Virus record (IMG/VR): IMGVR_UViG_3300042147_000020 | Location: 62,001 to 126,000 of that record | Direction: 5' to 3' (one strand) | DNA length: 64,000 bases | Part shown: piece after piece, positions 1 to 64,000 of the stretch | Position numbering within the stretch: position 1 is the stretch's first letter | Layout of the letters: the number at the start of each line of letters is the position of its first letter | Notes under the pieces: generated by a model | Databases searched by the model: none | Seen by the model: the letters and a program-made list of their open reading frames with translations, nothing else | What the model was told of the DNA's origin: nothing | Program-made: the position numbers and the translations under genes

Positions 1-40
1 GCTGGACTACACTAGACACAGACCTACCTCCTTGTTCCCC

Positions 41-2017
41 TTACTGTTTGGTAAGATCCCCCATCATCAGGGCATCTAGCGGATGGTCAGGACGCTTCTT
101 CAAGATGAAGGTCTTAATGTCCTGCAACGTGGCTCCTTGACGCTCGTACGCCATACTGGCCGACAAGCTACGGAAGTCCATGTTGTCCTCGTAGTAACCC
201 ACTTCCCCGTTCACTCGATCCAGCGGCAGCCGGTGATCGCGACCTTCCACACTCTCAACCATGGTCGAAAGGATGATGCCTTCCAAGTGAGCAATGTTCA
301 CGCTCAGCTTAGAGCTGATCAGATCGTAGAAAGCAAACAACGCTTCCTCAGTGTTCGAGTAGGTGTTCGACGATTTAACCTTCGAACGTTTGCCACGTAC
401 TTTCCCAGACTTTGTAGGGGCCGCTTTGATGAAACGCTCAATGTCACCCATGTACTCCACCATGTTGGTGTGCTTCATTGGCAACTTGAACATCGTATCA
501 GAGTAATCCCACTGCGACAGATCAATGATGTAGTCGCCGCGAGAGTTGAGTTCCCAACCTACACGTTTAATGTAGATCAGGGCATCTTCGGTCAAGAAGC
601 TCAACCGGCTACCCATGGACACCGACAGGTTGACTTTATCCAAGTTCCCGTCATCAGCGACAATCTCCAGCGTGATGTCAATGATCTCGGAGAGTTTCTC
701 CAGAGGCAGGTTACGAATCGTGCGAACCCGATTGATGTCAGGCAAGCGCGGTGCGTATTCTGCTGAGATCACCATCTTCACGGAGGAACGCTCAGCCAAG
801 TCAGCGCTGAGTTTGATTTCTGCCCCAGTATTCCCCTGTCTGAGATACACAGCATCGTGCTCACAGATATAGAAGTCATCTACTACCGAACTACCGTCCA
901 AGTGTTTGGTCGACAGAACGTTCTGGGATACCAGCTCACATAGAGTGGTGGCACATACGTGACCCAATACAGTGTGTGGCGGAATCGAGAAGGAGATCTC
1001 ACCCAAGCAAACCGAGCAGACGCCGTAGCGATCTGGGTGACGACACTTCAGTACGGAACGCACTTCAATCTCTTCGCCAATCAGTTCACGTGACGACTTC
1101 AGGATTGGCTTCAAGCCTTCTGCCGTCTTGTAGTACTTACCTTCCAACGCTTGGAAGTTACCAGCCGTGACTTTCCACAGGATGGTGTCTTGAGTACCAC
1201 AGTCTTCGTAGTGCACATGCTGCAACGTCGCACAACCCAACTGCATCTTCCGGTTGAAGTACTCGGAGTCAGCCACTGGATCTTTAGCAGCCCAGAGAGC
1301 CTTGGAGGCCGAACGGGATTCTACCAGTGCGTCGTACAGGCTCACCAAGCCCTGGGTGTAGTTACGCATGACCGGATCGTGGAAGATCCGTGAGTCAATG
1401 TCAGTCAGGAAGCCCCGCAAGGAAACTACCTGCAACACCTGACCCAAGCTAACCAGTTTGGACTTTACCGCCTTACCGATAGGATTCCCTTGGAGTTCAT
1501 TGGGATCTTTCAGCACAGCAGACACACCACGATAGGTATCGTCGATGGAGTTCTGCGTAGGCTTAGCCGCAGCGTTCAACGCAGCGATCTTCGGGTGGCG
1601 GATTACGTCAACGAAGTCCGTGATGCAGATACTGGCCACTTCCTCTTCCAGTCCAGTCACGGTGTCGTTGTAGATGTCTTGCTCCACGTCGTAGATCCAA
1701 CCGGACCACTCAGTGTTGTCAAACGCCGTACGCGTGGTGTTGCAATAATCCATCGCTAGGCTACGACCAAACGCCAGCAGGTTGTTGAAGGTATCCTTCG
1801 TCAGGCGCTCATCACCCATGTGCGATTTCTTCAGACACGGAATCTGAGGATACGCACGGTTGAAGATGGCGCAGTACCAAGTAAAGATAGTGGCTTCACG
1901 CTCCACCACCATTTCACCATCGTCGAACACCATGATGAACTTCGCCTCTGGGGATTCCAAGTCCCAGATTTGTTTCTTCGTCAACTGGTAAATGTCACGG
2001 GCGTTGTAACGATTCAT
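41..2017 (-). CDS. Non-virion RNA polymerase beta' subunit, C-terminal part (phiKZ gp74-like)
   Basis: 658 aa. Beta'-type motifs: GLVSLYDALVESRSASKAL, Zn site C-x5-GVCSVCLG, LSTKH. Directly follows the beta C-terminal gene. Confidence 0.88.
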   Translation of the reverse strand: MNRYNARDIYQLTKKQIWDLESPEAKFIMVFDDGEMVVEREATIFTWYCAIFNRAYPQIPCLKKSHMGDERLTKDTFNNLLAFGRSLAMDYCNTTRTAFDNTEWSGWIYDVEQDIYNDTVTGLEEEVASICITDFVDVIRHPKIAALNAAAKPTQNSIDDTYRGVSAVLKDPNELQGNPIGKAVKSKLVSLGQVLQVVSLRGFLTDIDSRIFHDPVMRNYTQGLVSLYDALVESRSASKALWAAKDPVADSEYFNRKMQLGCATLQHVHYEDCGTQDTILWKVTAGNFQALEGKYYKTAEGLKPILKSSRELIGEEIEVRSVLKCRHPDRYGVCSVCLGEISFSIPPHTVLGHVCATTLCELVSQNVLSTKHLDGSSVVDDFYICEHDAVYLRQGNTGAEIKLSADLAERSSVKMVISAEYAPRLPDINRVRTIRNLPLEKLSEIIDITLEIVADDGNLDKVNLSVSMGSRLSFLTEDALIYIKRVGWELNSRGDYIIDLSQWDYSDTMFKLPMKHTNMVEYMGDIERFIKAAPTKSGKVRGKRSKVKSSNTYSNTEEALFAFYDLISSKLSVNIAHLEGIILSTMVESVEGRDHRLPLDRVNGEVGYYEDNMDFRSLSASMAYERQGATLQDIKTFILKKRPDHPLDALMMGDLTKQ

Positions 2018-2026
2018 AGTTCCTCC

Positions 2027-4228
2027 TCAGGACTCTTTCTTATAGACGAAGCGAATACCGGCACATTCAAGGATATGTCGCACGAACAGATTGTTACGAC
2101 CGTTGCCTACTGGATGTTCCTTACGGTCAATAACAGTTTGAATGTCGGTAGGCTTGTCAGCCCGCAAGAGATTGGCCAGAATCTCTTTACCCACGGTTGG
2201 ATTGTTCGACTGGTCGATAATGTCTGCCCAGACAGCACCACCACAAGTTGCCGCACCCAAACGCACTTCTGCTTCACCAGTCATCCGTACCGGCTGAGCT
2301 GCTCCAGGATAACTGTTCTTGTCGCCTTTGGTGATCTTGGCTGGAATGCCGTGGTGTTGCAGCTTCGGTGCAGAAACACCTGACCAATCGCCACCAGTCT
2401 TCTCCAACACAATGATGTCAGCACCGCCAATCAGGATATTCTCCTTCGTGACGATCTTGTTACCATTGATCCCGCCAAACGTAACCGGACCGTATACAGG
2501 AGGGAATTCCGCCCGCAGTTGGTCGATCATGGTTGGGTAATCCACTGGGGAGTTGTTAGGCATCCACAGGTAGATCCCATCACGCAGTACAGTCAGAACG
2601 TGAGGTTCCCCTTTGTTGAGGTAGTCAGGTTCATCCATCACCTGCACCATCCACGGAGAGACAATGAGGTAGAAGCGGCGCAGACGTTGCCAAGCAGCAT
2701 CGCACTTTGCAGGATCTAGACGCGGACCCCAGTTTGGCACTTGAGACTTGAACAGGCTCTGCTTGGCATCTTTAGGAATGTCAGAACCATCTTTCGCAAA
2801 ACCAAACTCAGCACGCAGTTGCTTGGTGAGGCGATCAGCACAGGCGTTGATGTAGGGTTCGTACAGACAGCCCAAGTTCATACGCTTGATCACGGAATAT
2901 GGTTCCATGATAATGTCCGCACGGTTGCCTTCAGCATCGACTGGCATCCGGTGGGCTGGCCACACTTGACAGATTACGCCCTTGTTACCGTGGAACCCAG
3001 ACAGCTTCGCACCATCAGTAGGCTGCGTTTCGAACTCAATGGTGATCTCAACACGCCAATCGTCCAGAGGCTGACGACGGTGAGTCTTGTTCACCTGAAC
3101 ACTTTGAGCACCGTGTGGACGGTTCACGTAACCCAAGGCTTCAAAGATCAAGCGATGGAACTCGTGGCTCAGGTTCAAGTTCGGGCCGTATTCCTTCTTG
3201 AGTTGCTTGTGGACTTCCAGAATCCGGTTGTAGAACCGCATGGCTGCCTGATGATACTTGCTCATCTGACGTTCCATACCCACTGGAGTCGGTGGGTTAC
3301 GGTTGGTATCATCGTGGTGTACCACAATGTCCACTACACGGGCCCGAGGCGTCACGTAGGTGAGTCGGTCGTAGACGTAGTCCACTTCCTTCAGTGCAGC
3401 CACCGACATCTCTACAGGAGCTAGCAGAGGGTTGTACGGACGGGTTGCAAACAACAGACCATCTGCACGGACGTAGTCACCAATGTCCGGGAATGGCTTG
3501 TACTCGTCAGGACGGTTGGGGTCAGCGTACAGGTTCAGGAACATGTGGTTCTTACCTGCGGACTCCACATACTTCTTGAAGCCCTTCGCGGTGATCTTCG
3601 GCAGCACGTCGTCTGCTACAATCACACCGTCTTCAATCACGCCTGCAAGTGACATGTACGCCACCTTCAGTTCCAGCGATGGCGTGTAGTTACCGTGTTC
3701 GTCAATGTTCGGCGAGTCAGCTACCACAGAACCGGCTGGGATACGACTACCAGCATACAGCTTGGTGGACAAGTCCTTGTTGAACTTGTACTTAAAGCCG
3801 AAGTACTGGTGGTTACAGTTGAAACGTGGGACAGACATCATCCCGACTTCTTTTGTTTCTGCATCTTCGTAGATGTAAATCGTTTCAGGGTTTTCGACAA
3901 TGGAGTCACCACCCATGGTCTGAGGGTACCGCTCAATCTCAGCAATGATGGTAACGTTGGTGTCGAACTTCTTTGCAAAGGTGAATTTACCAAACTCACG
4001 CTCAGTACCAGTCTGCTGGCGGCGTTTGCTGGCCCCTTTGATCACAAGGGCTTGGCCGAGCTGAGAGTTAACCATCTGCACCCGAGAAGCACTGTTACCA
4101 CGGATGTGGGTAATCATGCTGCCCATACCACCGATCTCTGGAAACAGTTGGTATTCTGTTGCCATCGGATCTTGGTTCATGTAGTGCGGAATCGGGTTAC
4201 CACTTGCGTCGACGGGTGATTCGTTCAT
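2027..4228 (-). CDS. Non-virion RNA polymerase beta subunit, C-terminal part (phiKZ gp71-73-like), uninterrupted
   Basis: 733 aa. GAKLSGFHGNKGV (GDKxxxRHGNKG equivalent), KLQHHG, RMTGEAEVRL (GEME equivalent). Confidence 0.9.
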   Translation of the reverse strand: MNESPVDASGNPIPHYMNQDPMATEYQLFPEIGGMGSMITHIRGNSASRVQMVNSQLGQALVIKGASKRRQQTGTEREFGKFTFAKKFDTNVTIIAEIERYPQTMGGDSIVENPETIYIYEDAETKEVGMMSVPRFNCNHQYFGFKYKFNKDLSTKLYAGSRIPAGSVVADSPNIDEHGNYTPSLELKVAYMSLAGVIEDGVIVADDVLPKITAKGFKKYVESAGKNHMFLNLYADPNRPDEYKPFPDIGDYVRADGLLFATRPYNPLLAPVEMSVAALKEVDYVYDRLTYVTPRARVVDIVVHHDDTNRNPPTPVGMERQMSKYHQAAMRFYNRILEVHKQLKKEYGPNLNLSHEFHRLIFEALGYVNRPHGAQSVQVNKTHRRQPLDDWRVEITIEFETQPTDGAKLSGFHGNKGVICQVWPAHRMPVDAEGNRADIIMEPYSVIKRMNLGCLYEPYINACADRLTKQLRAEFGFAKDGSDIPKDAKQSLFKSQVPNWGPRLDPAKCDAAWQRLRRFYLIVSPWMVQVMDEPDYLNKGEPHVLTVLRDGIYLWMPNNSPVDYPTMIDQLRAEFPPVYGPVTFGGINGNKIVTKENILIGGADIIVLEKTGGDWSGVSAPKLQHHGIPAKITKGDKNSYPGAAQPVRMTGEAEVRLGAATCGGAVWADIIDQSNNPTVGKEILANLLRADKPTDIQTVIDRKEHPVGNGRNNLFVRHILECAGIRFVYKKES

Positions 4229-4293
4229 AAAGCGCTCCTAACAGGGTGGAGTTAATACAGGAGATCTTGGATGCACGTACCCTTGATCCCATT

Positions 4294-4311
4294 AATAATA
4301 TAGGTTTCAAA
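4294..4311 (-). promoter_or_regulatory. Early (virion-RNAP) promoter, TATATTA(C/T) class
   Basis: Minus strand TTTGAAACCTATATTATT, ~70 nt upstream of the beta gene. Matches the phiKZ early consensus TATATTAC and recurs 9 times in the window. Confidence 0.7.
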
Positions 4312-4340
4312 AGCTTTTTAATGAACGTGAGGTTCTGACC

Positions 4341-4685
4341 ATGGCAATGCCAATAGACCAGTTGCAGGTTAACAGTGGGGCAGCTATCTATTACGATGCT
4401 GCGTTCCGTCGCGTGCTGGAAACCCACATGGGACTCCTACGCAACCTAGCCTCAACACAACTTGTACAGATCGAAGCACAACTGGCGTATAAGTACGAAT
4501 TCGACTTCTACGGACTGTTGCAGGAAAAGGGTGTGGCTGAACACATGCACTGGGTTATCCTTCGTGTGAACGATATGGTTGACCCGCGAGAGTTCAAGTC
4601 TACGATGGATCGGCTGTATGTTCCCTCGGCAGAAGTGGTTGACGCCATCCGAAAGCTTCACATGACCAGCGCTACAAAGATTTAA
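4341..4685 (+). CDS. Small conserved protein, possibly T4 gp53/LysM-like baseplate wedge type
   Basis: 114 aa against the main strand. YEFDFYGLL...HWVILRVNDMVDP resembles the gp53-like WxILxxNxxxDP pattern. Confidence 0.5.
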   Translation: MAMPIDQLQVNSGAAIYYDAAFRRVLETHMGLLRNLASTQLVQIEAQLAYKYEFDFYGLLQEKGVAEHMHWVILRVNDMVDPREFKSTMDRLYVPSAEVVDAIRKLHMTSATKI

Positions 4686-4691
4686 CAAGAC

Positions 4692-4731
4692 AAAAAAAGA
4701 AAGGGAGCGTGAGCCCCCTTTCTTTATGCCG
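4692..4731. terminator. Bidirectional intrinsic terminator with TTTATGCCG flank
   Basis: A-tract, AAAGGGAGC-GTGA-GCCCCCTTT hairpin, then TTTATGCCG, between convergent genes. Confidence 0.75.
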
Positions 4732-4732
4732 C

Positions 4733-6037
4733 TTAGATCCCGTTCGGGAACATTACCGCTGGCTGGTTAAAGCTTTGGGGTGTGTTGAAGAACCCCTGCG
4801 GTTGTGCCTGTTGAACGTAGCCGCCACGCGTTACTTGTTGTGGCTGCTGGAACTGTTGCTGCGGTTGGTTACGGAACAGCCCAGGTTGCTGGAACTGTTG
4901 TTGTTGCTTGAACAGCGCTTGCTGCTGTTGCAGAGCTGGGTTGTGCGAGACGACCGAGTTCCACGACAGACCAGAACCAGTGCTAGCAACAGGCGCTGGC
5001 GCTGGAGCAGGTTGCTGGGTGAAACCCGTTGGCGCTGGCTGTTCGTTCCATGGTGGAACAAACGCCGCCGGTTTGGCTTCGGACTCACGGTCAACCACAG
5101 CTTGTGCAAACTTGCTGGTGTCAACGTGTGGGTGCTGGTGCGGTTTTGCCTGAGTGGACTCAGCAGCTTCACCGGAATCGCCTTCGTTACCGGACAGCGA
5201 CGGGATCAGGTCACGATACTGGGCCAGATCAGCGATATGCTTCTCAAAACCCAACTCGATGTGCAGGTCCGCCGGGTTGTCCAAGTGTTTCTTGAACAGG
5301 TTAGTAACCTTGTTCAGTTTGCTGGCGATCTTCGCGTAGCTGGTCAGCAGTGCGTGCAGGTTCGGAGCAGCCAAGCTATTGCTACCGAAGGAGTAGGTTT
5401 CACCTTCAGCATCAGGTAGCACGTAGTTGAACAAGGCGGTGATGGCCTTCTTGTTCTTCAGGCTGTTCAGGTTTACGCCACAAGCGTAAGTACCTTCCGA
5501 CTTCAGTTGCTCGATCAGAGGGAAGTCCACTACGCACACGCGCTGGAACTTCTTACCCTTGTACTCGCCACCGCGCTTGACGTACATGTTGATCATGCGG
5601 TGTTCGCCGTCGATCGACACTACGTCCAGCAGTTTTTCCAGCTTGGTCAGAGTTTCTTCCTTGACGTTCGGGATCAGGTCGAGGAATTCATTCTGCGTTG
5701 GCGACAACTTCTTGTGGTAGTCGTGATCAACCGCGATGCCCATCAGCTCGGTCACCAAGCAGGTAGCCACGGTGGTCAGGCGGTTCAGGCAGGCGATCTT
5801 CAGTTTGCGGAACACTGGGGATTCGCCACGGATGATTGCTTCGGACAGTGGGTGGAACGCGAGGGTGTTCGCCCAGTCCGGATTCGCCAGCACGTCATGT
5901 ACTGGCAGAACCAGACGCTTGCCGCTCACTTGCACCGGAACTTTGTTGTTGCCGATCACGAAGCTGATCAAGTGGTTTTCATCGACCACGAAATTAACAG
6001 ACTTCAGGATCGACTGATACAACTCGATGATAGTCAT
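4733..6037 (-). CDS. picA: Candidate nuclear-shell import protein PicA/Imp1 (phiKZ gp69 position) with Q/P-rich C-terminal tail
   Basis: ~434 aa, ATGA-coupled to the gp68-like gene. Assignment is by synteny (gp68, this gene, small opposite-strand gene, beta). Confidence 0.6.
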   Translation of the reverse strand: MTIIELYQSILKSVNFVVDENHLISFVIGNNKVPVQVSGKRLVLPVHDVLANPDWANTLAFHPLSEAIIRGESPVFRKLKIACLNRLTTVATCLVTELMGIAVDHDYHKKLSPTQNEFLDLIPNVKEETLTKLEKLLDVVSIDGEHRMINMYVKRGGEYKGKKFQRVCVVDFPLIEQLKSEGTYACGVNLNSLKNKKAITALFNYVLPDAEGETYSFGSNSLAAPNLHALLTSYAKIASKLNKVTNLFKKHLDNPADLHIELGFEKHIADLAQYRDLIPSLSGNEGDSGEAAESTQAKPHQHPHVDTSKFAQAVVDRESEAKPAAFVPPWNEQPAPTGFTQQPAPAPAPVASTGSGLSWNSVVSHNPALQQQQALFKQQQQFQQPGLFRNQPQQQFQQPQQVTRGGYVQQAQPQGFFNTPQSFNQPAVMFPNGI

Positions 6038-7560
6038 AGTTGACCTTCCCAAGGATTGTGGATGTTGCCGCCAACAGGTGGGACGACGAGATTATTGGAC
6101 TGTGCGTGTTGATGGTGTTGAGCCATCCCTTGTTGCACAGAGTGTTTGATGTCCAAGTTGTTGGCCATCTGATCGAAGTCCTTCACCAGGCCGAAGACGG
6201 CTTCTTGGTTATACGACATCACCGGTGCAGTCAGTGCATCAGCGAACCCAGTGAAGCAGTGAGGAGCCATTGTCCCACCATTCAAAGAGATGTTGACGTA
6301 CGTCTCACCGAACATGTCCACTTGAACAGACATGTTGAACTTGGTCATGCGGTTGTTCGACAACCCTTGCAACACGCTGCCGATCAGCCGTTGTTTGAAC
6401 ATCTCGATATACCGAGTCATGTCCATCTGAGCGAACGACAGGTAGTTCGGTGCGATGTCCACCACGTACTCACCACCGAGGGTATCGTTGGTTGCAGTGA
6501 AGTTCAGACCGATCAGCATCAGTTCCGACATGATTGCAGGAACTTCGCGGGCCACCGTAGTAGCCGCCATGCATTCAGGTGTTGCTGCTGCAAGGTTAGC
6601 GGTTTGACCAGCTTGGTGCAATTGCTGCACGTACTTGGATTCACCACCAGTCACAGCAGCGACGTGGTCGAGGCCAGGGCTAACCTGACACAGCGAACCG
6701 TACGTGATGCTACCGTCTTCGTTGAAGTTCAACGTACGGCAGATCGCATGGAACAGCGGATCTTCGTTGATCACCGACTCAGCCACGTTACCGATGGCGT
6801 ACGACATGGCTTCCGCAGGAGAGGACATGCCACCCATTGCGTTGGTAACCGAATCCCGATAGTTGCTCAGGACGGTAGACATGTAGACGTTGGTCAGCTC
6901 GTTGCTACGGCGAGACTTCTTCGGCAGCAAGTCTGCGAAGAGCAGACGACCATCGTTGTAAGGCTCAGTCCCGGACTGCATCGACACTTCCATAATGCTG
7001 AAGATGTCTTCTGGGCGGGTGGACATTGCCACTTCCGACTGGTCTTGGTTGAAGCTTGGGTTGTACTTACCGAACAGCAGGTGACTGGAATCAATCACCG
7101 AGGAACGAACCGCGTTGCCGTGACCAGCATCGTAAGTGCTGTGTTGCAGTGTCACGGTGTTATTGAAGAACAGCTTCATGGCTGGGTCGAATACGACCTG
7201 ATTGTTGTTGGTGCGGTGGTAGCCTGGGTAATCGGTGTAGCCCGTCACGTAGCTGATCAGGTTGGCACCCATCGCTTGGCTATGGACTTCCATCATGAAA
7301 CGCAGGCGCTGTTCGCCCCAACCGTTTGCAATCTGGATGTTGGTCATCAAGTCTGCCTTCGGACGCAGCAGTTGACCAGAGAACGGTGCCAGAACACCGG
7401 CGTTGATGTTACGACCGCCTTTGGTTACTTCTTGCAGGATCGACATGGACTGGAAGTCGATGTTGTCGCCTAGGTAGAACGGACGGAGGAACTGGTCGCC
7501 GTAAGTACCGGTTGGGCAGAACAACAACTTGGTAATCTGGAAGCTTGCACGAGGGTTCAT
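6034..7560 (-). CDS. nvRNAP promoter-specificity (sigma-like) subunit, phiKZ gp68-like
   Basis: 508 aa. N-terminus ITKLLFCPTGTYGDQFLRPF, size and position typical of gp68 homologues. Confidence 0.7.
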   Translation of the reverse strand: MNPRASFQITKLLFCPTGTYGDQFLRPFYLGDNIDFQSMSILQEVTKGGRNINAGVLAPFSGQLLRPKADLMTNIQIANGWGEQRLRFMMEVHSQAMGANLISYVTGYTDYPGYHRTNNNQVVFDPAMKLFFNNTVTLQHSTYDAGHGNAVRSSVIDSSHLLFGKYNPSFNQDQSEVAMSTRPEDIFSIMEVSMQSGTEPYNDGRLLFADLLPKKSRRSNELTNVYMSTVLSNYRDSVTNAMGGMSSPAEAMSYAIGNVAESVINEDPLFHAICRTLNFNEDGSITYGSLCQVSPGLDHVAAVTGGESKYVQQLHQAGQTANLAAATPECMAATTVAREVPAIMSELMLIGLNFTATNDTLGGEYVVDIAPNYLSFAQMDMTRYIEMFKQRLIGSVLQGLSNNRMTKFNMSVQVDMFGETYVNISLNGGTMAPHCFTGFADALTAPVMSYNQEAVFGLVKDFDQMANNLDIKHSVQQGMAQHHQHAQSNNLVVPPVGGNIHNPWEGQL

Positions 7561-7590
7561 CTTTTCTTCGACCTTCTTTAGTCAGGGAGA

Positions 7591-9111
7591 TTAGGTTGGG
7601 ACGCGTTCGAGAATCAAGCGAGCCAACTGGTTCTTGATCTCAGCCGGAACGACCATGTCGCCGTTCACAACGTGCTTCGCTACATCTGGCAGCAACTCTT
7701 TAGGCAAGTTCAACGACCAATAGCACTTGGACATTTCGCTGGTCAGCAGGTTGATTGCACGGATAGCGACGTTGTTCTGACGATCCGACTGTGGTTTACC
7801 ACTCTGACGCTGGGCGTAAGGGTAGCGTTCCATCAAGGCTGCGATGTACTCTTTGGAGACGCGTGCACGGAAATCACCCGTGGTCAGTGCGTACTCTTCA
7901 TCGTAGACGGCAGGTTGGGCAGTCATCAGCGCTGCCAGTTCTTTGTAACCCCAGTGCCACAACAACGCTTGGGTTACCCCAATCGTGCGCAGTAGTGCTG
8001 GTTTGCTCAGGCTTGGGATAGCCCGTGCCGACAGCGAACGTGCCATTACCCACTGACACAAGGTCATGTGGTGTTGATCAACCCGCATGTTGGTCATCTG
8101 GATGGAAATCCCCACGAACCCTTCGACTAACTCGATTGGTACGGTTGGATCGACCTTTACCGCCATAGCAGTATAGTTCTCTGTATAAACAGACAGCATG
8201 ATGATGTCGCCGTTGGACACCTCTTGCTTGATCTTGTAGTTCTCAGCCGAAGACATGTTATCTTCTTCAGCCTTCTCCGCCGCATTGCGCTTTGGAATGA
8301 TGCTACCCGCTTTCCAGAAGTTCCGGTCGAGCGAGTTCAGGCTGGTGTCAATAGTGTGGAATACGTTGGAGATCACGCTGGAGTTGTTATCCTCCACGGT
8401 CACTTCACCAATACTCACCTTACGGACAATCACCTTTGCCAACAACCAGTCTGGCAATTCGGTAGATCCCAACGACTTGAACACGGCCCCGTTAGAGACT
8501 TTCTCCAGTTGTGCGTAGGAATCAATGTACACCCGCAGACGATCCATTGCTGGACAGTCGTAGATCCACGCTTCGCTGATCAGCGACATCGCGTACCATT
8601 CCTTGTAGTTGTTGCCAACTTCTCGGAAGATCTGTTCCACGTATTCGCCGAAGATTGGAACCATCGGACGGTGCGCTACCGACATCACACCCAACTGGTA
8701 GTAGTCGTCACGCAGATACGTTTTGTTTTGCGGCTTGTCGTCGTACTCGGTTTTGGTAGTCGTCGGGATTACTACCTTACCGTGCATCCGCATCCACGAG
8801 GTGAGGTCATCACTAGGGATACAGCCGTACATTTCCCGGACCAACTTGATCAGACGTTTCTTCATCCGATCTTTATCCGCTACAGTCTTGATGACTTCGT
8901 GGATTGCTACGTAGTGCGCCCAGATCGCATCCTGCTGGTGCGAAGGGAGAGATGCAAAGAATGCGTTGATCTGCGTGAACAGGTTCGGCAAGTCTTTGAA
9001 ATTGTTCCGACGATAGATAATCGAAACGCCCCAGTCCAGAAACTCATCGCCGTGCACGGTACGGAGAGTGGTGAGTTCGCTGGGCTTTTCACTGATGTTA
9101 TCAATACGCAT
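7591..9111 (-). CDS. Conserved chimallivirus protein (phiKZ gp67/Imp6 position)
   Basis: ~506 aa, AGGA RBS before ATG at 9111, own early promoter. Function inferred from synteny only. Confidence 0.55.
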   Translation of the reverse strand: MRIDNISEKPSELTTLRTVHGDEFLDWGVSIIYRRNNFKDLPNLFTQINAFFASLPSHQQDAIWAHYVAIHEVIKTVADKDRMKKRLIKLVREMYGCIPSDDLTSWMRMHGKVVIPTTTKTEYDDKPQNKTYLRDDYYQLGVMSVAHRPMVPIFGEYVEQIFREVGNNYKEWYAMSLISEAWIYDCPAMDRLRVYIDSYAQLEKVSNGAVFKSLGSTELPDWLLAKVIVRKVSIGEVTVEDNNSSVISNVFHTIDTSLNSLDRNFWKAGSIIPKRNAAEKAEEDNMSSAENYKIKQEVSNGDIIMLSVYTENYTAMAVKVDPTVPIELVEGFVGISIQMTNMRVDQHHMTLCQWVMARSLSARAIPSLSKPALLRTIGVTQALLWHWGYKELAALMTAQPAVYDEEYALTTGDFRARVSKEYIAALMERYPYAQRQSGKPQSDRQNNVAIRAINLLTSEMSKCYWSLNLPKELLPDVAKHVVNGDMVVPAEIKNQLARLILERVPT

Positions 9112-9141
9112 ACGTTCTATCCTAGTGGAGTACTGCAACTA

Positions 9142-9159
9142 GATGATATATACTTCAAA
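9142..9159 (-). promoter_or_regulatory. Early promoter variant
   Basis: Minus strand TTTGAAGTATATATCATC. Confidence 0.55.
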
Positions 9160-9262
9160 TATCTTTGTATGGCATACAGCCAACACATAGTCCGGCTATG
9201 AGAGACAGGAGGACTTAGAGTCGAGCCAGGTCGTATTGACCCAGCTCTCCTCTATTCAGTAG

Positions 9263-9994
9263 TTACATCGGGAAGTCGTCGTCGTCGAAGCCGCCAGCCT
9301 GAGTCTGGTTGCCGCCGCCTTCGTTACGCTGTTTCCAGCCACCACCATCACCGCCACCTTGGCGCTGTTGGCCACCGCCCTGAGGACGCTGCTGTTGACC
9401 GCCACCACCGTTGAAGTCTTTCTTCACCGGCTCAACGTACTCTTTCACAGCTACGGCAGCCATCATGTTGGCCAGCATGTTGCGATAGCCGCGCAGGAAG
9501 TAGTTGGACGCTTGGCGTTTGTCCATCGGATTACCGTCGGTGCCAATCATGGCGTGGTAGTTCGATGGTAGCAGGTTGAACTTCAGGTACGGGCGATCTT
9601 TCGCCACGACAGCCAAGAACAGGCAGCCTTCTTTGTCACGACCGACACAGGTAGTGGAAACCAGCTTCGGTTGGTCGGAACGCTTGCCTTCGAAGAAGGT
9701 GTGGTTCAGGTTCTGGATCTTCAGAACCATGCCGTCTTCCAGGGTCAGTGCGTCTTGCATCGCTTCGAGCAACATGTAGAACGTAGGCATGTCCATCGCA
9801 GCGCGGATGTTGCCGTTCATCTTGTCGTTCGGGACGTTGGTGTAAACGTCGATGCGCGGGTTGTTGCTTACCAGCGAGATCGCGAACGAGCCAGGCTTTT
9901 GTGCACCCTGAGCAGGTGGGCAAGACAGACGGAGTTTGAACTCGTCCATTGCGTTCTTGGCGCGAGGTGGGGCTTGAAATTGTGGACCGGCCAT
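9263..9994 (-). CDS. Putative single-stranded DNA-binding protein
   Basis: 243 aa. Beta-rich core, G/Q-rich linker and acidic tip DDDDFPM resembling bacterial SSB DDDIPF. Confidence 0.5.
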   Translation of the reverse strand: MAGPQFQAPPRAKNAMDEFKLRLSCPPAQGAQKPGSFAISLVSNNPRIDVYTNVPNDKMNGNIRAAMDMPTFYMLLEAMQDALTLEDGMVLKIQNLNHTFFEGKRSDQPKLVSTTCVGRDKEGCLFLAVVAKDRPYLKFNLLPSNYHAMIGTDGNPMDKRQASNYFLRGYRNMLANMMAAVAVKEYVEPVKKDFNGGGGQQQRPQGGGQQRQGGGDGGGWKQRNEGGGNQTQAGGFDDDDFPM

Positions 9995-10062
9995 TTTGAA
10001 TCTCCAGAACTTTTGTTTCGTACAAATTATGGGAGTTCCCCGTATTTCAATACAGGGAGTCG

Positions 10063-10914
10063 TTAAAACATCGAGAGAATGATACCTTTAAAGACCGGAT
10101 GTAGCGGTTCCGAACGGATGTCCGACTTCATCTTATCCAGCGACGTCGTGGGGTTCCAACGATGCGCTTCGGCTAACTCAATGATCTGTTTCTTTTCCTT
10201 TGCGGGGAAAGTGCCAAAATGAACTCCATCACCAAAGAACTGTAACGTCACATGGTTGAAGGGCATTCTCGCAAGGTCCTTACCTCCTGTCAGCTTGCTG
10301 TTCCAGGAAGTGTAGGACTTCACCTTGCCTGTGTGGGATTCCAACAGGCGAAGCTTGGTGAAGTTGTAGCGAGACAACAGATCCACAGGCATGTGGGTGA
10401 TGATCAAAGCATCGTCGTTGTTCCCGCTGAGTTTCAAGTCAGACATCAACACAGGGCGATCCTGCATGACACCTGACAATTTCTGAATCACTCCGTCCTC
10501 CAAACCTCGAAGGAACATCTGCTTTTCAGTTTTCAGTTCCCTATGAAAGCAGTGTGGGTATTCCCGCATGATGCTTTTATAAGACTGACAGTAAACAACC
10601 ACCTTACAACGGTCGTGGGTGTAACGATCCACAGCCGCTTGGATGATTTGAATTTCTGCGGTTAATGCATCCACCAGAGGATCGGGGAACACCTTACTGT
10701 GGTCAGCCGTTGGGATGGCGCCTAAGATGTTTCTTATTAATGTACGCACGTTGATCCAAAGCGCATTCGCACTGAGGATCGGGGGTTTGCTTTTATGCTC
10801 GGGCATTTCTTCCGAAATGCCAAAAGCACTCTCCAACGCTAAAGCCGTAGCAATGGAAACGGGAACTTGCGTCCCCACCTCACGATCAGCTAGGACTTGA
10901 TAGTACTTGTCCAT
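10063..10914 (-). CDS. Divergent FEN/PIN-like (T4 RNase H-type) 5' nuclease homologue
   Basis: 283 aa. INVRTLIRN, LIITHMPVDLL and LQFFGD resemble the FEN layout, but acidic sites are partly missing. Adjacent to SbcD. Confidence 0.4.
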   Translation of the reverse strand: MDKYYQVLADREVGTQVPVSIATALALESAFGISEEMPEHKSKPPILSANALWINVRTLIRNILGAIPTADHSKVFPDPLVDALTAEIQIIQAAVDRYTHDRCKVVVYCQSYKSIMREYPHCFHRELKTEKQMFLRGLEDGVIQKLSGVMQDRPVLMSDLKLSGNNDDALIITHMPVDLLSRYNFTKLRLLESHTGKVKSYTSWNSKLTGGKDLARMPFNHVTLQFFGDGVHFGTFPAKEKKQIIELAEAHRWNPTTSLDKMKSDIRSEPLHPVFKGIILSMF

Positions 10915-12022
10915 TCAACAACTCCTGAGTGGCTGCGATCAGCACGGGATCGTCGGTACGCTCCCGAACGCGTTTCATGACCATCTCAATAATATTGTCG
11001 GGGGTGATGGCAGCAGGAGTGAACGGAGTGATGATTGCGGAAACGGCTTCCCGATTAATCTTCTCCCCACCTACTGTCTTCTGGGTTAACCAGTGTAACC
11101 TGTAACGATCGGTAACTTCCTTGAAGCCCACCAGTATCGGTGCTCCCTTCTCGGCAATGATCCGCACATGACTATCAATCGGCATGGTGTTGATCAGGTT
11201 GTCGATCTTGGTTAAAGCTTCGTCTAAAGGCAGTCCCGTACAATCCACAGACTTATACAGCTTAGCCCCTTCAGTTACCACAAAACGAATCTCGTGGTCT
11301 ACGTTATCCCGATCCACCACTACACGGTAATGTCCTTTGTCTTCTTCTTCACCGTGAGTCAGGCGATCAAAGGAACCAGCAGCGAGAATGTTACCGTACT
11401 GCGAACGCTTGTGGATGTGGCCACCGAATACAAAGTACTTGGTGATCTCCATATAACGCTCAGGAATGTGGGTCGGCACTGGTACGTGAGAAGGAAGCTG
11501 GTAGTTGAACGCACCGTGTAGCACAGTGAAGTCTACCTGAGACAAGCCTTTCTCATGCAATTCCTTACACACGTCTTTCCAAACTTCGTCTGTCTCGTGT
11601 TTCCATTCGTCTGGGACGTACAGGACATTGATACCGAAACGTTCGATGTGTTCGATCGACAGGGACTCTACCCACTTGATGTCGCAGCCAATGTCAGCTA
11701 CGTCGTTCTCGGTGATAAAGTGTACCGACTGTTTCCAGTCGTGTGACGGAGTGCCTTCCAGAATGCGTACCACAATGTCCCTACGCTTACACATGTGCAG
11801 GAACAAGAACATCCAGCGACGAATCAGCGAGATGTTTGGATCAGGGTAATACACCAACCGATCAAACAGATCACCAGCAATGATGATCATGTCCAACTCA
11901 CCTGTCTCAGCGTTATCAGGAAACGCCTTTTGCAGGTTCTTCAGAATGTGGTCGGTTGATGTCTTGTTGTGCAGAAGGTGAACATCCCCCATTTCACCTA
12001 TACGCAACTTACGCCAAGTCAT
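10886..12022 (-). CDS. sbcD: SbcD/Mre11-type metallophosphoesterase nuclease
   Basis: GDVH, AGDLFD, EGTPSHD, LHGAF and GGHIH: complete calcineurin-like motif set. Confidence 0.9.
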   Translation of the reverse strand: MTWRKLRIGEMGDVHLLHNKTSTDHILKNLQKAFPDNAETGELDMIIIAGDLFDRLVYYPDPNISLIRRWMFLFLHMCKRRDIVVRILEGTPSHDWKQSVHFITENDVADIGCDIKWVESLSIEHIERFGINVLYVPDEWKHETDEVWKDVCKELHEKGLSQVDFTVLHGAFNYQLPSHVPVPTHIPERYMEITKYFVFGGHIHKRSQYGNILAAGSFDRLTHGEEEDKGHYRVVVDRDNVDHEIRFVVTEGAKLYKSVDCTGLPLDEALTKIDNLINTMPIDSHVRIIAEKGAPILVGFKEVTDRYRLHWLTQKTVGGEKINREAVSAIITPFTPAAITPDNIIEMVMKRVRERTDDPVLIAATQELLNGQVLSSPS

Positions 12023-12569
12023 AGTCGTCCGAAAGGAAATCACCAGTGGCCAAAGGAACAGCTACTGGTTTAGCGGCTGCGGCTGCAACTTCTTCAGGCG
12101 TGTCTGTGAAGCCCGTCACGTTGTAGTAGGCGAAGACTATACGCCACTCTGCGATCTCTTTAGGATCGAGTGCACCGTCCTTCACACGAGCTGTCAGCAC
12201 GTTCTTCAGGTAACGCTGACCGAGCTTCGGTACAATGTCATCCTTCTGCATCGCTTTGGAGATGTGTTCGAACATCGAGTCACGAGAACCACGCGCTTTG
12301 TGCAGGTTCATCGAACGACCAATCGCCGGACACTTGAACAGGAACTCGTTACCACGCCAGACCGTGATCGGACGCTGTACGGAATCGCTGTGACGCAACC
12401 AAGGCTCGTAAGACTTGATAGGTTCCCGGCTGATAATCATCGGGAGAATCGTGGTACGGAAGACCTCTTCCTGTACTCGGGGTAAATCTTCTTCGAATGC
12501 TTTTGCCAATACCTCGAACGCGTTTTTAACTTCGTCTGTATTGGGTACCGGTGCGCTTAGTGGGTTCAT
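12009..12569 (-). CDS. Hypothetical protein (conserved block)
   Basis: 186 aa in operon, RBS present. Confidence 0.75.
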   Translation of the reverse strand: MNPLSAPVPNTDEVKNAFEVLAKAFEEDLPRVQEEVFRTTILPMIISREPIKSYEPWLRHSDSVQRPITVWRGNEFLFKCPAIGRSMNLHKARGSRDSMFEHISKAMQKDDIVPKLGQRYLKNVLTARVKDGALDPKEIAEWRIVFAYYNVTGFTDTPEEVAAAAAKPVAVPLATGDFLSDDYDLA

Positions 12570-12657
12570 TAGTTATTTCTCCTACAAAACTCCTAGGGTT
12601 GTTATACCCTAGGAGTTTTGTATAAAGAGTTACGTTTGATAGATGGCGGTACTTTCT

Positions 12658-13200
12658 TCAGACAGCCTGGCCGACAGCAACGGACGTAGCATCCAGAGGC
12701 TCATCGGACAGACGGTGCACTTCAACGAAGTACACTTTGTTCGGCACTTGGCCGATCTTTGTAGCGAACTCGCGGCTGATCAGTTCAACCATGACCGGTT
12801 CCACAGGGACGGAGTCAAACACATCTTCGCCATCACGACGAGTATGGATGTTCAACTGGTTCGGGCAGATCGGATGATCGGCGGCGTCCTGGTATACGCG
12901 GTACATAGTATTAAGGCTCATGGCCTCCAGGAAGGTGAACACGATTTCAGGGGCTGCCGGAGCCTCTTCGTGATGGTGAAGACCATGCTGCAACGCGTTC
13001 AACTGAGTGCGGTGCATCTGGTTCACATTCATGGACAGGTCACGAATGGCCGACAACAGCGTGTTCTCCAACTCATCCTGACGCTGTTCCAGTCGAGCCA
13101 GACGTTCTGGGGTCGTCGGCGGACGCTGTGTTGGGGTCACTGGATCAGGAGTGTGGAGGTTGTGAAGGTCAGGAGCTTTGGTAAGGCCTGCATGAGACAT
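12658..13200 (-). CDS. Hypothetical protein
   Basis: 180 aa, GGA-containing RBS, fills the gap in the operon. Confidence 0.7.
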   Translation of the reverse strand: MSHAGLTKAPDLHNLHTPDPVTPTQRPPTTPERLARLEQRQDELENTLLSAIRDLSMNVNQMHRTQLNALQHGLHHHEEAPAAPEIVFTFLEAMSLNTMYRVYQDAADHPICPNQLNIHTRRDGEDVFDSVPVEPVMVELISREFATKIGQVPNKVYFVEVHRLSDEPLDATSVAVGQAV

Positions 13201-13211
13201 GGGTTCTTTCC

Positions 13212-13616
13212 TTAATTACCGTTGTTGGCGTCGAAGATCGCTACGACTTTCGAGTTGATGATTTGAAGTTGCTTACCCACACTGTAAGTTACCCCGTCTT
13301 GCCCCACTTGAGCATCCACCCGTAGGCTCAGCTCACCTGGCTTGTTGGCGTCTTCCACCGCAACTGTCACGTCCACTTGGACTCGGTCGAAGTACGGCCT
13401 TAGTAGGTTAGTCAGGACTTTGGTAGTTTCTGACAGCAGTAGGCTTTGATTCTCCGAACAGATTTTAATAATGTACGGAAGAGAAGCAATGTTGCCACGG
13501 TAAAGGTGGCTCTGGGAGAAATCACTTACAAAGAAGTAACCTACCAGCTTGTCGAGTTTCTCTGAAATGTTCCCTACCCAACCGGAAGCACTCAGACTAG
13601 GTACTTGCACTGCCAT
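13212..13616 (-). CDS. Conserved hypothetical protein
   Basis: 134 aa starting MAVQVPSLSASGWV, GGAG RBS. Confidence 0.75.
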   Translation of the reverse strand: MAVQVPSLSASGWVGNISEKLDKLVGYFFVSDFSQSHLYRGNIASLPYIIKICSENQSLLLSETTKVLTNLLRPYFDRVQVDVTVAVEDANKPGELSLRVDAQVGQDGVTYSVGKQLQIINSKVVAIFDANNGN

Positions 13617-13701
13617 GAGATGGCCCTCCTATGAGATCATAGAATGGCTCAAGACTGGCAACCCAACAAAAAAAGAAGGGGAGCCGAAGCTCCCTTTCAG
13701 T

Positions 13702-14319
13702 TTACAGTGAGGCGTTGTGCTTACTGGTCGGGTCATCCCGACGCTTACGGATTTCACGAATGATGTTCGAGATCGAATCTTTGAGATCCATCTGCTCGTC
13801 AAAGCGGAGTTCGTGATCACCTTCTAACAGTTCTTCGAAGAAGGTCCACGCTTCCCAGCCGCCATCATCGCGTTCTTCTACTATACCGTTGTTCAGGCGA
13901 CGGTAGTCGTAGTGGTCATGGCCAATCGCGTTCCCATGGATGTTCTGATAGGTATCAGAGTAACCATCCAACTGTTGACGCAGGAACATTGTACGGATTG
14001 TTGGGTCAGCCATGATGTAGCGCTGCATTACGATTGGAGCATGTTGCATTTGGGCGATCGTATTCAATTGCTTGATTACGTCGGCATCCCACATCGTCTG
14101 CACTGTACGTACGGCTGCACGTGCCGCACGCAAAGCGTTATCCCCGAAGAAATGTGCCCACTTCTCCCGAGCTGTGTCCATGAACAGTCGACCGGAGTCT
14201 GTCAGGTTCTGCGACAGGTTCATCGCTTGGTCTTTCAGATACTCAATCGTGTTCTGGTCACGTGGTGCGTACGCCAGCTCGTTAAAAGCTAGGGTACCAC
14301 CTTCAATGTAAATCGCCAT
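13702..14319 (-). CDS. Conserved hypothetical protein (near the phiKZ gp59/Imp3 position)
   Basis: 205 aa, strong AGGAAGGAG RBS, followed by a terminator. Confidence 0.7.
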   Translation of the reverse strand: MAIYIEGGTLAFNELAYAPRDQNTIEYLKDQAMNLSQNLTDSGRLFMDTAREKWAHFFGDNALRAARAAVRTVQTMWDADVIKQLNTIAQMQHAPIVMQRYIMADPTIRTMFLRQQLDGYSDTYQNIHGNAIGHDHYDYRRLNNGIVEERDDGGWEAWTFFEELLEGDHELRFDEQMDLKDSISNIIREIRKRRDDPTSKHNASL

Positions 14320-14362
14320 GGTTACGCTCCTTCCTCACATACCTTACGGACGGGATGTAAGA

Positions 14363-14641
14363 TTAAACAAGGGAGAAGCCCCGCTGTTCCAGCCATTCTG
14401 CCGAAGAGTTAGAAGCCACCAGTGCCATTGACTCATCGTCGCCGGTTACTAGGTACAGGTCGTACTGGATCTTTCCGTCAGCTTCACGTTTACGAGCAGT
14501 GAAGGAGATCTTGCGGGTCTTCAGTTCATCGCGCATCTTGGCGAAGTCTTCAGGGGTTTGCTTTACCAGGGTAAGGTACATGGCGGGCGTGCTACATTGC
14601 CCGGACTTAACCATCTCCACTATTTTATCAACATTACACAT
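14363..14641 (-). CDS. Hypothetical protein
   Basis: 92 aa between beta' and the 205-aa gene. Confidence 0.65.
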   Translation of the reverse strand: MCNVDKIVEMVKSGQCSTPAMYLTLVKQTPEDFAKMRDELKTRKISFTARKREADGKIQYDLYLVTGDDESMALVASNSSAEWLEQRGFSLV

Positions 14642-14694
14642 AATCGACTTTTCCTTAAAAGCGTGGGGACACTTAGATCCCCACAGATTCGGGG

Positions 14695-16116
14695 TTACTT
14701 GCCGTGATGGATAAAGTTGGCGATCGTGGCGATCATTGTGGAGGAAAGACTAACGTGTCCCGAGATTGCTCGTGGGGTACGTAGGTCCAACACACCGTTC
14801 TTGGGCGCCAGCGGGTCCAGCTTCACCAGGGTATCGTGGTCCAGAATCACAATGCCGTTCAAGGCATCGCCGTCAAAGTCAGCGTTCATACCGGAAAGGA
14901 TGTTCACAGACGGACTGATGGTGTTGATCGCTGGGTTCGTTTTAACGCGTTTCACGTAGAGCCGTTGCGCTGACAGACGAGTCAGGGTCGGGTTCCGCTG
15001 GAAGATCACTGGGATGCCGCCACGTGGGGCTTCAGCAATCAGTTCCTTGAACAGCTCATCAAGGAGCGGGTGATAGCACAGGGTGTTCTCGAAGAGGAAC
15101 TTGTTGGCCTCGTTCGGGGTGTAGCCTCGTTTCAGTAGCTTGTTGGTCAAGTGAACCTTGAACGTCATCACCGATAGAGACCATGGAAGTTCCAAGTCTT
15201 CGTAGTGGTGAGGATCAGACAGCGAGGAAATCACTGCACGGAAGGAGAAGCTATCCCGTGATCCAAAGATGTGCTTACGATACCAACCAGGCTTCCCACC
15301 CAACTGGGTAGAGATGAATGGGGCATAATAAGCGACCAACATGTTCAACGCTTTGATCGTTCGCAACTCGATCTCACGCTGACGCAGGGGTGTAGGCGAA
15401 TTCTCAATACTGCTGAACGCTCGCATGGCGTTTACGGCAGGAGTCATCCCGGTGTCGGCGTAAGTGCCGGTAGCGGTGTTCTCCGTGATAAACGTGATAC
15501 GTGAGGGACAGGGCAGATACTTACAGAAGATCTCCTTACGGTACATCTCAATGAACGTGAGAGTGTCGTCCATTTGCTGCTGGTTCTTGTTGTTCGGAAG
15601 GATCTCCCGCAAGAACAGGTTCATCAGTTGATCGAAGTTACGGTAGAAGGTGTTGATCCCTCGACCGAGTTGCAACGACTTGATGTAGTCCAGGACGTTG
15701 TTAGCGTCTTGGTTAGGTGGTTGATAGCCTGGGTTTGTAATCCAGTCTAGCAAGTTCACACCCTTGTACAGGAAGATTGGCTTCAGTACGTGGAATGCCC
15801 ACGGGTTGATCAGTGTGTCCACGCCACGGGGTGTGGTGATCCACAGGAGCGATTCTAGCGGTCGTTCCGTAACAGACATGCAGGTGAACCCGCAGTCGTC
15901 GCAGACAACCCCTACGTTGTGCTCGTACTTAACCTTCTTGCACTCACATGACGGAATCACGTCCAAGGTATCACCCTCGTAACGCGACATGATCATGCGG
16001 TTCAGCTTCTCCCGGTCTTCTTCGGTGGTGACATCGAAGTCGTTGATAATCACTGGAGCCGACGTCAAGCTATTGAACAGCTCATCGTGATCAACAATAA
16101 CTGCTTCTACACCCAT
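14695..16116 (-). CDS. Non-virion RNA polymerase beta' subunit, N-terminal catalytic part (phiKZ gp55-56.1-like), uninterrupted
   Basis: 473 aa. N-terminal CxC...CxxC Zn finger, QRNPTL and catalytic NADFDGD. Confidence 0.93.
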   Translation of the reverse strand: MGVEAVIVDHDELFNSLTSAPVIINDFDVTTEEDREKLNRMIMSRYEGDTLDVIPSCECKKVKYEHNVGVVCDDCGFTCMSVTERPLESLLWITTPRGVDTLINPWAFHVLKPIFLYKGVNLLDWITNPGYQPPNQDANNVLDYIKSLQLGRGINTFYRNFDQLMNLFLREILPNNKNQQQMDDTLTFIEMYRKEIFCKYLPCPSRITFITENTATGTYADTGMTPAVNAMRAFSSIENSPTPLRQREIELRTIKALNMLVAYYAPFISTQLGGKPGWYRKHIFGSRDSFSFRAVISSLSDPHHYEDLELPWSLSVMTFKVHLTNKLLKRGYTPNEANKFLFENTLCYHPLLDELFKELIAEAPRGGIPVIFQRNPTLTRLSAQRLYVKRVKTNPAINTISPSVNILSGMNADFDGDALNGIVILDHDTLVKLDPLAPKNGVLDLRTPRAISGHVSLSSTMIATIANFIHHGK

Positions 16117-16190
16117 GGGGTTCTCCTGAAAATACCGGACATAAAAAGAAAAGGGGCGCGAACGCCCCTTTCATTACCGCTTAGCCGAAA

Positions 16191-18194
16191 TCAGTTACGA
16201 CCCCAGTTGCCGGTGAACGGCGAGCTGAAGAGGCGGGAGTTCTGCTGGGTAGCGGTGCCGTAGTTGAAGAAGTTGCCCACGTTCTGATTAACAACCAGGT
16301 GGTCCAGAGCGTAACCGCCGCGCTGTACTTGACCTGCGTTGTCATCCAGACCTTTGGCCGGACGGACGTTCAGACCCGACTTCACGATCGCTTCCGACAG
16401 TGCGTCCAAGAACGTGTTGTCGAACGATACGCGACGAGCGAAGCCCTTGATCACGATGTCGCCAGAGATCAGTTGACGCAGGATTGCCTTGCGCTGATCC
16501 AGACGGACTTCCAGTGCGATGTTGGTGTTGCGGTGGGTGTCTTCCCACGCTTCAACCAGCTTCGGATTGGTTTTGCCAGCCAGGTTCAGGATTGCGACGT
16601 AGTCCAGCTCACGCAGGTCACGACGATTGCCTTCGCGATCGTAGTAGTAGCCCAGGTGGATGCGATCCTGATCGTCGTAGCAGACCGGAGCCGCTGCGTT
16701 GAACAGATTCTGGAAGTGACCCATGGTCAGGTTGTTCGCCGCTTGCAGGATTGCCATGCGGGCATCTTCGTTGCCGTTGGCGGCAGCGATGAAGGTTTGG
16801 TGAATCCAGCTCAGCTCACCAGCTTCTTCGATGTCCAGGGTGTAGATCAGCTTTGGAGCGATCAGCATGTTGATCAGTTGGCGCATTTCGTTGTCGCCGA
16901 ATTCGGCGCTACGAGTGTCCAGACGATCAGGCTTGGCTTGCGGATCACCGGTCAGGTTGATTTCGTAGCCCAGTGCGCCCAGGTCTTTCAGGTCAACGTC
17001 GTTGCCTTTACCTTTGTGGGTGCGGAAGGTACCGGACCAGTGCATGTTGCGGTTCAGACCCAGTGCAGTGCTGAGTGCCAACAGTTGCAGTTCCATGGTG
17101 ACGGCGTCAGTCATGGTGTCGATGGTGGTCATGACCAGACGAGGCTGGTACATTTGAGTAGCCATCGGCTGCTGCTGTTGGAACATGTTGCCCATCTGCG
17201 GCGCTTGCTGGAAACCGGCAGCGGCAGGTTGGTACATCAGATCAACGTACGCAGTAACGCGAGTGAGCTGACGGGACTGTTGCAGGCCGAACTGTGCATC
17301 GGTTTGGGTCTGTGCCGACATGCCGACAATGATGTCGCCACGAACTGGCAGGCCGACGATGTTCTCTTCATGTTGACGAGTGAAGTCAACACGAGCGATC
17401 ATTTGGTCGTTAGCACCAACTTCACCCAGGGTGAACGGTTCTTCAACCGAGCCCAGCTTGTTGTCCATGATGGTGTACACCGCCTGAGTGGCGTTGTGCA
17501 ACAGACGGTTGAAGCGGGTTTCGGTGAAGTCTTCGGTTTCGCTGTTGACGATCACGCAGCCGCCGTCGTGAACCAAGGCATTGATGCCGTAGCTGTCGAT
17601 GACGAACTTTTCCAGAACCGACCAGTACGACTTGTGCAGGTAGATGTCACCGGCAACAACGTCGACTTCGACCTGAGCACCGTTCAGGTTCAGGGTCGAG
17701 CTTTCCAGCGGAGAACCCGAGGATTCAATCATCAGGCTGTAGACCGCGATGTGGTTCTGACCGCCGACGGCTTCCTTGTAGCAGACCAGGATCGAGCTGT
17801 AGGTAACTGGGGTAGCGTTGTTGTCCAGAACCAGGAGACGGAAGTCAGCCTTCTGCTGTTCGTTCATGGTTTTGGCGATGCGGTCTTTCAGGCCTTGAAA
17901 GATGACGCTGACGTCTTCACCGGCCATGTTACGGCCAACTGGACGACGGTGGTTGGCGTTGATGTCGAGGACCGAACGGCCACGGCTACCGACGCGAGAA
18001 GAAGGCTGGTTCACGTTTGCACCTGCTTGAGCGAAAGACTGTTGTTGGGATTGTTGAGCTTGTGGTTGAACTTGTGGCTGCTCAGCCTGCGGAGCCGACT
18101 GAGATGCCTGGGGATTCAAACCTGCCGTACGCATGGCATCAGCCATTGCATTGTTCGGAGGAGTTTGTTCGTTACGGTTCTTCTGGACGGCCAT
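16191..18194 (-). CDS. chmA: Chimallin, major nuclear shell protein
   Basis: 667 aa, immediately upstream of beta'-N. Q-rich disordered N-terminus, aromatic C-terminal tail, strongly biased codons, early promoter. Confidence 0.85.
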   Translation of the reverse strand: MAVQKNRNEQTPPNNAMADAMRTAGLNPQASQSAPQAEQPQVQPQAQQSQQQSFAQAGANVNQPSSRVGSRGRSVLDINANHRRPVGRNMAGEDVSVIFQGLKDRIAKTMNEQQKADFRLLVLDNNATPVTYSSILVCYKEAVGGQNHIAVYSLMIESSGSPLESSTLNLNGAQVEVDVVAGDIYLHKSYWSVLEKFVIDSYGINALVHDGGCVIVNSETEDFTETRFNRLLHNATQAVYTIMDNKLGSVEEPFTLGEVGANDQMIARVDFTRQHEENIVGLPVRGDIIVGMSAQTQTDAQFGLQQSRQLTRVTAYVDLMYQPAAAGFQQAPQMGNMFQQQQPMATQMYQPRLVMTTIDTMTDAVTMELQLLALSTALGLNRNMHWSGTFRTHKGKGNDVDLKDLGALGYEINLTGDPQAKPDRLDTRSAEFGDNEMRQLINMLIAPKLIYTLDIEEAGELSWIHQTFIAAANGNEDARMAILQAANNLTMGHFQNLFNAAAPVCYDDQDRIHLGYYYDREGNRRDLRELDYVAILNLAGKTNPKLVEAWEDTHRNTNIALEVRLDQRKAILRQLISGDIVIKGFARRVSFDNTFLDALSEAIVKSGLNVRPAKGLDDNAGQVQRGGYALDHLVVNQNVGNFFNYGTATQQNSRLFSSPFTGNWGRN

Positions 18195-18280
18195 CTCTGG
18201 TTCCTTTTCTTTTCGAGGGTTACTAGCACAACATTAGCCAATGCACTATTCTAATACATTTACTGCTAAGTGTTCATGTT

Positions 18281-18298
18281 GGTAATATGTGGCTCAAA
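18281..18298 (-). promoter_or_regulatory. Early promoter (chmA)
   Basis: Minus strand TTTGAGCCACATATTACC. Confidence 0.7.
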
Positions 18299-18412
18299 TT
18301 GCTTTGAATCAACTATTACCGATTCTTTGGATCATGCGCCCATATTCACTAAGTGCTCATCGCACCCAGAAGGATCATTTTCCTTATAAGATATAGTGGC
18401 GTATGTATTCTT

Positions 18413-18703
18413 TTACTTAATCAGGGTATTGCTGATCACACAGTGCACGTAATGTCCTGCGGCTTTAGCTGCTTTGCGAGCATCTATCTCAGCCAACGAT
18501 TCCATCAGTTGCTTGGAATCGAAAGGGAACTCGGTGATGGTGTGACCACGATCCTTGGAGATTCCTAGGACAACGTGTCGTTCGAACTTCTTGCGCTTAG
18601 CCTTCTTAGGCTGTTCTGGGATTTCCACTTCCGGAGCCTTACCGGTTGCACGAGCAATATCAAGGCGCATCTGTGCTTCCCAGTCTTTCAATTCTTTGGT
18701 CAT
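18413..18703 (-). CDS. Small basic hypothetical protein
   Basis: 96 aa with GGAG RBS and an upstream early promoter. Confidence 0.65.
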   Translation of the reverse strand: MTKELKDWEAQMRLDIARATGKAPEVEIPEQPKKAKRKKFERHVVLGISKDRGHTITEFPFDSKQLMESLAEIDARKAAKAAGHYVHCVISNTLIK

Positions 18704-18763
18704 AGCGGTTCAACTCCATAGTTGAGATAGATTAATGATAGATTCAGTGTGGTCTATCACGAG

Positions 18764-18781
18764 GATAATATGTATTTCAAA
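18764..18781 (-). promoter_or_regulatory. Early promoter
   Basis: Minus strand TTTGAAATACATATTATC. Confidence 0.6.
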
Positions 18782-18812
18782 TTCCTTTGAATCCAGTTTA
18801 AGGGCGCCTACC

Positions 18813-19913
18813 ATGTACACCCTCTTTAATGAAACAATCTGGGGTTCGAGCGGTGTTACTATTACTTACCCCAAATACGAGCAAGCCCTCAAAGGTCTAC
18901 GTTTGAATTTGGAGCGAGTGGTTGACTACAACCGCCAATACCCCAGAGCTACCAACAGTAATCACTTCCTCGTGAAATTGCTGCAATCCCTTAACGTACC
19001 ATTATCCATGGACGTCAACATTTACAGGGACAGAGTCACAGAGGTGGCTGAAGGCGTGGGTATGGCCTTGAACCTAACCTCTTCCTTATATAGAGGCCGT
19101 GTGTTCAGTCCCGGTGTGTTCTACGGGAAAGGGTCTTACGAGATCATCATTGCTCACTCTGAGGATTGGGACATCAGCAACATCGAGGATGAATGGGAGA
19201 ACTATCGCCCAGTTACCTTTCTGACTCACCCCAAGAGTGACCTCGACATTGATCTCCCAGAAGGAATGCAGAACAGCTCAGAGACTGGGTTGTCAGTAAT
19301 TCTGGTTAACGTTCCTATGTTGGCCTGTCAGTACAAGATGTGGCGGATGCGGGAGTGGTCACAGAACAGTACAGCACAACGCACCAAGATGCAGTTTGTG
19401 GCCTCGTACCCGTTGACCAACAGTCTGCACTCCCAGTTGGACATCGCTCTCCTCAATCGCTTCCAGCGCATCTACAGGGGTGATCCTGCGGTGCGCTCAC
19501 TACTCACCCGTCCGTTTGCTTTGACTGATTGGTATCGTCATGTGGACTTTGCTTTGGATCAGATGTCTGTGGACTTCCGTAAAAGGAAGATGTCTATGGA
19601 TCAAGCACTGATGTGGATCAAGGGTGTGTCGAACTGGACACTGCGAGATGCTGTACGGATTCCTGCAATGGCACCTACCCGACAAGTGGTATGGGCTTTG
19701 GGGATGGCTCGGGCGACTCTGGTCAAGTTCTTATTGGACTGGACTGTGGAAACTGGGAACGACCGCAATAAACAGTACGCCAACATCATCCAGTTGGAAA
19801 CCAGTCGCATGTTGAATGACAGTGCACTGCGTGGTGCTCTACCACCGGCGGCATACAAAATCTGGGAAGAGATCTTTGAAGAGATCGTCATAAAAGCTAA
19901 ATCGGTACGGTAA
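18813..19913 (+). CDS. Putative virion structural protein (phiKZ gp52 position)
   Basis: ~366 aa on the opposite strand between ChmA and DNA polymerase, as in phiKZ-like genomes. Confidence 0.6.
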   Translation: MYTLFNETIWGSSGVTITYPKYEQALKGLRLNLERVVDYNRQYPRATNSNHFLVKLLQSLNVPLSMDVNIYRDRVTEVAEGVGMALNLTSSLYRGRVFSPGVFYGKGSYEIIIAHSEDWDISNIEDEWENYRPVTFLTHPKSDLDIDLPEGMQNSSETGLSVILVNVPMLACQYKMWRMREWSQNSTAQRTKMQFVASYPLTNSLHSQLDIALLNRFQRIYRGDPAVRSLLTRPFALTDWYRHVDFALDQMSVDFRKRKMSMDQALMWIKGVSNWTLRDAVRIPAMAPTRQVVWALGMARATLVKFLLDWTVETGNDRNKQYANIIQLETSRMLNDSALRGALPPAAYKIWEEIFEEIVIKAKSVR

Positions 19914-19914
19914 G

Positions 19915-19961
19915 CTAAACAGCCAGGGCCGCGAAGCCCTGGCTGTTTAGCCTTTATGCCG
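19915..19961. terminator. Bidirectional terminator with TTTATGCCG flank
   Basis: GCTAAACAGCCAGGGC-CGCGAA-GCCCTGGCTGTTTAGC, a 16-bp hairpin between convergent genes. Confidence 0.8.
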
Positions 19962-22182
19962 CTGGTGAGGCTTCGATGAAGTCCGATACAAGCTTGGTGT
20001 TATTGTCGTTAGACAGGAAAACGCCGAGTGATTCCAAAATCAGATAGAACGGACGCACAGTCGAGTACACGAGTTTACGGATGTTCATTGCAGACAGTAC
20101 TTCAGTCGGCAGGCCAGTCAGCTCCACCACATCTTTCGGCAACAGCAAAGTAGTCGCGTTAGGTTTCCCTTCGTACTGCGATGCTAGAGCTGCTTTGATG
20201 TGCGGGTCTTGAATACCTTCAATCCAACCAGCAATGGCTGTCTTGTTCGGTAGATCCAGCGAAACCTTGATTGCAGCGTACGGTGGCTTTGGGGCCTCGC
20301 CGTATTTATCACGGAACACACGTTCCCACAAGAGGTAGTGTTGATACGGTGATTGTCCAGCGTTGACGTAAGCGCCAGCATCTTTTACAGAAGCCCGAGC
20401 GAGGTACTTGGACTCAGCTCTCATCACCGAACTAATAATACCGTGTTCGATGTCAGCAACTTTCTGCATGATGTCGGTGATACGGATCTTTTGTCCAGCC
20501 ATCACGTTGTCCATGATACCACACATGGTGGCCGTCACTTCCTTCATGATGTTCGGTGGGCAGTTAGAGTCTTTGAGGTAAACCCCTTTGATCTCTTCTT
20601 CCAGCTCACTGAAGACGTTACCTTCTTTGGCAGCCTTGTAGGCGAAGTAGTGCTTAGCCATCGAAGTCAAACTGAAGACCGAGAATGCAAACTCGTTCTT
20701 CATAGCGAACACGTTGATCTTGTCCGGCACTACACCCAGCGTTGCGGACAGTTGAGCCAGAACGTGGATGATCGACTGAGTCGCCAGATACACCATGGTG
20801 TAGTTCACAGCAAAGGCTTCTTCGCTGAAGTCTACCTTACCACAGTACCACTGAACCCAGTTCTGTACGGTGAAGATCGTCGAGTCAGTGTCGGAGGTGA
20901 TGGCCACCTGACGCACAGAGTCACGAATCCAGGCTACCGAAGCAGGCATGTTGTCCGTTACCCAGAACGCGTTGATCAGGTAGACGTAGTCATTCAGCAC
21001 TTGGTGGATGTTCTTCACCGTAGCACCGATGATGCAGTAGTCATCAGGACGCTGTTCCAACAACTTACCCAGACCCAGACCACCCAGCTCGTTGGAGCAC
21101 AGTAGGCTCACGAACGCTTTGAGGTCGTTGTCCATAGCCTTGATGTAGGACTTGGCTTCTTCCAGCTCAATGCCGATTGTAGCCTTGGTGGACAGACGTG
21201 CCATGAACACACGCATCGGTAGGTCGTTGAACTTAGACAGGTGCCACATGTCACCGACGTAAGCAAACGCCGAGCGCTCGAGGTCATTCAGACCTTCTAC
21301 CAGCAAGCGGATCTCAGCGACTTGACGCTTGTTCACCCAGTAGTGTTGCGTGGAGTACACAATCAACTCCATCACTTCATCTACAGTGGGTGCCCGTAGA
21401 CCGTAAAGCTCCATGGTCTTTTTGATCAAGTCGTAATCAACGTGACCAATGATGCTGACAATGTTAGCCTTCACCACGTCTGGAGACCAGTAGTGTCGGT
21501 TACCGGCCAAGAACTTCTCGTTGTTAGCATTGCCCAAGCTGGTACCTACCCGACAGGTAGATGTCAGACTAGAGTGTGCAGACTTGTTGTGGAGGATCGT
21601 GGAAGCCGAAGCTTGACCGCCAGACAGACTGTTGTTCGCAATCTTGTACGTGGTCTGTTCGTTTTCCTTGAGGTCTTCCAGTTCACCCATGGTCGCCGCT
21701 TGACGATTCATGAAACGAGCTTGAACTGTGTCACCTGCTTTCAAGAACTCTTCAGCTTTGAGTTTGAACTCTTGGCCAGCCATCTTGGCTTCCAGACCTT
21801 CATGCTTCACCTTACCACGACCGACGATGTTGCCGGTGATGTATTCTGAGAGCAGGGAAGGTAGGACATCAGGGTGTTCGTAGACTGTCATGCTTGGTGC
21901 AAACAGCCAACGGTTCTGAATGATGTCTTTCAGGTACTGCGTGAAAGTGGTTTCATGTTGACCACGATCACCCACTTCATTGCGATGTAAGCAAAGTAGT
22001 GCAGGGTCGACTATTTCAAACTTCCCCCCAGGGCCAGTCTGACGCTGTACGTAAGCCACACAGTCTTCAATCGGTTTACCTGTACGTTTGCTTAGGAAAA
22101 TCGCCATGTCCCGTCGATAGTTCCCTACGACGTCCAGATCACGCTTATACGCGGACGCTGGCTTAACAAAATGGTTCTCCAT
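19954..22182 (-). CDS. Family B DNA polymerase, polymerase-domain subunit (phiKZ gp50-like, split enzyme)
   Basis: 742 aa. KIANNSLSG (motif B) and TSDTDST (motif C), plus KHYFA and EIKGV. Confidence 0.88.
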   Translation of the reverse strand: MENHFVKPASAYKRDLDVVGNYRRDMAIFLSKRTGKPIEDCVAYVQRQTGPGGKFEIVDPALLCLHRNEVGDRGQHETTFTQYLKDIIQNRWLFAPSMTVYEHPDVLPSLLSEYITGNIVGRGKVKHEGLEAKMAGQEFKLKAEEFLKAGDTVQARFMNRQAATMGELEDLKENEQTTYKIANNSLSGGQASASTILHNKSAHSSLTSTCRVGTSLGNANNEKFLAGNRHYWSPDVVKANIVSIIGHVDYDLIKKTMELYGLRAPTVDEVMELIVYSTQHYWVNKRQVAEIRLLVEGLNDLERSAFAYVGDMWHLSKFNDLPMRVFMARLSTKATIGIELEEAKSYIKAMDNDLKAFVSLLCSNELGGLGLGKLLEQRPDDYCIIGATVKNIHQVLNDYVYLINAFWVTDNMPASVAWIRDSVRQVAITSDTDSTIFTVQNWVQWYCGKVDFSEEAFAVNYTMVYLATQSIIHVLAQLSATLGVVPDKINVFAMKNEFAFSVFSLTSMAKHYFAYKAAKEGNVFSELEEEIKGVYLKDSNCPPNIMKEVTATMCGIMDNVMAGQKIRITDIMQKVADIEHGIISSVMRAESKYLARASVKDAGAYVNAGQSPYQHYLLWERVFRDKYGEAPKPPYAAIKVSLDLPNKTAIAGWIEGIQDPHIKAALASQYEGKPNATTLLLPKDVVELTGLPTEVLSAMNIRKLVYSTVRPFYLILESLGVFLSNDNNTKLVSDFIEASPAA

Positions 22183-22274
22183 TACAACTCCTAAGCTTGA
22201 GGTCTCTACATTCTATTGGCCGGGTACGGATTTTAATACTTAAGGGCATAACAGGGCGGTGACCCGCCCCGCTA

Positions 22275-22892
22275 TCAATCAGCAATGGCTTCTTCAGGTT
22301 CGGCTTTCTCAGCCACTACCTTAATAGTCCATTCTTCAAACAGGCTGCTGATCTTGGCCTTTTCTTCGTCCGTGCGTTTGGCAGGTTGGTTAACAATCAC
22401 CTGCTTCATCGGGAACGGGAACTTCGGCAGTTCAGTCTCGGCGTTGGGAACTTCCAAGTCGATCTTGATCCACGGGTGACGCTCACCAGACTGCGTGGTG
22501 TACACGTCTACTTCCCACTTCAGGTCAGTGCCTTCGATTGGGAAGAGGTAGCGGATCTTGTTCAATCCCTTGTCGGCGAAGAAGCGGTATTGCTCGAAGA
22601 AGTCCTTAGAGCAAATCTGCTCTACCTCTTTCTTACCGAGTTCCCCAGGAGTCTTGGTCTTGACGCACATCTGGTACGTCTGGTTGTCGATGGCCCGGAC
22701 ACGACACTGAGCAAAGCTACCCTCACCGGTATCGCGGTAAGATTCCCACTGCTCTTGCTGCTCCTTACCACCGGCTTGTTCGATCCAGTCCCAGTTCTGG
22801 ACTTCGCCAAAGAAGGCGTATTCGATCTCTTGCTGTACCGCTCCATCAGCACCGTCTTCCAGTGAGATGTTCAAACGTCTTAATGACGACAT
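22275..22892 (-). CDS. CYTH-domain (triphosphate tunnel metalloenzyme) protein
   Basis: ExE motif EIEY, K.R..F, WEVDVY and IDLEV. Start at 22892 with GGAG RBS. Confidence 0.75.
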   Translation of the reverse strand: MSSLRRLNISLEDGADGAVQQEIEYAFFGEVQNWDWIEQAGGKEQQEQWESYRDTGEGSFAQCRVRAIDNQTYQMCVKTKTPGELGKKEVEQICSKDFFEQYRFFADKGLNKIRYLFPIEGTDLKWEVDVYTTQSGERHPWIKIDLEVPNAETELPKFPFPMKQVIVNQPAKRTDEEKAKISSLFEEWTIKVVAEKAEPEEAIAD

Positions 22893-22911
22893 AAAAACTC
22901 CAAAATGGACA

Positions 22912-22942
22912 AAGAAAAAAGATAGGGGCCGAAGCCCCGTAT
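22912..22942 (-). terminator. Intrinsic terminator
   Basis: Minus strand GGGGC-TTCG-GCCCC followed by a T-tract. Confidence 0.8.
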
Positions 22943-23028
22943 CTAATCCCACCAACCAAGAACCAACAACCCAAGCTAGTCCTAATGGCGACACGGCCCA
23001 ACGTGTCATAGATTAAGGAGACCAGTAT

Positions 23029-23439
23029 TTAATTACCGGCGGTGAGTTCTACTTGGTTGTAGCCGTTCGAACCCAACAGTGCCAGAATCTGATCCCAGTC
23101 GGAAGGCTTGACCCCAGAGATCTTGGCGTTGATCACCGTGTAGTCAGACAACACGATGCTCGATTCCTTGATCCACGGGAGACCTAGGATCTGGCGTTGA
23201 CCCGACGGGAACTCGATCCGTACGTACAGGTAGGCGTCAGGGTCGTTCGGCGTACCGCTTGGCAGTGAACCGAATACGTTGGCGTGGATCTCATCGACCC
23301 CAGTACCCAAGTCGCGGGCAGTGGACGAATCAATCACAGCCAGAACCTTGACGTTCTTGAATTGCGAGTTCAGTACAGCAGTCGGCCAGACCGAGAAACT
23401 CACAACAGATTTCTGAACCAACAAGTCTTGTGTAGCCAT
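23029..23439 (-). CDS. Conserved hypothetical protein upstream of DNA polymerase
   Basis: 136 aa, GGAG RBS, biased codons. Confidence 0.75.
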   Translation of the reverse strand: MATQDLLVQKSVVSFSVWPTAVLNSQFKNVKVLAVIDSSTARDLGTGVDEIHANVFGSLPSGTPNDPDAYLYVRIEFPSGQRQILGLPWIKESSIVLSDYTVINAKISGVKPSDWDQILALLGSNGYNQVELTAGN

Positions 23440-23882
23440 GGGTGTTGAAACTCCTTGAACTCTACCATGATCAACCCATGTGAGTTGATCAGTTTGATGG
23501 AATGAAGAGTACCCCTAACGAGTCGCCGGTAAAGTAGTTCCTCACGTATTCTCTCGACTGTCTCCCAGAATAGCACTAGGAGGTCGTGATCTAACGTTTC
23601 GGTGTCGAGATCGAATGGATCTTCTAACCCTAGGACCGTACTCACCAACAGTTCAAAATCTTGAGTCCGGTCTTCTTCTTCGCCTAAAACGTCGAAGTTG
23701 TCAGGACAAATCATTTTGAATATCTTCAGGGCCTCAATTAAGTTGGTGGACACAAAAGCAGCACGACCCACGATAACCTCACTTAGCCAATAAATTCCAG
23801 GATAATGGTGGAACTCACCAGCGACTGGAAACGGTACATCAGTTGACCGTTCGGTTTGTAGAGCTTCATCTGTGTCATACAC
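23400..23882 (-). CDS. Hypothetical protein (small-gene array)
   Basis: 160 aa in an overlapping operon. Confidence 0.65.
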   Translation of the reverse strand: MYDTDEALQTERSTDVPFPVAGEFHHYPGIYWLSEVIVGRAAFVSTNLIEALKIFKMICPDNFDVLGEEEDRTQDFELLVSTVLGLEDPFDLDTETLDHDLLVLFWETVERIREELLYRRLVRGTLHSIKLINSHGLIMVEFKEFQHPWLHKTCWFRNLL

Positions 23883-24136
23883 TTCAGAAGACTCAGTCCG
23901 TATTGCTTCAAAGCGTTGGCCATGATCTCACCATCAGTGGTGAACACACCGTCTACGGCTTTGGAATTCAACACTAACAAACAGTAACGATCTAACTCGC
24001 TCATGTTATTACCGTCAGACAAGTGAGTAATTACATTTCGGGTCTCTTGGAGTAGGTCGTACCCCACCACTTCCATCATCGACATAGTAGTGCGGAACTG
24101 CTTTACGGCAGCGGCGCTATTCAGTGCGACATTCAT
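23783..24136 (-). CDS. Hypothetical protein (small-gene array)
   Basis: 117 aa, GAG RBS. Confidence 0.65.
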   Translation of the reverse strand: MNVALNSAAAVKQFRTTMSMMEVVGYDLLQETRNVITHLSDGNNMSELDRYCLLVLNSKAVDGVFTTDGEIMANALKQYGLSLLKCMTQMKLYKPNGQLMYRFQSLVSSTIILEFIG

Positions 24137-24175
24137 AATTCACTCGTCATAAAACGAGGAGTGCCGCAACACTCC

Positions 24176-24592
24176 TCAATAGTAAGATTCAACCAGCACG
24201 TTACCACCAATCCATTGACGGGTTAGGCGATACCCGAATCCTGGGGTTTTGAAGTATTGACTCGTCATGTCAGAGATCAGCATGTGAATCTCTAAGGCTA
24301 GGTTCGTCAGGTTGTGGAGGGCGATGGCTTCATCGTCAGTCAGTTCACAGAGGTTCTGTTGCCCTTTAACATTACAAAGGAAGTGATCCTCTATAATGCC
24401 CATCACTGTCCACGTCTTATCGTACCGTACGTGGAGGTCAGAGATGCTGAAGGAGAGTTCGGCTAGCCCTTTAAGGCTCACCTCATGCTCCAACAGATAG
24501 GGCTCGAGATGCCAGTAGTCCCGGAGGATACGACTCACCGGGATCAAGATTGGATTTGAACGCACAATTTTAAAATCGCTCATGATAGTCAC
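24176..24592 (-). CDS. Hypothetical protein (small-gene array)
   Basis: 138 aa. Confidence 0.65.
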   Translation of the reverse strand: MTIMSDFKIVRSNPILIPVSRILRDYWHLEPYLLEHEVSLKGLAELSFSISDLHVRYDKTWTVMGIIEDHFLCNVKGQQNLCELTDDEAIALHNLTNLALEIHMLISDMTSQYFKTPGFGYRLTRQWIGGNVLVESYY

Positions 24593-24610
24593 TCACTCGA
24601 GTGCATTCGC

Positions 24611-24982
24611 TTAACAACGAGTCAGGTCTACGTAGTGTCCGTGGTTAGGATTCAACCGTAGATCGAAGTCGTAGTTCCCGTGCTTGATGATCGGTTTCAG
24701 GTAACGTGCTACCATTGCCTGTGCCCGCAAGTAGTTATCTTCGTATGCCAACAGTTGGGCCTTGTGGACCCTGAAGTATGCGTACTCCAGTTCCGTCAGG
24801 TGCTGCACCAAGAAGTCATCCATGGAGCAGATCACACTGGCATCGTAGTCGCTAGGGTCGCGGGTGAGTTCCCCATAGATCACGCTACTAAGGAACTCGT
24901 CACGATCAACCCCGAGTTGGTCCAGAATGTCTTTATCCACTGGTGGTAGTAAAGCATCCCGGATATACAAACGCATGGACAT
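24611..24982 (-). CDS. Hypothetical protein (small-gene array)
   Basis: 123 aa, AGGAG RBS. Confidence 0.7.
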   Translation of the reverse strand: MSMRLYIRDALLPPVDKDILDQLGVDRDEFLSSVIYGELTRDPSDYDASVICSMDDFLVQHLTELEYAYFRVHKAQLLAYEDNYLRAQAMVARYLKPIIKHGNYDFDLRLNPNHGHYVDLTRC

Positions 24983-24983
24983 G

Positions 24984-25478
24984 TCAGACTCCTAGGTATT
25001 CTCGCAAGCCTGATGCTACCCAGTCACCGTTCTCCAAACTGCTCTCTACATCCTTCCTCAGGAGTTCGATGTGGTTCTGGGGGTTGTGGGGGCGACACCG
25101 TGCTAATTGTAACAGCTTGATGTCACCTCGTGGGGTCAGGTCAAAGTGCCAACTCCAATCGTCAGCATTCTCTTTGATCATTCTCCAGATGTAACGCTTA
25201 ATGAAATCAATAGCTTCTTCAACCATATCCTCCACTTCATCTTGAGGGATCTTGTCGGAGTAGCTACGGATCTGATTTACCACAATCTCGCGGGCTGCCA
25301 TCACGTTGCCGTAAAAGCAGTTCTCCACCGTACCAGAGAGAATCCCCATCAGGTTCAGGTAGTTAGCACCCACACCCAAGTATGGACGTAGGCGGCCTTC
25401 TAGCTGCTTAATGATTGGTGTCCCAGGTATGACGTACGTCGCCGCGAGAGTAATGCCAATCCCAAATTCGGTAGTCAC
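24984..25478 (-). CDS. Hypothetical protein (small-gene array)
   Basis: 164 aa. Confidence 0.7.
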   Translation of the reverse strand: MTTEFGIGITLAATYVIPGTPIIKQLEGRLRPYLGVGANYLNLMGILSGTVENCFYGNVMAAREIVVNQIRSYSDKIPQDEVEDMVEEAIDFIKRYIWRMIKENADDWSWHFDLTPRGDIKLLQLARCRPHNPQNHIELLRKDVESSLENGDWVASGLREYLGV

Positions 25479-25950
25479 CTTTGAACTCCAGCATCAAGTT
25501 ATTGCCTAAAGGCTTGATCACGCAGACTTTCCACGTAGGTTCAGTCAGTAGCTTCATCATGATCTGGTTAACCCCACCCGCAATCGGATCGAGGACTTGG
25601 TTGTCCAGTTCAGAGAAGAAGCAGTCACCTTCACCACGGGAGACAGGAACCCCGATCGTCTGCTCGTAGCCAGGCATCAGTCGAGCCAGTGCACCAGCGA
25701 TGTAACCTACTTCAAAGAATTCACGAGGGTAGTCACCAAATACTCGGGTCAGCTTACGAGTGTTCATTTCCAGCTCATACCACTGGAACCAATGACGCAG
25801 TTCCCGACAGACAATCGCTTGCGCCAACAGACGACACTTGTTGACAGTGATATTAGGCACCATCTCAGGATGGCCGACCGATAACAAGAAGTTATCAAAG
25901 TGATACTTCAGGGTTAGCGCTGTAGCATCAACAGGGAATAGGAAGTTCAT
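25408..25950 (-). CDS. Hypothetical protein (small-gene array)
   Basis: 180 aa, AAGG RBS. Confidence 0.7.
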   Translation of the reverse strand: MNFLFPVDATALTLKYHFDNFLLSVGHPEMVPNITVNKCRLLAQAIVCRELRHWFQWYELEMNTRKLTRVFGDYPREFFEVGYIAGALARLMPGYEQTIGVPVSRGEGDCFFSELDNQVLDPIAGGVNQIMMKLLTEPTWKVCVIKPLGNNLMLEFKGDYRIWDWHYSRGDVRHTWDTNH

Positions 25951-25960
25951 TGGGTAGCCT

Positions 25961-26323
25961 TTAAAGGTACAGATACAAACCCGAGGGTCTGATCATCAAC
26001 GTCAATTCACCTTCTGGAATCAAGTGGTGGTTACACGCCTTGATCTTTCGGTAAAGCTGAGTACGTAACAAGTTTTGCTTGTCTAACTGGTGGATGAGTT
26101 TGTACACGTCTGTTGGAGCTGTGTCCTCTTGGAACATCAACAGCAGCGTACTTTCGATGCAGTCTTTGAGCCACGTTGTTTCGATGGTGATCATCAACCA
26201 CTGTGGATCGTGTTGGTGTAATAGATGTCGAAACTGGGGAGTACTCAACGCATCCCTGATCTCGCAGTGGAGCATGACCTGCATGTTGCGGTAATCGGTT
26301 ACTAACTGAAAGTCCATAGCCAC
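25961..26323 (-). CDS. Hypothetical protein, paralogue of 26327..26683
   Basis: 120 aa, C-terminus LMIRPSGLYLYL. Confidence 0.75.
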   Translation of the reverse strand: MAMDFQLVTDYRNMQVMLHCEIRDALSTPQFRHLLHQHDPQWLMITIETTWLKDCIESTLLLMFQEDTAPTDVYKLIHQLDKQNLLRTQLYRKIKACNHHLIPEGELTLMIRPSGLYLYL

Positions 26324-26326
26324 TCC

Positions 26327-26683
26327 CTAACTGTACAAGTACAACCCCGTAGGCTTGATGTGTAAGGATATAGTCTCGTGGAACTTCCTTGGTGTAATGT
26401 ATCTTGCTATACGTTTACGCAGAAGATGATCACGATCCAAGAAGCGCAAGACCCCATGAAGCACATTGATAAAATGAGAGGAGTAGTGGTGTTCCACTCT
26501 GATCCCCGTGAGTTCTTCAATGGTCTCCGTTAGCCAGAGGTGTTCAATTAGCTCCACCAGTTCTTCGTAGTCTCCGAAGGCTTGGGTGAGGTATTGAAAC
26601 TTGACCATCCCTAGTGCCACATCAATGTCATCCCTGAGGTGCACTTGAATCTGCCGAAACCCCATAACGAATTGAAGCCGCAT
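26327..26683 (-). CDS. Hypothetical protein, paralogue of 25961..26323
   Basis: 118 aa, C-terminus LHIKPTGLYLYS. Confidence 0.75.
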   Translation of the reverse strand: MRLQFVMGFRQIQVHLRDDIDVALGMVKFQYLTQAFGDYEELVELIEHLWLTETIEELTGIRVEHHYSSHFINVLHGVLRFLDRDHLLRKRIARYITPRKFHETISLHIKPTGLYLYS

Positions 26684-26715
26684 GATTCTAACCTTTCTGA
26701 AGGTTTGTTCAATTG

Positions 26716-26733
26716 GATAATATAGGTCTCAAA
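26716..26733 (-). promoter_or_regulatory. Early promoter driving the small-gene array
   Basis: Minus strand TTTGAGACCTATATTATC. Confidence 0.7.
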
Positions 26734-26859
26734 CTAATTAGGATGACCCCTATGCCCTTCTACTCTATACTATCTGGGGTTGGTGTGAACTTATACACGG
26801 AGTCGCTCACAGAGGCTCACAGAGGGCATAAAGCCCCTCACCGGATAACCAGCAAGGGG

Positions 26860-27670
26860 CTCGATGCTTTACACTGCCGTCGGTCGGCTATCTGTGAGTG
26901 GAGTCAGGTCCCCTCTCGGCCAACCTAGTGGGGTCGGAGTAGCCAGGCGTGTTTTCCCACCGAGCGCCCCTGACGGCGACAAGGATTACGGCTAGAACGT
27001 ACGCACCCCTCCAAATGCCCGGCTCGGCTGGTAAAGGTAGGATTCCAATGCGTACGCGATTTACTTAAAGTAAACCCCCTAATGAATTACCCTGTGTCTG
27101 GCCAGACCAAAGGAGCAACACATTAGAGGCTGCACTTTACCAGACGGCTGCCATATAGAGGCTGCGCACCGGTTTGTTACAACTTGAGCCCTTCGCGGGG
27201 GCCCCGTACCTTTTGTCTTACTGGTCGAGTGCGAGTCAACCTATACGACTTCCTGTTATACGTCCGGTTATCCAAGGTTAGGTTGCGGACGCCCCACCCT
27301 TGCCGGGCAGAGATACGTGATCTCCCGCGCTCGCAGGAGACGACGATTTAAGACCCCTGATCCTACCGGCTCTCTGGACAGAGTAGTCACTAGGTTTTGA
27401 CCGTGGTCAGGGGAATTCAAGCTACCCTCTCTCTTAGAGCTGTCTACACTTACACAATGACTCGGGTTAGACCCAAGGTCGTGATTTGGGGTTTGGTCCT
27501 AAAAGTAGTAACCATTCCTACGACAGACAGGGGATTAGCCTGTGAGGGTACAACTTAGGGTGAGTGGGAAAGCCTAAACCTTCCAGACAGTAGTGTGACC
27601 CGACGGGTTGGAGTCACCTGTCCTAGTGGGTAGATAAAGTCCACTTGGCGTTACCGCTACACTCACTTGG
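26860..27670 (-). ncRNA. Candidate large structured non-coding RNA (~800 nt)
   Basis: No credible CDS over ~1 kb. Many hairpins, long-range helices and a crossing helix. Followed by a terminator-like hairpin at ~26825-26870. Confidence 0.6.
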
Positions 27671-27673
27671 GGT

Positions 27674-28126
27674 TTAACGACCGCACCAACTCTTCTTGGT
27701 GCCACCGTCGTACGCAACTGCAAGACCATTCTTGATCAGCAGTTGTGCGATGTCTATGTCATCCACCATCACTGTGGAGACGATGCGGAAGTACTTATCA
27801 CGTTCAGGGTTCACCAGTGTAATCTGGTTGGCTGCGTCGATGTACTTCTTCAGCAACAGTCGGGCTTGACGTGCTTTGGCTTTCTCAGCTTCTTGCTCAG
27901 CGACTACTTTACAAGTGCTACGCATTTCAGGAGTATCAATCCCAGCCAAGCGAATCCCGATGTTCTTTCCGAAGAGGTCAGGAACCTCAGGGATGTTCAC
28001 ATAGAGAGTATCGCCATCGTAAATCCTAACCACTTGGGACGACTTCAGGTTGAAGTCCCCGAAGGCAAAGACGCTGAATGAAGCCAGCATCAGTACCAAT
28101 GTTGCCACAATGTTTCTAACCTTCAT
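27674..28126 (-). CDS. Thermonuclease (SNase-like) with N-terminal signal peptide
   Basis: VVRIYDGDTL, IRLAGIDTPE and DKYFRI motifs. MKVRNIVATLVLMLASFSVFA is a Sec-type signal. Confidence 0.88.
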   Translation of the reverse strand: MKVRNIVATLVLMLASFSVFAFGDFNLKSSQVVRIYDGDTLYVNIPEVPDLFGKNIGIRLAGIDTPEMRSTCKVVAEQEAEKAKARQARLLLKKYIDAANQITLVNPERDKYFRIVSTVMVDDIDIAQLLIKNGLAVAYDGGTKKSWCGR

Positions 28127-28184
28127 ACTAAACTCCAAGGGATATAGGACATACTATCCTTGGGTCGTCTGTAGGCTTCTTAAA

Positions 28185-28380
28185 GGGTGCCTTCTCTCTA
28201 CGTCGGGAAGGTTTATGTTCCGTTGCGCAGTACCATGACCTCGTTTGACCGAGAGAAGACATTACTCTTTACCCCATTAGTTCCCCTAGTTCTGATTACC
28301 CTGCGCGTCAGGTCGGTCGTAACTAGGGTAGGCGCGACAATGGCGCCTCGTTTTACTTCTGTTCCCTAAGGAACCTTCTA
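28185..28380 (-). ncRNA. Candidate structured RNA (~190 nt) downstream of a tRNA-like element
   Basis: No credible ORF. Minus-strand helices CCCTAGTT/AACTAGGG, GGCGC/GCGCC and CTGA/TCAG. Confidence 0.35.
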
Positions 28381-28381
28381 A

Positions 28382-28510
28382 TGGGCATCCCCGACAAGCC
28401 TCGAACTTGCGACCTCCAGCGCTCCTCTCGTTAAACCATCTTCACTACTGGAGAGTTAATGATGGAACTTGAGGTTGGACTGGTGCTCTAACCGACTGAG
28501 CTACGGGGAC
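28382..28510 (-). ncRNA. tRNA-like RNA with a 58-nt insert in place of the anticodon loop
   Basis: Acceptor GTCCCCG/CGGGGAT, D arm GCTC/GAGC, T arm GCAAG-TTCGAGG-CTTGT. Stem CCAGT/GCTGG encloses 58 nt. Ends G-CCCA. Confidence 0.8.
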
Positions 28511-28519
28511 GACTACAAA

Positions 28520-28607
28520 TGGCGGAAGAACAGAGATTCGAACTCTGGGGGCTGTTACACCCGACGGTTTTCAAGACCGTTGCCTTAAACCACTCGGCCA
28601 TCCTTCC
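28520..28607 (-). tRNA. trnS: tRNA-Ser(TGA)
   Basis: Cloverleaf with long variable arm, loop CT-TGA-AA, G73-CCA. Confidence 0.95.
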
Positions 28608-28611
28608 AAAA

Positions 28612-28955
28612 CAAGCCTCGATACTATTCCTCGAGGAAGTCACCGTACAGCCAAGGCGTTAGCTGTAATCCATTGGGAACTGAGCAAGAGTCGAATGGAA
28701 CTCGAAGTCAACATGCTCACTCCATCACTTCGGGACGGAGCACTCACCACCTGTCGTGTAGCCAGTGGATTTGTGGTTGGGTGACACCAGGCAGGGCAGG
28801 CGCTCGGTGTTTGGTCTCGTCGCTCGGTACCACCAAGTCATGCTGAGTTGCCACACGAAGCTCTCTTCTGTAGGCTGTAACAATCCCTACTCGAACCTAT
28901 GAGCCTCGGTCTCAGTGCATTGATAAATGCTATCGACAAGATTTGTGGGCTTAAG
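28612..28955 (-). ncRNA. Candidate structured RNA (~340 nt) in the tRNA leader
   Basis: No ORF. End pairing AAGCC/GGCTT and TCGAT/ATCGA. Hairpins TGAGC/GCTCA, TACAGC/GCTGTA and CTCC/GGAG. Confidence 0.4.
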
Positions 28956-29060
28956 CCTTAGCTCGAGCCATTAACTTTAGCAAGCCTTTTGCCAAGGGCT
29001 TGGTCTTCACCATGCGGCGAGGACGGTAGATCTGGAAGCACGGCATCGCTATTCTCCATT

Positions 29061-29735
29061 TCACTCGTGGGTTGTGGACAACTCACTGATGATGCACACT
29101 GACCCGTCTTCCACAGGAGTAGTATCGCTGTAGTCGACTTGATTGTAGACGCCCCCGTGGAACTGAAGAACACGATCGTTCCAAGAGCTGTCCAACCGTA
29201 GGGCTGGACAGATGGACTTACGACCTTGACACAGAACCGAAACGGATACGGAACCACCGGCGGTCACGTGAACACTGATCTTGAAAGGTACCCCAAGTGG
29301 GACATTCTCCAAGATGGTGGCGTTCATGATTACCGGATCGTCAAAACTAGCACGGAACCCGATCGTGAGCTTACCTTTGTTCCAGAACACCTTAAGCGGC
29401 GGGGTGTTCGAGTCTTTGACATGAAGCTGTGCTACCACAACCTTCTGGGCCCAGTTGACCTTGGTCAACGTCATTGTCTGGCGGCTCCAGTGATGGGCGG
29501 CACTTGACAAGGACCAGTAGTCAGCCTCTTTCCATTCCGTACGAGTACGGTGTACGCTTTTACTCGAAGCCCCCTTTGTGGGAGCAGTGAACTGAATGGA
29601 ACCGTCTTCGAGACGGAGCACGCAGCTTGCACAGTTGGCTAAAGCGTAGTCACCCATGACTTCTAGAGCCACTGGGTCAGTCGGAGAAACAGGTAGCGGT
29701 GTAGCGATGATGTACTGCGATATGTCGACAAACAT
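29061..29735 (-). CDS. Polysaccharide lyase family 7 (alginate lyase-like)
   Basis: ~224 aa. RTEWKE, AQLH and FHGGVYNQ correspond to the PL7 motifs R(S/T)ELR, QIH and YFKAGxYxQ. Confidence 0.8.
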   Translation of the reverse strand: MFVDISQYIIATPLPVSPTDPVALEVMGDYALANCASCVLRLEDGSIQFTAPTKGASSKSVHRTRTEWKEADYWSLSSAAHHWSRQTMTLTKVNWAQKVVVAQLHVKDSNTPPLKVFWNKGKLTIGFRASFDDPVIMNATILENVPLGVPFKISVHVTAGGSVSVSVLCQGRKSICPALRLDSSWNDRVLQFHGGVYNQVDYSDTTPVEDGSVCIISELSTTHE

Positions 29736-29780
29736 TCTGTCATCTCCAGTTAGGACCATAAGATGACGGAACGGGGAATG

Positions 29781-29869
29781 TGGCAGTAGATGAGAGATTC
29801 GAACTCTCGAGGCTGTTACACCTACACCCTTAGCAGGGGCGCTCCTTAATCCATCTCAGACAATCTACT
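29781..29869 (-). tRNA. trnS: tRNA-Ser(GCT)
   Basis: AGTAGAT/ATCTACT acceptor, CT-GCT-AA loop, long variable arm, GCCA end. Confidence 0.92.
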
Positions 29870-29877
29870 GTAAAGCA

Positions 29878-30030
29878 TTTGATCAAGACCCGGTGTGTTG
29901 TCTGTTGTATCCCTAAGGAGCCCCAAGCAGGATTTCGGGTTGTACCTGCAATACGACCTTTGTAGGCCTGTTATACCGTTTAGATAGGTTTTTAACTACT
30001 GGGGCACTTCTACAACACCACTGATCAAAA
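29878..30030 (-). ncRNA. Rod-like structured RNA directly after the tRNA-Asn CCA
   Basis: Terminal helices TTTGATCA/TGATCAAA, GGTGTTGT/ACAACACACC and GCCCCAG/TTGGGGC, with internal hairpins. Confidence 0.5.
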
Positions 30031-30031
30031 C

Positions 30032-30107
30032 TGGCTCCATGACCTGGACTCGAACCAGGGACATCTTAATTAACAGTCAAGCGCTCTACCAACTGAGCTA
30101 CCATGGA
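30032..30107 (-). tRNA. trnN: tRNA-Asn(GTT)
   Basis: Canonical cloverleaf, CT-GTT-AA loop, GCCA end. Confidence 0.95.
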
Positions 30108-30152
30108 ATTTATTCGGTAGTTCTACAAATCATACTGGTTTGCAGTATTTAT

Positions 30153-30476
30153 TTACACATCTTCAATCGGTCGTACTGAACCCTGGAGGTAAACGGAGAC
30201 ATTAGCAGCCGCAGAGTTAGCTAAAACACAACGACCAATGAAAGGGAACACACCGATGGTGTACATACCCACTTCAGCGAATGTCAGGTCTACTACCGGT
30301 ACGTAGGTGCCATCAGGAGCAAGGGCCTCTATCGTCACGTTACCACCACCCAAGGCTCCGGTGATGTAGATGTTCATGGGGTGGGTGTTGTCCATGTAGT
30401 CAAAATGTAAGGACGTGGCGTTCTCAGTGATGTGGTCAAACGCGGTGAAGATGTTACCACGGAGTTTGTTTGACAT
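30153..30476 (-). CDS. Hypothetical beta-rich protein
   Basis: 107 aa. Confidence 0.7.
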   Translation of the reverse strand: MSNKLRGNIFTAFDHITENATSLHFDYMDNTHPMNIYITGALGGGNVTIEALAPDGTYVPVVDLTFAEVGMYTIGVFPFIGRCVLANSAAANVSVYLQGSVRPIEDV

Positions 30477-30585
30477 TTCAGGGACTTCCTAAAGATAGGG
30501 GAAATAAAGGATCGACATACCATAAACGGCATAAAACCGAGCCCGAAGGCTCGGTTTTACTAATTACACGAAGGAGACGTAAAAC

Positions 30586-30768
30586 TTAAGTAGCCTTCAG
30601 GACTTCGGTCACCTTGATCTCGCGATCGTCGTAGACAACGCGCTGAGCTTGTTCACCGTCTTGTAGGATGAACTTCTCGTACACTTCGCCTGTAACGCGA
30701 TTCACGATAACCACTTCAACTTCTTTATCGGAAGCGCAGTGGGCTTGAGTAATTACAGTGGTAGTCAT
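30586..30768 (-). CDS. Small hypothetical protein
   Basis: 60 aa, AAGGAG RBS, followed by a terminator at ~30533-30558. Confidence 0.75.
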   Translation of the reverse strand: MTTTVITQAHCASDKEVEVVIVNRVTGEVYEKFILQDGEQAQRVVYDDREIKVTEVLKAT

Positions 30769-30777
30769 GACGACTCC

Positions 30778-31602
30778 TTAACGACGGTTGTAGTTGATGC
30801 GCTTAACTTCAAGTTCAGCGAACAAGTCCATCGGGTAATCGTCTGGCAGGTGAGCAGCAACTGTAGAGTTGGTGGTCTGCGGGTCGATCACAATGCTGAA
30901 CGGCAGCCGAACGAGGTTGCCCAGTGCACCGTTGATGATGATGTCGCGGTTGATCTTGGTCGCATTGCTGAATCGGGCCGCAACCTCTACACCGTCTTTG
31001 GTAACGATGCGCAGTAACTTGATCGAGTCGATGCTGTCAGTGGAGTCAATCGCTACACCACTGGCTCCGATCAGGCCGAACAGAGACTTGCGATCGCCGT
31101 CCTTCAACGGGAGACGGATCACCGAAGTGTCGCTCACGATGGTAGGTTCGTGTAGGATCTGCCAGTCTTCAGCCAGTTGATCCGATTGTGCCGGAGTCCA
31201 CGGGGTGAATACGTTCTGTGCAGTCTTCATGCCGACCCATGGTGCGAGTGTTGGACACTCGTTCTCACCGGGCTTGTAACCGACAGTTCCACAACCCACG
31301 TCGTAATGACCAGGCTGAACCATTACCAACCACATACCTTGACCATTCCACGAAGGACGCGTAACACGCTTGCCTTGCTTCAGGGCTTCGATGGCTAACC
31401 CGAAGGTCAGAGAATCGCACGGACGGTAGCTGTCCTCGAACACGGCTTTAGGCGACCAAGACTGGTGACCGTTGTCGTATTCCACAAGGTAGCCTTCATC
31501 GGCACCGTTTTCGTCAGCAGGTAACTCCCAGCCTTTGAGTTGGTTGTAGTCCAACCGAGACATCGGAGTTCCGATAACCTTCTTGGTACCAATGTAGTTC
31601 AT
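30778..31602 (-). CDS. tad2: DUF2829 / Tad2-family protein with N- and C-terminal extensions
   Basis: LTFGLAIEALKQGKRVTRPSWNGQGMWL...MKTAQNVFTPWTPAQSDQLAEDW is the DUF2829 signature. Confidence 0.8.
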   Translation of the reverse strand: MNYIGTKKVIGTPMSRLDYNQLKGWELPADENGADEGYLVEYDNGHQSWSPKAVFEDSYRPCDSLTFGLAIEALKQGKRVTRPSWNGQGMWLVMVQPGHYDVGCGTVGYKPGENECPTLAPWVGMKTAQNVFTPWTPAQSDQLAEDWQILHEPTIVSDTSVIRLPLKDGDRKSLFGLIGASGVAIDSTDSIDSIKLLRIVTKDGVEVAARFSNATKINRDIIINGALGNLVRLPFSIVIDPQTTNSTVAAHLPDDYPMDLFAELEVKRINYNRR

Positions 31603-31624
31603 GTTATCTACCTTGAATGAATGA

Positions 31625-31703
31625 GGGTCCCCCTACCGGATTCGAACCGATGCTCGCTACCCACGAAGGGCGGCAGCTCTAACCGACTGAGCTTAAGGGC
31701 GAC
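31625..31703 (-). pseudogene. Degenerate tRNA
   Basis: D arm and T arm (ATCGG-TTCGAAT-CCGGT) intact. G:G mismatch in the acceptor, irregular anticodon arm, no CCA. Confidence 0.6.
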
Positions 31704-31710
31704 ATTAAAA

Positions 31711-31872
31711 CTAGCAAACCATCACAGGGACGGGAATGCCTTGTTCTTTGCAAACACGCTCAAGGTTAGCCTGAGCATCCTGCCATTGTTTTAGTCTGGC
31801 GAGGGTTTCCTCACGAGACTGGGGTTTGATCTTGGAACGATCCAGATCACTTAAGCGAAATGTACGTACCAT
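31711..31872 (-). CDS. 53-aa hypothetical protein (below the ORF-track cutoff)
   Basis: MVRTFRLSDLDRSKIKPQSREETLARLKQWQ..., GGGAG RBS. Confidence 0.6.
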   Translation of the reverse strand: MVRTFRLSDLDRSKIKPQSREETLARLKQWQDAQANLERVCKEQGIPVPVMVC

Positions 31873-31881
31873 GACTACTCC

Positions 31882-32133
31882 CTAATCAATAGCGATGCGA
31901 CCGTAAAGGGTTCGCCCGCCGACTTTGACGTCGAAGTGATGGAAGTAACGACCGGTATCGCTACCGAGCCATTTGTCAGTTCCGTTGTCTAGTTCAACTG
32001 CATAACAATCGCCTTTCCATTTACGGATGGCTTGACTCACCTTATTACAAGAGTAAGTCACTTGCCTTGCAGAGAACGTAGGGAACAGTTGCTTAACGAT
32101 CCGACGCATCGCTGCGAAGTGTCCTTCAGACAT
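31882..32133 (-). CDS. Hypothetical protein
   Basis: 83 aa, AGGAG RBS. Confidence 0.75.
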   Translation of the reverse strand: MSEGHFAAMRRIVKQLFPTFSARQVTYSCNKVSQAIRKWKGDCYAVELDNGTDKWLGSDTGRYFHHFDVKVGGRTLYGRIAID

Positions 32134-32149
32134 TGACTGCTCTCCTGAA

Positions 32150-32225
32150 TGGCTCCGGGCCTTGGGTTCGAACCAAGGACCAACGCATTAACAGTACGCT
32201 GCTCTACCAACTGAGCTAACCCGAA
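32150..32225 (-). tRNA. trnN: tRNA-Asn(GTT), second divergent copy
   Basis: Canonical cloverleaf, CT-GTT-AA loop, GCCA end. Confidence 0.93.
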
Positions 32226-32231
32226 AGAATT

Positions 32232-32365
32232 TGGTGGTCAGTACCGGACTCTTAACCGGCTGCATCCATCTTACGACTAAAACTGCCCCGACTCGTAAGC
32301 AGTGGAAGGTTTCTAACGTAGAACGCGTTGTTTTCCCTAGGTTATCGCTACATGAGTCAGCGACC
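32232..32365 (-). ncRNA. ACCA-ending RNA with acceptor and T-like arms and an internal pseudoknot
   Basis: GGTCGCT/ACTGACC-ACCA, CCGG-TTAAGAGT-CCGG arm, crossing helices ACTGC/GCAGT and CTTACGA/TCGTAAG. Confidence 0.45.
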
Positions 32366-32395
32366 AGTGTGATCCTAGTTTCTCTCTACGTTGAT

Positions 32396-32530
32396 TTTTT
32401 GAAGTTGACAGGGGAGAAGGGCGGCTCGTTTTATCTCCCGACTTGTACCCATGCACCTTAATGAACCACTGGGCGGCTCCTTTGAGTGCGGTTCGGCTGT
32501 ACCCTACCGTCTGTCAATCAACTTCAAAAA
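32396..32530 (-). ncRNA. Rod-like structured RNA directly after the tRNA-Asp CCA
   Basis: TTTTTGAAG/CTTCAAAAA, TTGACAG/CTGTCAA and AGGG/CCCT stacked helices. Confidence 0.5.
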
Positions 32531-32532
32531 AG

Positions 32533-32609
32533 TGGCGCCTCCGAACGGACTCGAACCGTCGACCCCTAGCGTGACAGGCTAGTGCTCTAACCAACTGAGC
32601 TACGGAAGC
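32533..32609 (-). tRNA. trnD: tRNA-Asp(GTC)
   Basis: Canonical cloverleaf, CT-GTC-AC loop, GCCA end. Confidence 0.95.
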
Positions 32610-32692
32610 AATGAAAAGTCCTGCTGGGCTTGCAGCGAGCTAACGGCGAACCGTTTGGTGCAAGAGCTGATCCAGCAGGGTGTTCTTGAAAT

Positions 32693-33126
32693 TGGCTCTG
32701 GCTTGCTTCCCGTTTGAATCGGGTCACTGAACTCGTTGTACGTAGGTACCCGCCAGACCGGTCGAAGACAAGGCTACTTCCTAAGACATCGCCAAGTCAC
32801 AATCTCGTTATCCTAAGCCACCCCCTAGGCACCTAATTGGATAACGTTACTACGTACGAGTTTGGGTGATCCTCCCGGCGTCTGAACGCCGAGTTAATGC
32901 ACAGTGAGCCGGATTTTCGTAACGCACAAAGGCAAACGACACGGCATGGCAAAGGATCATGTTCTACTCTACTTGCCCGTGGGTTAGAAGTCCTAGACTT
33001 ATTTTCCCTGATCACCGTAGATCAATGACGTAGCTCCGTGGCCTACTCCTTTCTAGGGGAGAGCAAACTTCGCGTTACAGGGTAAAACCATTACGTAGCC
33101 AGCAAGGGTCTCCGCAATGTTAAAAG
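32693..33126 (-). ncRNA. Structured RNA after tRNA-Gln (element B, up to ~430 nt)
   Basis: Shares ordered motifs with element A. Further helices AACTCG/CGAGTT, TACGTAG/CTACGTA, GTTATCC/GGATAAC and CGGCGT/ACGCCG. Confidence 0.5.
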
Positions 33127-33205
33127 TGGAAGAGGGAGATGGATTCGAACCATCGAATGTCGGGATCAAAACCCGATGCCTTTGGCCAGACTTGGCGATC
33201 CCTCT
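33127..33205 (-). tRNA. trnQ: tRNA-Gln(TTG)
   Basis: AGAGGGA/TCCCTCT acceptor, TT-TTG-AT loop, CCA end. Confidence 0.92.
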
Positions 33206-33209
33206 AGAA

Positions 33210-33351
33210 TTTTCTCACCTCGCCGCTAGGACGGCCCTAGCGACTTATTTTGCCGTGACCCCGGAGTTCAAGGTTGTCGACTCGGCTCGTTACGCCTTGC
33301 CCTACACGGTAAAACCCATGTGTAGGCACGAAGGCCAGCACATGTTAAAAG
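33210..33351 (-). ncRNA. Structured RNA after tRNA-Tyr (element A, ~140 nt)
   Basis: Hairpins CCTACAC/GTGTAGG and CGCTAGG/CCTAGCG, with motifs shared with element B. Confidence 0.55.
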
Positions 33352-33437
33352 TGGTGGGTGAGGTAGGATTCGAACCTACGAAGCACACGGCGTCAGATTT
33401 ACAATCTGATAACTTTGAACCACTTGTATACTCACCC
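33352..33437 (-). tRNA. trnY: tRNA-Tyr(GTA)
   Basis: GGGTGAG/CTCACCC acceptor, TT-GTA-AA loop, variable arm, ACCA end. Confidence 0.93.
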
Positions 33438-33444
33438 GATAAAG

Positions 33445-33566
33445 CTGCCGGTGTCGTGCATCGAAGCACTGCTAGTTCCCGGACCGCACTAGCTTTCCAT
33501 TAACGAAGGCTGACGCGTTGTCAGCTATGGCCCTCGGTAATGACTCCCCTGGAGTACACCTGCACA
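33445..33566 (-). ncRNA. Multibranch structured RNA (~120 nt) with a T-loop-like arm
   Basis: Closing helix GCAGGTGT/ACACCGGC. Arms ACTCC/GGAGT, GCTGAC/GTCAGC, GCTAGT/ACTAGC and GTGC-TTCGAT-GCAC. Confidence 0.5.
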
Positions 33567-33572
33567 ATAGAT

Positions 33573-33730
33573 TGCCCCTTGGTTGGATTCGAACCAACGA
33601 CCCTATCCGTTCAACCGACTCCGTTTAACGGGAGAGTTTAGTTACACCCGCTCAGTCAACTCCACCTTACGGTTCATGTTGCGAATACGAATGCTCTCGG
33701 ACTGTTCTACCAGACTGAACTACAAGAGGC
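33573..33730 (-). ncRNA. tRNA-like RNA with an 88-nt insert in place of the anticodon loop
   Basis: Acceptor CCTCTTG/CAAGGGG with a possible G-1:C73 pair, D arm GTTC/GAAC, T arm GTTGG-TTCGAAT-CCAAC. GTCCG/CGGAT encloses 33610-33697. Confidence 0.8.
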
Positions 33731-33747
33731 ACAAACCTTTAAAACTA

Positions 33748-33848
33748 GGCCCCTAGGATCAGATTCGAACTGATGACCTTCACAGAGACACTACCTCAAT
33801 TCAGTAGGCGTGTCTCTACAGCGCTCTAACCATCTGAGCTACCCAGGG
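33748..33848 (-). ncRNA. tRNA-like RNA with a 42-nt extended anticodon arm
   Basis: Acceptor CCCTGGG/CCTAGGG, D arm GCTC/GAGC, T arm ATCAG-TTCGAAT-CTGAT. Arm AGAGACAC/GTGTCTCT plus CTAC/GTAG. Confidence 0.8.
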
Positions 33849-33856
33849 AGAAACCT

Positions 33857-34009
33857 TTAAAACTCACCACGTTCTGGGCGAGCCTTAGTGGCTGCGATAC
33901 CAACAAAGAACACGACTGCGAATACACCCAGTCCTGCTGTTGGGTTAAACGCTGCCGGAATCGCTGCCGTGATTAGCGCTGGTACAAAAACAAACACTGC
34001 ACGCATCAT
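33857..34009 (-). CDS. 50-aa membrane protein (below the ORF-track cutoff)
   Basis: MMRAVFVFVPALITAAIPAAFNPTAGLGVFAVVFFVGIAATKARPERGEF, GGGAG RBS. Confidence 0.65.
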   Translation of the reverse strand: MMRAVFVFVPALITAAIPAAFNPTAGLGVFAVVFFVGIAATKARPERGEF

Positions 34010-34029
34010 GACAACAACTCCCTATTAAA

Positions 34030-34310
34030 TTAACCGCTACCCCGACCTACGGACTGCAATACAACAAGTGTGTCCCAAAAGGAAAAGAAAGAAAACCTTT
34101 GGGGGATGTGGTATGCAAGCACATCGTAGAGCACACTGTTGCCGGGTCACGCTCGACTAAACCGTAGTTTCACTGATACCCGTCGAACCAGTGTATCCCT
34201 GACCAGGGAAACCCCCCTAGAGCCGTGAAGAACTAGGTCGTGCTGGAGTCACTACTATCAGTCGATAACGCGTTAGTCTCTCAATAGATGCGCGGAGTAT
34301 GTAAAATAAT
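34030..34310 (-). ncRNA. Candidate structured RNA (~280 nt) at the head of the tRNA operon
   Basis: No ORF. Helices TCGACT/AGTCGA, CCCTG/CAGGG, GATAC/GTATC, GATGTG/CACATC and CCCAAAGG/CCTTTTGGG. Confidence 0.4.
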
Positions 34311-34323
34311 ACGTAATCTCAGG

Positions 34324-34353
34324 CAAAAAAAAAAGGGTTCTCGAAAGAACCCC
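34324..34353 (-). terminator. Intrinsic terminator
   Basis: GGGTTCT-TTCG-AGAACCC followed by T10. Confidence 0.85.
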
Positions 34354-34366
34354 TGAAGGGAGGATG

Positions 34367-34777
34367 TTACGGAATCGCAGGAAAGCCTACAATCTTGAGG
34401 ATCAGGTTACGCTTACGGCGGTACCAACCAGCGGACTTGGCAGGGAAGCCTCTCTCAGTGCTCTGCTTGCGGATCTGAGGGTCGTCTTCGAACAACAGGG
34501 GCACTGGGAAGTATCTCCAGTGTTTCGGTTCGCCAGAGCGCACCAGAGCGTGCAGGGTACGTTTGCTCCACTTACTGGTAGTGATACCAGTGATCAGTTC
34601 TTGACGGATCTCTTCGTGGTCAGCTTCGGTTGGGTACACGGCGAAGATGTTCTTGTAGTGGGCAACAGTCGTCTTGTCTTCATTGGTTGTCTTGTCCATT
34701 ATAAAGAGGACGCCACCAATGTCGTGGAGAGAGATGTTACCATTCTCGTATTTGTGTGTTACGTAATCTGCGGACAT
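34367..34777 (-). CDS. Early hypothetical protein
   Basis: 136 aa with RBS and an upstream early promoter. Confidence 0.75.
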   Translation of the reverse strand: MSADYVTHKYENGNISLHDIGGVLFIMDKTTNEDKTTVAHYKNIFAVYPTEADHEEIRQELITGITTSKWSKRTLHALVRSGEPKHWRYFPVPLLFEDDPQIRKQSTERGFPAKSAGWYRRKRNLILKIVGFPAIP

Positions 34778-34830
34778 GATTCGGGCCTTCTAAGGTATGG
34801 GGGGATTAAAGGTACTATCCTATTCACTTG

Positions 34831-34848
34831 GGTAATATAGATCTGAAA
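34831..34848 (-). promoter_or_regulatory. Early promoter
   Basis: Minus strand TTTCAGATCTATATTACC. Confidence 0.7.
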
Positions 34849-34906
34849 CTTATTTGCTTCAACCCAAATAGAATGTAGGTACAAACTTTAATCACGGGGT
34901 GTCCAC

Positions 34907-35524
34907 ATGGGGCGTTTAGAAAATCTGCTCAAGGAAGCGATGTTTACCTTGACGTACAGTGCAGAAGGAATCGCTTTGCTGGATGCTAGCGAAGCCGAAG
35001 TTCCTACCAAGGATATTTATATCCTGTTAACCGACACCAAGACCTTAGTAAGTAAGGTGAGTCGCATGGTGACCGGTGATCCGTACAACCACGTATCGCT
35101 GATGCTGTCCGATGACTTTGACAAGGGTATCTATACCTTCAGTCTCTCGAACGGTTTAAACGGCATCTTTGGTGGCTTCATGGTGGAAGATCGTAAGAAC
35201 CTGAAAGGCTCTCACTACTCCATGTACCGTATGGCCGTCACCAGTAGCGTCTACGACAAGATCCGGGCTAAGGTGAGTGACTATGTTAACGCGGTAGACA
35301 AAACCTCCTACAACCACCTTGGGTTGTTCAATGCGATCTTCAAGAAAGGCATCTTCAAGTCTGAGGATGGCCAAGCTGCGATCTGTTCTGAATTCGTAGT
35401 GGAAGTGCTTAAGTTCGCTGGCGTAGAACTCTTCGCCAAAAGATTAGCGAGCACTGTAAGACCTTACGAGATGGTTAAATCCAAGTTGCTGAAGTTCTAC
35501 AAGCGTGGCGTCATAAAAGGTTAA
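34907..35524 (+). CDS. Permuted papain-like NlpC/P60 (YiiX/YaeF-type) hydrolase, possibly virion-processed
   Basis: His-before-Cys order YNHVSL...CSEFV, N-terminal S-A-E motif. Confidence 0.65.
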   Translation: MGRLENLLKEAMFTLTYSAEGIALLDASEAEVPTKDIYILLTDTKTLVSKVSRMVTGDPYNHVSLMLSDDFDKGIYTFSLSNGLNGIFGGFMVEDRKNLKGSHYSMYRMAVTSSVYDKIRAKVSDYVNAVDKTSYNHLGLFNAIFKKGIFKSEDGQAAICSEFVVEVLKFAGVELFAKRLASTVRPYEMVKSKLLKFYKRGVIKG

Positions 35525-35574
35525 ACCCTCCGGCTCACTTCGGTGGGTCGGTTTATGACGGCATAGAAGGGATG

Positions 35575-36125
35575 CTCGAGGGCCACTTAGGAAAGTCCAT
35601 AGATACACCCTCACGATCGGAGGAGTATCGTCACAATCCTGAAGAGTCCCTGCGGCTTCCATGATCTTCTATGTTTCTTACTGTTAAGTAGAACTGGCTT
35701 GTCGTACCCGTGATCGTCTTCCCTCCAACGCGTTAGGAGAGTACTGGCTCATTCGAGCACTACCTTAGATCCACACTGTTTTTGTGCTTACACCGTCGTG
35801 CTACTCCGGCCCCAAACTGAGGCTCTATCACATTGAAATGCTCGTGAACCTCTAAGCGCTATAAGGTGGCCAAGAGGTATGCTTACCCGGCCCTTTGCCG
35901 AGTGCATTACCACCGAACCACTTAAAGGTGATCTTAGAAAGGCGCAAGGCGTTTGATTGTGGTTTGCCGGAATCTCTCCCTATGTCGGGTATCAAACTGA
36001 ACACGAGCGTGTGCATCAGTCTGAAAAGAGCGAACTCTCTAACCCAACTAGAAATCCCCAACCAAAGCCAGTTCTTCAACTCTTCTGTCACGGTGTGCGC
36101 GTAAACCGTTGGCTTCAGGCTCAAG
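35575..36125 (-). ncRNA. Candidate large structured non-coding RNA (~550 nt)
   Basis: Nested long-range helices: 11 bp at 35690-35700/36065-36075 and 7 bp at 35641-35647/36079-36085. TATAAT at 36126-36131. No convincing ORF. Confidence 0.55.
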
Positions 36126-36135
36126 ATTATACTTT

Positions 36136-36474
36136 TCAGAAGTCCTCTATGCCAGACCACGTACCACGAACGTGCGGCTGTCGGTACTCCTCCAAGTTAC
36201 TACGCAGTAACTCAGGCCTGTGGTGCGCATGCCATCGCCGTTCTACTTCTACCACCGGGTCGTAGTCTAAGACCATCCCGGCTGTGAGTGAAGGCACAAT
36301 GGCACCGCAATCCAAGTGATTGAAAATTCCAGGGTCAACGCCAATGAAGATCCGTTGACGTGATTCAGCCTGGTATTCATCTTCCGTAACCACGTCAATG
36401 CCGTGGTCCACTAGAAGTCTCACTAAACCTAGTGCGCAACCGCCGAGGATCAAGATCTTTCGGCTGCTACTCAA
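36136..36474 (-). CDS. Hypothetical protein
   Basis: 112 aa, AAGGA RBS. Confidence 0.7.
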   Translation of the reverse strand: MSSSRKILILGGCALGLVRLLVDHGIDVVTEDEYQAESRQRIFIGVDPGIFNHLDCGAIVPSLTAGMVLDYDPVVEVERRWHAHHRPELLRSNLEEYRQPHVRGTWSGIEDF

Positions 36475-36486
36475 TAGACATCCTTA

Positions 36487-36678
36487 TCAGCCCAGCCCGA
36501 CACCAGAAGGACGGTTCTCGACCTGATGTTTCGCAGGATCGTAAACTACCTTCTCGTAACAGTTGTGCCAAGGTTTACCCAAACAGCAAGTGCAATGGAA
36601 CGGGGCTGCCACTGGATTGCTCAGGAGTTCAATGACTCCGCACTTGTCGCAAGCGTATTCCAGCAGCGTACCGCTCAT
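36487..36678 (-). CDS. Small Zn-ribbon protein
   Basis: CxxC (CDKC) and CxCC. Start overlaps the phuZ stop. Confidence 0.7.
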   Translation of the reverse strand: MSGTLLEYACDKCGVIELLSNPVAAPFHCTCCLGKPWHNCYEKVVYDPAKHQVENRPSGVGLG

Positions 36679-37640
36679 TACAACACCAGGCCGTCGTCAG
36701 TAGTGGCAGTGTCGCCCACCAGATCGACAGCAGCAGCACGGCCTTCACGACGACGAATGAAGTCGTCCAGAGTCTTCTGGAGTTTCTCGTAAGTAGCATC
36801 GAGATTCTCGGTGGACACTACGAGGTGAACTTCTTTGACGCCTTCGATAGCAGTCGTGAAGTAACCGGTGCACGGATATTCCGGGATCGGCTCTTCGAGA
36901 TGCTTCTGATCACGGTCGCTGTACAACGAAGCGATGGTGATCGGGTCCTTGATGACCTTGACGTCTTCCGGGTTGTAGAAGATGTCCAACATCGCCAGTT
37001 GTGCAGGCACGCTGGTCGAGTGGTTGAAACGCAACCAGTTGGCAACGTCTTTGGTATCCAGCTCGTCGTTCTGACGCGAAGTCAGGTAGCACAGGCTGGA
37101 GATGGCCAGGTTGATTTGACCGTCGACTACCGAACGAGTGCAGTCGCCGCCGTTGTGGCGGTAGTACATGACGATCGGGGTATCGACTTGCTTGGAGATG
37201 GCTGCCAGCGACTTGATGGTGTTCAAGGTGTTCTGTGCAGTGATGGTCGATTCCGAAGAACCAGCCAACAGCACAACTACCGAGTGACCGCGAGCTGCCA
37301 GTTCTTTTGCCAGCAACGGACCGATGACCGAACCCGAACCGCCGGACGCCGAGAAGACCACGATGTTGAAATCTTCGGGGGCTTGCTTCAGCAGGATTTG
37401 CTTGACCGCTGCGGAGATCTGCGCGTGGTTCTCTTTACGCACTTTACCGGAGCCATCAGTTTTGTCGAGGACGTAGATCGAGTCTTCGTTGGTGATACCG
37501 GCCAAGTTGGAACGGCTGGTGTCAATGAAGCTGACCAGAGGGGTCGCGAAGCCAGGAGCTGGCGGACGGTCGATGTAGGCCTTGACGATGTTCGTACCCA
37601 GACCACCACAGCCGTACAGACGCACTTTACCTTGTTCCAT
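36678..37640 (-). CDS. phuZ: PhuZ phage tubulin
   Basis: 320 aa. GCGGLG, tubulin signature SASGGSGS and C-terminal DDGLVL tail. Confidence 0.93.
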   Translation of the reverse strand: MEQGKVRLYGCGGLGTNIVKAYIDRPPAPGFATPLVSFIDTSRSNLAGITNEDSIYVLDKTDGSGKVRKENHAQISAAVKQILLKQAPEDFNIVVFSASGGSGSVIGPLLAKELAARGHSVVVLLAGSSESTITAQNTLNTIKSLAAISKQVDTPIVMYYRHNGGDCTRSVVDGQINLAISSLCYLTSRQNDELDTKDVANWLRFNHSTSVPAQLAMLDIFYNPEDVKVIKDPITIASLYSDRDQKHLEEPIPEYPCTGYFTTAIEGVKEVHLVVSTENLDATYEKLQKTLDDFIRRREGRAAAVDLVGDTATTDDGLVL

Positions 37641-37798
37641 GTTTTTAACTTCCTAGCTAATTCGATTAAGACGGGAGATATAGCAAGAGCGCATTACTCT
37701 CAATAGATACATCCCATATATCTTTTTTTACAGACGTACCGCCTATGGTGCGTTATTGAATGACCGCAGGGTCTTCTTTATTAACCCGGAGGTGCTAA

Positions 37799-38614
37799 GT
37801 GAATCCAATTCAGAAAGCAATCTCGGACGTGAAAGCGGCGATCCCTCGGGAGATCCTCGAACGAACGTTCATGAAACCTGATAACGTAGCTCTAGGGCAG
37901 CGTCAGAGTTTCACACCGACCTCCTTGGACTTCCGTATTCGTACGCTGGTCATTGAAGGTAACGTACTCCCCGACTGTAACTTGGTGGGTGGTACCGAAG
38001 TAACAATCCCGTTGGTAGAAGTGTTGCCACAGTGGATCTCTGACTACAACGTGTTGTACCGTATTCCGAAACACCTGACTCAGAACCGCAGCATCATGCG
38101 TCTGATTCACATGACCTTCGGTGACGGTGGTGTGGTCGGTAGTATGAACCTCGCTATCCAAGGTCGCTCTGCGATGATGGACGGGGCTCAAGGTGTACTG
38201 CAAGCTCACTTACCTATTCCGATCGTCTCTACGGCGAACATGGAACTGGTGGGTGAGAACACGGTACTGGTGAAAGACAACATCACGATGCCGGGCAACC
38301 CGTATCTGCGGTGTGTGATTGAGGGCGATACTGAACTCAACCACTTACAGCCAACCTCCTACCGTCACTTCAGCAAACTGGTGATCTTGGCGACTAAACA
38401 ATATATCTTCAACAACATGGCGGTTGCTACTGACCAAGCTGCGTTGTCGGGTGGTATGGCGTTGGGTCGGATTCGTGAAATCATTGACGGTTACTCGGAT
38501 GCTTACGAACAGTACGAGGAATACTTCGAGACTGTCTGGCGTAAAGTGGCTCTGTTCAACGATCCTGAAGCGAACAAGCGTCATCTGAAGTACATCACTG
38601 GGGGTCGCTGGTAA
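37799..38614 (+). CDS. Conserved putative virion structural protein
   Basis: 271 aa divergent from phuZ, TATG element upstream (~37744), GGAGG RBS. Confidence 0.6.
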   Translation: MNPIQKAISDVKAAIPREILERTFMKPDNVALGQRQSFTPTSLDFRIRTLVIEGNVLPDCNLVGGTEVTIPLVEVLPQWISDYNVLYRIPKHLTQNRSIMRLIHMTFGDGGVVGSMNLAIQGRSAMMDGAQGVLQAHLPIPIVSTANMELVGENTVLVKDNITMPGNPYLRCVIEGDTELNHLQPTSYRHFSKLVILATKQYIFNNMAVATDQAALSGGMALGRIREIIDGYSDAYEQYEEYFETVWRKVALFNDPEANKRHLKYITGGRW

Positions 38615-39366
38615 TGACCTACCAAGAAGGTAAGTACAGTACGTTCACCCACAACGGTAAGGAGTACCCTCTCGACCCGTTTCTGAAGCGTGCTGAGAAG
38701 CTCCACGCTAAGTCAGTTTCTATGGCGAAGCTGGAGTGGAACGTACAAACAGCACAGCCTGATCCGAAACGGGTGGCCACTGCTGACATCAATTACCCAA
38801 TCCTCTACACGATTGACCCTAAGTGGGGATACGTTGTAGTGGATGGCCTGCACCGTTTGACCAAAGCTTACCAAATGGGTAAGCGGTCGATCATGGGTAA
38901 AGAAATACCTCAAGAGTGGTTTGACGAGATAGGTACTGTTTCAATGGAAGACTCAAGCAATCCATCCTACACCGTTGGTCAGGTGACTCGTGAGCGAGCA
39001 TTCGACTGGCTCGCACAAAACCGTCAGCAACGCCCTGAGCCGCTGTTACAAGATTCCTATAGCTCAGGTGGTACTGGGGTGGATCGTGTGTACGCCTTCG
39101 CTTACCAAGGGGACGAGATCGTAGGTTACGCTAGCCTGTTGAATGGTCAGCGCTACCTGATCGACATGTACGTCCCTGAGTCACTGCGGGGTCAGGGTAT
39201 CGGTCGCCAACTGATCGACTCGCTGTTGGTGGATCTGGTGGTAGTTCGTAAAGATCAGGAAGACATCATTGCTTTCCTGAAGGCTACAGGCTTCTCGCTG
39301 GAGAACGACTTTGTTAATACCAAGGTCTATCGGAAGTATCATGGACCTAAAGTCCACGCTTACTGA
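38614..39366 (+). CDS. ParB-N-like / GNAT acetyltransferase two-domain protein
   Basis: VVVDGLHRL in the N half, MYVPESLRGQGIG (acetyl-CoA-binding motif A) in the C half, linker VSMED. Confidence 0.65.
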   Translation: MTYQEGKYSTFTHNGKEYPLDPFLKRAEKLHAKSVSMAKLEWNVQTAQPDPKRVATADINYPILYTIDPKWGYVVVDGLHRLTKAYQMGKRSIMGKEIPQEWFDEIGTVSMEDSSNPSYTVGQVTRERAFDWLAQNRQQRPEPLLQDSYSSGGTGVDRVYAFAYQGDEIVGYASLLNGQRYLIDMYVPESLRGQGIGRQLIDSLLVDLVVVRKDQEDIIAFLKATGFSLENDFVNTKVYRKYHGPKVHAY

Positions 39367-39407
39367 CGGCATAGAGAGAGGCTCCCCGCCTCTCTCTTTT
39401 ATGCGCT

Positions 39408-39761
39408 TTACGGATGACGGCGACTACGGAACCAGAACGGATCGTGTCCGGCGTACGGTTCGTGACCAGCAGTAGCGAACTCAAAGAAGCCCACACTGGT
39501 CTGCACTTTGATCGCAGCAGGGTCACGAGCATCAATCGACCATTCCACTTTACTGGTAGTGTTCTCGTAAGAGGCTCCTAGAGAGGCGTGGTGTTTACGA
39601 CCATATTCCATGATAGCGCCAGTGGCTTTGAGCTTCACAGGGTCTAACAGGCTGACTGTGTCCAGGTTACGAGTAGGACAACGGCCAATGCGACCAGTCA
39701 GGACAACAATCAATGCTTCGAATTGTTTCTGCTGATACGGTTGGGTGGGGGTTGGAGTCAT
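39408..39761 (-). CDS. Hypothetical protein
   Basis: 117 aa. Confidence 0.65.
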   Translation of the reverse strand: MTPTPTQPYQQKQFEALIVVLTGRIGRCPTRNLDTVSLLDPVKLKATGAIMEYGRKHHASLGASYENTTSKVEWSIDARDPAAIKVQTSVGFFEFATAGHEPYAGHDPFWFRSRRHP

Positions 39762-40149
39762 TCTAGGGCTTCTTAGCTAGTGGATGGATAGTGGCCTTTC
39801 ATAATCATGAAGCACTATCTGTATTTATTTAACGAAAATTCGGAATTTTTTATTTTTGTTAGTTCTAAAGCTCCTAGTGTAGACATTGACACGCAGTCTG
39901 GTCGTACTCGCGTACTAGCCTGCTGTAGTCTACTGGTGTAGCGTAAACTCCCTGCGGGAGAAAAAGGCTAGCATAGACTATGGAGTAGGCTATGCTAACG
40001 CAGCCACTCAATAAACAATATTGTTAAAGCTTCGCTTTGTGTTTATTGCCATCCCCCAAACCCCCTTCCACTACTGAAAAAACTTGTTACTACAAAAGAT
40101 ATAACAACCGAACTATTCTTTTACACAAGCAGGGGCTAAACCCCTGCGT

Positions 40150-40554
40150 TTACGTGTAGAAGTAATCAGTGGTGTCAACATCGAGGAATGTCACAGTCAC
40201 TTGGAACAACAACGACTTGAAGTCCTGAGGTGAGACTTGAAACAACTCCCCGTCTACCACAACGTAGTAGCTATCGTAGAACAACCGACGGAGCTGAGTA
40301 CAGATCTCTGAACGAGCGAGGAACACATTGGGACGAACCTTAATGTCATCCTTCATGCTTACACGTTTCAGGTAATCGTAGATATATAGGTGGATATTCT
40401 TACGACCTACCGCTTGGTCAACCCCCACCTCACGCAAAGCTGCAAATCCATCCACCGTACCCTCTAGGAAGCTCTCTAACGAACGTTCAGTCCGATTGAG
40501 TACAAGGCCTAAGGATTCAGCAAGAACCTCTCCAGTGTCTCTACAATCACTCAT
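40150..40554 (-). CDS. Hypothetical protein
   Basis: 134 aa. Confidence 0.7.
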   Translation of the reverse strand: MSDCRDTGEVLAESLGLVLNRTERSLESFLEGTVDGFAALREVGVDQAVGRKNIHLYIYDYLKRVSMKDDIKVRPNVFLARSEICTQLRRLFYDSYYVVVDGELFQVSPQDFKSLLFQVTVTFLDVDTTDYFYT

Positions 40555-40604
40555 CTAAAGCCCCCAGCATAATGAGGCCACCGGGATGGCAGCCTCAGAA
40601 TGAT

Positions 40605-41099
40605 TTAGATAGCACACGCAATGTAGAGCGCAGCGTCTTCCATACTTGCCACTACCACAGCACCGGAGTCGGTAAGCTGAGTATGTAAGCGAGAGTGATC
40701 AGGCCGTCCAACAGGCAACACCACCAAGGTGTCCTCAGGGTTAGCCATGGCCGCCGACGCCAGTTCTTCGTAAGCAGAGAAACCCGTCTGCTCTTCTGGC
40801 AACACAAACACCTTGGTAGCCGCACTGAGCTGACTCAGGACATCGGCAACAGCCGCCTCCTGTAGCTGTACGGTTTCCAGGGAAGGTTGAGCACCAGCGC
40901 TAACGTTCCAGACTTTAACTTCCTTGTGGCACTCCATGAGTACCGTTTCCCATTCACCGGACTGCACGCCACCGTAAATGATTACGTTGCGTTCGTTCTT
41001 GATCCCGTCAACGTCTGCCAACTCGTCATTAGGAGCGGCAACGTGATCTGGACTTTCATCAGCTTCGTCAGAAGCATCGAAGTAATCACTGAGAGACAT
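40605..41099 (-). CDS. Acidic hypothetical protein
   Basis: ~164 aa, AAGGAG RBS before ATG at 41099. Confidence 0.7.
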   Translation of the reverse strand: MSLSDYFDASDEADESPDHVAAPNDELADVDGIKNERNVIIYGGVQSGEWETVLMECHKEVKVWNVSAGAQPSLETVQLQEAAVADVLSQLSAATKVFVLPEEQTGFSAYEELASAAMANPEDTLVVLPVGRPDHSRLHTQLTDSGAVVVASMEDAALYIACAI

Positions 41100-41191
41100 C
41101 TTAGACTCCTTAAGTACAGTTGGTCTCATAACCTATATCGGAACAAAAAAAAGAAAGGGAGTGCAAACCCCCTTTTCTCTTTAGAACCACC

Positions 41192-41782
41192 TTACACCTT
41201 CTGGCGTAAGGCAGCTTTACCACGCACCACCTGAATGAACCCGCCATCGAGGGTCACAGACATGTGGGCTTCTTCGCAACGTTTGACGTTCTCAGTATTG
41301 AGTGTACCGCCTTGGTTGATCAGGCAACGGTGAATGCGTTCGCCCAGCAGCTTCAGCTCTTTGAGCGTAGGCTGTGCTTCTTTCGGGTACCCTTCTAACA
41401 AGTACACGTGTTCATAGAAGATACCGAAGTGACGAATCAAATCGCCAACAGGGTCTTCCACAATCGACTTTGGATCTGGCATGGTCGGGGTTCCTACATG
41501 TGCCCAGCGGTCCTTGAGTTCTTGTACGGCGAGCTTGGTGTTCTCTGGCCCCATCATCTCAGCCAGCGCTCGAGACATTCCATTCATGACACTTTCTTGA
41601 GTGAAGGTCACGTCCGGGTTGTCTTCGACGTATTGCTCAAAGAACGTCTTGGGTCGTTTGTAGCTATCTGTCAGTAGCGGTTCTTCGCCAGTGTAGTTGG
41701 GTGCAGCCATGAATGGGGTATCCATGATGCTGCTGAAGTCGCATTGGATTTCGTCTTCTGAGACGTGTGGCTGATTATTCAT
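41192..41782 (-). CDS. Hypothetical protein
   Basis: 196 aa, GGAG RBS. Confidence 0.75.
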   Translation of the reverse strand: MNNQPHVSEDEIQCDFSSIMDTPFMAAPNYTGEEPLLTDSYKRPKTFFEQYVEDNPDVTFTQESVMNGMSRALAEMMGPENTKLAVQELKDRWAHVGTPTMPDPKSIVEDPVGDLIRHFGIFYEHVYLLEGYPKEAQPTLKELKLLGERIHRCLINQGGTLNTENVKRCEEAHMSVTLDGGFIQVVRGKAALRQKV

Positions 41783-41855
41783 GCGGTAGTGCTCCAGTAA
41801 AAAAAGAAAACCACGAGAGCCCCGAAGGACTCCCGTAGCTATAAGAATCGACCAG

Positions 41856-42461
41856 TTAGATGGAGGACTCTTGGTTGTTGGCCAACTCGTTCATGGCACG
41901 AGCCACAATGTCATCGGCAGTTTCCACAGTCGCATCCGCCGCAGGCAGTGGCGAAGCGATCTGGTAGAGCGCTTGACGCAGTTCATCGGTCAGTTCCGCA
42001 CCCAGCGTACCGGGTACGTTGGTACCGTGCATCACGTTCAACAGGTCTTTGTCCACCGGGTCGATTTTGGTGTGACCGGTGAGTTCATCAACCTGTTCCC
42101 AGACGCGAGCCGTGAAGCCCGCCTCTTTCAGCTCGTGTTGCTCACACAACCCTGCGATCTTGGCGATCTCATGGTCGACCACGGCCAGAGCCGCTGGGTC
42201 GTTGTTATGATCGGCCTTTTTGTGGGCGTCGTGTAGAACCACGATTTCTTTAACGATCCGATCTTTCGGCCAGTTCTTCAACATGGTTTCCAAGACCGGA
42301 CCTGGTTGACTGCGTGGTACCACAGCCTCACGACGGACAGCTACAGGAACTGTCGAAGGCCGAGATTTAGGAGCGTTGTTTTGTGCGAAGATCGCCGAGA
42401 TGATTGCGTTGTTTTGGGCACGCATATTGGCGATGAGGTTGCTGCTACGTACTACTTGCAT
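41856..42461 (-). CDS. Hypothetical protein
   Basis: 201 aa, AAGGAG RBS. Confidence 0.75.
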   Translation of the reverse strand: MQVVRSSNLIANMRAQNNAIISAIFAQNNAPKSRPSTVPVAVRREAVVPRSQPGPVLETMLKNWPKDRIVKEIVVLHDAHKKADHNNDPAALAVVDHEIAKIAGLCEQHELKEAGFTARVWEQVDELTGHTKIDPVDKDLLNVMHGTNVPGTLGAELTDELRQALYQIASPLPAADATVETADDIVARAMNELANNQESSI

Positions 42462-42529
42462 GGTGACTCTCCTTAGAGCAAAAGGTTAAGTAGAGCCAAC
42501 ACTATTGTCGGCCCTACCAGTACAGGGTG

Positions 42530-43552
42530 TTACTTGCCGTCTACACGAGTCAGTTCCCACAGGATGTTGTGGTCGTAATCGTGGTAGGTTTTCAGGCGCT
42601 GTTCCATCGAGTGGTCGGCAAAGTTCAGATTACCGCCGACCGAGTTCACACTCAGGAACGGTTCATCGTGATCCAGCTCGATAGGATTGATGCAGAACAG
42701 TTTGCCGTCCAACAGGCAGACAACTTGTTCTTTGTAGCCAGGTACGCCGAACAGTGCCACGTGAGTAACCTGGATCATTGCTTCGAAGCGATGGGTGTCG
42801 CGGATGTTGCCACCAGCGGCTTTCACGGCTTCGATGATCTTGTGGTTACGTAGGTGACGGGACAGTTTGATAGGGCTCCAGTTCAAACGATCAGGAGTTG
42901 GCCATGGGTTAGCTTCAACCACCGGCTCATCTTGATCGAGACCCAAACCGTCTACACGGGTCAAGTCCCAGATCACGTTGCCGCTGAAGTCTTTGTAACC
43001 GGCCACGGCTTCTTCCACCGACATCGACACGGTGTCCATGGTGCCACCCACAGAGCAGGTGCTCAGGAACACTTTACCGTCTTCGCTGAGGCCGAGTTCG
43101 TTGACGCTGAAACGGTTATCGGTGTAGATAGCAATCACAGTTTCACGACCACCTTTCTCGCCGAAGCGAGCGATGTGCGACAGTTGGGTGAAGCTGTTAC
43201 CGGCGTGGGAGTCTTCTACAAAGCCATTGGCCATGGCCACGGCGATGAAGATCGCTTCGTTCTGGATAATGCGTTTAGACCGAATGCGCTCTTGGCGAGT
43301 TTCCATTGGCAGCCACAGAGGTTCCAGTTTAGCTGCGAACTCCGGAGAGGCCTCAGTATCAACCACCATTGCTTGGTCGCCCAACATGTAGACATTGTGG
43401 ATCAGACCTTTGTCGTCACGCACGTAAACCACAGGGGTGTTCAGGACATCGGATACAACGCAGTGTTCAACTACGTTGAGGTAATTCAGTTCGCGCATAG
43501 CAATGACGATGGCGTCAACTACAGCGTTTACAGCTTGAGTGGAGTTATTCAT
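42530..43552 (-). CDS. Early protein with an internally duplicated domain
   Basis: 340 aa. Two ~95-aa units, each ending SVGG...W(D/E)LTRVDG. Confidence 0.8.
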   Translation of the reverse strand: MNNSTQAVNAVVDAIVIAMRELNYLNVVEHCVVSDVLNTPVVYVRDDKGLIHNVYMLGDQAMVVDTEASPEFAAKLEPLWLPMETRQERIRSKRIIQNEAIFIAVAMANGFVEDSHAGNSFTQLSHIARFGEKGGRETVIAIYTDNRFSVNELGLSEDGKVFLSTCSVGGTMDTVSMSVEEAVAGYKDFSGNVIWDLTRVDGLGLDQDEPVVEANPWPTPDRLNWSPIKLSRHLRNHKIIEAVKAAGGNIRDTHRFEAMIQVTHVALFGVPGYKEQVVCLLDGKLFCINPIELDHDEPFLSVNSVGGNLNFADHSMEQRLKTYHDYDHNILWELTRVDGK

Positions 43553-43613
43553 GATGCGTTTCCTACTGAGGATTTGAGGTTAGTGAACGTGATATTGCTA
43601 TCCTATTCACCTG

Positions 43614-43631
43614 AGTAATATGTATCTGAGA
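43614..43631 (-). promoter_or_regulatory. Early promoter
   Basis: Minus strand TCTCAGATACATATTACT. Confidence 0.6.
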
Positions 43632-43641
43632 TTTTTTTAAT

Positions 43642-44001
43642 TCAAGTCCTAGGGTTGTAGTAAATATCCAGTACAAACTTCACCGGATCGTTCACACAAC
43701 TGGCCTTCAACATCAAGTAAAAATCAGGACACTGATCCAACCCTTCTTTTACTAGGTTACGCAACAATACACGCCGCAGCAAATAAGCACCCAAGGTACC
43801 TAAGTCACAAAGCTGTAACGCCAGATTGTATTTTCGTTCGAAGTCTTCTATCTCTAATACCACTTTAACGGCAACGGGATCAACATAACTACGACCTAAC
43901 ATCCGTAATAGGCCTAAGCGGATCTTTACATCTTCGTCAGCGTCAGCGATAACTGCAAGGGAATTAAACAACTGTCGAGTCTTTTCCTTTTGAACGACCA
44001 T
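43642..44001 (-). CDS. Hypothetical protein
   Basis: 119 aa, GAGG RBS. Confidence 0.6.
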   Translation of the reverse strand: MVVQKEKTRQLFNSLAVIADADEDVKIRLGLLRMLGRSYVDPVAVKVVLEIEDFERKYNLALQLCDLGTLGAYLLRRVLLRNLVKEGLDQCPDFYLMLKASCVNDPVKFVLDIYYNPRT

Positions 44002-44116
44002 GTTGGAACCTCACTTGAAGTGAAGGGGGTAATACTTGCACACAGGTAATATAGGTCCGAAATACTTTTTAATGAGCGGTATTTTGTGACTACAGTTACT
44101 CCTGAGGAACGACGGC

Positions 44117-45343
44117 ATGTCTTCTAGTATTAAGGAGGTCTTTAAGCGACAGCTATCAGACCTCGAGCTTGACAGCAAGCTCGTTAAACGTTTGTCCCAC
44201 TTCAAGCACGCCTTCATCAACAAGAACGACGATCACATCAAGTTCTTCGGCGGTAACTTGCTGGGTGTGGAAGTTGTGCGGTATCTCCAAGCTGACCGTG
44301 ATGAATGGTTCAGTGAAGTCCTCGACGTGGATGACGTATCCCTGACTGAGGCTCTCTACTCGCTGGAGGTGATCAACGAGGAATACAAGCGCACCTCTGA
44401 TGTGGTTAACTTGACCAGCGTCTGGTTGCTCCATGCGATCTACAACTCCAAACAGCTCAGTGCTTTGGAGAAAGAGAAGTCGATGATCGACGTGGTGTAC
44501 ATGCTACAGGTGAAGTTTATCACCAGTATCTTTGCCCACTACTTTAAGTTCCCTGCCGACAAAGAGATTGCTCAGGCAGTCTACGAGTCCTTGAGCCGTA
44601 AGTACGCCCTCAAGCAAGCCGGTAGCTGGAACGCTTTGTTTACCGAACGTTCCAAAGATGTGATCGGCCACACCAGTATCCACCTGAAGACCATTAAGAA
44701 CTTCGACGATGACGATGCGATCTTGTACATGATCACAGACATCCAAGGCCGGATTCGTGAAGTGGTCAAGAAGATGTACGCGGTGTTGATCCAGATGCGG
44801 GACAACAAAGACCGTATCTCCAGTACCTCCAGCGTAGGTCTCACGACCGATGGCGAGGCGATCCTTAAAGACCGTCAGCGTAGCTTCTCAACGTACAAGC
44901 GTTACATCCACAGCGTGATCCCGGACAGACAGACGTTTATCCGTGATGAGGTGGTGTCAGTTATTACAGATGCCATGCACACTATGTCCCCGAAGTTATT
45001 TATCGACGTGTTGGAACACTGTAGCACCAACTACGGTAAAGCCAACCACGCTGAGATCGGCGACCTCTGCGATGAAACGTTACTCCATGCTTTCGAGTTC
45101 TTGTCTACTAACCGTGCGCTGCTGCGTAACCAAGGCGACCTGAGCAAACTGTTGACCCGACTGCGTTCGCTGTATATGGCGTCCCGAATGGTTGACCCTT
45201 CCTTGCTGAAGATGCGTGATCTGGCAGACTCTATTGTAGCCAAAGCTTCCATCAGTAAGAACAAAGCCATGCAAGCCAGTCTTCGTACCGGCCTGGAGTT
45301 GTACATCGTCCTACGTACCTTTACCATGAACTACTACTCGTGA
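44117..45343 (+). CDS. Conserved putative virion protein
   Basis: 408 aa helical protein convergent with terminase, GAGGA RBS. Confidence 0.6.
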   Translation: MSSSIKEVFKRQLSDLELDSKLVKRLSHFKHAFINKNDDHIKFFGGNLLGVEVVRYLQADRDEWFSEVLDVDDVSLTEALYSLEVINEEYKRTSDVVNLTSVWLLHAIYNSKQLSALEKEKSMIDVVYMLQVKFITSIFAHYFKFPADKEIAQAVYESLSRKYALKQAGSWNALFTERSKDVIGHTSIHLKTIKNFDDDDAILYMITDIQGRIREVVKKMYAVLIQMRDNKDRISSTSSVGLTTDGEAILKDRQRSFSTYKRYIHSVIPDRQTFIRDEVVSVITDAMHTMSPKLFIDVLEHCSTNYGKANHAEIGDLCDETLLHAFEFLSTNRALLRNQGDLSKLLTRLRSLYMASRMVDPSLLKMRDLADSIVAKASISKNKAMQASLRTGLELYIVLRTFTMNYYS

Positions 45344-45350
45344 GGCCGTA

Positions 45351-45719
45351 ATGCTGCGAATCGCCAAGGCACTTGGAACCCAGTTCAATTCGGAATCGTC
45401 ACAAACGATGCTGCTAATAGATCGTCTCCCACATGGCGCCGAGCTTCGACGTTTGATGAAGCACAGTAAGCTGGTGATCAAGCGCCGTCGTAAGACCGAA
45501 GAAGTTTCACTGTTCTGGTATAGTAACATCAAGGTGTCTTGGCACATCGACTACTTCGTGGTTCACTACCTCAAAGATGGTCGGTTCTTGAGTTACTCTA
45601 AGCGAGAACACAATGTACCGATGTCCTTCGAAACAATGGAATCGTTGTATTTGGAATCCCTTGAAGTCGTCAGGACTCAACTGAAATCAGAAGGTGTGTG
45701 GTCATCTCTTGGTTCTTAA
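45351..45719 (+). CDS. Hypothetical protein
   Basis: 122 aa, GAGG RBS. Confidence 0.65.
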   Translation: MLRIAKALGTQFNSESSQTMLLIDRLPHGAELRRLMKHSKLVIKRRRKTEEVSLFWYSNIKVSWHIDYFVVHYLKDGRFLSYSKREHNVPMSFETMESLYLESLEVVRTQLKSEGVWSSLGS

Positions 45720-45759
45720 GCGCATAACGAGGGAGGCCCAAGGCCTCCCTCTATGCCGT

Positions 45760-47970
45760 CTATCGACGCATCAGTGCTTGCCAGTGACTGGTGTTCGGTT
45801 TGGTCGAACTACCACCCCAGTTGATTCCCTTCGAGAAGAAATCGCTTTGGGTTTGTCGCTGAGACTTCTGGTTACGAGCCAGTCGTTCATCAGCCGCACG
45901 TTTGATCAAGGAGTCCATGTTAGTGATCTCCTCGGTGTCCTCAGTTACCCGAGTACTCAAGAACCGCAAACGAGCCTCACACTTAGTTACCGTGAAGGTA
46001 TCGTTAGCCTCACTGAGTTGCTCGTACAGATCGTCAATCTCCTTGCGGAACAACTTCTGCATTTGCTTCTCGTAGATTTCTTCTTGAGTCATCTGCTTAC
46101 TGTTGTCACTGACCCCAATCATTACCTGACTGCGGTCGATGCCATAGAACTCGAGGTTCCTCCCCAACGTAAGCAACCAGTTAGCCAACAGCCACGCGAC
46201 TACCGTGTCATCGTGCCCAGAAGCTTCGTGGTCAATCCGCCCTCGTTTCACTACCAACGCTCGGATCTCTCCTGACAGCACCTTGTCCCTTACCAGATGG
46301 CCTGACTTCTTCGCCGCGTTCTGCAACACAGTGGAGTAGAGGGTCATGCGTGATTCAGCAGAGGTGTTGAAACCAAAGTATTTCTTGGTAGCATCGTAGA
46401 ACGTGCTGGTACGACTGGTTGCCGGTTTCGAGATCTCCTTGAACAGATCCGGCTTCTCGTTCGCGTCATCAACGATACGGTTGAAAATACGACGGAAAGG
46501 ATCAATCCCGTGCTTAGGCAGAATCATCAACAGGGCGTCAACGATCATCTGGCCAGTCGACTTCTTCTCTGGGATCAAGGTCATGTTAGGGTACTTAACC
46601 ATGATCTCAGCCAGAGCGTTCGAGAAGCGGATCAAGTTGGTTTCGTTCACAGTGAACGCACCGACTACAGACAGATCACGCGCAGAGATAATAACACCCG
46701 CGATAGCATCTCGACCCACGGCTTCTGAAGTATCGAGACCGAGGATGAACGTGTCGTTGCGTTTGGCGACTTCCAGTTCCTTCTCGTCCAAGTACCAACG
46801 AATGCAGTACAGCTCTTTCGTGATCTCGGTGTACTTGACATCCCGAATCGAATCGCGGATCTTTTCGTTGAGTGCAGGAGTGAGTGGGGAACTCTGAGTA
46901 CCAGAAGTCCATACGTTGAAGAAGTCACGGTCAGCAGCCTCACCAAACGAGGAAGCCTGTGCCATCGCTTCGTACAACCATTCATCCGTGTAGCCCAACT
47001 GACGGTGACTGAAGGTGGCGTTGATCATCAACTTACGTCCAGCGCAGTTGACTTTAACCATTTGCTTCAGAGCGTCAATGTCCACACAGTCGTAGAACAA
47101 CTCAGTCCACGATGCAGCACCGTGAATCATGTCGTACATGAACTTACCGTCCCGGTCATCCTTCTTACCGGCGGTTGTGGTAAAGATGTTGCCGTGTGGT
47201 CGACCGTATTGCTTGGCCTCAGCACGAGCAGTGGTAGCAGCAGCCAGTGCAGCAGGTAGCGTGGTACCGATGTGGTTAATGAAGGGACCTTCGTCGATGT
47301 GGGTGATCGGTGCAGTCAGACCACGACCTAGGTTGTTTGCAGTGGACTCGGAGTTTTGTGCAACACCAGTGGTGTACTGGTTATCGTGAGTCTTACAAGT
47401 CACCTCGAATTGGTTGTCCGAGTCATCACGGTGTTTAGGCACCAAGTACTGCGGCAACAGATCACGCAGCTTCTTGATACGCTCAACGTTCTTCTTACGA
47501 AGCCCGTCATCCTTGGTGATCATGTTGATGATGGAGTTACCAGCACCAATGAACAGAAGCCACAACATCACACAGTCAGTAGACACTGACTTACCTGTCT
47601 GTCGAGGCTGGATCAACGCGATGTCGATACTGTTCAAGAACGCCCATGTTATCGCAATGTTACCCCGGTTAGCTTTGTACTGAATCGGGTTAGGACCAGA
47701 CACCGGAGGAATACGTACGACTTCACGCAGGAAGTACCAGATGTTGTAACGACACTCGATACCGATCGCAATCTTGGTCGCATCAGAAAGAATGGCGGAG
47801 TGTGGATCAACGCCCTTCAGGTCTTGGTTAATCAGTGCGAGTGGAAAATATCGGTTCTGGATCTTCATCTCCCCATACAGGGAAACCAGTCGTAGAAAGG
47901 ATTCGTTCTTGGTGTCGAAGTCCGGTCTAGCTGTCGTGAACCGATTCCAATCTTTGGCAAATAGAATCAT
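45760..47970 (-). CDS. terL: Terminase large subunit
   Basis: Walker A PRQTGKS, Walker B IDEG, coupling motif TTAG, nuclease LGLDTS and HDDTVVA. Start MILF at 47970. Confidence 0.92.
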   Translation of the reverse strand: MILFAKDWNRFTTARPDFDTKNESFLRLVSLYGEMKIQNRYFPLALINQDLKGVDPHSAILSDATKIAIGIECRYNIWYFLREVVRIPPVSGPNPIQYKANRGNIAITWAFLNSIDIALIQPRQTGKSVSTDCVMLWLLFIGAGNSIINMITKDDGLRKKNVERIKKLRDLLPQYLVPKHRDDSDNQFEVTCKTHDNQYTTGVAQNSESTANNLGRGLTAPITHIDEGPFINHIGTTLPAALAAATTARAEAKQYGRPHGNIFTTTAGKKDDRDGKFMYDMIHGAASWTELFYDCVDIDALKQMVKVNCAGRKLMINATFSHRQLGYTDEWLYEAMAQASSFGEAADRDFFNVWTSGTQSSPLTPALNEKIRDSIRDVKYTEITKELYCIRWYLDEKELEVAKRNDTFILGLDTSEAVGRDAIAGVIISARDLSVVGAFTVNETNLIRFSNALAEIMVKYPNMTLIPEKKSTGQMIVDALLMILPKHGIDPFRRIFNRIVDDANEKPDLFKEISKPATSRTSTFYDATKKYFGFNTSAESRMTLYSTVLQNAAKKSGHLVRDKVLSGEIRALVVKRGRIDHEASGHDDTVVAWLLANWLLTLGRNLEFYGIDRSQVMIGVSDNSKQMTQEEIYEKQMQKLFRKEIDDLYEQLSEANDTFTVTKCEARLRFLSTRVTEDTEEITNMDSLIKRAADERLARNQKSQRQTQSDFFSKGINWGGSSTKPNTSHWQALMRR

Positions 47971-48055
47971 AAGGGAACCCGTGGGTATAGGGAAGTATTC
48001 ATAGGTATACTCCACAGGGCATAAACGGAGCCCTAAGGCCCCGCCTATGTTTACA

Positions 48056-49744
48056 TCACGCCGTAGCGTCAACTTGTAGGGTAATCATGCCACCGATACC
48101 CAACTGGAGATCGCCTTCTGGTAGTCGACGGATGAAGCGAATGAACAACGGTTCGCCATCTGCCGGTACTTCTGGAACCAGCAATTCGGTGTTCCAACGG
48201 TCGAGTGGGTAGGTGTACTCGTTAGTCCCGATCATCACAACGAAGTGGTTAGGCTCCGGTGCTACCGTCTCAGACTGAGTATTGACCAACGGCTCGGCGT
48301 TGTAGAACACTTTATTCAGCCAAGTCGATTGCAGTTCGAGACCACAGTCAACCTTAAGCTTCCAGTTGTTAACGTTCACGAACGTAGTAATGGCCCGCAG
48401 ACCTTTACCGTACAACTCAGTTTGACCTGGACTGTACTCAATGTTCCAACCGTTACTGATCGAATTCCCTGGAGTCAAAAGCGCAATGCCTACTCGTTGG
48501 GAATGTCGCCAGTTACTGTAGCTGGAGTTGAGGTCGTTCATGTTGATACCGACGTCTACCCGCTGGATCGGACCGTAAGAGGTCGGATCGAACGGAGCCG
48601 AGTTCACACCGAACGTAACCAACGACGTAACTTCGAGGAACTCTGAACGGTTCAGGTTGAACAGGAACCAGCGCAGCTTGTAACCCAGGACTGCATCCAC
48701 CCACTGAGGGAAGCAGAACAGCTTGACCGAATACGCCCCATCGAGACGAGTAGTGGTTGCCCAATACGGTTCCGACAAGTGTTTCTGCAAGCTCGCCGAA
48801 GCCCCGTAGACGTACTCGTCTGATGAGAGCTTGTACGACAAGGCCAACTCGATCTTCTGCCCCACAATCGAAGCAATGAAGTTCTGAAGGCCATACAGGT
48901 TGAACTTGGTACCATCAACCGGCATGATCTTCTTCGAGCCGTCGCTGTAGGTCACAACACCACGAGCGTTGAGTGCTTCGACCGGCATGTTGATAGCAAA
49001 CTTCAACAGACTGTCGTCGCCTTCCGAGATAAACGGAGACTCGAGGTGGATGCTGGTGATGAACTTCTTCGACGCGTCCGTAGTACGGATAAACGACGTG
49101 TTCATGATCAGCAGCTTAGCGATTGAGGTAACGTTGCCGACGTCGTCATACATCACGACGGTTACGACTTCGTTATCAGGAAGTGCTTGACTGGTGTAAC
49201 CAACCATCGGGGTTTTCACCGCGTAGTTGATTGCCGCTGGAACGCCCGACTGTGGGTTGTTCGGCATCTGCACCAGTTCGAGTGGGATGTTCTCTCCCAG
49301 CAAAGTACCACCTTGGTCATACATCGCCGAGATGACTTTGGACTCGTCACTGATGTCAGTACCCCAGAACACTTTGATAGCCGACACGCTGGTACCGTAC
49401 ACCCGCAGACGCGAGTCAACAGCCAGTACGTGTGGGATCACCGAAGTGTCCAGATACACACGGTAGGATTCAGACTGGTAGCCAGGACCAACACCCAGAA
49501 GGATGTCTTCCTCGGATACAGACTCACCGATGTTCGGTGGAATGTACTGAACCAATTGACTCAAACCAGTGGACAGGTTCGTAGCAACACAACGCCACAG
49601 ACCAGTGTCCCAATCCCAGACTTCGTCGTTTACGTTGGGAACGTAGCGACCGGTGCCAGAAGGCCCCGTATAGATTTCATGCTTCTGCCACCGCGATGGA
49701 CCCCGGTTGGGATCACTAACGGGAATAATGGCCGCATCACTCAT
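48056..49744 (-). CDS. Virion structural protein (phiKZ gp26 position)
   Basis: ~562 aa beta-rich protein in the terminase-sheath block. Confidence 0.65.
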   Translation of the reverse strand: MSDAAIIPVSDPNRGPSRWQKHEIYTGPSGTGRYVPNVNDEVWDWDTGLWRCVATNLSTGLSQLVQYIPPNIGESVSEEDILLGVGPGYQSESYRVYLDTSVIPHVLAVDSRLRVYGTSVSAIKVFWGTDISDESKVISAMYDQGGTLLGENIPLELVQMPNNPQSGVPAAINYAVKTPMVGYTSQALPDNEVVTVVMYDDVGNVTSIAKLLIMNTSFIRTTDASKKFITSIHLESPFISEGDDSLLKFAINMPVEALNARGVVTYSDGSKKIMPVDGTKFNLYGLQNFIASIVGQKIELALSYKLSSDEYVYGASASLQKHLSEPYWATTTRLDGAYSVKLFCFPQWVDAVLGYKLRWFLFNLNRSEFLEVTSLVTFGVNSAPFDPTSYGPIQRVDVGINMNDLNSSYSNWRHSQRVGIALLTPGNSISNGWNIEYSPGQTELYGKGLRAITTFVNVNNWKLKVDCGLELQSTWLNKVFYNAEPLVNTQSETVAPEPNHFVVMIGTNEYTYPLDRWNTELLVPEVPADGEPLFIRFIRRLPEGDLQLGIGGMITLQVDATA

Positions 49745-49746
49745 GG

Positions 49747-52317
49747 TTAGACCCATCCGTCTTTAATAGAGACAAAGTGACTGATGTCAACTTTAGAATC
49801 AAGGTAGAAGGCAATAGCCCGGTTCAGGAAGTTGTACCGATAGATGTCCAACTCAACTTCGTACGACAGGTGGTGAGGGTGGATACTCACGTAACGTTCA
49901 TCGACGCCTAGCTTGCACGGATCGAATGCCAACAGGTACTCGTAATCGGTCAGCCAACGTTTGATGTCCATGTCACCGTAGAACGAAGTCATCTGTTCGT
50001 CCCAGATCGCACCATTGATCAAGTCGAATAGCACCTTACACGCAAACGGGCTGAACACCTCGTAACGTTCTTGGATGATATTCGGATCAGTGATCACAGG
50101 CTCTGGTAACTTCAGAGTCATGTAGTCGGAGAGGGCTTGGTCGATCACCCGAGACTTATTACGCAACGAGTACGTGTTTTCGTCTACTAGATTGCGCAGT
50201 GGAACCACTACGTCATCAATCAGGTACGGGCTACCGTTCTTCACGACATCAGTCAGATACACCCCACTGTGATCCTCGGCGAACACCAGATGCTCACGAG
50301 TCAGGGTTTTACCACGAACGATCATCCGCATGACTTTGTCGTCACGAATGTCGAAGCGTTTGTTACGACTGAGCAAACCGTTTTCAACGAACCCGAATTC
50401 AGCAGCCGGTTCCATCGTCATGTCGTCGTCAGGGAAACCCGTCACACGAACTACGATTTGCTGCGTGTCACTGGGCACGAGGAACTCGCGGTTAGTTAAC
50501 GTCACAAAGGGCCAGTTCAAGTAATAGTCCAAGCCTTCAATCAAGGCATGTCGATTCAAGAACAGTTCCAGTTTACCCATCCGCAGGTTCATGTCCTGCT
50601 TGTAGTAGTTCCCGTCACTACGCTTCTCTGATACTTGGATTGGGAAGTAGTACAACCCATCCGGTGCAATGAGGTCCTGACTGTAGGTCACGAACTTACG
50701 GTCGTCTCGAACAGCCGTGTACCAGTTGACGCGGTCCAGCAACCAAATAACCTTACCGTCCACGAAGCCGTAGTCCACATCTTTAACCGCAGACACCCAG
50801 TCATAAGAAGGCGTACCAGCCACCATCGAACACTTGTAGTACCGGTAGTTGTAAACAGGGTCGATGTCGCTCTGTGCCGCGTTGTAGATCGTCTCCAAGC
50901 TATCAGAAGCGATCCCCACCAAAGCTTCGATCAAACGACAGTCTTTGTTCCGAGGGTTGTAGTACACCCCCGTGCTGTGCGGGTAGTAACCGAGCAACAA
51001 ACCAGCACTGTCAAACTCGTAGCACGTTGCCGAATTCTGCAAAGCAAACGGCATCTTCACGAAACTGTCGTTAGCCAGAATCGTAACGTGTTGAGGAGTG
51101 TCGGCTACCAGCTTACTGATTGCGTTGTAGCCGTAAGCGTTCTGCACCAGCTCACGAGTGATCCCCGGACCTAGGTCACGCATTACCTTGGGATACATTG
51201 CTGCTTCCAAGTTGTCTGCCCGCCACACGGCTACAGTTGACTCAACCCCGAGCATGGCTTTAGGGATGTCGGCCAACGGAAGTTTGTACAACTCCTTAAT
51301 GCGGGAGTTCTCATTCACCAGTGGTCGTTTCCAACCAGACTCGCGAATGCACAAACGAACAGTGATGTCACCAGGGTCTGACCAGTCCGGATGAGCTGCG
51401 ACGAAACCGACTACGTAAGGCACTACCAGCGAGTAGTCCTTGTGCGTAACCATTCGCATCGAGTCGTCCTGATTCTTGTGGTGGTACACACCCTCAAAGC
51501 GACCGCTGGTCTCTTTCTTGATCAGATAGATGTCGATGTCGTCACGGTAGTCAATCGTGTCCTGTTGTGCGTCAGGGTAGTGGAGCAGGTATTTAAACTT
51601 GTTATCCACCAGACTGTTGAACGTACTGAGGTCACTGATCTTCAGGTCGACCACACGACGAATCGTGGAATCGTACACGTACTCGACCACGTCCCCTACC
51701 TTGAAGCGGTCGGGTTGGAAGTCGTCGATCAGATAACCGTTCTTGTAAGCAAAGGTGTGCCCAACCTTAGCCCTCAACGCTTGATACGCACGTTGATAGT
51801 TCAACAGCTTTGCACGGTCGCCATCGTAGGTGTAGCCGTCAATCAAGACGGTGTTCTCGATGTTGTACGAACGCTCAGAAGCGAAGTAGGCGTTGGAGTA
51901 GACCCGGAAGAACACGGGCTGGTTGTACAGGCTATCAAACTGCTCGTTACGCTTAATGGCGATCACGAGGTTTCGATCACCCATCACTTGGAGATACGCC
52001 AAGTGGCGAGGAATCTGAACACCGTCGATGTTGTACAAATCCACCATCATCTTCGCCTTGTTACAGACGGTAGAGAACGGTGTCCAAGTCTTCCATGAGT
52101 TCAACAACCCAAGAAGCTTCGGATGAATCTGTCCAATCCAGTAAACGTTATACAGGTTAGTGCGGTCTGGCAACGCGATGGTCTGCCATTCCACATCAAC
52201 CAAACGAGAGACGCCGTAAGGTCCAGTGATGTGAGCCAAACGGTAGATGTATTGATAGTCCTGATCGGGAGTACACCAGACATTGTCCAGTGCGTGCTCA
52301 ATCAAGTAATCAGACAT
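49747..52317 (-). CDS. Virion structural protein (phiKZ gp27 position)
   Basis: 856 aa in the terminase-sheath block. Confidence 0.65.
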   Translation of the reverse strand: MSDYLIEHALDNVWCTPDQDYQYIYRLAHITGPYGVSRLVDVEWQTIALPDRTNLYNVYWIGQIHPKLLGLLNSWKTWTPFSTVCNKAKMMVDLYNIDGVQIPRHLAYLQVMGDRNLVIAIKRNEQFDSLYNQPVFFRVYSNAYFASERSYNIENTVLIDGYTYDGDRAKLLNYQRAYQALRAKVGHTFAYKNGYLIDDFQPDRFKVGDVVEYVYDSTIRRVVDLKISDLSTFNSLVDNKFKYLLHYPDAQQDTIDYRDDIDIYLIKKETSGRFEGVYHHKNQDDSMRMVTHKDYSLVVPYVVGFVAAHPDWSDPGDITVRLCIRESGWKRPLVNENSRIKELYKLPLADIPKAMLGVESTVAVWRADNLEAAMYPKVMRDLGPGITRELVQNAYGYNAISKLVADTPQHVTILANDSFVKMPFALQNSATCYEFDSAGLLLGYYPHSTGVYYNPRNKDCRLIEALVGIASDSLETIYNAAQSDIDPVYNYRYYKCSMVAGTPSYDWVSAVKDVDYGFVDGKVIWLLDRVNWYTAVRDDRKFVTYSQDLIAPDGLYYFPIQVSEKRSDGNYYKQDMNLRMGKLELFLNRHALIEGLDYYLNWPFVTLTNREFLVPSDTQQIVVRVTGFPDDDMTMEPAAEFGFVENGLLSRNKRFDIRDDKVMRMIVRGKTLTREHLVFAEDHSGVYLTDVVKNGSPYLIDDVVVPLRNLVDENTYSLRNKSRVIDQALSDYMTLKLPEPVITDPNIIQERYEVFSPFACKVLFDLINGAIWDEQMTSFYGDMDIKRWLTDYEYLLAFDPCKLGVDERYVSIHPHHLSYEVELDIYRYNFLNRAIAFYLDSKVDISHFVSIKDGWV

Positions 52318-53221
52318 TCAGAGCCTCGATAAGACGTGAAGTGTTCAGGAGGAAACTCTTCCCGGCGTTGTTACGATCGGACGCTTGAACGATCTTGGCA
52401 ATACCAGAGTTCCGGTAGCTGCGGTCGAGCAACGACATGTAAACCATCCCCAGGAAAGTAGGGAGGTGTTCCAGTGCCACGGCCATGGTTTCTTTCTGGT
52501 TCAGCCCGAACCAACCACCGCCGACAATAGCAAACAACAGAGGAACGTTGAGGTTCTCGCCACGCTTGTTGTTCAGTACTTCTTTGATGACGTCAACCAG
52601 GTCTTGTGGACCGTCCATGTAACGCAGAGCGCCAGCATGATCGAATACCACATCAGCCGGAATGCGAGTGGCACGGGCTACCTTCAACGCGATCTTTTGC
52701 AGTTCACGTTCGTCGATCTCACCCGCTGGTCGGAACATGCAGGCGTAATAAACAGCCGCAACCATGGTGATCAACATTTGTTCTTGTGGAGAGAACGCCA
52801 GACGCTTGGTGATGTTCTCACCGAGGTAACGGGCAAAGACAGTCATCGGCAAGTCACCGAGGCCAGCCATATCTTCCACACCGTGTTGTTGGGCATAAAC
52901 AGTCAACGCAGCTCGTACGACGTTGAAGTTGTATTCACCCATGTTACTGATGCTCAACTCATCGCCCTTGCGACCACGAGTGTAACCCCGAACGTCCAGA
53001 ACTACCAGCTCACCGCCATCACGCGCTTTGAAGAACAACGGGTGGGCAAAGCCTGGAACTTCTTTGTTTTCTGGGATGACACCCCAAACAGAATTGACAT
53101 ACTTGCCGTTCATCTTGAGAGGTTGGATCTCGCCTTCAATTTCAGCGAGGGCCAGAGCCTTTCTGATGCTGTCCATCTGGTACCCAGCACAGGGTTTTGT
53201 TTCATACGGTGAGATCTTCAT
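52310..53221 (-). CDS. Virion structural protein (phiKZ gp28 position)
   Basis: 303 aa, divergent from the sheath gene. Confidence 0.6.
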   Translation of the reverse strand: MKISPYETKPCAGYQMDSIRKALALAEIEGEIQPLKMNGKYVNSVWGVIPENKEVPGFAHPLFFKARDGGELVVLDVRGYTRGRKGDELSISNMGEYNFNVVRAALTVYAQQHGVEDMAGLGDLPMTVFARYLGENITKRLAFSPQEQMLITMVAAVYYACMFRPAGEIDERELQKIALKVARATRIPADVVFDHAGALRYMDGPQDLVDVIKEVLNNKRGENLNVPLLFAIVGGGWFGLNQKETMAVALEHLPTFLGMVYMSLLDRSYRNSGIAKIVQASDRNNAGKSFLLNTSRLIEALNV

Positions 53222-53432
53222 TCGCTCAGGTCCCCAATGGAATGTAGGTGTAAAAGTTTACAAAACCGACATATGTACTTTAATACTTAGAATAGTATGA
53301 TGTATTACATCGGTACGGTAACTATACCATTCAAGTCAATTCTCTCTCTAAAGGACCATGGCCTCTTAGGGATGAGAGACTGGGATGGGTTCCCACAGCG
53401 GTAACTTAGATAGATCTATCACAGGAGCTGTT

Positions 53433-55502
53433 ATGATCAATATCAGAAACGCTGCTCCTCGCTCAATCCTGAAGGGCTTTAAAGATGAGAGCGGTCGCGC
53501 TCCGGTTGTAGAACCGGAACAGCTTCCTTCTCACTTGGCGCACACGTTCATCTTTTCTGAACGCGGTCCGCTCTTGCCCCAACTGGTTGTCGGGGACAGC
53601 CTGACCACTACTTACGGTGCGAAATCCTTCGACTACCGTTCGAAGTATGCCAACCACCAAACCGTGCTGGTTAACACCATCAACGGCGAGGGTAACTCGC
53701 AGTTGGTTCAACGTTTGGTTCCTGCTGACGCCAAGACCGCTACACTGGTTCTCTGGCTCGACGTGGTTGCCGACGAAATCCCGCAATTCGAGCGTAATCT
53801 CGACGAGTCGTTCAAGCTCTCCGAGCTGGGCGAGCGTATTGCAGTTGCCGCTGGTGCTCCAGTAGTTAACGGTTTCCGTGGGCGTTGGGTTGTCGAGGCT
53901 CTGCCTGCTGACAAATCCCTAGGCGAACTGGACACCAAAGCTGGCGCGCTGACCTCGGTCAAAACCGGTCTCCAGTCCGAGATGTACCCAATCCACGCGT
54001 TCACCGTTGCCTCCCCAGGCTCGTACGGTAACCTGGTTGGTATCCGTCTCTCTGCCCCGACTACCGAATCGTCTTCGCCAATCGACGACACCACCGCAGA
54101 AGAGGCGAAAGCCTACCTGTACCGGTTCGCGCTGGTTGAACGTCCAGACGAGTTCTCCACTCCGAATGTGAAAGAAACCATTCAGGGTGAGCAGTCGGTC
54201 GACTTCGCTTACAAACCGGGCGTGATCAACACCCGTACCGATAAGCTGGTCTCTGTTGAAGACATCCTGCTGCAATCGTGGAACGCTCCGGCAATCAACG
54301 GTATCCCAGCAACTGTCGGTGTGATCAACGACCAACACGTCTACCACGAAAACATCGCTTTGCTGCTGGCACAGTTCCAAGCCGCAGAAGAGCAGTACGG
54401 TCTGATCTCGGATTCCGAAGACGACACGCACTTGTTCAACTTCGTGGGTGGTAGCTCCATTAACAACGTTCCGTACTACTCGTTCGTTGTTGAAGGTCCT
54501 GCCTCTGGCGGTGTACTGTTGACCGAAACCTCTAGCCATTACGCTAAAGGTGGTTCCGACGGCACCATGGACTTCGCTACCTTCGACGCACTCGTTGCTA
54601 ACGCCACCGCCAACTACGGCGACCTGGCTGGCTTCGACTTCCTCGATACCGCGATCTACCCACAGAGCTGCATCTACGACACCGGTTTTACTCTGCCGAC
54701 GAAGAAGAAGCTGCTGACTGTGCTGGGTCGTCGTAAGGACATGTACGTCGTACTGTCTACCCAAGATGTGTCTGCCAAGCAGAACACCCCGTCCGAAGAA
54801 TCCAGCATCGCCGTCGCTCTGCGTACTGCCGCGCGGATGTTCCCGGAATCGGAAATCTACGGTACGTCGGTTTGCCGTGCTATCGTGATCGGCCACTCTG
54901 GCTACCTGATCAACTCCCAATGGACCAAGTTGACCCCGCTGACCATCGAGTTCGCGGCCAAGTCGGCTCGTTACATGGGTGCTGGTAACGGTATCTGGAA
55001 ATCGGCTCAGTCGTTCTCGATCTCCCCTGCCAACCAAGTCACCATGTTCCGTGACGTTAACGCCAGCTTCAAGAAAGTTGACGTGCGTTCTCAGGACTGG
55101 GAAAACGGCCTGGTGTGGGTACAGAACTACGATCGCCGTAGCCTGTTCTTCCCTGCGTTCCAAACCGTCTACGATGACGACTCCTCGATCCTGAACAGTT
55201 TCTTCAACATGGCTGTAGGTGTTGAACTGGAAAAGATCGCAGACCGCGCCTGGCGTGATCTGACCGGTATCGACTCGTTGACCCCGGACCAGTTCATTGC
55301 TCGTTCCAACCGCATCATCAGTGAAGCCGCTGCTGGCCGTTTCGACGGTCGTGTAGTGATTGAGGTCGAAACCGTCTTGACGGCTGCCGATACTCAGCGT
55401 GGCTACTCGTGGTCGTGTAACATCATCATGTACGGTAACAACATGATGACCGTTGGTTCGTTCACCATCGTTGCCCGTCGTCGTGAGGACCTCGACCAAT
55501 GA
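53433..55502 (+). CDS. Tail sheath protein (phiKZ gp29-like)
   Basis: ~689 aa. N-terminus INIRNAAPRS, YDTGF motif, sheath-type C-terminus, upstream of the tube gene. Confidence 0.85.
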   Translation: MINIRNAAPRSILKGFKDESGRAPVVEPEQLPSHLAHTFIFSERGPLLPQLVVGDSLTTTYGAKSFDYRSKYANHQTVLVNTINGEGNSQLVQRLVPADAKTATLVLWLDVVADEIPQFERNLDESFKLSELGERIAVAAGAPVVNGFRGRWVVEALPADKSLGELDTKAGALTSVKTGLQSEMYPIHAFTVASPGSYGNLVGIRLSAPTTESSSPIDDTTAEEAKAYLYRFALVERPDEFSTPNVKETIQGEQSVDFAYKPGVINTRTDKLVSVEDILLQSWNAPAINGIPATVGVINDQHVYHENIALLLAQFQAAEEQYGLISDSEDDTHLFNFVGGSSINNVPYYSFVVEGPASGGVLLTETSSHYAKGGSDGTMDFATFDALVANATANYGDLAGFDFLDTAIYPQSCIYDTGFTLPTKKKLLTVLGRRKDMYVVLSTQDVSAKQNTPSEESSIAVALRTAARMFPESEIYGTSVCRAIVIGHSGYLINSQWTKLTPLTIEFAAKSARYMGAGNGIWKSAQSFSISPANQVTMFRDVNASFKKVDVRSQDWENGLVWVQNYDRRSLFFPAFQTVYDDDSSILNSFFNMAVGVELEKIADRAWRDLTGIDSLTPDQFIARSNRIISEAAAGRFDGRVVIEVETVLTAADTQRGYSWSCNIIMYGNNMMTVGSFTIVARRREDLDQ

Positions 55503-56359
55503 GCCGCTTAGCCGATACGATCCTTGAAAACAAGGCGTACAACCAGTACGGTCGTCAGGCCATGGTTGACATCCGCAAGGGTGGTCAGAACGGTGTAGCA
55601 CCAGATTTCTCGACGTACATCAGCAACGCTGCTTACGTTCGCCGGAACCTGATCGCCATTCTGATCGAAGCTCCACGTGGCTTCCAGGATCTCGAGAACC
55701 CAGACTACTGGGTATCGACTCTGAAGAACCTCGTCGAGCTGGCGCCAAAATCCATCGAGGGTCTCCAGCAGACCCTCAGCGTTGAGCACATCGAAAACCC
55801 ATTCGGTGGCGCTGGTGAAGTTCAACAGGACATCTCCAACGTTACTCGTGCTCGTTCGGCACCTTCGTTCACCTGGACCGAGAAATACGGTAAGGCGATC
55901 GCTGCGTTCCTGAACGGCTGGGTACTCAACCTGATCATGGACCCAGAAACCAAATACCCTCGTGTGGTCAACAACGCTGAAAAGCCGACTGACCTGCTGC
56001 CGGACTACACCGGCATGACGGTATTGTTCCTGGAGCCAGATCCAACCGGCACCAAAGTGATCACTGCTTGGTTGTCTACCAACATGCGGCCTAACAGCCA
56101 AGTGGCGGAGATCACCGGTAACCGTGACGTCACTGCGGCGCTGCAAGGTCAGGACTACAGCGTGGAGTTCACTGCTCTGACTCAGGTCGGTGAAGGCGTA
56201 AACACCTTCGCTCAAGAGCTGCTGGACAACATGACTCTGACCGGTGCTAACCCTAACCTGCAAGAAGCGTTCGTCAAAGAAATTGACGCGGACGTTAAAG
56301 CAGGCGAAAGCGGTTACGCCGAACAGATCCAGAAGATGGCTGATTCAGCTATCTCCTAA
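55499..56359 (+). CDS. Tail tube protein (phiKZ gp30-like)
   Basis: 286 aa, ATGA-coupled to the sheath gene, biased codons. Confidence 0.8.
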   Translation: MSRLADTILENKAYNQYGRQAMVDIRKGGQNGVAPDFSTYISNAAYVRRNLIAILIEAPRGFQDLENPDYWVSTLKNLVELAPKSIEGLQQTLSVEHIENPFGGAGEVQQDISNVTRARSAPSFTWTEKYGKAIAAFLNGWVLNLIMDPETKYPRVVNNAEKPTDLLPDYTGMTVLFLEPDPTGTKVITAWLSTNMRPNSQVAEITGNRDVTAALQGQDYSVEFTALTQVGEGVNTFAQELLDNMTLTGANPNLQEAFVKEIDADVKAGESGYAEQIQKMADSAIS

Positions 56360-56458
56360 GTCTGGTGTGAAGCGGGAGCCTTCGGGCTTCCGTTTTATGC
56401 CGTATTTAATGAGGACTTTACTGTCTATCCCCTTCCCCACCAATAAGGATTTTGTTCC

Positions 56459-57736
56459 ATGGCCCTTAGTGAATATTTTGAAGAGCTTCCTAAAAGCAAG
56501 CTGACGGTGTCGTTCGAGAACTTCGACGCCCTGCGTGCTGTTGCCCGTGATCGTGTAGACGACCCACTGCAAGCCGACGTATCGCTGGAAGCCCTAGCTG
56601 ACGACGTCGATACCTTTGTATGCTCACTGGAGTCGATCATTGATTCCGGCCAGTGCACCATGGGCACCGCTACCATGGTCTGGGCATCGCTGGAAAGTAT
56701 CTCTGCCCGTATGGGTGTGGTGCTGACTGTTCCGTCGTTGGAAGACGCTGGTACTGATCCAGAAGTCATCCACAACATCGCCATGGAAGCGTTCGGTGAC
56801 ATCCTCGGACGTATCATCCAAGGCTACGTGAACAAGTACAAGACCATGTTCGCGGCTTTGATCATCCTGTTCCAAGGCCGTGCTAAGTTGGCACAACGCC
56901 ACAAGCGTCGCATTGGCGAATACCGCCAAGAGTGGAAAGAGAAGGAAAAGGATCTGTACAAGATCCGTCAGACCGGTAGCTCCAACGGGATGATGACCCA
57001 ACAGATGTTCTACCGCAACAACAAGGTCGAAACTGACCCGATGGCTGCGATGGCTTCTGACATGGCCTTCTACCGCTGGATGTTCGGTCCGTACTCCCGC
57101 ACCCTAGAACAAATGGCCAAGACTGTGGGTTCTACCTTCAAGTCGGTCAAGATCCAAGGCGAGAAAGACATCGACACTCTGGTGGGTAAACTGGTCAAGC
57201 TGAAGCGTCCAATCGACGTGTTCGACCAGAAGTACCTGAACAAAGGTCCGATCCTGATGGGTAACGTAGGCTTCACTCTGCGTACCAGTAAGGCACCGAA
57301 ACCAGCAGGCCGTACTCCTGAGTATGAGCGGCTGGCAGAGATGTCGGGCAAGGCGATGGTATACCCAGTGATCAAAGTGTTGAAGAAAGCCTTCGACCCA
57401 AGCTTCATCTGGAAAGACGTGGTCATCAAGAACGACGACGTGCTCAAGTACCTCGACCTGTTGGAAGAGTCCTGCGACATCATCATCGACTACGTAGAGC
57501 GCATGAAGATCCACACCGCTCCTTACTGGGCGATGGTTGATGACATGAAGCACGTGGCTGGTGCTGCTGATGGCGTGGGTAACAACGCCAAGCGTGCGAT
57601 CAAGCAGTGCATCGGTTACGGTGACTCGATCCGTTACCAACACTTCTTCCTCGTCAAGCAAATGTCGATGGTGTTGAACGACATGTCGACTGCCGGTACG
57701 TACTTCATCTCCCGTCTGATTGCTCGTTCGAAATAA
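56459..57736 (+). CDS. Internal head protein with a processed propeptide
   Basis: Cluster of S/A-x-E prohead-protease motifs (VSFE, VSLE, CSLE, ASLE, PSLE, IAME) in the N-terminal ~110 aa. Confidence 0.7.
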   Translation: MALSEYFEELPKSKLTVSFENFDALRAVARDRVDDPLQADVSLEALADDVDTFVCSLESIIDSGQCTMGTATMVWASLESISARMGVVLTVPSLEDAGTDPEVIHNIAMEAFGDILGRIIQGYVNKYKTMFAALIILFQGRAKLAQRHKRRIGEYRQEWKEKEKDLYKIRQTGSSNGMMTQQMFYRNNKVETDPMAAMASDMAFYRWMFGPYSRTLEQMAKTVGSTFKSVKIQGEKDIDTLVGKLVKLKRPIDVFDQKYLNKGPILMGNVGFTLRTSKAPKPAGRTPEYERLAEMSGKAMVYPVIKVLKKAFDPSFIWKDVVIKNDDVLKYLDLLEESCDIIIDYVERMKIHTAPYWAMVDDMKHVAGAADGVGNNAKRAIKQCIGYGDSIRYQHFFLVKQMSMVLNDMSTAGTYFISRLIARSK

Positions 57737-57738
57737 CG

Positions 57739-57792
57739 CGGCATAAAGGCAAAAAAAAAGAGGGGGCCCGAAAGCCCTCTCTTTTATGCCGC
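57739..57792. terminator. Bidirectional terminator flanked by GGCATAAAG / CTTTTATGCC
   Basis: AAAAGAGGGGGC-CCGAAA-GCCCTCTCTTTT between convergent genes. Confidence 0.8.
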
Positions 57793-58167
57793 TTTCAAAC
57801 GACGGTAATCCAGCACCAACTCGTGTATCGTGTTAAAGAGTTTCAGTCTGGCTAGATACTCTTTATCCATGGTAAACGATTTGATGTAGTTGTTCTTCAA
57901 CGCGTAGTCGTAGAACTGCTTATAACACAAAGAACGATCAGCCCAACGGTCACTGAAAGCCAAACACCACTGGAAGTAGAACACCGCCAATGGACCGCTA
58001 CAGCTAACTTGGTGTACACGCATGGGTCGCAACTCTTTAGCGAACTCTCGCTCTAGGTCAGCAAACACATTGCGTTCGGTAATGGACTTCCCCCGAAGAT
58101 CCACCGCCTCGTAACTTACCCCCGCCATGATGGCGATCAACAATGTCCTATAACGTTCTACGTCCAC
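57784..58167 (-). CDS. Hypothetical protein
   Basis: 127 aa. Confidence 0.65.
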   Translation of the reverse strand: MDVERYRTLLIAIMAGVSYEAVDLRGKSITERNVFADLEREFAKELRPMRVHQVSCSGPLAVFYFQWCLAFSDRWADRSLCYKQFYDYALKNNYIKSFTMDKEYLARLKLFNTIHELVLDYRRLKAA

Positions 58168-58204
58168 GGTCTTGCCCCTAAGGTTATTTCTTCATACGGT
58201 AGGT

Positions 58205-58561
58205 TTAGATTTCACCCATGTACTCACAGATCAAGCCACGTTCTTCCGCGTAGGCTAAGATCTTGTCTTTACACAGATGTCGATGACAGAACACCCCAGC
58301 TCGACACATGCACCCAATGGCAACCTTGTCTTGTTGGAAGAGGGCTTCCCACTCATGCGGGGAATCTTCCTGAGACTTACACAACATCGCATTGTAGCGC
58401 TCGGTGTACTCTTCCTGCGACATGCTCCCGTACTTGTACGCGTGCACGATTTCCTTCGTAGGTGAGAAGGCTGTTTCTTTCTTGAAGGTGGTATCTACAA
58501 AGAGAATACCGAGGGGAGCGCAGCGTCTCCATTGAGCCATTTGTATCGTGTACAGTTCCAT
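58205..58561 (-). CDS. DUF488-like protein
   Basis: LYTIQ N-terminus, EEYTERY and CMCRAGVFCHRH motif. Confidence 0.65.
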   Translation of the reverse strand: MELYTIQMAQWRRCAPLGILFVDTTFKKETAFSPTKEIVHAYKYGSMSQEEYTERYNAMLCKSQEDSPHEWEALFQQDKVAIGCMCRAGVFCHRHLCKDKILAYAEERGLICEYMGEI

Positions 58562-58634
58562 GGCAACCTCAACAAAAAATAAGACTCAGCATAAAAGCGG
58601 TAGGGTTGGCCCCTACCGCTTTTACACAGATTAC

Positions 58635-59510
58635 TTAGGCCTTGGCCAGAGCTTCAGCAGCACGCTTGTTGATGCCGTCGCGGACTTTCTTCAGCGAACC
58701 TTTATTGCTGTGGGCGTTCACGCCGTACTTCATCGACACGATGCCGTACTTGGTGACGGTTGCGTTCGGGTCACGAACTTCGCCTTCTTTCGGGATGCCA
58801 CCAGCCGGGTAGTCTTTCGAGCGCTGGATGGTACCGGCCAGGGAGTCGCTGCCGCAGCCGAATTCGACCGACAGTTGTTCCAGCTTCTCGTCGGCTTGGA
58901 AAGCCGGGATAGCGATGTTGGCGAGAGCTTCAGCAGTACCGGCAACCAGGTCGGTGGTGTGATCCTGGTAGGCCTTGACGATTTCTGGGGTCAGGGTTTC
59001 AGGCAGCAGCTTGTTGTACAGATCGCCACTGACTTCGACGATGCCCGCTTCACCGATTTTCATTTCGGCTTGGATAGCTGCGGCCAGGTCCAGAACGTTC
59101 TTTTTGATGTCGCTCATTGCACGATTTCCTTGCGGTTGATTATGTACTTCGGATTTATGAGGGGTAACTACATACACTTGTTCAGCGCAGTAATCTTTTA
59201 CTGGTTGATTAGAGTGTTGCAGGGCACTAGCAACAGTGTCCTTTACAGCTTTATCGACGATCTCATTGATCTCGTCTTGGGTGAGTTCCCTTGGTATAGG
59301 GAACACTGCTTCGATTACTTCGGCCACTTCAAAAACGATCTCCTCACGGATCTCGTCATCAAGGTTGTCGAACCAATGGTCAAACCCGCGCCGCATGCCC
59401 AGTTCAACTAGGACAGCATTAGCAGCTCTTACAGGAGGGACAGTCAGATCAAGGTCATCTAGAACAGGACACTTGTCTGCGATCTCCAACAGCGCTTTAG
59501 CAGTAGACAT
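58635..59510 (-). CDS. Early protein with a probable in-frame internal start at 59117 (160-aa C-terminal product)
   Basis: AAGGA RBS before the internal ATG. Codon usage changes at that point. Confidence 0.7.
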   Translation of the reverse strand: MSTAKALLEIADKCPVLDDLDLTVPPVRAANAVLVELGMRRGFDHWFDNLDDEIREEIVFEVAEVIEAVFPIPRELTQDEINEIVDKAVKDTVASALQHSNQPVKDYCAEQVYVVTPHKSEVHNQPQGNRAMSDIKKNVLDLAAAIQAEMKIGEAGIVEVSGDLYNKLLPETLTPEIVKAYQDHTTDLVAGTAEALANIAIPAFQADEKLEQLSVEFGCGSDSLAGTIQRSKDYPAGGIPKEGEVRDPNATVTKYGIVSMKYGVNAHSNKGSLKKVRDGINKRAAEALAKA

Positions 59511-59552
59511 TACTGTCTCCCGGTAATAGATTCAAGCTGGTTATTGCACTTA

Positions 59553-59570
59553 AGTAATATATACCTAAGT
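59553..59570 (-). promoter_or_regulatory. Early promoter
   Basis: Minus strand ACTTAGGTATATATTACT. Confidence 0.6.
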
Positions 59571-59588
59571 TTTCTTCGAATCGACTCT

Positions 59589-59912
59589 TCAGTTACGCTC
59601 AGCTAACACCGTGATCATTCCACGGTCATGACCGATGGCTGTGATCGAGAGTAGAGACTCCTTCTCATTATAGCCAACCCGTAGGAACCAGATACGCTTG
59701 AGGTTCTTGCGCACGTATTCAACCCAACGCTGGGCAACGTGACTGGTCGGACGTGGATTGTCTTGATACCACTTCTCAATGGTGCTCAGGATGTCACGCT
59801 TGACACGATCGTGTCGTTCCCAGTGTGGATGTATCTCTAACTCGTAGTGCAGCGCCTTAGCGTCCTCAGCCATTCTTAACTTCCACCGTTGGTTCAGGAC
59901 GTTCCACTTCAA
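59589..59912 (-). CDS. Hypothetical protein
   Basis: About 95-107 aa, start uncertain. Confidence 0.6.
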   Translation of the reverse strand: MKWNVLNQRWKLRMAEDAKALHYELEIHPHWERHDRVKRDILSTIEKWYQDNPRPTSHVAQRWVEYVRKNLKRIWFLRVGYNEKESLLSITAIGHDRGMITVLAERN

Positions 59913-60213
59913 ACCGGGATGGAATCTCTTCCCGCTTCCAAGGTACAGTCAGTTTCCCTGAAGAATGGACATTCAGGATCAGTGCTTGCTTAGCCAGAAT
60001 TACTCGACTGTCACTCAGCGTGAACATGGTGTTCTGTTTGATCTTTAAGTAACGCCCAGCCTTGATGTGCTTTACGCCCACCACGTACGCATCCAAGTGA
60101 ATGATGCGATCACCCAGTTGTAGCTGATGACAGTTTACGGAGACCCTAGCCATGACGACCACTCCACATGGATTACAATAATGCACACGAACAATCATTG
60201 GGTGGTGGATCAC
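59866..60213 (-). CDS. Hypothetical beta-rich protein
   Basis: About 95-115 aa, LQLGD motif, start uncertain. Confidence 0.55.
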   Translation of the reverse strand: MIHHPMIVRVHYCNPCGVVVMARVSVNCHQLQLGDRIIHLDAYVVGVKHIKAGRYLKIKQNTMFTLSDSRVILAKQALILNVHSSGKLTVPWKREEIPSRFEVERPEPTVEVKNG

Positions 60214-60520
60214 GCTCGAGTACCTTCAACACAGGTTCAAGCTTCTTCTCCCAAACGATGTGTTCGTGGTAACCATTGCTCTTAACAGCCACAGCCAACC
60301 CCGACTCTGGGAAGATGTATCCGTACCAAGCCCCAGCCGAATAAAACTTCAGGCGCAGAACTTTCTTGATCTCGCCCTCAGTGATGCGACCTAAAGCATT
60401 GACCTGGACTGTGGTGTTTGGTTGGTAGACCAGGTCTTCTTCAATGATCTCCCAACTCTCATTGACCAAGACGTCTCCTTTACGAAGACGAACCACTTCC
60501 ATCATTACGGGTTCTTTCAT
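60173..60520 (-). CDS. Hypothetical beta-rich protein
   Basis: GAGGAG RBS before ATG at 60520, LRKGD motif. Confidence 0.65.
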   Translation of the reverse strand: MKEPVMMEVVRLRKGDVLVNESWEIIEEDLVYQPNTTVQVNALGRITEGEIKKVLRLKFYSAGAWYGYIFPESGLAVAVKSNGYHEHIVWEKKLEPVLKVLERDPPPNDCSCALL

Positions 60521-60732
60521 TACGCACTCCTCATCAACAACCAACCCAGACCACGTCGTACAGGCTTAAAGACCACGATGCTCGCTAGAAACAGAATTTG
60601 AAGGATTGTCACCAGCAGGCTCAGTTTTAGGAACAGTAGGACGAACACGTCTACAATCAAGAAGCCTAATAGCACGATCAAGATAAACTTGGAGATGGCT
60701 GATTTCATGGGTTTGTTTTTCTTCTGGGTCAT
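60520..60732 (-). CDS. Small two-helix membrane protein
   Basis: Basic N-terminus, long hydrophobic run, PVRR motif. Confidence 0.6.
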   Translation of the reverse strand: MTQKKNKPMKSAISKFILIVLLGFLIVDVFVLLFLKLSLLVTILQILFLASIVVFKPVRRGLGWLLMRSA

Positions 60733-60928
60733 GCTTGAATACCATACGACGAACTGGGTCGTAGACTAAGGGTAGGAAGAGTATAGCTACATAGAAGACT
60801 TGGGCTAAGATGACACTAATCCCCAGAGGGATAAACTGAGCTAAGATAGCTATCAGACACAAGTAGCTAACTGAGCAGGCGAGCAAGTACCAAGCCTTAC
60901 GAGATATACTGCGGATGTATGCTTTCAT
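60566..60928 (-). CDS. Small two-helix membrane protein
   Basis: Two hydrophobic segments then PVRR. The C-terminal tail overlaps the next gene. Confidence 0.6.
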   Translation of the reverse strand: MKAYIRSISRKAWYLLACSVSYLCLIAILAQFIPLGISVILAQVFYVAILFLPLVYDPVRRMVFKHDPEEKQTHEISHLQVYLDRAIRLLDCRRVRPTVPKTEPAGDNPSNSVSSEHRGL

Positions 60929-60985
60929 GGTAAGAATACCTGATTGATTAAAAGACTATGCTACAACTTTGTAGTTCATCACCTA

Positions 60986-61003
60986 AGTAATATAGGTTTC
61001 AAA
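60986..61003 (-). promoter_or_regulatory. Early promoter
   Basis: Minus strand TTTGAAACCTATATTACT, a perfect TATATTAC. Confidence 0.75.
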
Positions 61004-61080
61004 TAAATTTGAACAGAATCAGTTTTAAAGGGCATAAAAGCCCCAAGGGCTACACACCCTTGGGGTCTTATGCGATCGTG

Positions 61081-61794
61081 TCACCAGTGAGCGCTGGGAG
61101 GCTCCTGATGGGATAGGAGATCAGCCGTCTGGCCTTTCACCTTACCCCACTCAGCCGCTGAGAGTTTAGTGAGGTTTGCTACCTCACACTTGTCCCACGT
61201 CTTCCCACTCCGCTCAAAACGGAAGGTCCAATACCCTTCGGTCAAGATCACGTCCTGACTGAAATGTACATTGGCACCCTTACTCACTTCAAAGTAAGCT
61301 TCGATGGTTCTCGAGATCTTACTGTTGAGTTGGGTCTCAATCACAGACCGGTAGAAGAACTTTCCGATGATCTCGGATGCGTACTGCCACTTCTCTGGCT
61401 TATAAGGAACCAACCAACGTTCGTCTGTCCAATCTGCATCGAACAGAACTTTAACCGAAGGTTTAACAGAGACTTCATTGCGGAAACCGTAGATGTACCA
61501 ACCGTCTTTCCACTGTTTCTCTGAACGACCCCAGCGCCAGTCGCCGTCGTCATTCACATACCCCAAGATACAACCAAAGATCGTCGGCGCCACACTGACG
61601 CGAGGAACCGAACGGTCTTCGTTCATTGCTGAACGTTGAGTCAATTGGGGAATGAACTTTTTGATCGCAGGGTTAATCGAGATGTGGTACAGAAACTCCT
61701 GACCCAACTCTTCAGGTGACACAACCTTACAGCTTTTACCCACACCGTTGCGAAACGATTCGATGTACGCCTTGCAGGCTTCAACATCATTCAT
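61081..61794 (-). CDS. Conserved protein downstream of the protease
   Basis: 237 aa with LYHIS...EDRSVPRVSVAPT. Confidence 0.7.
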   Translation of the reverse strand: MNDVEACKAYIESFRNGVGKSCKVVSPEELGQEFLYHISINPAIKKFIPQLTQRSAMNEDRSVPRVSVAPTIFGCILGYVNDDGDWRWGRSEKQWKDGWYIYGFRNEVSVKPSVKVLFDADWTDERWLVPYKPEKWQYASEIIGKFFYRSVIETQLNSKISRTIEAYFEVSKGANVHFSQDVILTEGYWTFRFERSGKTWDKCEVANLTKLSAAEWGKVKGQTADLLSHQEPPSAHW

Positions 61795-61803
61795 ACAACC
61801 CCC

Positions 61804-62568
61804 TTACCAGCGGGCCGAAGGTGGCAACACCAAACCAGCAGGGCCAGTTTTCTTCCAACCGAAGTCAACGAAGATCGAACCGCTGCTCACGCCACCATTG
61901 TCTTCCATCGACACACCTTCGCCAACACCGCTTTCCATCGCTTCGATGTGATCACGGGTGAACTCGGCTTCCTCGAAGGATTCCAAAGAAGGAGAGTTCC
62001 ACTTACGAGCAATGTCAATACCAGGCTCGTTCACGTAGTCCCAGGTGACGATCGTACGGATGTGCTTGACCAGACGTCCGCCTTCGATCTTGTCGTCCGT
62101 CAGTGAGCGTACAGAGAAGCACACGCTTTCGTTCGGATTCTCCATCGACTCGCCCAACGCCTGACCTTTCGGACCAGATGGCTTGACGTGACCGATGACA
62201 GCAACCACACGATTACCTGACTTGTCTTTGATAGCGTCCTTCTCGATGCGAACATCTTTGAAGTGGCAGCAGACGTTATCTTCGTAGATCGTTGACACAC
62301 GACGCAGGAAGCTGCGCATGTCTTGACCCGGCAGTTGTTTGGGGTGACCATACTCGCCACGGCAAGCACCAGTCTCGATACGACGCATCAGGTTCGAGGA
62401 TTGCTCGAACAGTGACTGAGCCGATTTCAGCGGATAGAAAGCACCACCGCTGTTGTAGGTGTCCAAACCGCCCAGAACGAACTCGTAATAGCCGTCACTG
62501 TCTGCGGTCATCTTCCCTACTTTGTTTGTGCCACGCAACGCGACACAACCGTAACTTACACGTTCCAT
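61804..62568 (-). CDS. Prohead (head maturation) serine protease, phiKZ gp175-like
   Basis: GEYGHP, CFSVRSL and TWDYVNEPG catalytic motifs. C-terminal SLE/SME autocleavage motifs. Confidence 0.85.
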   Translation of the reverse strand: MERVSYGCVALRGTNKVGKMTADSDGYYEFVLGGLDTYNSGGAFYPLKSAQSLFEQSSNLMRRIETGACRGEYGHPKQLPGQDMRSFLRRVSTIYEDNVCCHFKDVRIEKDAIKDKSGNRVVAVIGHVKPSGPKGQALGESMENPNESVCFSVRSLTDDKIEGGRLVKHIRTIVTWDYVNEPGIDIARKWNSPSLESFEEAEFTRDHIEAMESGVGEGVSMEDNGGVSSGSIFVDFGWKKTGPAGLVLPPSARW

Positions 62569-62575
62569 AAGGCAC

Positions 62576-63301
62576 CTACCTTCTCAAGAGTCCTTCGATA
62601 GGCTCCACTGTGTCAGATGGATTCACCAAAGCAGAGGTGAGGCCTTCTTCCCAGTAAGCACCTACCAGTTTTGCTGTAGTGTTACTTGCCCCGTACGTCA
62701 CGCTTCGCAGAGGGATGTAGAACGCGGGGATAGTCCCCAGATCCTTTTCCAACTTCAAAGCGTGGCGATAGAACATTGACCGGTCTGCGGACAAACGACT
62801 GATCGCAGCGATGATCATTTCCACGATGGCGAAGTTAGCACCCACAGACACACCAGCATGTTTCGGTGCACTCTCGAAGATACGCCCCAAGTCCTCGTAA
62901 GACATGAACCAAGGAACGTGTCCCTTGGCAATGATCTCCGAATAGACTCGGTAAATGAAAGTGTCTCGTCTAACCAGGTTGAGGTCAGCAATAACCACAC
63001 TACCCGGATCGAAGACAAACTCAATGTAGTCCTCATCATCCAGTTTGATGTAGTTAGTACTTGTGGGTTCAATGCGCATCATGGCGTTGACCAACGACAC
63101 ACCGTAGTAGGCGTCATCGACCGTGATTGCAAAGATACCAGAGATCGAAGTCTCGGTACCTAAGAACGCCATCTGTTGTTCTGTAAAACGGGCAGGGATG
63201 TAAATCTTACACCCCTTCGTTGTTACCAACGTTCCGTCTTCCATCTCCCGCAGATACGCATGAACCTTCGAAGGATCTCGTTTGAACTTTCTCGGGTCCA
63301 T
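62576..63301 (-). CDS. Conserved putative virion protein upstream of the protease
   Basis: 241 aa in operon with the protease. Confidence 0.65.
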   Translation of the reverse strand: MDPRKFKRDPSKVHAYLREMEDGTLVTTKGCKIYIPARFTEQQMAFLGTETSISGIFAITVDDAYYGVSLVNAMMRIEPTSTNYIKLDDEDYIEFVFDPGSVVIADLNLVRRDTFIYRVYSEIIAKGHVPWFMSYEDLGRIFESAPKHAGVSVGANFAIVEMIIAAISRLSADRSMFYRHALKLEKDLGTIPAFYIPLRSVTYGASNTTAKLVGAYWEEGLTSALVNPSDTVEPIEGLLRR

Positions 63302-63312
63302 CGGTTATTTCC

Positions 63313-64000
63313 TTAGGCGGACGGATTGACTTTGTCAGCGGTGATCAGAGTAGCAACCCAGTTCGGGATGTATTCGATCATTGCCAGCAGACCAGCCTCA
63401 CGAATGTCCAGGGTTGGGTTTTCTTTGGCCGCTGTGTCGAGCATGGTCAGAATTTCCAGTGCGTCGGTGTGCGGGAACATGACGTTGCAGACCACTTTGC
63501 GGCAGGTGAGGAACAGGCAGTCTTCGTACCAGTTGTTCGGCATGTCGCGCACGTAAGCGTGCAGGGCCGTGACGTAGATGCTGCGCTCGGTAACCAATAG
63601 GTCATCCGGCAGAGCAGCGATCTGTTGTTCAACCGCACGTACCAGACCAGTCAGGTAGTGGTTCGCCTTTTGCAGACGCAGGTTGGTCGACATCACACGC
63701 TCTTGGCTTTCCCAGATCTTGACGTACTGGTCTTTGCGATCGAGTAGCATGTCGAAGCTGTAGTTGCGGTCGGTCAGGAAAGCACCGAACAGAACTTCAG
63801 GAGAACCACCGGCTTCCAGGAACTTGCCGTACATGTCGCCGTTCACGCGGATCGCAATCGGAGTGATACCGATGTCGTCTTCACGGAACTGAGTCCAGTC
63901 GTTGATCAGAGTCTTCTTGCTAACAGCAGACTCACGACGCTCGAGCACACGCACCATCGCACGACCCGATTGGGCAACGATTTCAGCAACGAACTCTTTG
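63313..64000 (-). CDS. C-terminal part of a larger gene truncated by the window end
   Basis: The reading frame stays open to the window edge, with biased codons. Confidence 0.7.
   Translation of the reverse strand, partial: KEFVAEIVAQSGRAMVRVLERRESAVSKKTLINDWTQFREDDIGITPIAIRVNGDMYGKFLEAGGSPEVLFGAFLTDRNYSFDMLLDRKDQYVKIWESQERVMSTNLRLQKANHYLTGLVRAVEQQIAALPDDLLVTERSIYVTALHAYVRDMPNNWYEDCLFLTCRKVVCNVMFPHTDALEILTMLDTAAKENPTLDIREAGLLAMIEYIPNWVATLITADKVNPSA

What the first reader, a model, noticed from the sequence alone, without database searches (positions are those of the whole stretch)
33573..33730. Second tRNA scaffold with an 88-nt branched insert and a His-like G-1:C73 end
Seen: canonical D and T arms. 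GTCCG/CGGAT closes 88 nt (33610-33697) with internal helices AACCG/CGGTT, GACT/AGTC and CGGG/CCCG. The acceptor is flanked by G-1 and C73, and no CCA is encoded. Established: G-1:C73 is the bacterial tRNA-His identity element. Inference: an independent insertion into a different tRNA body suggests the architecture is selected rather than accidental.
Basis: partly seen in the sequence, partly recalled or inferred. Interest (0 to 1): 0.82.

Follow-up and report, generated by a model that had tools for sequence, protein, structure and literature searches.

The report
Phage tRNA-like RNA with structured insert
A giant "nucleus-forming" phage from soil and plant metagenomes encodes a tRNA-shaped RNA whose anticodon loop is replaced by a conserved, branched 88-nt RNA domain; it is one of at least four such tRNA-carried structured RNAs in this phage and is most likely a stable non-coding RNA, not a histidine tRNA.

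Summary
The feature is real, on the minus strand at 33731..33573. It has an 8-bp acceptor helix, canonical D and T arms, and a 5-bp anticodon stem (GUCCG/CGGAU) closing 88 nt. No CCA is encoded.

The window is a phiKZ-like phage with chimallin, PhuZ and a divergent DNA polymerase. The RNA sits at the head of its tRNA island.

Eleven further contigs carry the same insert. Its helices covary strongly (97% of cells paired, 10 compensatory pairs, 0/500 shuffles).

The insert is a three-way junction: a long Pa-Pb-Pc arm with a GNRA or UUCG tip, and a short Pd arm.

The carrier varies between lineages. It is a full cloverleaf in the window's lineage. In two others it is only an acceptor stem plus a hairpin, usually ending in CCA.

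G-1:C73 becomes C:G in siblings. No 7-nt loop with U33 can be recovered. So this is neither a tRNA-His nor a spliceable decoder.

Three more tRNA-like RNAs with expanded anticodon arms lie in the window. Cultured Erwinia jumbo phages carry an unannotated analogue.

Best reading: a tRNA chassis that provides processing and stability, carrying a structured effector RNA with an unknown partner. T4 RNA C/D are the nearest precedent.

The parts
33573..33731 (-). Whole tRNA-like RNA 'S2' (about 159 nt): tRNA chassis plus 88-nt insert
   Evidence: Sequence; ARAGORN with introns; covariance model R1 finds orthologues in L002, L003, L004 at 177-195 bits
33723..33730 (-). Acceptor 5' strand, 8 nt including the 'G-1'
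   Evidence: Pairs with 33574-33581. Pairs covary among lineage-A homologues, and the top pair is G:C or C:G
33574..33581 (-). Acceptor 3' strand including 'C73'; followed by A then AUC, so no CCA
   Evidence: CCA is encoded in 8 of 12 homologues, not in the window, L002, L029 or L045
33704..33720 (-). D arm (GUUC / GAAC, loop with A14 and G18G19)
33582..33598 (-). T arm (GUUGG-UUCGAAU-CCAAC)
   Evidence: The second stem pair is U-A, A-U or G-C in homologues
33698..33702 (-). Anticodon-stem 5' strand GUCCG
   Evidence: Pairs with 33605-33609. Compensatory changes: UA to AU in L005, CG to UA in L010 and L011
33605..33609 (-). Anticodon-stem 3' strand CGGAU
33610..33697 (-). 88-nt insert ('Y domain'): a three-way junction replacing the anticodon loop
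   Evidence: Alignment A6 and the count of structure pairs: 97.1% of cells paired, 10 pairs with changes on both sides, 0/500 shuffles, slid controls 26-40%
33645..33693 (-). Long arm Pa-Pb-Pc. Pa is 33693-33688/33650-33645; Pb is 33681-33678/33660-33657; a 4x3 internal loop (AUGA/GGA) follows; Pc is hairpin 33673-33664 with GUAA loop
   Evidence: One Pa pair shows 4 pair types. All 4 Pb pairs change on both sides. The Pc tip is GNRA, UUCG or a longer stem in homologues
33613..33638 (-). Short arm Pd'/Pd. Pd' is AAC/GUU at 33638-33636/33615-33613; Pd is CUCC/GGAG at 33634-33631/33622-33619 with one bulged C
   Evidence: the bulge register pairs 7/7 at 4 positions; UA to CG is compensatory
33639..33644 (-). 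Conserved junction strand UAACUA (UAAC(C)UA in relatives); with AGAG (33697-33694) and GAA (33612-33610) it forms the junction core
   Evidence: Alignment A6. No partner helix found; the role is inferred
33733..33744 (-). Leader repeat UUUUAAAGGUUU immediately 5' of S2; second copy at 33851-33862 before S1
   Evidence: Two exact copies, 0.2 expected by chance. Conserved before S2 in L002, L003, L004, L029
33749..33852 (-). Neighbour S1: tRNA body with an 11-bp extension of the anticodon stem
   Evidence: Absent from L002, L003, L004
33446..33563 (-). Neighbour S4: tRNA-like RNA with 8-bp acceptor, small D hairpin, long 'anticodon' arm, long variable arm and 4-bp T stem
   Evidence: RNAalifold on 6 loci: 40 pairs, 13 with compensatory change; 88-94% identical even in L005, L010 and L003
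28385..28514 (-). S3 ('family X'): full tRNA body ending GCCA with an unbranched expanded 'anticodon' arm of about 70 nt, at the far end of the tRNA island
   Evidence: RNAalifold on 7 loci: 40 pairs, 25 with compensatory change

Best explanation
S2 is a stable, structured non-coding RNA built as 'chassis plus cargo'. The chassis is a tRNA-like body: acceptor helix, T arm, and in this lineage also a D arm. The cargo is a 88-nt three-way-junction domain grafted where the anticodon loop should be. Shown: the fold of both parts, its conservation through compensatory changes, the interchangeability of the chassis, and the lack of any recoverable anticodon loop. Inferred from established tRNA biology: the RNA is transcribed with the phage tRNA cluster. 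The acceptor/T minihelix is what RNase P, 3' trimming enzymes and the CCA-adding enzyme recognise. That gives the RNA defined ends and tRNA-like stability; in the window's copy the CCA must be added after transcription. The D/T elbow gives an L shape from which the cargo projects. The cargo is the functional part and most likely works by binding a protein, or less likely a small ligand, of host or phage. My preferred but weakly supported guess is a decoy or sponge at the phage-host interface. The reasons are that it occupies the position that anticodon-directed host factors inspect, and that it lies in a tRNA island which also carries a Tad2-like anti-defence gene. It does not decode and is not a tRNA-His.
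For: The window is a chimallivirus. The tRNA body is present. Eleven other contigs carry the insert. Covariation: 97.1% of cells paired, 10 compensatory pairs, 0/500 shuffles, slid controls 26-40%. The chassis varies: full cloverleaf in the window, L002, L029, L003, L004; no D arm and a non-T-loop hairpin in L005, L034, L058, L010, L049, L045, L011, yet the acceptor helix and mostly NCCA are kept. In a DNA relative (run X5) the insert has 2 changes, one turning U.G into U-A, against 7 in the 26-nt 5' body half. No reading frame is open across homologues. Three more RNAs of the same build are in the window. An unannotated analogue with compensatory changes occurs in Erwinia Agricanvirus phages. 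There is no Rfam family for the insert. A Tad2-like gene is in the island.
Against: No expression data: no RNA run could be listed for this stretch, so transcription, processing and stability are inferred. Overall nucleotide identity of the insert to its homologues (63-95%) is about the same as that of the neighbouring PhuZ gene (69-92%). The constraint therefore shows as structure-preserving change, not as unusual sequence conservation. The binding partner is unknown. The adjacent 136-aa basic protein gave only a low-confidence model, and the RNA-protein complex job was not folded. The anti-defence role rests only on position and neighbourhood.
Confidence: 0.72

Rival explanations
1. It is an intron-containing tRNA gene. 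The 88 nt are removed, by self-splicing or by a phage- or host-encoded endonuclease plus ligase, leaving a working decoder tRNA (His, Gln or other).
For: The insert sits exactly in the anticodon-loop position of a good cloverleaf. ARAGORN can force a Gln(UUG) reading. Structural conservation is also expected of a self-splicing intron.
Against: Every way of leaving 7 nt between the stem strands gives G, not U, at position 33 (reading). The nucleotides that would form the 'anticodon' take part in helix Pd'. In three lineage members (L005, L010, L011) and their relatives the exons lack a D arm and a T loop and could not give a tRNA, yet the insert is kept. 88 nt is far below known group I introns, and no intron or ribozyme family matches even at E<=10. 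No bulge-helix-bulge is present at the junctions. No RNA ligase or splicing endonuclease was found among about 45 window ORFs scanned, though only 64 of 239 kb was seen.
Confidence: 0.07
2. It is a new small self-cleaving or otherwise catalytic or mobile RNA that has colonised tRNA-like genes. Its conservation then reflects its own propagation or processing, not a service to the phage.
For: The same insert is found in different carriers, and a different insert in the same carrier. It has a three-way junction with conserved junction strands, as in several small ribozymes.
Against: No match to hammerhead, twister, pistol, hatchet, HDV or other ribozyme models. The junction strands do not fit the hammerhead core (by inspection). 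There is only one copy per genome, always at the same syntenic place about 2.7-3 kb from PhuZ, which is not the pattern of a mobile element. Carrier exchange is explained as well by recombination between the near-identical D and T arms of neighbouring paralogues.
Confidence: 0.08
3. It is part of a Y-RNA-like (YrlA) system. The T arm of S1, the spacer and the D arm of S2 would form the permuted tRNA-like module that partners Ro60/Rsr.
For: Weak Rfam YrlA hit at 33675-33800(-), 23.6 bits, E=0.024. Cultured Erwinia chimalliviruses do carry a much better YrlA-like module (44.5 bits, E=1.7e-7).
Against: The score is far under the gathering score of 69. Two tandem tRNA-like genes give the T-arm-then-D-arm order by themselves. 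S1 is absent in L002, L003, L004 and L029, which keep S2. Both S1 and S2 have their own complete acceptor helices. No TROVE protein was found in the ORFs scanned.
Confidence: 0.04
4. It is a decaying tRNA pseudogene with an accidental insertion.
For: No CCA is encoded, there is no anticodon, and standard tRNA finders miss it.
Against: The insert is retained in 12 contigs spanning 61-100% PhuZ protein identity with 10 compensatory pairs. The body also keeps pairing through compensatory changes.
Confidence: 0.02

Closest known systems
Phage T4 RNA C and RNA D (species 1 and 2 stable RNAs, rnaC/rnaD)
   Same: Encoded at the edge of a phage tRNA cluster. RNA C has an acceptor-like terminal helix and a canonical GGUUCGAAUCC T arm with long hairpins in place of the other arms. 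It is a stable RNA whose function is still unknown (PMC9697503).
   Different: No sequence or model similarity (R2 finds nothing in the T4 locus). In T4 RNA C the expansions replace both the D and anticodon arms. Here a complete cloverleaf carries a branched domain in the anticodon loop only. The host phage family is different.
Bacterial Y-RNA-like YrlA (Rfam RF02553)
   Same: A modular ncRNA in which a tRNA-like domain (T arm, D arm, acceptor-like helix) is joined to a second functional module through the 'anticodon stem'. A YrlA-like module exists in related Erwinia jumbo phages.
   Different: YrlA is circularly permuted (ends in the anticodon-side stem, acceptor closed by a loop) and carries a Ro60-binding helix. 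S2 has its ends at the acceptor helix, scores 23.6 against a gathering score of 69 only by borrowing S1, and has no Ro motif conserved in its homologues.
tmRNA
   Same: An acceptor/T-arm tRNA-like domain carrying a large structured insertion; phage-encoded examples exist (own knowledge).
   Different: ARAGORN calls no tmRNA. There is no tag reading frame and no G3:U70. S2 is 160 nt against about 360, and it keeps a normal D arm and anticodon stem.
Intron-containing tRNA genes (bacterial group I introns in the anticodon loop; archaeal bulge-helix-bulge introns)
   Same: Extra RNA located in the anticodon loop of a cloverleaf.
   Different: Too short for group I and no Rfam hit. No bulge-helix-bulge. 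No U33 or anticodon is recoverable. It is kept in carriers that cannot be tRNAs.
Engineered 'tRNA scaffold' for recombinant RNA, and gammaherpesvirus tRNA-miRNA chimeras (own knowledge, not tested here)
   Same: A tRNA body used as a processing and stability handle for an unrelated structured RNA placed in or next to it.
   Different: Those are an artificial design and a eukaryotic Pol III/tRNase Z system. This would be a natural bacteriophage counterpart.

Membership tests
Decoder tRNA-His | Cloverleaf with acceptor, D, anticodon and T arms | tested here: met
Decoder tRNA-His | 7-nt anticodon loop with U33 and anticodon GUG | tested here: not met
   The stem closes 88 nt. No choice of 7 residual nt has U33 or GUG at 34-36
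Decoder tRNA-His | G-1:C73 kept as an identity element in orthologues | tested here: not met
   G:C in the window, L002, L029; C:G in L003, L004. Different ends in L005, L010, L011
Decoder tRNA-His | Charged by HisRS | not testable with these tools
   Needs an aminoacylation assay
tRNA gene with group I intron | Intron of about 200 nt or more with the P1-P9 core, matching Rfam Intron_gpI | tested here: not met
   88 nt; no hit even at E<=10
tRNA gene with archaeal-type intron | Bulge-helix-bulge at the exon-intron junctions and a functional tRNA after removal | tested here: not met
   The junction strands AGAG and GAA flank a plain 5-bp stem. Carriers without a D arm keep the insert
YrlA / Y RNA-like | Rfam RF02553 at or above the gathering score; permuted T arm, closed acceptor, D arm | tested here: not met
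   23.6 bits against 69, and only across the S1-S2 boundary. S1 is missing in four homologous loci
YrlA / Y RNA-like | Ro60/Rsr (TROVE) partner encoded nearby | tested here: inconclusive
   None among about 45 ORFs of the 64-kb window. The rest of the 239-kb genome and the host were not seen
tmRNA | tRNA-Ala-like domain plus tag ORF; detected by ARAGORN | tested here: not met
Phage tRNA-cluster stable RNAs (T4 RNA C/D type) | Encoded within or beside a phage tRNA cluster, with tRNA-like terminal helix and T arm but no anticodon | tested here: met
Phage tRNA-cluster stable RNAs (T4 RNA C/D type) | Sequence or structure homology to T4 rnaC/rnaD | tested here: not met
   Model R2 finds nothing in L017. 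This is an analogue, not a homologue
Phage tRNA-cluster stable RNAs (T4 RNA C/D type) | Accumulates as a stable processed RNA in infection | not testable with these tools
   No RNA run was listed

The most novel reading that the evidence does not exclude
Nucleus-forming jumbo phages run a natural 'tRNA-scaffold' system. Several unrelated structured cargo RNAs (Y domain of S2, X arm of S3, S4, the Erwinia-phage analogue) are grafted in place of the anticodon loop of tRNA-like chassis and swapped between chassis by recombination. They use tRNA processing, and possibly tRNA-type export from the phage nucleus, to reach the cytoplasm as stable effector RNAs. There they would sequester a host defence or translation factor or an immune signal. 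This would be an RNA counterpart of the protein sponges, such as Tad2, encoded in the same island.
Probability: 0.25. Interest if true: 0.85.

Novelty: new variant of a known kind. Interest (0 to 1): 0.66.

Why it matters
Phage tRNA clusters are usually read as codon-usage or anti-defence tRNA supplies. T4's tRNA-cluster RNAs C and D have stayed unexplained for fifty years. Here a whole set of covarying, tRNA-carried structured RNAs is visible in one clade of chimalliviruses, and an unannotated analogue is present in cultured Erwinia amylovora phages. That makes the question 'what are tRNA-like stable RNAs of phages for?' experimentally approachable. It also shows that standard annotation (ARAGORN defaults, Rfam) misses this class entirely. 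Finally, it offers natural examples of RNA domains that fold when grafted into a tRNA anticodon stem, which is of practical interest for RNA engineering.

Tried and rejected
1. BLAST searches of the S1/S2 region and of S4 against 50,697 GenBank phages found no match. The clade is known only from metagenomes.
2. An exact-motif scan of IMG/VR found only the four closest contigs. A degenerate two-gap pattern recovered all seven IMG/VR contigs carrying the insert, plus five chance hits that the covariance model rejected.
3. The same pattern, with narrower gaps, in GTDB genomes gave 21 hits, none accepted by model R2. There is no cellular counterpart at this sensitivity.
4. CRISPR-repeat mimic idea (hairpin followed by UCGGUUGAAC, reminiscent of type I-C repeat ends). 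No CRISPR-DR family hits the insert at E<=10, and the motif varies (UCAGUCGAA, UCAGUCUAA) in relatives. Dropped as unsupported.
5. Hidden anticodon arm in the Pd loop (GU-NAA-AC in lineage A). The loop is 5-6 nt and unrelated in L005, L010, L011. Rejected.
6. K-turn or sarcin-ricin reading of the 4x3 internal loop. The key A is G in L003, L005 and L011, so there is no fit. Left open.
7. Pseudoknot AGAG/CUCU: pairs in only 3-5 of 7 at two of its four positions. Not adopted.
8. Protein-coding overlap (the 57-aa plus-strand ORF 33583-33756): the frame is not open in homologues.
9. Expression evidence: no RNA run could be listed for the S1/S2 stretch. RNA runs listed for the 3-kb stretch hold only 6-9% of its words. 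The single read-laying run was used on DNA relatives.
10. Partner search. The conserved upstream 136-aa protein has no Pfam or PHROG family and only low atlas scores. Its model has pLDDT 58, so no fold search was run. The RNA-protein complex job was not folded and is not evidence either way.
11. Literature searches found no description of tRNA bodies with structured anticodon-loop inserts in phages.

Full report
WHAT THE WINDOW IS

The 64-kb window encodes chimallin (16191-18194, minus strand) and a PhuZ tubulin (36678-37640, minus strand). It also encodes a divergent family-B DNA polymerase, split multisubunit RNA polymerase pieces, a phiKZ gp29-like protein and internal head proteins. It is therefore a nucleus-forming phiKZ-like jumbo phage (Chimalliviridae).

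It corresponds to a 238.8-kb IMG/VR contig (L001). It has no close relative among 50,697 GenBank phages: chimallin is at most 31% identical. Near-identical or related DNA occurs in rhizosphere, soil and plant metagenomes.

On the minus strand between 28.4 and 33.9 kb lies a tRNA island with eight ordinary tRNAs. Small genes are interspersed, among them a Tad2-like anti-Thoeris domain protein, an alginate lyase and an SNase-like nuclease.

THE OBSERVATION

Read on the minus strand, 33731..33573 is a tRNA body.
- The acceptor is an 8-bp helix: G:C on top of CCUCUUG/CAAGGGG.
- U8-A9 follow, then a D arm with A14 and G18G19.
- The variable loop is 6 nt, and the T arm is GUUGG-UUCGAAU-CCAAC.
- The anticodon stem GUCCG/CGGAU closes 88 nt (33697-33610) instead of a 7-nt loop.
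- The trailer is AAUC, so no CCA is encoded.

Default ARAGORN and the Rfam tRNA model do not report it. ARAGORN with introns allowed does.

RELATIVES

Anchoring on PhuZ in IMG/VR gave L002-L005, L010 and L011. A covariance model built on the first four copies (R1) finds the RNA at the same syntenic place, 2.7-3 kb downstream of PhuZ, in all of them.

A degenerate pattern scan of JGI metagenomes, followed by a second model of the insert alone (R2), added L029, L034, L045, L049 and L058. The same pattern in GTDB genomes gave only chance hits rejected by R2. More distant PhuZ relatives (L012-L016) have neither the RNA nor a tRNA cluster next to PhuZ. The RNA is thus confined, as far as seen, to one clade of chimalliviruses.

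STRUCTURE OF THE INSERT

On the seven-sequence alignment A6 I tested a structure derived from the substitutions. It consists of:
- the anticodon stem;
- Pa (6 bp);
- Pb (4 bp);
- a 4x3 internal loop;
- hairpin Pc, tipped by GUAA, GCAA or UUCG, or lengthened by a base pair;
- a second arm made of Pd' (AAC/GUU) and Pd (CUCC/GGAG with one bulged C).

Results:
- 97.1% of 175 cells form standard pairs.
- 10 of 25 pairs show changes on both sides, and 0 of 500 shuffles reach this.
- Sliding the 3' partners by 1-3 columns drops pairing to 26-40%.
- One Pa pair occurs as U.G, C-G, U-A and G-C; its neighbour occurs as C-G, G-C and A-U.
- All four Pb pairs change on both sides.

In L003, L005, L010 and L011 they are broken at several positions without compensation.

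The insert is thus a three-way junction. Its junction strands are conserved: AGRN, UAAC(C)UARAC and GAA/UAA.

No frame is open across homologues, so the conservation is not that of a gene. No Rfam family matches the insert even at E<=10.

Overall nucleotide identity of the insert to its homologues is similar to that of the PhuZ gene. Selection shows as preserved pairing, not as frozen sequence. The 3' third (Pd arm and junction) is nearly invariant within the window's own lineage.

In a DNA relative (run X5) the 98-nt stem-plus-insert has two changes, one converting U.G to U-A. The 26-nt 5' half of the body has seven, and the 3' body is replaced altogether.

THE CARRIER VARIES

In the window, L002, L029, L003 and L004 the carrier is a full cloverleaf whose acceptor and T stems covary. 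L003 and L004 encode CCA.

In L005, L034 and L058, and in L010, L049, L045 and L011, the D arm is absent. The T arm is a short hairpin with a non-T loop. The acceptor helix is kept and the end is mostly (N)CCA.

The 3' half of the L003/L004 carrier is almost identical to the carrier that holds a different insert (family X) just upstream in L005. Inserts and carriers have therefore been exchanged, probably by recombination through the near-identical D and T arm sequences of neighbouring paralogues.

What is constant is the cargo, the stem that holds it, and an acceptor-type terminal helix.

WHY IT IS NOT A DECODER OR A tRNA-His

No choice of seven residual nucleotides yields U33; position 33 would be G. 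The would-be anticodon nucleotides belong to helix Pd'. The reduced carriers could not be tRNAs. The G-1:C73 pair is not conserved. 88 nt is far below group I introns, there is no bulge-helix-bulge, and no ribozyme model matches. About 45 ORFs of the window include no RNA ligase, splicing endonuclease or TROVE protein. This covers only a quarter of the genome.

THE ARCHITECTURE RECURS

- S1 (33852..33749, minus strand) is a tRNA body with an 11-bp extension of the anticodon stem. It is missing in L002-L004 and L029.
- S3 (28514..28385, minus strand), at the other end of the island, is a full tRNA body ending in GCCA with an unbranched arm of about 70 nt. Its insert is homologous to the one carried upstream of S2 in L005, L010 and L011. 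RNAalifold gives 40 pairs, 25 of them with compensatory changes.
- S4 (about 33563..33446, minus strand), between S2 and tRNA-Tyr, has an 8-bp acceptor, a small D hairpin, a long 'anticodon' arm, a long variable arm and a 4-bp T stem. It shows 13 compensatory pairs and is the most conserved of all, at 88-94% in L003, L005 and L010.

Outside the clade, a BLAST hit of the S3 body led to Erwinia amylovora Agricanvirus phages. There, an unannotated RNA (L083:3928-4040) has acceptor, D and T arms and about 45 nt in the anticodon loop. It is 99-100% identical in 16 GenBank records. Against phage AH06 (83% identity) it shows compensatory changes. The same region holds a YrlA-like permuted tRNA module at 44.5 bits, E=1.7e-7.

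HOW IT MOST LIKELY WORKS

Shown: the fold, the covariation, modularity of chassis and cargo, and the absence of decoding features.

Inferred from established tRNA biology: co-transcription with the tRNA cluster; 5' maturation by RNase P at the acceptor/T minihelix; 3' trimming and CCA addition; and a resulting stable L-shaped RNA from which the Y domain projects. The cargo is the functional part and probably binds a protein.

A role as a decoy or sponge against a host factor is my preferred guess. The insert occupies the anticodon position, the island carries a Tad2-like gene, and phage tRNA clusters are known (own knowledge) to counter tRNA-directed defences. It remains a guess.

The weak YrlA hit in the window is best explained by two tandem tRNA-like genes.

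COMPARISON WITH WHAT IS KNOWN

The closest precedent is T4 RNA C/D. These lie beside the T4 tRNA cluster. RNA C has an acceptor-like helix and a canonical T arm, and the function is still unknown (PMC9697503). There is no homology.

YrlA, tmRNA and engineered tRNA scaffolds share the logic of a tRNA-like handle joined to another module, but each fails a defining feature here (see the membership table).

I found no paper describing this class.

VERDICT

This is a real, selected, structured RNA. It is a new RNA family and a new variant of the little-understood kind 'tRNA-like stable RNAs of phage tRNA clusters'. Its function is unresolved and no expression data are available.

Noticed in passing
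window 33446-33563 (-): S4: a fourth tRNA-like RNA between S2 and tRNA-Tyr. It has an 8-bp acceptor, a 5-bp D-like hairpin, a 9-bp-plus branched 'anticodon' arm, a long variable arm and a 4-bp T stem (an 8/4 acceptor branch). It shows 13 compensatory pairs and is 88-94% identical even in L003, L005 and L010, more conserved than S2.
   Followed up: partly
window 28385-28514 (-): S3 ('family X'): a full tRNA body ending GCCA with an unbranched irregular 'anticodon' arm of about 70 nt. It is homologous to the insert carried just upstream of S2 in L005, L010 and L011. 25 of 40 pairs show compensatory change.
   Followed up: partly
window 33749-33852 (-): S1: a tRNA body whose anticodon stem is extended by about 11 bp and ends in a small loop containing UGAA. 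It is preceded by the same 12-nt leader UUUUAAAGGUUU as S2, and is absent from L002, L003, L004 and L029.
   Followed up: partly
L083:3928-4040 (+) = NC_041972.1 169688-169800; also L084:1495-1615: Cultured Erwinia amylovora jumbo phages (Deimos-Minion, RAY, Ea35-70, AH06 and others; 17 records) carry an unannotated tRNA-like RNA with about 45 nt in place of the anticodon loop. Compensatory changes appear against AH06. ARAGORN misses it even with introns allowed.
   Followed up: partly
L083:2966-3029 (+); L084:1-80 (+): The same Erwinia phages carry a YrlA-like permuted tRNA module (T arm, closed acceptor hairpin, D arm). It scores 44.5 bits, E=1.7e-7, below Rfam's gathering score of 69. No Ro60/TROVE gene was looked for there.
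   Followed up: no
window 30778-31602 (-): A 274-aa protein with a Tad2-like (Thoeris anti-defence 2) domain lies inside the tRNA island. It is conserved in L002-L005 and duplicated in L010 and L011.
   Followed up: no
window 29061-29759 (-) and 27674-28138 (-): An alginate lyase (PF08787, E=7e-40) and a staphylococcal-nuclease-like protein lie within or next to the tRNA island. The nuclease gene follows S3 and is conserved in L002, L003 and L005.
   Followed up: no
window 34367-34777 (-), 34333-34354 (-): The real gene upstream of the RNA cluster is the 136-aa minus-strand frame, 98% identical in L002 against 80% for the overlapping plus-strand ORF 34364-34840. It has an invariant basic C-terminus GWYRRKRNL.LKI.GFP.IP and no Pfam or PHROG family. 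It is followed by a strong terminator-like hairpin with a run of T. The AlphaFold model was poor (pLDDT 58).
   Followed up: partly
window 30032-30107 and 32150-32225 (-); 29781-29869 and 31625-31702 (-): There are two tRNA-Asn(GTT) genes in the island. ARAGORN calls eight tRNAs, of which Rfam's tRNA model at gathering score reports only six; Ser(GCT) and Arg(TCG) are missed.
   Followed up: no
L005:16491-16569 (+): ARAGORN reports a 'tRNA-???' with a two-base anticodon in the relative's tRNA cluster. It may be another non-canonical tRNA-like gene.
   Followed up: no

What the first reader, a model, noticed from the sequence alone, without database searches (positions are those of the whole stretch)
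33733..33864. Third tRNA scaffold with a 42-nt rod arm; duplicated leaders
Seen: the tRNA body at 33748-33848 has a 42-nt arm (normal is 17), with AGAGACAC/GTGTCTCT plus CTAC/GTAG and a 9-nt loop TGAATTGAG, ending G-CCTA. It and the neighbouring 88-nt-insert element share the same 14-nt leader AGTTTTAAAGGTTT (33733-33746 and 33851-33864). Inference: a tandem-duplicated expression cassette whose anticodon-arm cargo diversified.
Basis: partly seen in the sequence, partly recalled or inferred. Interest (0 to 1): 0.75.

Follow-up and report, generated by a model that had tools for sequence, protein, structure and literature searches.

The report
Anticodon-less tRNA-like RNA in jumbo phage
A giant phage's tRNA gene cluster holds a tRNA-shaped RNA gene whose anticodon arm is replaced by a plain 42-nt hairpin; it is one unit of a set of "tRNA body plus swappable payload" RNAs that cannot read codons and whose job is unknown.

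Summary
On the minus strand, 33848-33748 is a complete tRNA body (7-bp acceptor stem, D-arm, T-arm with TTCGAAT loop, 5-nt variable loop). A 42-nt hairpin takes the place of the 17-nt anticodon arm, and there is no anticodon loop. The 14-nt AGTTTTAAAGGTTT is repeated exactly, 118 nt apart.

The window comes from a 238.8-kb nucleus-forming (chimallivirus-type) jumbo phage found in rhizosphere metagenomes. The element ("A") is one unit of a co-oriented array: conserved leader RNA, 50-aa ORF, A, B, D, tRNAs, C. B and C, and their relatives' element E, are tRNA scaffolds carrying structured cargo with strong covariation.

A plus one repeat copy is missing from the five closest relatives. A diverged strain in another metagenome keeps it, with a compensatory pair change in the rod and a different scaffold 3' half. 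That same 3' half carries other cargos in related phages, so cargo and scaffold recombine modularly.

A is not an intron-bearing tRNA, a tmRNA or a Y RNA. My best reading is a non-decoding, RNase P-processed tRNA-like RNA. Its rod is either a minimal payload or an emptied arm. No expression data exist.

Similar unannotated tandem units occur in the cultured phages FLC9 and RTH11.

The parts
33748..33848 (-). Element A: tRNA-like body with a rod arm. It has a 7-bp acceptor stem, D-arm, T-arm, variable loop and G73, followed by CC then T (no encoded CCA).
   Evidence: covariance model R1 gives 62.7 bits
33780..33821 (-). 42-nt hairpin replacing the 17-nt anticodon arm. There is no 7-nt loop, no U33 and no usable anticodon.
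   Evidence: z = -3.98; compensatory A-U to G-C change at pair 33815/33786 in the X3 strain
33851..33864 (-). Spacer copy 1 (AGTTTTAAAGGTTT). It contains the TAA stop of the 50-aa ORF and is the 5' leader of A.
33733..33746 (-). Spacer copy 2: 3' trailer of A and 5' leader of B. It is the only copy present in relatives L001-L003.
33573..33730 (-). Element B: tRNA scaffold with an 81-88-nt (by where the arm is delimited) structured cargo, conserved in 10 related sequences.
   Evidence: 27 pairs, 13 with compensatory changes
33438..33572 (-). Element D: highly conserved RNA with an acceptor-like stem, a mini D hairpin and a T-like hairpin (TTCGAT loop).
   Evidence: 88% mean identity; the stems covary
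28383..28510 (-). Element C: tRNA scaffold with a ~70-nt composite arm. It is the single intact C/E-type element of this genome.
33857..34009 (-). 50-aa hydrophobic ORF between the leader RNA and A. More distant relatives have element E at this position instead.
34010..34325 (-). Conserved ~300-nt non-coding leader region (U) that opens the array.
34333..34354 (-). Intrinsic terminator of the upstream 136-aa gene. It marks the start of a new transcription unit.

Best explanation
Element A is a gene for a non-decoding tRNA-like RNA.

What it is (shown). The DNA encodes an intact L-shape-competent tRNA body. U8, A14, G18-G19, the G53-C61 pair and the TTCGAAT T-loop are all present. The anticodon arm is replaced by a roughly 15-bp hairpin, so the RNA cannot read a codon.

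How it most likely works (inferred). A is transcribed with the neighbouring tRNA-like RNAs and true tRNAs as one precursor. Host RNase P cuts at its 5' end and host enzymes trim the 3' end, both guided by the tRNA body. The product would be a stable RNA of about 100 nt. The tRNA body is the processing and stability handle, and the arm is the payload position.

Context (shown). A belongs to a phage lineage in which such scaffolds carry interchangeable structured payloads (B, C, E, D).

Status of A itself (inferred). A's arm has none of the conserved internal-loop motifs of its sisters. I therefore think A is the scaffold at the first position of the array with a minimal or emptied arm. It is kept mainly because a correctly folded tRNA-like unit punctuates the precursor, separating the small ORF's mRNA from B. 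Possibly it also serves as a small protein-binding hairpin.
For: tRNA body and rod:
- The body is complete and the rod is real.
- No anticodon loop can be drawn, and ARAGORN's 'Thr(agt), intron at 35-36' is forced.

Genomic setting:
- A lies on the same strand as, and in tandem with, 8 normal tRNAs and three other insert-bearing scaffolds.
- The array follows a terminator and a conserved leader region.

Sister elements are real structured RNAs:
- B: 13 of 27 pairs have compensatory changes.
- C/E: 25 of 40 pairs, including the acceptor, D and T stems.

Selection on A:
- The X3 strain differs by about 10% in this stretch but keeps the apical 28 nt of the rod unchanged.
- One rod pair changes A-U to G-C.
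- Its T-stem differs at 4 of 5 pairs, and all five stay complementary.

Modularity:
- The same scaffold 3' half carries the rod (X3), the B cargo (L003) and the E cargo (L031, one pair different).

Emptied-arm precedent and pattern:
- Each of five related genomes or contigs has exactly one intact C/E element (116-132 bits).
- The alternative site is either empty or holds a neat collapsed arm. L004's C site has 9 bp plus a UUCG loop (66.9 bits), and this window's first site has A (62.7 bits).
- In some relatives the B scaffold degenerates to acceptor stem plus T-stem only. That is the minimal RNase P/CCA-enzyme substrate, and the cargo stays conserved.
Against: - There is no RNA evidence at all. 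Only DNA metagenome runs hold this phage.
- A is absent from the five closest relatives (L001-L003, L029, L030), so it is dispensable.
- CCA is not encoded (G-CC-T).
- Model R1 scores A no higher than a real tRNA-Asp (67-69 bits), so membership of the C/E family rests on position only.
- The arm shows no significant sequence similarity to the E, C or B arms.
- The X3 ortholog is known only from a truncated difference table. Five changes in its 5' part are not listed, and the pair 33816/33785 is seen only as G-C to G.U.
- RNase P processing and RNA stability are inferred from tRNA biology, not shown.
Confidence: 0.6

Rival explanations
1. A is a decaying pseudogene: a former cargo-bearing scaffold, or a former tRNA, on its way out. 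It has no function of its own, not even in transcript processing.
For: - It is absent from the five nearest relatives.
- The arm lacks all conserved family motifs.
- CCA is not encoded.
- The genome keeps an intact C/E element elsewhere.
Against: - The scaffold has no broken pair in any stem.
- The rod is perfectly paired and capped.
- The diverged X3 strain keeps it, with compensatory changes in the rod and T-stem.
- Two independent collapsed arms (A and L004's C site) are both cleanly closed hairpins in intact cloverleaves.
Confidence: 0.22
2. The rod is a functional payload: a hairpin that binds or decoys a host or phage protein. One example would be an anti-defence RNA or a Y-RNA-like partner of a host Ro/Rsr protein, displayed on a tRNA body.
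For: - The apical 28 nt are unchanged in the X3 strain despite about 10% local divergence.
- The tRNA cluster also encodes a Tad2-like anti-defence domain protein.
- The overall shape (tRNA body plus long helix at the anticodon position) is that of YrlA, circularly permuted.
- Phage RTH11 carries a YrlA-like module as the cargo of such a scaffold (44.2 bits, E = 1.5e-7).
Against: - Zero changes in 28 nt is only weakly significant (about 3 expected).
- The YrlA hit in this window (23.6 bits against a gathering score of 69) joins A's T-arm to B's D-arm and is an artefact of tandem tRNA-like units.
- The phage has no TROVE/Ro gene.
- No partner is known, and the element is dispensable in close relatives.
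Confidence: 0.13
3. A is a true tRNA gene interrupted by an intron that is spliced out to give a decoding tRNA (ARAGORN: tRNA-Thr, anticodon AGT, 19-nt intron).
For: ARAGORN with introns allowed reports it as such.
Against: - No placement of the intron leaves a 7-nt loop with U33 and a purine at position 37.
- The proposed intron site (35/36) is non-canonical.
- The extra sequence is far too short for a group I intron, and there is no Rfam intron hit.
- The phage has no RtcB, no tRNA splicing endonuclease and no Rnl2-type ligase.
- The sister elements' inserts are conserved structured RNAs, not introns.
Confidence: 0.03
4. The inverted repeat acts at the DNA level, for example as a protein-binding palindrome or recombination site, and the tRNA-like context is incidental.
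For: There is an 8-bp perfect inverted repeat with an 18-nt spacer, and the unit is an indel flanked by direct repeats.
Against: - G.U pairs extend the helix on the minus-strand RNA only.
- The repeat sits exactly at the anticodon-arm position of an otherwise complete cloverleaf.
- The X3 change is RNA-compensatory.
Confidence: 0.02

Closest known systems
Phage T4 species 1 RNA (rnaC), a small stable RNA in the T4 tRNA cluster
   Same: - It lies in a phage tRNA gene cluster, co-oriented with the tRNAs.
- It has a canonical T-arm (GGTTCGAATCC), an acceptor-like terminal helix and a long hairpin instead of a decoding arm.
- It is non-decoding. That its function is still unknown is my own knowledge.
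   Different: - There is no sequence similarity.
- T4 rnaC lacks a regular D-arm, and its acceptor helix has two U-U mismatches.
- A is a full cloverleaf with only the anticodon arm replaced.
- Processing of rnaC by RNase P is literature knowledge; A's processing is untested.
YrlA / bacterial Y RNA-like RNAs (Rfam RF02553)
   Same: A tRNA-like body (T-arm, D-arm, acceptor helix) is joined to a long helix at the anticodon-arm position, and the RNA is non-decoding.
   Different: - YrlA is circularly permuted: its ends lie in the long helix and its acceptor is closed by a loop.
- A scores 23.6 bits against a gathering score of 69, and only through a mis-registered A/B junction.
- The phage has no Ro/TROVE gene.
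Engineered 'tRNA scaffold' for recombinant RNA expression in E. coli (Ponchon and Dardel approach; see PMC3753655)
   Same: A foreign RNA replaces the anticodon stem-loop of a tRNA, so that the cell processes the chimera like a tRNA and protects it from nucleases. This is what A, B, C and E appear to do naturally.
   Different: That system is man-made. For the phage elements, processing and stability are inferred, not shown.
Intron-containing tRNA genes (group I introns in bacterial tRNAs; bulge-helix-bulge introns in archaea and eukaryotes)
   Same: Extra sequence sits in the anticodon-arm region of a tRNA gene, and ARAGORN reports it as an intron.
   Different: No mature anticodon loop can be restored, there is no intron fold or bulge-helix-bulge motif, and the phage has no splicing enzymes.

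Membership tests
Canonical tRNA (Rfam RF00005) | Acceptor stem, D-arm, T-arm and conserved tertiary nucleotides | tested here: met
   7/7 acceptor pairs, 4-bp D stem, GG in the D-loop, 5/5 T-stem pairs, TTCGAAT loop
Canonical tRNA (Rfam RF00005) | 5-bp anticodon stem with a 7-nt loop, U33 and an anticodon; score above the family threshold | tested here: not met
   A 42-nt hairpin stands in its place. There is no RF00005 hit at E<=10, and default ARAGORN does not call it.
Intron-bearing tRNA | Removing the intron restores a canonical anticodon loop; a splicing system or a self-splicing fold is present | tested here: not met
   No such loop can be restored. There is no intron family hit. The phage lacks RtcB, EndA and Rnl2.
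tmRNA | tRNA-like domain plus a tag reading frame and pseudoknots | tested here: not met
   ARAGORN finds no tmRNA, and Rfam finds none in the window.
YrlA / Y RNA-like (RF02553) | Permuted tRNA-like module, Ro-binding stem formed by the 5' and 3' ends, and a Ro/Rsr partner | tested here: not met
   23.6 bits against a gathering score of 69, across the A/B junction. The topology is not permuted. The phage has no TROVE gene. The host is unknown, so a host Rsr cannot be tested.
C/E-type long-arm tRNA-like RNAs of this phage clade (defined here, model R1) | tRNA-Asp-like scaffold | tested here: met
   R1 gives 62.7 bits over the full model. The D-arm is 16/17 identical to the phage's tRNA-Asp.
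C/E-type long-arm tRNA-like RNAs of this phage clade (defined here, model R1) | ~70-nt composite arm with the conserved GTT...ATA...GAR...TTTAAC internal loops | tested here: not met
   The motifs are absent from A. Arm similarity is not significant. A's score equals that of a real tRNA-Asp, against 116-132 bits for true members.
C/E-type long-arm tRNA-like RNAs of this phage clade (defined here, model R1) | Position at the first scaffold site of the array, directly upstream of the conserved spacer and element B | tested here: met
   A sits where E sits in L004, L031, L033 and L034.
Stable tRNA-like RNAs of phage tRNA clusters (T4 species 1 type) | Located in a phage tRNA cluster, with a T-arm and acceptor-like helix, and non-decoding | tested here: met
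Stable tRNA-like RNAs of phage tRNA clusters (T4 species 1 type) | Accumulates as a discrete stable RNA cut out of the tRNA precursor | not testable with these tools
   Only DNA metagenome runs hold this phage.

The most novel reading that the evidence does not exclude
Some nucleus-forming jumbo phages use tRNA bodies as natural, recombining expression scaffolds. Leader-plus-scaffold cassettes sit in tandem in the tRNA cluster, and structured RNA payloads are exchanged, lost or replaced at the anticodon-arm position. The payloads include B-type and C/E-type cargos, YrlA-like nested modules and plain rods such as A. This would be a previously undescribed class of phage non-coding RNAs, possibly with counter-defence roles. 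Element A would then be a live member whose rod is a payload in its own right.
Probability: 0.35. Interest if true: 0.8.

Novelty: new variant of a known kind. Interest (0 to 1): 0.6.

Why it matters
Non-decoding tRNA-like RNAs in phage tRNA clusters have been known since T4 species 1 RNA, and none has an assigned function. This phage clade offers a comparative handle on the problem.

- Several such RNAs sit side by side.
- Their payload structures are backed by covariation.
- The same scaffold is seen carrying different payloads.
- There is one intact C/E element per genome.
- There are two independent cases of cleanly emptied arms.

The pattern says that the tRNA body and the payload are separable modules. 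It is the natural counterpart of the laboratory tRNA-scaffold trick. The same kind of unit is present, unannotated, in the cultured phages FLC9 and RTH11, so the idea can be tested at the bench.

For annotation, these units are missed by default tRNA finders, or reported as intron-bearing tRNAs with spurious anticodons.

Tried and rejected
- **Rfam**: gathering and permissive thresholds over the window, the cluster and the 0.9-kb array found nothing for A. The only hit was a mis-registered YrlA match.
- **Intron reading**: rejected.
- **Search for A elsewhere**: blastn against 50,697 phage records matched only the true tRNAs. The apical rod 18-mer is absent from IMG/VR. A is absent from the whole contigs of four relatives.
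- **B-cargo pattern in IMG/VR**: a degenerate pattern returned only the known relatives plus unrelated terminators.
- **'A's arm is a collapsed E arm'**: the MAFFT alignment looked suggestive, but a shuffle test gave p of about 0.6. I dropped the claim of arm homology.
- **'The X3 strains lack the 50-aa ORF'**: withdrawn. The joints have about 175 unaligned letters between them, so the ORF is probably diverged rather than absent.
- **Model R1 as a membership test for A**: uninformative, because a real tRNA-Asp scores the same.
- **The 136-aa neighbour gene**: no homologue in the phage collection and no Pfam or PHROG family.
- **Literature**: five searches found no description of such elements.
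- **phiKZ, 201phi2-1, PhiPA3, SPN3US, Xoo-sp14, RSF1 and pPa_SNUABM_DT01**: no long-arm units found with R1.

Full report
**Where the window comes from.** The window is bases 62001-126000 of a single 238.8-kb contig. It encodes a PhuZ tubulin, a nuclear-shell (chimallin) protein, a split multisubunit RNA polymerase, a terminase and a tail sheath. It is therefore a nucleus-forming jumbo phage. Its nearest cultured relatives are Xanthomonas, Burkholderia and Ralstonia jumbo phages, at only about 40% protein identity. Near-identical DNA occurs only in rhizosphere and plant metagenome runs.

**The observation.** On the minus strand, 33848-33748 reads as follows:
- a 7-bp acceptor stem with one G.U pair
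- TA
- a 4-bp D stem with a 9-nt loop containing GG
- G26
- a 42-nt hairpin
- the variable loop AGGTC
- a 5-bp T stem with loop TTCGAAT
- the acceptor 3' strand, then G73, then CC followed by T

ARAGORN finds it only when introns are allowed, and then forces a 'Thr(agt)' reading with an intron at 35/36. Rfam's tRNA model does not report it even at E<=10. A stem scan of my own finds all acceptor and T-stem pairs. The arm alone folds at -17.4 kcal/mol, z = -3.98. The 14-mer AGTTTTAAAGGTTT occurs exactly twice in the window, 118 nt apart. The upstream copy contains the stop codon of a 50-aa ORF.

**The surroundings.** The whole genome has nine ordinary tRNA genes, eight of them in this cluster, plus three insert-bearing tRNA-like genes. 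These three are A, B (33730-33573) and C (28510-28383). A terminator at 34354-34333 ends the upstream gene. The array then runs in this order:
- a roughly 300-nt conserved non-coding region (U)
- the 50-aa ORF
- A
- B
- D, a further conserved RNA with an acceptor-like stem and a T-like hairpin
- tRNA-Tyr and tRNA-Gln
- further tRNAs interspersed with protein genes
- tRNA-Ser
- C

**Relatives.** Four IMG/VR contigs (L001-L004) and six metagenome contigs (L029-L034) share this locus.
- *B.* B's cargo is conserved in all ten sequences. Of 27 predicted pairs, 13 carry compensatory changes. Its scaffold, in contrast, varies. In several relatives it is reduced to an acceptor stem plus a short T hairpin.
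- *C and E.* C, together with element E, forms one family. E occupies the first scaffold site in L004, L031, L033 and L034, where the 50-aa ORF lies in this window. The family is a cloverleaf plus a roughly 70-nt composite arm. Of 40 pairs, 25 have compensatory changes, including pairs in the acceptor, D and T stems.
- *One intact copy per genome.* A covariance model of this family (R1) scores members at 116-132 bits. It finds exactly one intact member in each of five genomes or contigs. Where the intact copy is E, the C site of L004 holds an intact cloverleaf whose arm is only 9 bp closed by UUCG. Where the intact copy is C, which is the case in this window, the first site holds A.

**A in relatives.** A plus one spacer copy, exactly 118 nt, is absent from L001-L003 and from L029 and L030. 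It is not found elsewhere in those contigs or anywhere in IMG/VR.

Contigs of metagenome runs X1 and X2 are identical to the window. Run X3 holds a diverged strain with about 10% differences in which A is present. From the listed differences I reconstructed most of that ortholog:
- The apical 28 nt of the rod are unchanged.
- The pair 33815/33786 changes from A-U to G-C.
- The pair 33816/33785 becomes G.U, unless an unlisted change restores it.
- The T-stem differs at four of five pairs, and all five stay complementary.
- The 3' scaffold half of this ortholog is identical over 32 nt to the scaffold that carries the B cargo in L003.
- It is one base pair away from the scaffold that carries the E cargo in L031.

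One scaffold therefore carries three different payloads. Five differences in the 5' part of the ortholog were not listed, so that half is unknown.

**What A is not.**
- *Not an intron-bearing tRNA.* No canonical loop can be restored, there is no intron fold, and the phage has no RtcB, splicing endonuclease, Rnl2 ligase or CCA-adding enzyme.
- *Not a tmRNA*.
- *Not a YrlA.* The weak Rfam hit joins A's T-arm to B's D-arm, and the phage has no Ro gene.

I also could not show that A's arm descends from the E, C or B arms. R1 does not separate A from a real tRNA-Asp. A's link to the C/E family is therefore positional only.

**How it most likely works.**
- *Shown:* an intact tRNA body without a decoding arm, embedded in a co-oriented array of tRNAs and tRNA-scaffolded structured RNAs, with signs of selection on the rod helix and the T-stem.
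- *Inferred:* the array is transcribed as a precursor. RNase P and the 3'-end enzymes recognise the acceptor/T-arm stack and the elbow and cut the unit out. The tRNA fold protects the product.
- *Basis for the inference:* RNase P and CCA-adding enzymes are known to need only the acceptor/T minihelix. That minihelix is the part retained by the most degenerate B scaffolds. The engineered tRNA-scaffold method also shows that such chimeras are processed and stable in E. coli (PMC3753655).
- *Status of A:* because A lacks all conserved payload motifs and is dispensable in close relatives, I rate it as a minimal or emptied unit kept chiefly as a processing punctuation between the small ORF and B. 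A payload role for the rod is the main alternative.

**Origin of the repeat.** The spacer is an old feature. It precedes B in every relative, with related sequence. Two routes are possible. The two copies could arise from unequal recombination between an 'ORF-spacer-B' genome and an 'A-spacer-B' genome. Alternatively, relatives could have lost A by deletion between the repeats. The data do not decide between these.

**Wider occurrence.** R1 finds long units in the tRNA clusters of two cultured phages.
- *Burkholderia phage FLC9:* three tandem units of 118, 136 and 151 nt. Each is preceded by a repeated leader, and the region carries no annotation.
- *Xanthomonas phage RTH11:* two tandem units of 138 and 150 nt. 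One has a cargo that matches the tRNA-like core of YrlA at 44.2 bits, E = 1.5e-7.

phiKZ, 201phi2-1, PhiPA3 and SPN3US show only normal-length tRNAs. T4's species 1 RNA is the oldest known analogue. It lies in the tRNA cluster and has a T-arm, an acceptor-like helix and a long hairpin.

**Verdict.** It is wrong on two points. A is not shown to be a duplicate of B, and the spacer is not an expression element. A is a new variant of a known kind, the non-decoding tRNA-like RNAs of phage tRNA clusters. Its function is untested, and there are no expression data.

Noticed in passing
window 34010-34325 (-): A roughly 300-nt non-coding region between a terminator and the array is strongly conserved in 10 relatives, with long invariant blocks. 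Hairpins change on both strands, for example the stem around the conserved TTTTCTTTCTTTTCC loop. Rfam has no match. It may be a large structured RNA or a processed leader.
   Followed up: partly
window 33438-33572 (-): Element D has 88% mean identity across relatives whose neighbouring protein is only 47% identical. It has an invariant core of about 60 nt, and its acceptor-like stem, mini D hairpin and T-like hairpin (TTCGAT loop) covary. No CCA is encoded. It belongs to no known family.
   Followed up: partly
window 33573-33730 (-): Element B's cargo (81-88 nt) is a conserved branched structure with 13 compensatory pairs. It stays conserved even where its tRNA scaffold loses the D-arm and most of the T-loop.
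   Followed up: yes
window 28383-28510 (-); L004 16491-16569: There is one intact C/E-type long-arm tRNA-like RNA per genome. In L004 the C site is a cloverleaf whose arm is a 9-bp stem capped by UUCG. This is a second, independent rod-arm case.
   Followed up: yes
window 33857-34009 (-): A 50-aa hydrophobic ORF has a Shine-Dalgarno-like AGGGAG upstream. It is conserved at 66-86% identity in the closer relatives. More distant relatives have the RNA element E at this site instead. Its stop codon lies inside the repeated spacer.
   Followed up: partly
window 30778-31602 (-), 29061-29759 (-), 27674-28138 (-): Protein genes interspersed in the tRNA cluster include a Tad2-like (Thoeris anti-defence 2) domain protein, an alginate lyase and a staphylococcal-nuclease homologue. 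The alginate lyase hints at an alginate-producing host such as Pseudomonas.
   Followed up: no
L041 (Burkholderia phage FLC9, LC667451.1 128919-129378, minus strand): Three tandem, unannotated tRNA-scaffold units with different cargos. Each is preceded by a repeated leader (GTAGTAGATGT.TCA). Two of the cargos contain internal T-arm-like hairpins.
   Followed up: partly
L058 (Xanthomonas phage RTH11, OQ790161.1 75700-75998): Two tandem long units. In the second, the cargo is itself a permuted tRNA-like module (T-arm, closed acceptor hairpin, D-arm). It matches Rfam YrlA positions 18-91 at 44.2 bits, giving a tRNA-like module nested inside a tRNA scaffold.
   Followed up: partly
window 33076-33130 and 33303-33355 (-): The stretches downstream of tRNA-Gln and tRNA-Tyr share a trailer (CCACTTTTAACAT) and a repeated segment of about 32-41 nt, 225 nt apart. 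This suggests that the spacers carry repeated processing or structural elements as well.
   Followed up: no

What the first reader, a model, noticed from the sequence alone, without database searches (positions are those of the whole stretch)
35575..36131. Second large candidate ncRNA (~550 nt) at the other edge of the island
Seen: nested long-range helices (11 bp AGAACTGGCTT/AAGCCAGTTCT, 7 bp GAAGAGT/ACTCTTC, CTTGAG/CTCGAG at the ends), local hairpins and a TATAAT hexamer immediately upstream on the minus strand. Only unconvincing ORFs are present. It shares TGGACTTT with the 800-nt element. Inference: an independently promoted structured RNA downstream of the phuZ operon, similar in size to ROOL RNAs (a size analogy only).
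Basis: partly seen in the sequence, partly recalled or inferred. Interest (0 to 1): 0.7.

Follow-up and report, generated by a model that had tools for sequence, protein, structure and literature searches.

The report
New large structured RNA in jumbo phage
The flagged stretch is a real, roughly 560-base folded non-coding RNA at the end of the tubulin (phuZ) operon of an uncultured nucleus-forming jumbo phage; it matches no described RNA family and its function is unknown.

Summary
Window 36116..35556 (minus strand) is a structured non-coding RNA. About 14 distinct homologues exist, all in uncultured soil, compost or rhizosphere chimallivirus-like contigs.

- **Conservation:** the 5' 180 nt differ by about 6% between phages whose flanking genes differ by 25-28%.
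- **Not coding:** substitutions show no codon periodicity, so the 102-aa ORF is not under coding selection.
- **Structure:** a 94-pair model is 95% paired. It has 22 pairs with compensatory changes, against 8.4±1.9 in shuffles and 3-7 in slid controls. G·U outnumbers A·C 143:13, which fixes the strand.
- **Known families:** Rfam 15 gives nothing, including ROOL, GOLLD and introns.
the quoted helices exist in the window but are not conserved. The TATAAT fits neither of the phage's recognisable signals (early promoter, late TATG).
- **Transcription unit:** no terminator separates phuZ from the element, and the element ends in the phiKZ-type terminator tail (YTATGCCGT). It is most likely the 3'-terminal part of the phuZ transcription unit.
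- **Expression:** short contigs in seven metatranscriptome runs cover only this element, which suggests expression.
- **Relatives:** a sister clade has a different ~480-nt structured RNA at the same site with the same 3' module. Several distant chimalliviruses have strongly folding gaps after phuZ.

Function is inferred only: a stable trans-acting scaffold or decoy RNA.

The parts
35556..36116 (-). Whole conserved RNA element, about 560 nt, read 36116 -> 35556. The true 5' end is not mapped and may lie upstream.
   Evidence: Alignments A3 and A6 of 13 homologues. 94-pair model: 95% paired, 22 compensatory pairs. G.U 143 against A.C 13.
35938..36116 (-). 5' core domain of 179 nt: six helices around a multi-helix junction, with invariant single strands (GACAGAAGAGUUGAAGAAC, CGGCAAACCACAAUCAA, CCUUGCGCC).
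   Evidence: 48 pairs, 98.3% paired; 14 pairs with changes on both sides against 5.1±1.4 in shuffles and 2-4 in slid controls. Model R1. 91-95% identical to L010 where flanking genes are 65-88%.
36025..36040 (-). Helix H5: hairpin capped by a UUCG tetraloop (GAGAG-UUCG-CUCUU).
   Evidence: Two covarying pairs: AU:8/UA:5 and GC:10/AU:3.
35992..36024 (-). Helix H6: 12-bp hairpin whose loop carries the invariant GCUCGU.
   Evidence: Six pairs with changes on both sides; L026 carries three double changes.
35948..36069 (-). Helices H2, H3 and H4, the nested stems that close the core domain (GGCUUUGGUUG/CAAUCAAACGCC and others).
Evidence: Compensatory changes in each.
36090..36109 (-). Helix H1: hairpin ACGGU/ACCGU with a loop holding a GCGC/UGCGCA palindrome.
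   Evidence: Always paired but nearly invariant. The loop could pair with UGCGC at 35942-35946 or with another copy of the RNA; this is untested.
35862..35924 (-). Hairpin M1: long stem with internal loops and a GCAAAGGGC loop.
   Evidence: Helices 8-10; 5 pairs with changes on both sides, including L011/L012.
35840..35845 (-). Invariant ACGAGC, a candidate pseudoknot partner of GCUCGU (36003-36008) in the H6 loop.
   Evidence: Both hexamers are identical in all 13 sequences, although their surroundings diverge in L011/L012. There is no covariation, so this is only a candidate.
35809..35823 (-). Hairpin M2b (GCCUC-loop-GGGGC).
   Evidence: 13/13 paired; two pairs with changes on both sides.
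35683..35808 (-). Variable central region of lineage-specific hairpins.
   Evidence: Indels and swapped hairpins in A6. For example, GUCC..GGAC in L009 against GACC..GGUC in L026.
35674..35682 (-). Invariant single-stranded AGUAAGAAA.
   Evidence: Identical in all 13 sequences.
35563..35672 (-). 3'-terminal module: AU-rich closing stem (AUAGAAG/CUUCUAU), inner helix GCCG[C]AGGG / CCCU-CG[A]GC, and a variable hairpin.
   Evidence: The closing stem covaries (AU:9/GC:4). The inner helix motif is shared with sister clade B.
35556..35566 (-). Terminator tail CUAUGCCGUCA, the likely 3' end of the transcript.
   Evidence: 58 'hairpin + YTATGC' sites in the genome; 39 follow a gene end and 26 face a convergent gene. 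It matches the mapped phiKZ terminator motif ...YTTATKYYGT (PMC10914365).
36126..36131 (-). TATAAT hexamer next to the ORF-A stop codon. A promoter role is not supported; it may be an AU-rich processing site.
   Evidence: Exact TATAAT in 10 of 13 sequences of A6. Early-promoter PWM score -30. Sigma-70 scan is at chance level.
35852..36160 (-). 102-aa ORF-B, an open frame that is not a gene.
   Evidence: No codon periodicity. No Pfam or PHROG match. Its ends and frame vary between relatives, and it is fused to ORF-A in L009.
36136..36474 (-). ORF-A, 112 aa: a fast-evolving small protein gene directly upstream. The last gene of the phuZ unit.
   Evidence: Weak similarity to the ORF at the same place in clade B (E 0.005). 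No family match.
35526..35552 (+). Terminator hairpin (UUCG loop) of the convergent 205-aa gene, followed by TTTATGACGG. It is not part of the RNA.
   Evidence: Read directly from the sequence. It pairs perfectly, with G.U pairs, only on the + strand.

Best explanation
The element is a structured non-coding RNA of about 560 nt, read from the minus strand. It forms the last part of the phuZ / 63-aa / ORF-A transcription unit of an uncultured nucleus-forming (chimallivirus-like) jumbo phage.

**Shown: three parts.**
1. A strongly conserved 5' core of six helices around a junction, including a UUCG-capped hairpin.
2. A central region where conserved hairpins and invariant islands alternate with lineage-specific hairpins.
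3. A 3' module whose closing stem is followed directly by the phage's own terminator tail (YUAUGCCGU). The module therefore doubles as the terminator of the unit.

**Inferred.**
- RNA polymerase reads through from the phuZ operon and stops at this module.
- The folded RNA then persists, either attached to the mRNA or cut free near the AU-rich GUAUAAU at its 5' edge.
- It acts in trans as a compact folded scaffold or decoy for a partner that is still unknown (a protein, RNA or ribosome), possibly as a multimer. This would resemble the other large phage RNAs, ROOL and GOLLD.

The function is not shown.
For: **Not coding.** Substitutions are spread evenly over the three codon positions, while real neighbouring genes show a strong third-position excess. 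ORF-B has no family match.

**Selected at the nucleotide level.** The 5' domain differs by about 6% between the window and L010, against 25-28% in the flanking genes.

**Structure.**
- 5' domain: 48 pairs, 98.3% paired, 14 compensatory pairs; 0 of 500 shuffles reach this and slid controls give 2-4.
- Whole model: 94 pairs, 95% paired, 22 compensatory pairs against 8.4±1.9 in shuffles and 3-7 in slid controls.

**Strand.** G.U 143 against A.C 13. The minus strand also folds better than the plus strand.

**Transcription unit.**
- No terminator-like site lies between phuZ and the element on the minus strand.
- The element ends in the genome-wide terminator tail, which equals the experimentally mapped phiKZ terminator motif (PMC10914365).
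- Metatranscriptome contigs X19, X21 and X22 span the ORF-A/RNA border.

**Expression.** In seven RNA-library runs from at least three studies, the only contigs matching a 1.4-2.8-kb stretch lie within 35710-36249. They are short (150-680 nt), and one has depth 21.

**Same site in a sister clade.** It holds another conserved structured RNA with the same 3' module.
Against: - No 5' or 3' end has been mapped, and the contigs carry no strand information.
- DNA carry-over in the RNA libraries cannot be excluded. Relatives' flanking genes may fall below the 80% likeness threshold and so go unseen.
- The thermodynamic signal for the whole element is modest (z about -2.2 to -2.7).
- Several long-range pairings rest on invariant sequence and cannot be tested by covariation. 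There are competing alternatives for CCUUGCGCC.
- All homologues belong to one narrow clade. The two most informative sequences (L011/L012) supply many of the double changes, so the number of independent events is smaller than the cell counts suggest.
- Nothing tested here speaks to the trans-acting function or to multimer formation. The one complex prediction I submitted was not folded.
Confidence: 0.72

Rival explanations
1. One reading: a free-standing RNA gene with its own promoter. Transcription starts a few bases downstream of the TATAAT at 36131-36126, driven by host sigma-70 RNA polymerase or by a phage polymerase.
For: TATAAT with a CTGGCA -35-like hexamer at 18 nt scores 10/12. A TATAAT-like hexamer is kept in most homologues, and L009 has TATATTAC, the phiKZ early-promoter core, at that spot.
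Against: - Sigma-70-like matches occur at chance frequency (4 found, 3.8 expected).
- The site scores -30 on the profile of the phage's 22 early promoters.
- L008, L011 and L012 lack a usable hexamer.
- The putative -35 lies in ORF-A coding sequence, so its conservation says little.
- phiKZ-type phages transcribe independently of host RNA polymerase (PMC10914365).
- RNA-library contigs run upstream across the site.
Confidence: 0.2
2. It acts only in cis, as an elaborate 3' untranslated region. It would stabilise, localise or time the translation of the phuZ-operon mRNA, for example during export from the phage nucleus, and has no role as a separate molecule.
For: There is no terminator between the genes and the element. 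The 3' module doubles as the terminator. Large folded stretches follow phuZ in several distant chimalliviruses.
Against: A protective 3' end does not need 180 nt of near-invariant multi-helix core with conserved single strands. The upstream ORF-A evolves fast while the RNA is nearly frozen. Metatranscriptome contigs mostly cover the element rather than the genes, although that observation carries caveats.
Confidence: 0.25
3. It is protein-coding: the 102-aa ORF 35852..36160, or another short frame, is the functional product.
For: A minus-strand frame stays open for 83-141 codons in all relatives and is fused to ORF-A in L009. Gene callers have predicted it in public assemblies.
Against: - No codon periodicity in any frame, against clear periodicity in the controls.
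- Start, stop and frame differ between relatives.
- No family match.
- The changes that do occur are compensatory for RNA helices.

The frame stays open because the nucleotides are frozen.
Confidence: 0.02
4. It is a DNA-level element, such as a replication origin, packaging site or protein-binding array, and is conserved as double-stranded DNA.
For: It is a conserved non-coding stretch at a junction of convergent genes, and it contains palindromes (CTCGAG, GCGC).
Against: G.U pairs are tolerated eleven times more often than A.C, which is strand-specific RNA behaviour. Compensatory changes occur in helices with UUCG loops. There are no repeated binding-site arrays. RNA-library contigs cover it.
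Confidence: 0.03
5. It is a remnant or an unusual form of a self-splicing or mobile ribozyme (a group I or II intron, or an omega-RNA-like guide).
For: The size and multi-helix architecture are in the intron range. Jumbo phages do carry introns (PMC11512511).
Against: - No Rfam intron, ribozyme or guide-RNA model matches, even at E <= 10.
- There are no flanking exons, because the element sits after a stop codon and before a terminator.
- No reverse transcriptase, homing endonuclease, TnpB or IscB gene is nearby.
- No joints were seen in the laid contigs.
Confidence: 0.04

Closest known systems
ROOL RNA (Rfam RF03087; about 580 nt)
   Same: Similar size. Encoded by phages, near a tRNA island (the nearest tRNA is 2.1 kb away). 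Many helices, candidate pseudoknots and few proteins to explain it. Function unknown (PMC5737381; bioRxiv 10.1101/2024.12.08.627333).
   Different: No match to the Rfam model, even at E <= 10. The hosts and phages differ: a Gram-negative-type nucleus-forming jumbo phage against mostly Firmicutes prophages. This element is much more conserved in sequence within its clade. It sits at the 3' end of a protein operon and carries that operon's terminator. Multimer or cage formation is untested.
GOLLD RNA (over 800 nt)
   Same: A large phage RNA found near tRNA islands. It has one conserved half and one variable half; here the 5' half is conserved and the 3' half is variable.
   Different: No Rfam match. 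The polarity of conservation is reversed, since GOLLD's 3' half is the conserved one. The RNA is smaller and has no embedded tRNA.
3'UTR-derived non-coding RNAs of phages and bacteria (for example PAK_P3 ncRNA1/2 and phiKZ 3'UTR_PHIKZ298)
   Same: Made from the end of an mRNA and sharing its terminator. Such RNAs have been seen in Pseudomonas phages by ONT-cappable-seq and Northern blot (PMC10914365).
   Different: Those are 90-210 nt and simple. This one is about 560 nt with a covarying multi-helix core. Its processing has not been shown.
phiKZ-type intrinsic terminator motif (BCCYCCCCHWWDGGGRRGGBYTTATKYYGT)
   Same: The element ends with CUUCUAUGCCGU, the same tail found at 58 sites in this genome.
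   Different: The usual short GC hairpin is replaced by a closing stem that encloses a structured module of about 100 nt.
OLE RNA (about 600 nt)
   Same: Size; highly conserved nucleotides interspersed in an intricate fold.
   Different: OLE is bacterial and is found with its protein partners OapA/B/C. There is no Rfam match here, and no such genes are nearby.

Membership tests
ROOL RNA | [quoted passage not shown] | tested here: not met
   cmscan of the whole window at gathering thresholds finds only tRNAs. cmscan of 35450-36250 at E <= 10 finds only two chance hits to unrelated families.
ROOL RNA | Phage or prophage location, often near tRNA genes | tested here: met
   Jumbo-phage contig with PhuZ. 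Eight tRNA genes lie at 28520-33437 on the same strand. The element is 2.1 kb from the nearest, with two genes between.
ROOL RNA | Assembly into an RNA-only multimeric cage | not testable with these tools
   This needs cryo-EM or native gels of the transcript. The only complex job I submitted was not folded.
GOLLD RNA | Match to the Rfam covariance model | tested here: not met
Group I / group II introns and small self-cleaving ribozymes | Match to the Rfam models; flanking exons or an intron-encoded protein | tested here: not met
   No Rfam match. The element lies between a stop codon and a terminator. There is no RT or endonuclease gene.
tRNA / tmRNA / RNase P RNA | Detection by ARAGORN or Rfam | tested here: not met
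   ARAGORN finds nothing in 35500-36200; neither does Rfam. The GGAAAGUCC-like string is on the plus strand, in a non-conserved segment.
phiKZ-type terminator | Stem-loop directly followed by YTTATKYYGT, downstream of a gene on the same strand | tested here: inconclusive
   The tail CTTCTATGCCGT is present and invariant. The stem before it is a covarying closing stem around a 100-nt module, not the usual short hairpin, so my hairpin filter did not list it. Termination itself has not been measured.
Protein-coding gene (ORF-B) | Third-position excess of substitutions; conserved start, stop and frame | tested here: not met
phiKZ-type early promoter upstream of the RNA | Extended consensus ...TTTCARRYN-TATATTAC-YTARGTG | tested here: not met
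   PWM from 12 exact sites recovers 22 sites, all on the minus strand. The element's TATAAT region scores -30, at about rank 5000.

The most novel reading that the evidence does not exclude
Large structured RNAs at the end of the phuZ (phage tubulin) operon are a recurrent feature of nucleus-forming jumbo phages, and exist in several unrelated or very diverged classes:
- this 560-nt class
- the 480-nt sister-clade class, which shares its 3' module
- the 480-860-nt strongly folding gaps after phuZ in Burkholderia phage FLC9, Erwinia phage PhiEaH1 and two IMG/VR lineages

On this reading they have a shared role. It would be tied either to the cell biology of the phage nucleus and spindle, or to RNA-only assemblies of the ROOL/GOLLD kind.
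Probability: 0.15. Interest if true: 0.85.

Novelty: new variant of a known kind. Interest (0 to 1): 0.64.

Why it matters
Very few large structured RNAs of bacteria and phages are known (ROOL, GOLLD, OLE, raiA). Their functions are a long-standing puzzle, and two of them turned out to build RNA-only cages.

This is a new family of that size class.
- It has clear covariation support and signs of expression in soil.
- It sits in nucleus-forming jumbo phages. My literature searches found only short candidate RNAs reported there, of at most about 200 nt or under 250 nt by the authors' size filter.
- Its near-frozen 180-nt core, in phages whose proteins diverge freely, points to a demanding molecular job.
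- Its fixed place behind the phage tubulin gene, mirrored by other folded stretches in distant relatives, gives a concrete and testable handle. The RNA can be transcribed in vitro for probing and cryo-EM without having the phage in culture.

Tried and rejected
**Searches for known relatives or wider distribution**
- blastn of the region against 50,697 phage records: no match.
- Rfam at gathering and at E <= 10: nothing.
- Pattern scans of IMG/VR: only the six relatives. L016, L018 and L019 are chance hits inside genes.
Only 5 are real by model R1 (L046, L052, L077, L079, L114); the rest are chance.
- Pattern scan of the genomes of 185,579 prokaryote species: 6 hits, as many as chance predicts, and none real.
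- R1 in the phage's own genome: no second copy.
- R1 in five cultured chimalliviruses and in 80 PhuZ-bearing IMG/VR loci: only the known clade.

**Ideas tested and dropped**
- Early-promoter reading of the TATAAT: rejected by PWM.
- 'YTATGCCG is a late TATG promoter': rejected, because 26 sites face a convergent gene end and 39 follow a gene end.
- Antisense or sense matches of the RNA elsewhere in the phage genome: nothing beyond 12-14-mers inside genes.
- ORF-A as an informative neighbour: no Pfam, PHROG or Atlas lead.
- Complex prediction of the RNA with ORF-A: the tool did not fold it, so it gives no evidence.

**Left unresolved**
- Two alternative partners for CCUUGCGCC could not be told apart, because all partners are invariant. 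One is the H1 loop GCGCA; the other is GCCGCAGGG of the 3' module.
- I favour GCCGCAGGG/CCCUCGAGC inside the 3' module, because the same motif recurs in clade B.

Full report
**Where the window comes from.** The window is part of a 238.8-kb IMG/VR virus record. It encodes a PhuZ tubulin at 36678..37640 (-), which matches Pfam TubZ_C_2 and Tubulin and PHROG 'tubulin PhuZ'. Its best identity to a cultured phage is 41%. The phage is therefore an uncultured relative of the nucleus-forming jumbo phages. Runs that hold the sequence come from rhizosphere, soil, compost, plant, sediment and wastewater samples.

**The locus.** The flagged stretch lies between two convergent genes.
- On the plus strand, a 205-aa ORF at 34907..35524 ends in its own UUCG-loop hairpin at 35526-35552.
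- On the minus strand, the series phuZ, a 63-aa zinc-ribbon ORF and the 112-aa ORF-A (36136..36474) runs towards it.
- Eight tRNA genes lie further along the minus strand at 28520-33437.

**Checking the observation.** Energy alone is weak evidence: z is -2.2 to -2.7 for the minus strand and -0.65 to -0.9 for the plus strand. The comparative data change the picture, as the next sections show.

**Relatives.** The homologues came from four searches.
- Six IMG/VR contigs carry the same locus at 70-90% identity.
- Searching the spurious 102-aa 'protein' in the protein database led to further contigs from compost and other assemblies.
- A metagenome pattern scan, filtered with a covariance model, added five more matches, one of them identical to a contig already in hand.
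- In all there are about 14 distinct sequences. The two most distant, L011 and L012, are 57-63% identical to the window over the element.

**It is not coding.**
- In the frame of the 102-aa ORF, substitutions fall evenly on the three codon positions: 28/33/33 and 28/34/31 against L011 and L012.
- The 205-aa gene gives 39/23/100 and PhuZ gives 99/70/148.
- The three classes cover the wobble position of every frame on both strands, so no frame is under coding selection.
- The ORF's ends and frame differ between relatives, and in L009 it is fused to ORF-A. It has no family match.
- The frame stays open because the nucleotides are frozen. The 5' 250 nt differ by about 6% between the window and L010, whose flanking genes differ by 25-28%.

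**It is a folded RNA made from the minus strand.**
- For the 5' 179 nt I fixed six helices by hand from the alignments and counted them on 11 sequences. Of the cells, 98.3% are paired, and 14 of 48 pairs have changes on both sides. Shuffles give 5.1±1.4 and none of 500 reaches the observed value. Sliding the partners by 1-3 columns gives 2-4.
- Clear examples are the UUCG-capped hairpin (AGAG/CUCU, AGUG/CACU, AGUA/UACU) and helix H6, where L026 carries three double changes.
- A model of the whole element has 94 pairs including one candidate pseudoknot. It is 95% paired, with 22 compensatory pairs, against 8.4±1.9 in shuffles and 3-7 in slid controls.
- G·U cells outnumber A·C cells 143 to 13. 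The same pairs read on the plus strand would be only 84% paired. This also argues against a purely DNA-level element.
- A caveat applies. The sequences are related, and L011/L012 contribute many of the double changes, so the independent events are fewer than the cell counts.

- The 5' arm of the 11-bp helix (GAAGAACUGGCUU) belongs to helix H2, GGCUUUGGUUG/CAAUCAAACGCC, which covaries (C-G to U-A, U-A to C-G). The 3' arm changes without compensation in L009 and the L010 group, and is missing in L011/L012.
- The 7-bp helix and the terminal CUUGAG/CUCGAG pairing depend on window-specific variants.
- The shared TGGACUUU lies in a segment that other members replace.

**Anatomy** (window coordinates).
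- 5' core, 36116-35938: helices H1-H6 and invariant single strands.
- Hairpin M1, 35924-35862.
- An invariant ACGAGC at 35845-35840, complementary to the invariant GCUCGU in the H6 loop. This is a candidate pseudoknot without covariation.
- Hairpin M2b, 35823-35809.
- A variable stretch of lineage-specific hairpins, 35808-35683.
- An invariant AGUAAGAAA, 35682-35674.
- A 3' module, 35672-35563, closed by an AU-rich stem that covaries (A-U in nine sequences, G-C in four). It contains GCCG[C]AGGG paired with CCCU-CG[A]GC.

**The ends.**
- The element finishes with CUUCUAUGCCGUCA. In this genome, 'hairpin + YTATGC(C/G)(G/C)' occurs 58 times. Of these, 39 follow a same-strand gene end and 26 face the end of a convergent gene. 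It is therefore a terminator signal, not a promoter.
- It equals the motif found at experimentally mapped phiKZ terminators, a stem-loop followed by TTAT, written ...GGBYTTATKYYGT (PMC10914365).
- No such site, and no hairpin-plus-T-run site, lies on the minus strand between phuZ and the element. The simplest reading is that the phuZ unit runs through the element and stops at its 3' module.
- At the 5' side, the TATAAT is a poor candidate for a promoter. The phage has 22 phiKZ-type early promoters with core TATATTAC, as in PMC7058600, all on the minus strand. The TATAAT region scores -30 on their profile, against +22 to +57 for the real sites. There is no late-type TATG (PMC7618050). Sigma-70-like matches are no more frequent than in shuffles.
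- The AU-rich GUAUAAU could instead be a processing site. That is a guess.

**Expression.**
- In seven runs from RNA libraries (soil and unspecified metagenome samples, at least three studies), the only contigs that match a 1.4-2.8-kb stretch lie within 35710-36249. They are 150-680 nt long, and one has depth 21.
- Three of them cross the TATAAT into ORF-A.
- This fits an abundant, stable RNA that is continuous with ORF-A. It is not proof. Contigs have no strand, DNA carry-over is possible, and flanking genes of these relatives may be too diverged to be laid.

**Distribution.**
- Model R1 finds one copy in the phage's own genome. It finds none in five cultured chimalliviruses. Among 80 PhuZ loci from IMG/VR it finds only the six relatives.
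- The next clade (PhuZ 58-59% identical; L164-L167, L170) keeps the synteny but lacks the core. In its place it has a conserved ~480-nt region with 160 predicted pairs, 13 of them compensatory among only four sequences.
- That region ends in the same module: an AU-rich closing stem, GCCG[C]AG paired with CU-CG[A]G, then UAUGCCG. The composite pattern occurs only in these two clades among 238 fetched loci.
- Either the body diverged beyond recognition, or it was replaced while the 3' module was kept.

**Further afield.** Unannotated stretches directly after phuZ fold far better than shuffles on phuZ's strand in several genomes:

| Genome / locus | Length | z, phuZ strand | z, opposite strand |
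|---|---|---|---|
| Burkholderia phage FLC9 | 770 nt | -7.1 | -4.0 |
| IMG/VR L173 | 861 nt | -6.9 | -3.2 |
| IMG/VR L177 | 809 nt | -5.0 | -2.0 |
| Erwinia phage PhiEaH1 | 481 nt | -3.8 | -2.9 |
| phuZ coding controls | 570, 770 nt | -1.35, -1.7 | not run |

None of these stretches has an Rfam match. phiKZ itself has no such gap.

**What it does.** Nothing here measures function.
- Several features point to a folded RNA that works as a molecule in its own right: a scaffold, a decoy or a catalytic RNA. These are the frozen multi-helix core with conserved single strands, the free evolution of the neighbouring small protein, the phage context near a tRNA island, and the likely abundance.
- The closest analogues are ROOL and GOLLD, which are phage-borne, often near tRNA islands, abundant, of unknown function, and assemble into RNA-only cages.
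- Membership in those families is excluded by the Rfam models.
- Palindromic invariant stretches (CUCGAG, GCGC/UGCGCA) could mediate self-association, but they also have plausible partners within the molecule.
- A purely cis role as an elaborate 3' UTR of the phuZ mRNA is the main rival.

**Verdict.** This is a real new family of large structured phage RNA.

Noticed in passing
whole genome G000; in the window e.g. 39374(-), 39399(+), 30534(-), 26831(-): 58 sites of 'GC hairpin + YTATGC(C/G)(G/C)', often as back-to-back pairs between convergent genes. This is the phage's terminator signal and equals the published phiKZ terminator motif, so the motif is conserved across distant chimalliviruses; FLC9 has it too.
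   Followed up: yes
whole genome G000; in the window 34839, 43622, 44053, 59561, 60994, 26724, 9150, 18772, 18289, 4302 (all minus strand): 22 phiKZ-type early promoters with an extended consensus (...ATTcAAA...TTTCARRYN-TATATTAC-YTARGTGAATA), every one on the minus strand. One at 34839 drives the 136-aa ORF 34367..34777, just beyond the convergent 205-aa gene.
   Followed up: partly
L164:5490-5957, L165:5490-5969, L166, L167, L170 (IMG/VR; phuZ on +): The sister clade carries, at the same site, a different conserved structured RNA of about 480 nt. It shares only the 3' module (GCCG[C]AG / CU-CG[A]G, AU-rich closing stem, UAUGCCG) with the window's RNA.
   Followed up: partly
L153:3985-4754 (Burkholderia phage FLC9), L173:4458-5318, L177:4467-5275, L152:3952-4432 (Erwinia phage PhiEaH1): Unannotated stretches right after phuZ fold far better than shuffles on phuZ's strand (z -7.1, -6.9, -5.0, -3.8). 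They have no Rfam match and no similarity to the window's RNA. phiKZ has no such gap.
   Followed up: partly
window 26830-27673 and 33500-34360, minus strand: Two other ORF-poor stretches at the edges of the tRNA island fold at z about -3 on the minus strand (+0.9 and -2.3 on the plus strand). Model R1 finds no relation to the present RNA.
   Followed up: partly
L009:4948-5562 (minus strand of the locus): In one relative, ORF-A and the spurious ORF-B are fused into a single 204-codon open frame. A gene caller would report a longer protein there.
   Followed up: no
window 35577-35592 (minus strand: UAUGG-ACUUU-CCUAAG): The window's own variant of the 3' module contains the two halves of the classic 11-nt GAAA-tetraloop receptor (UAUGG / CCUAAG). 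No other family member has it, so it may be chance.
   Followed up: no
window 36070-36083, 42269-42282; genome position 173662-173675 relative to the window origin: The 13-14-mer GUUGAAGAACUGG(C) of the RNA's conserved single strand recurs twice more on the minus strand of the genome. The copy at 42282 lies inside ORF 41856..42461. This could reflect codon-biased V-E-E-L coding or something else.
   Followed up: no
window 34907-35524 (+): The convergent 205-aa gene matches PHROG 1128, annotated 'enoyl-CoA hydratase/carnithine racemase-like', category moron/host takeover (E 4.6e-10). It has no Pfam match. It is the only plus-strand gene in a long run of minus-strand genes.
   Followed up: no
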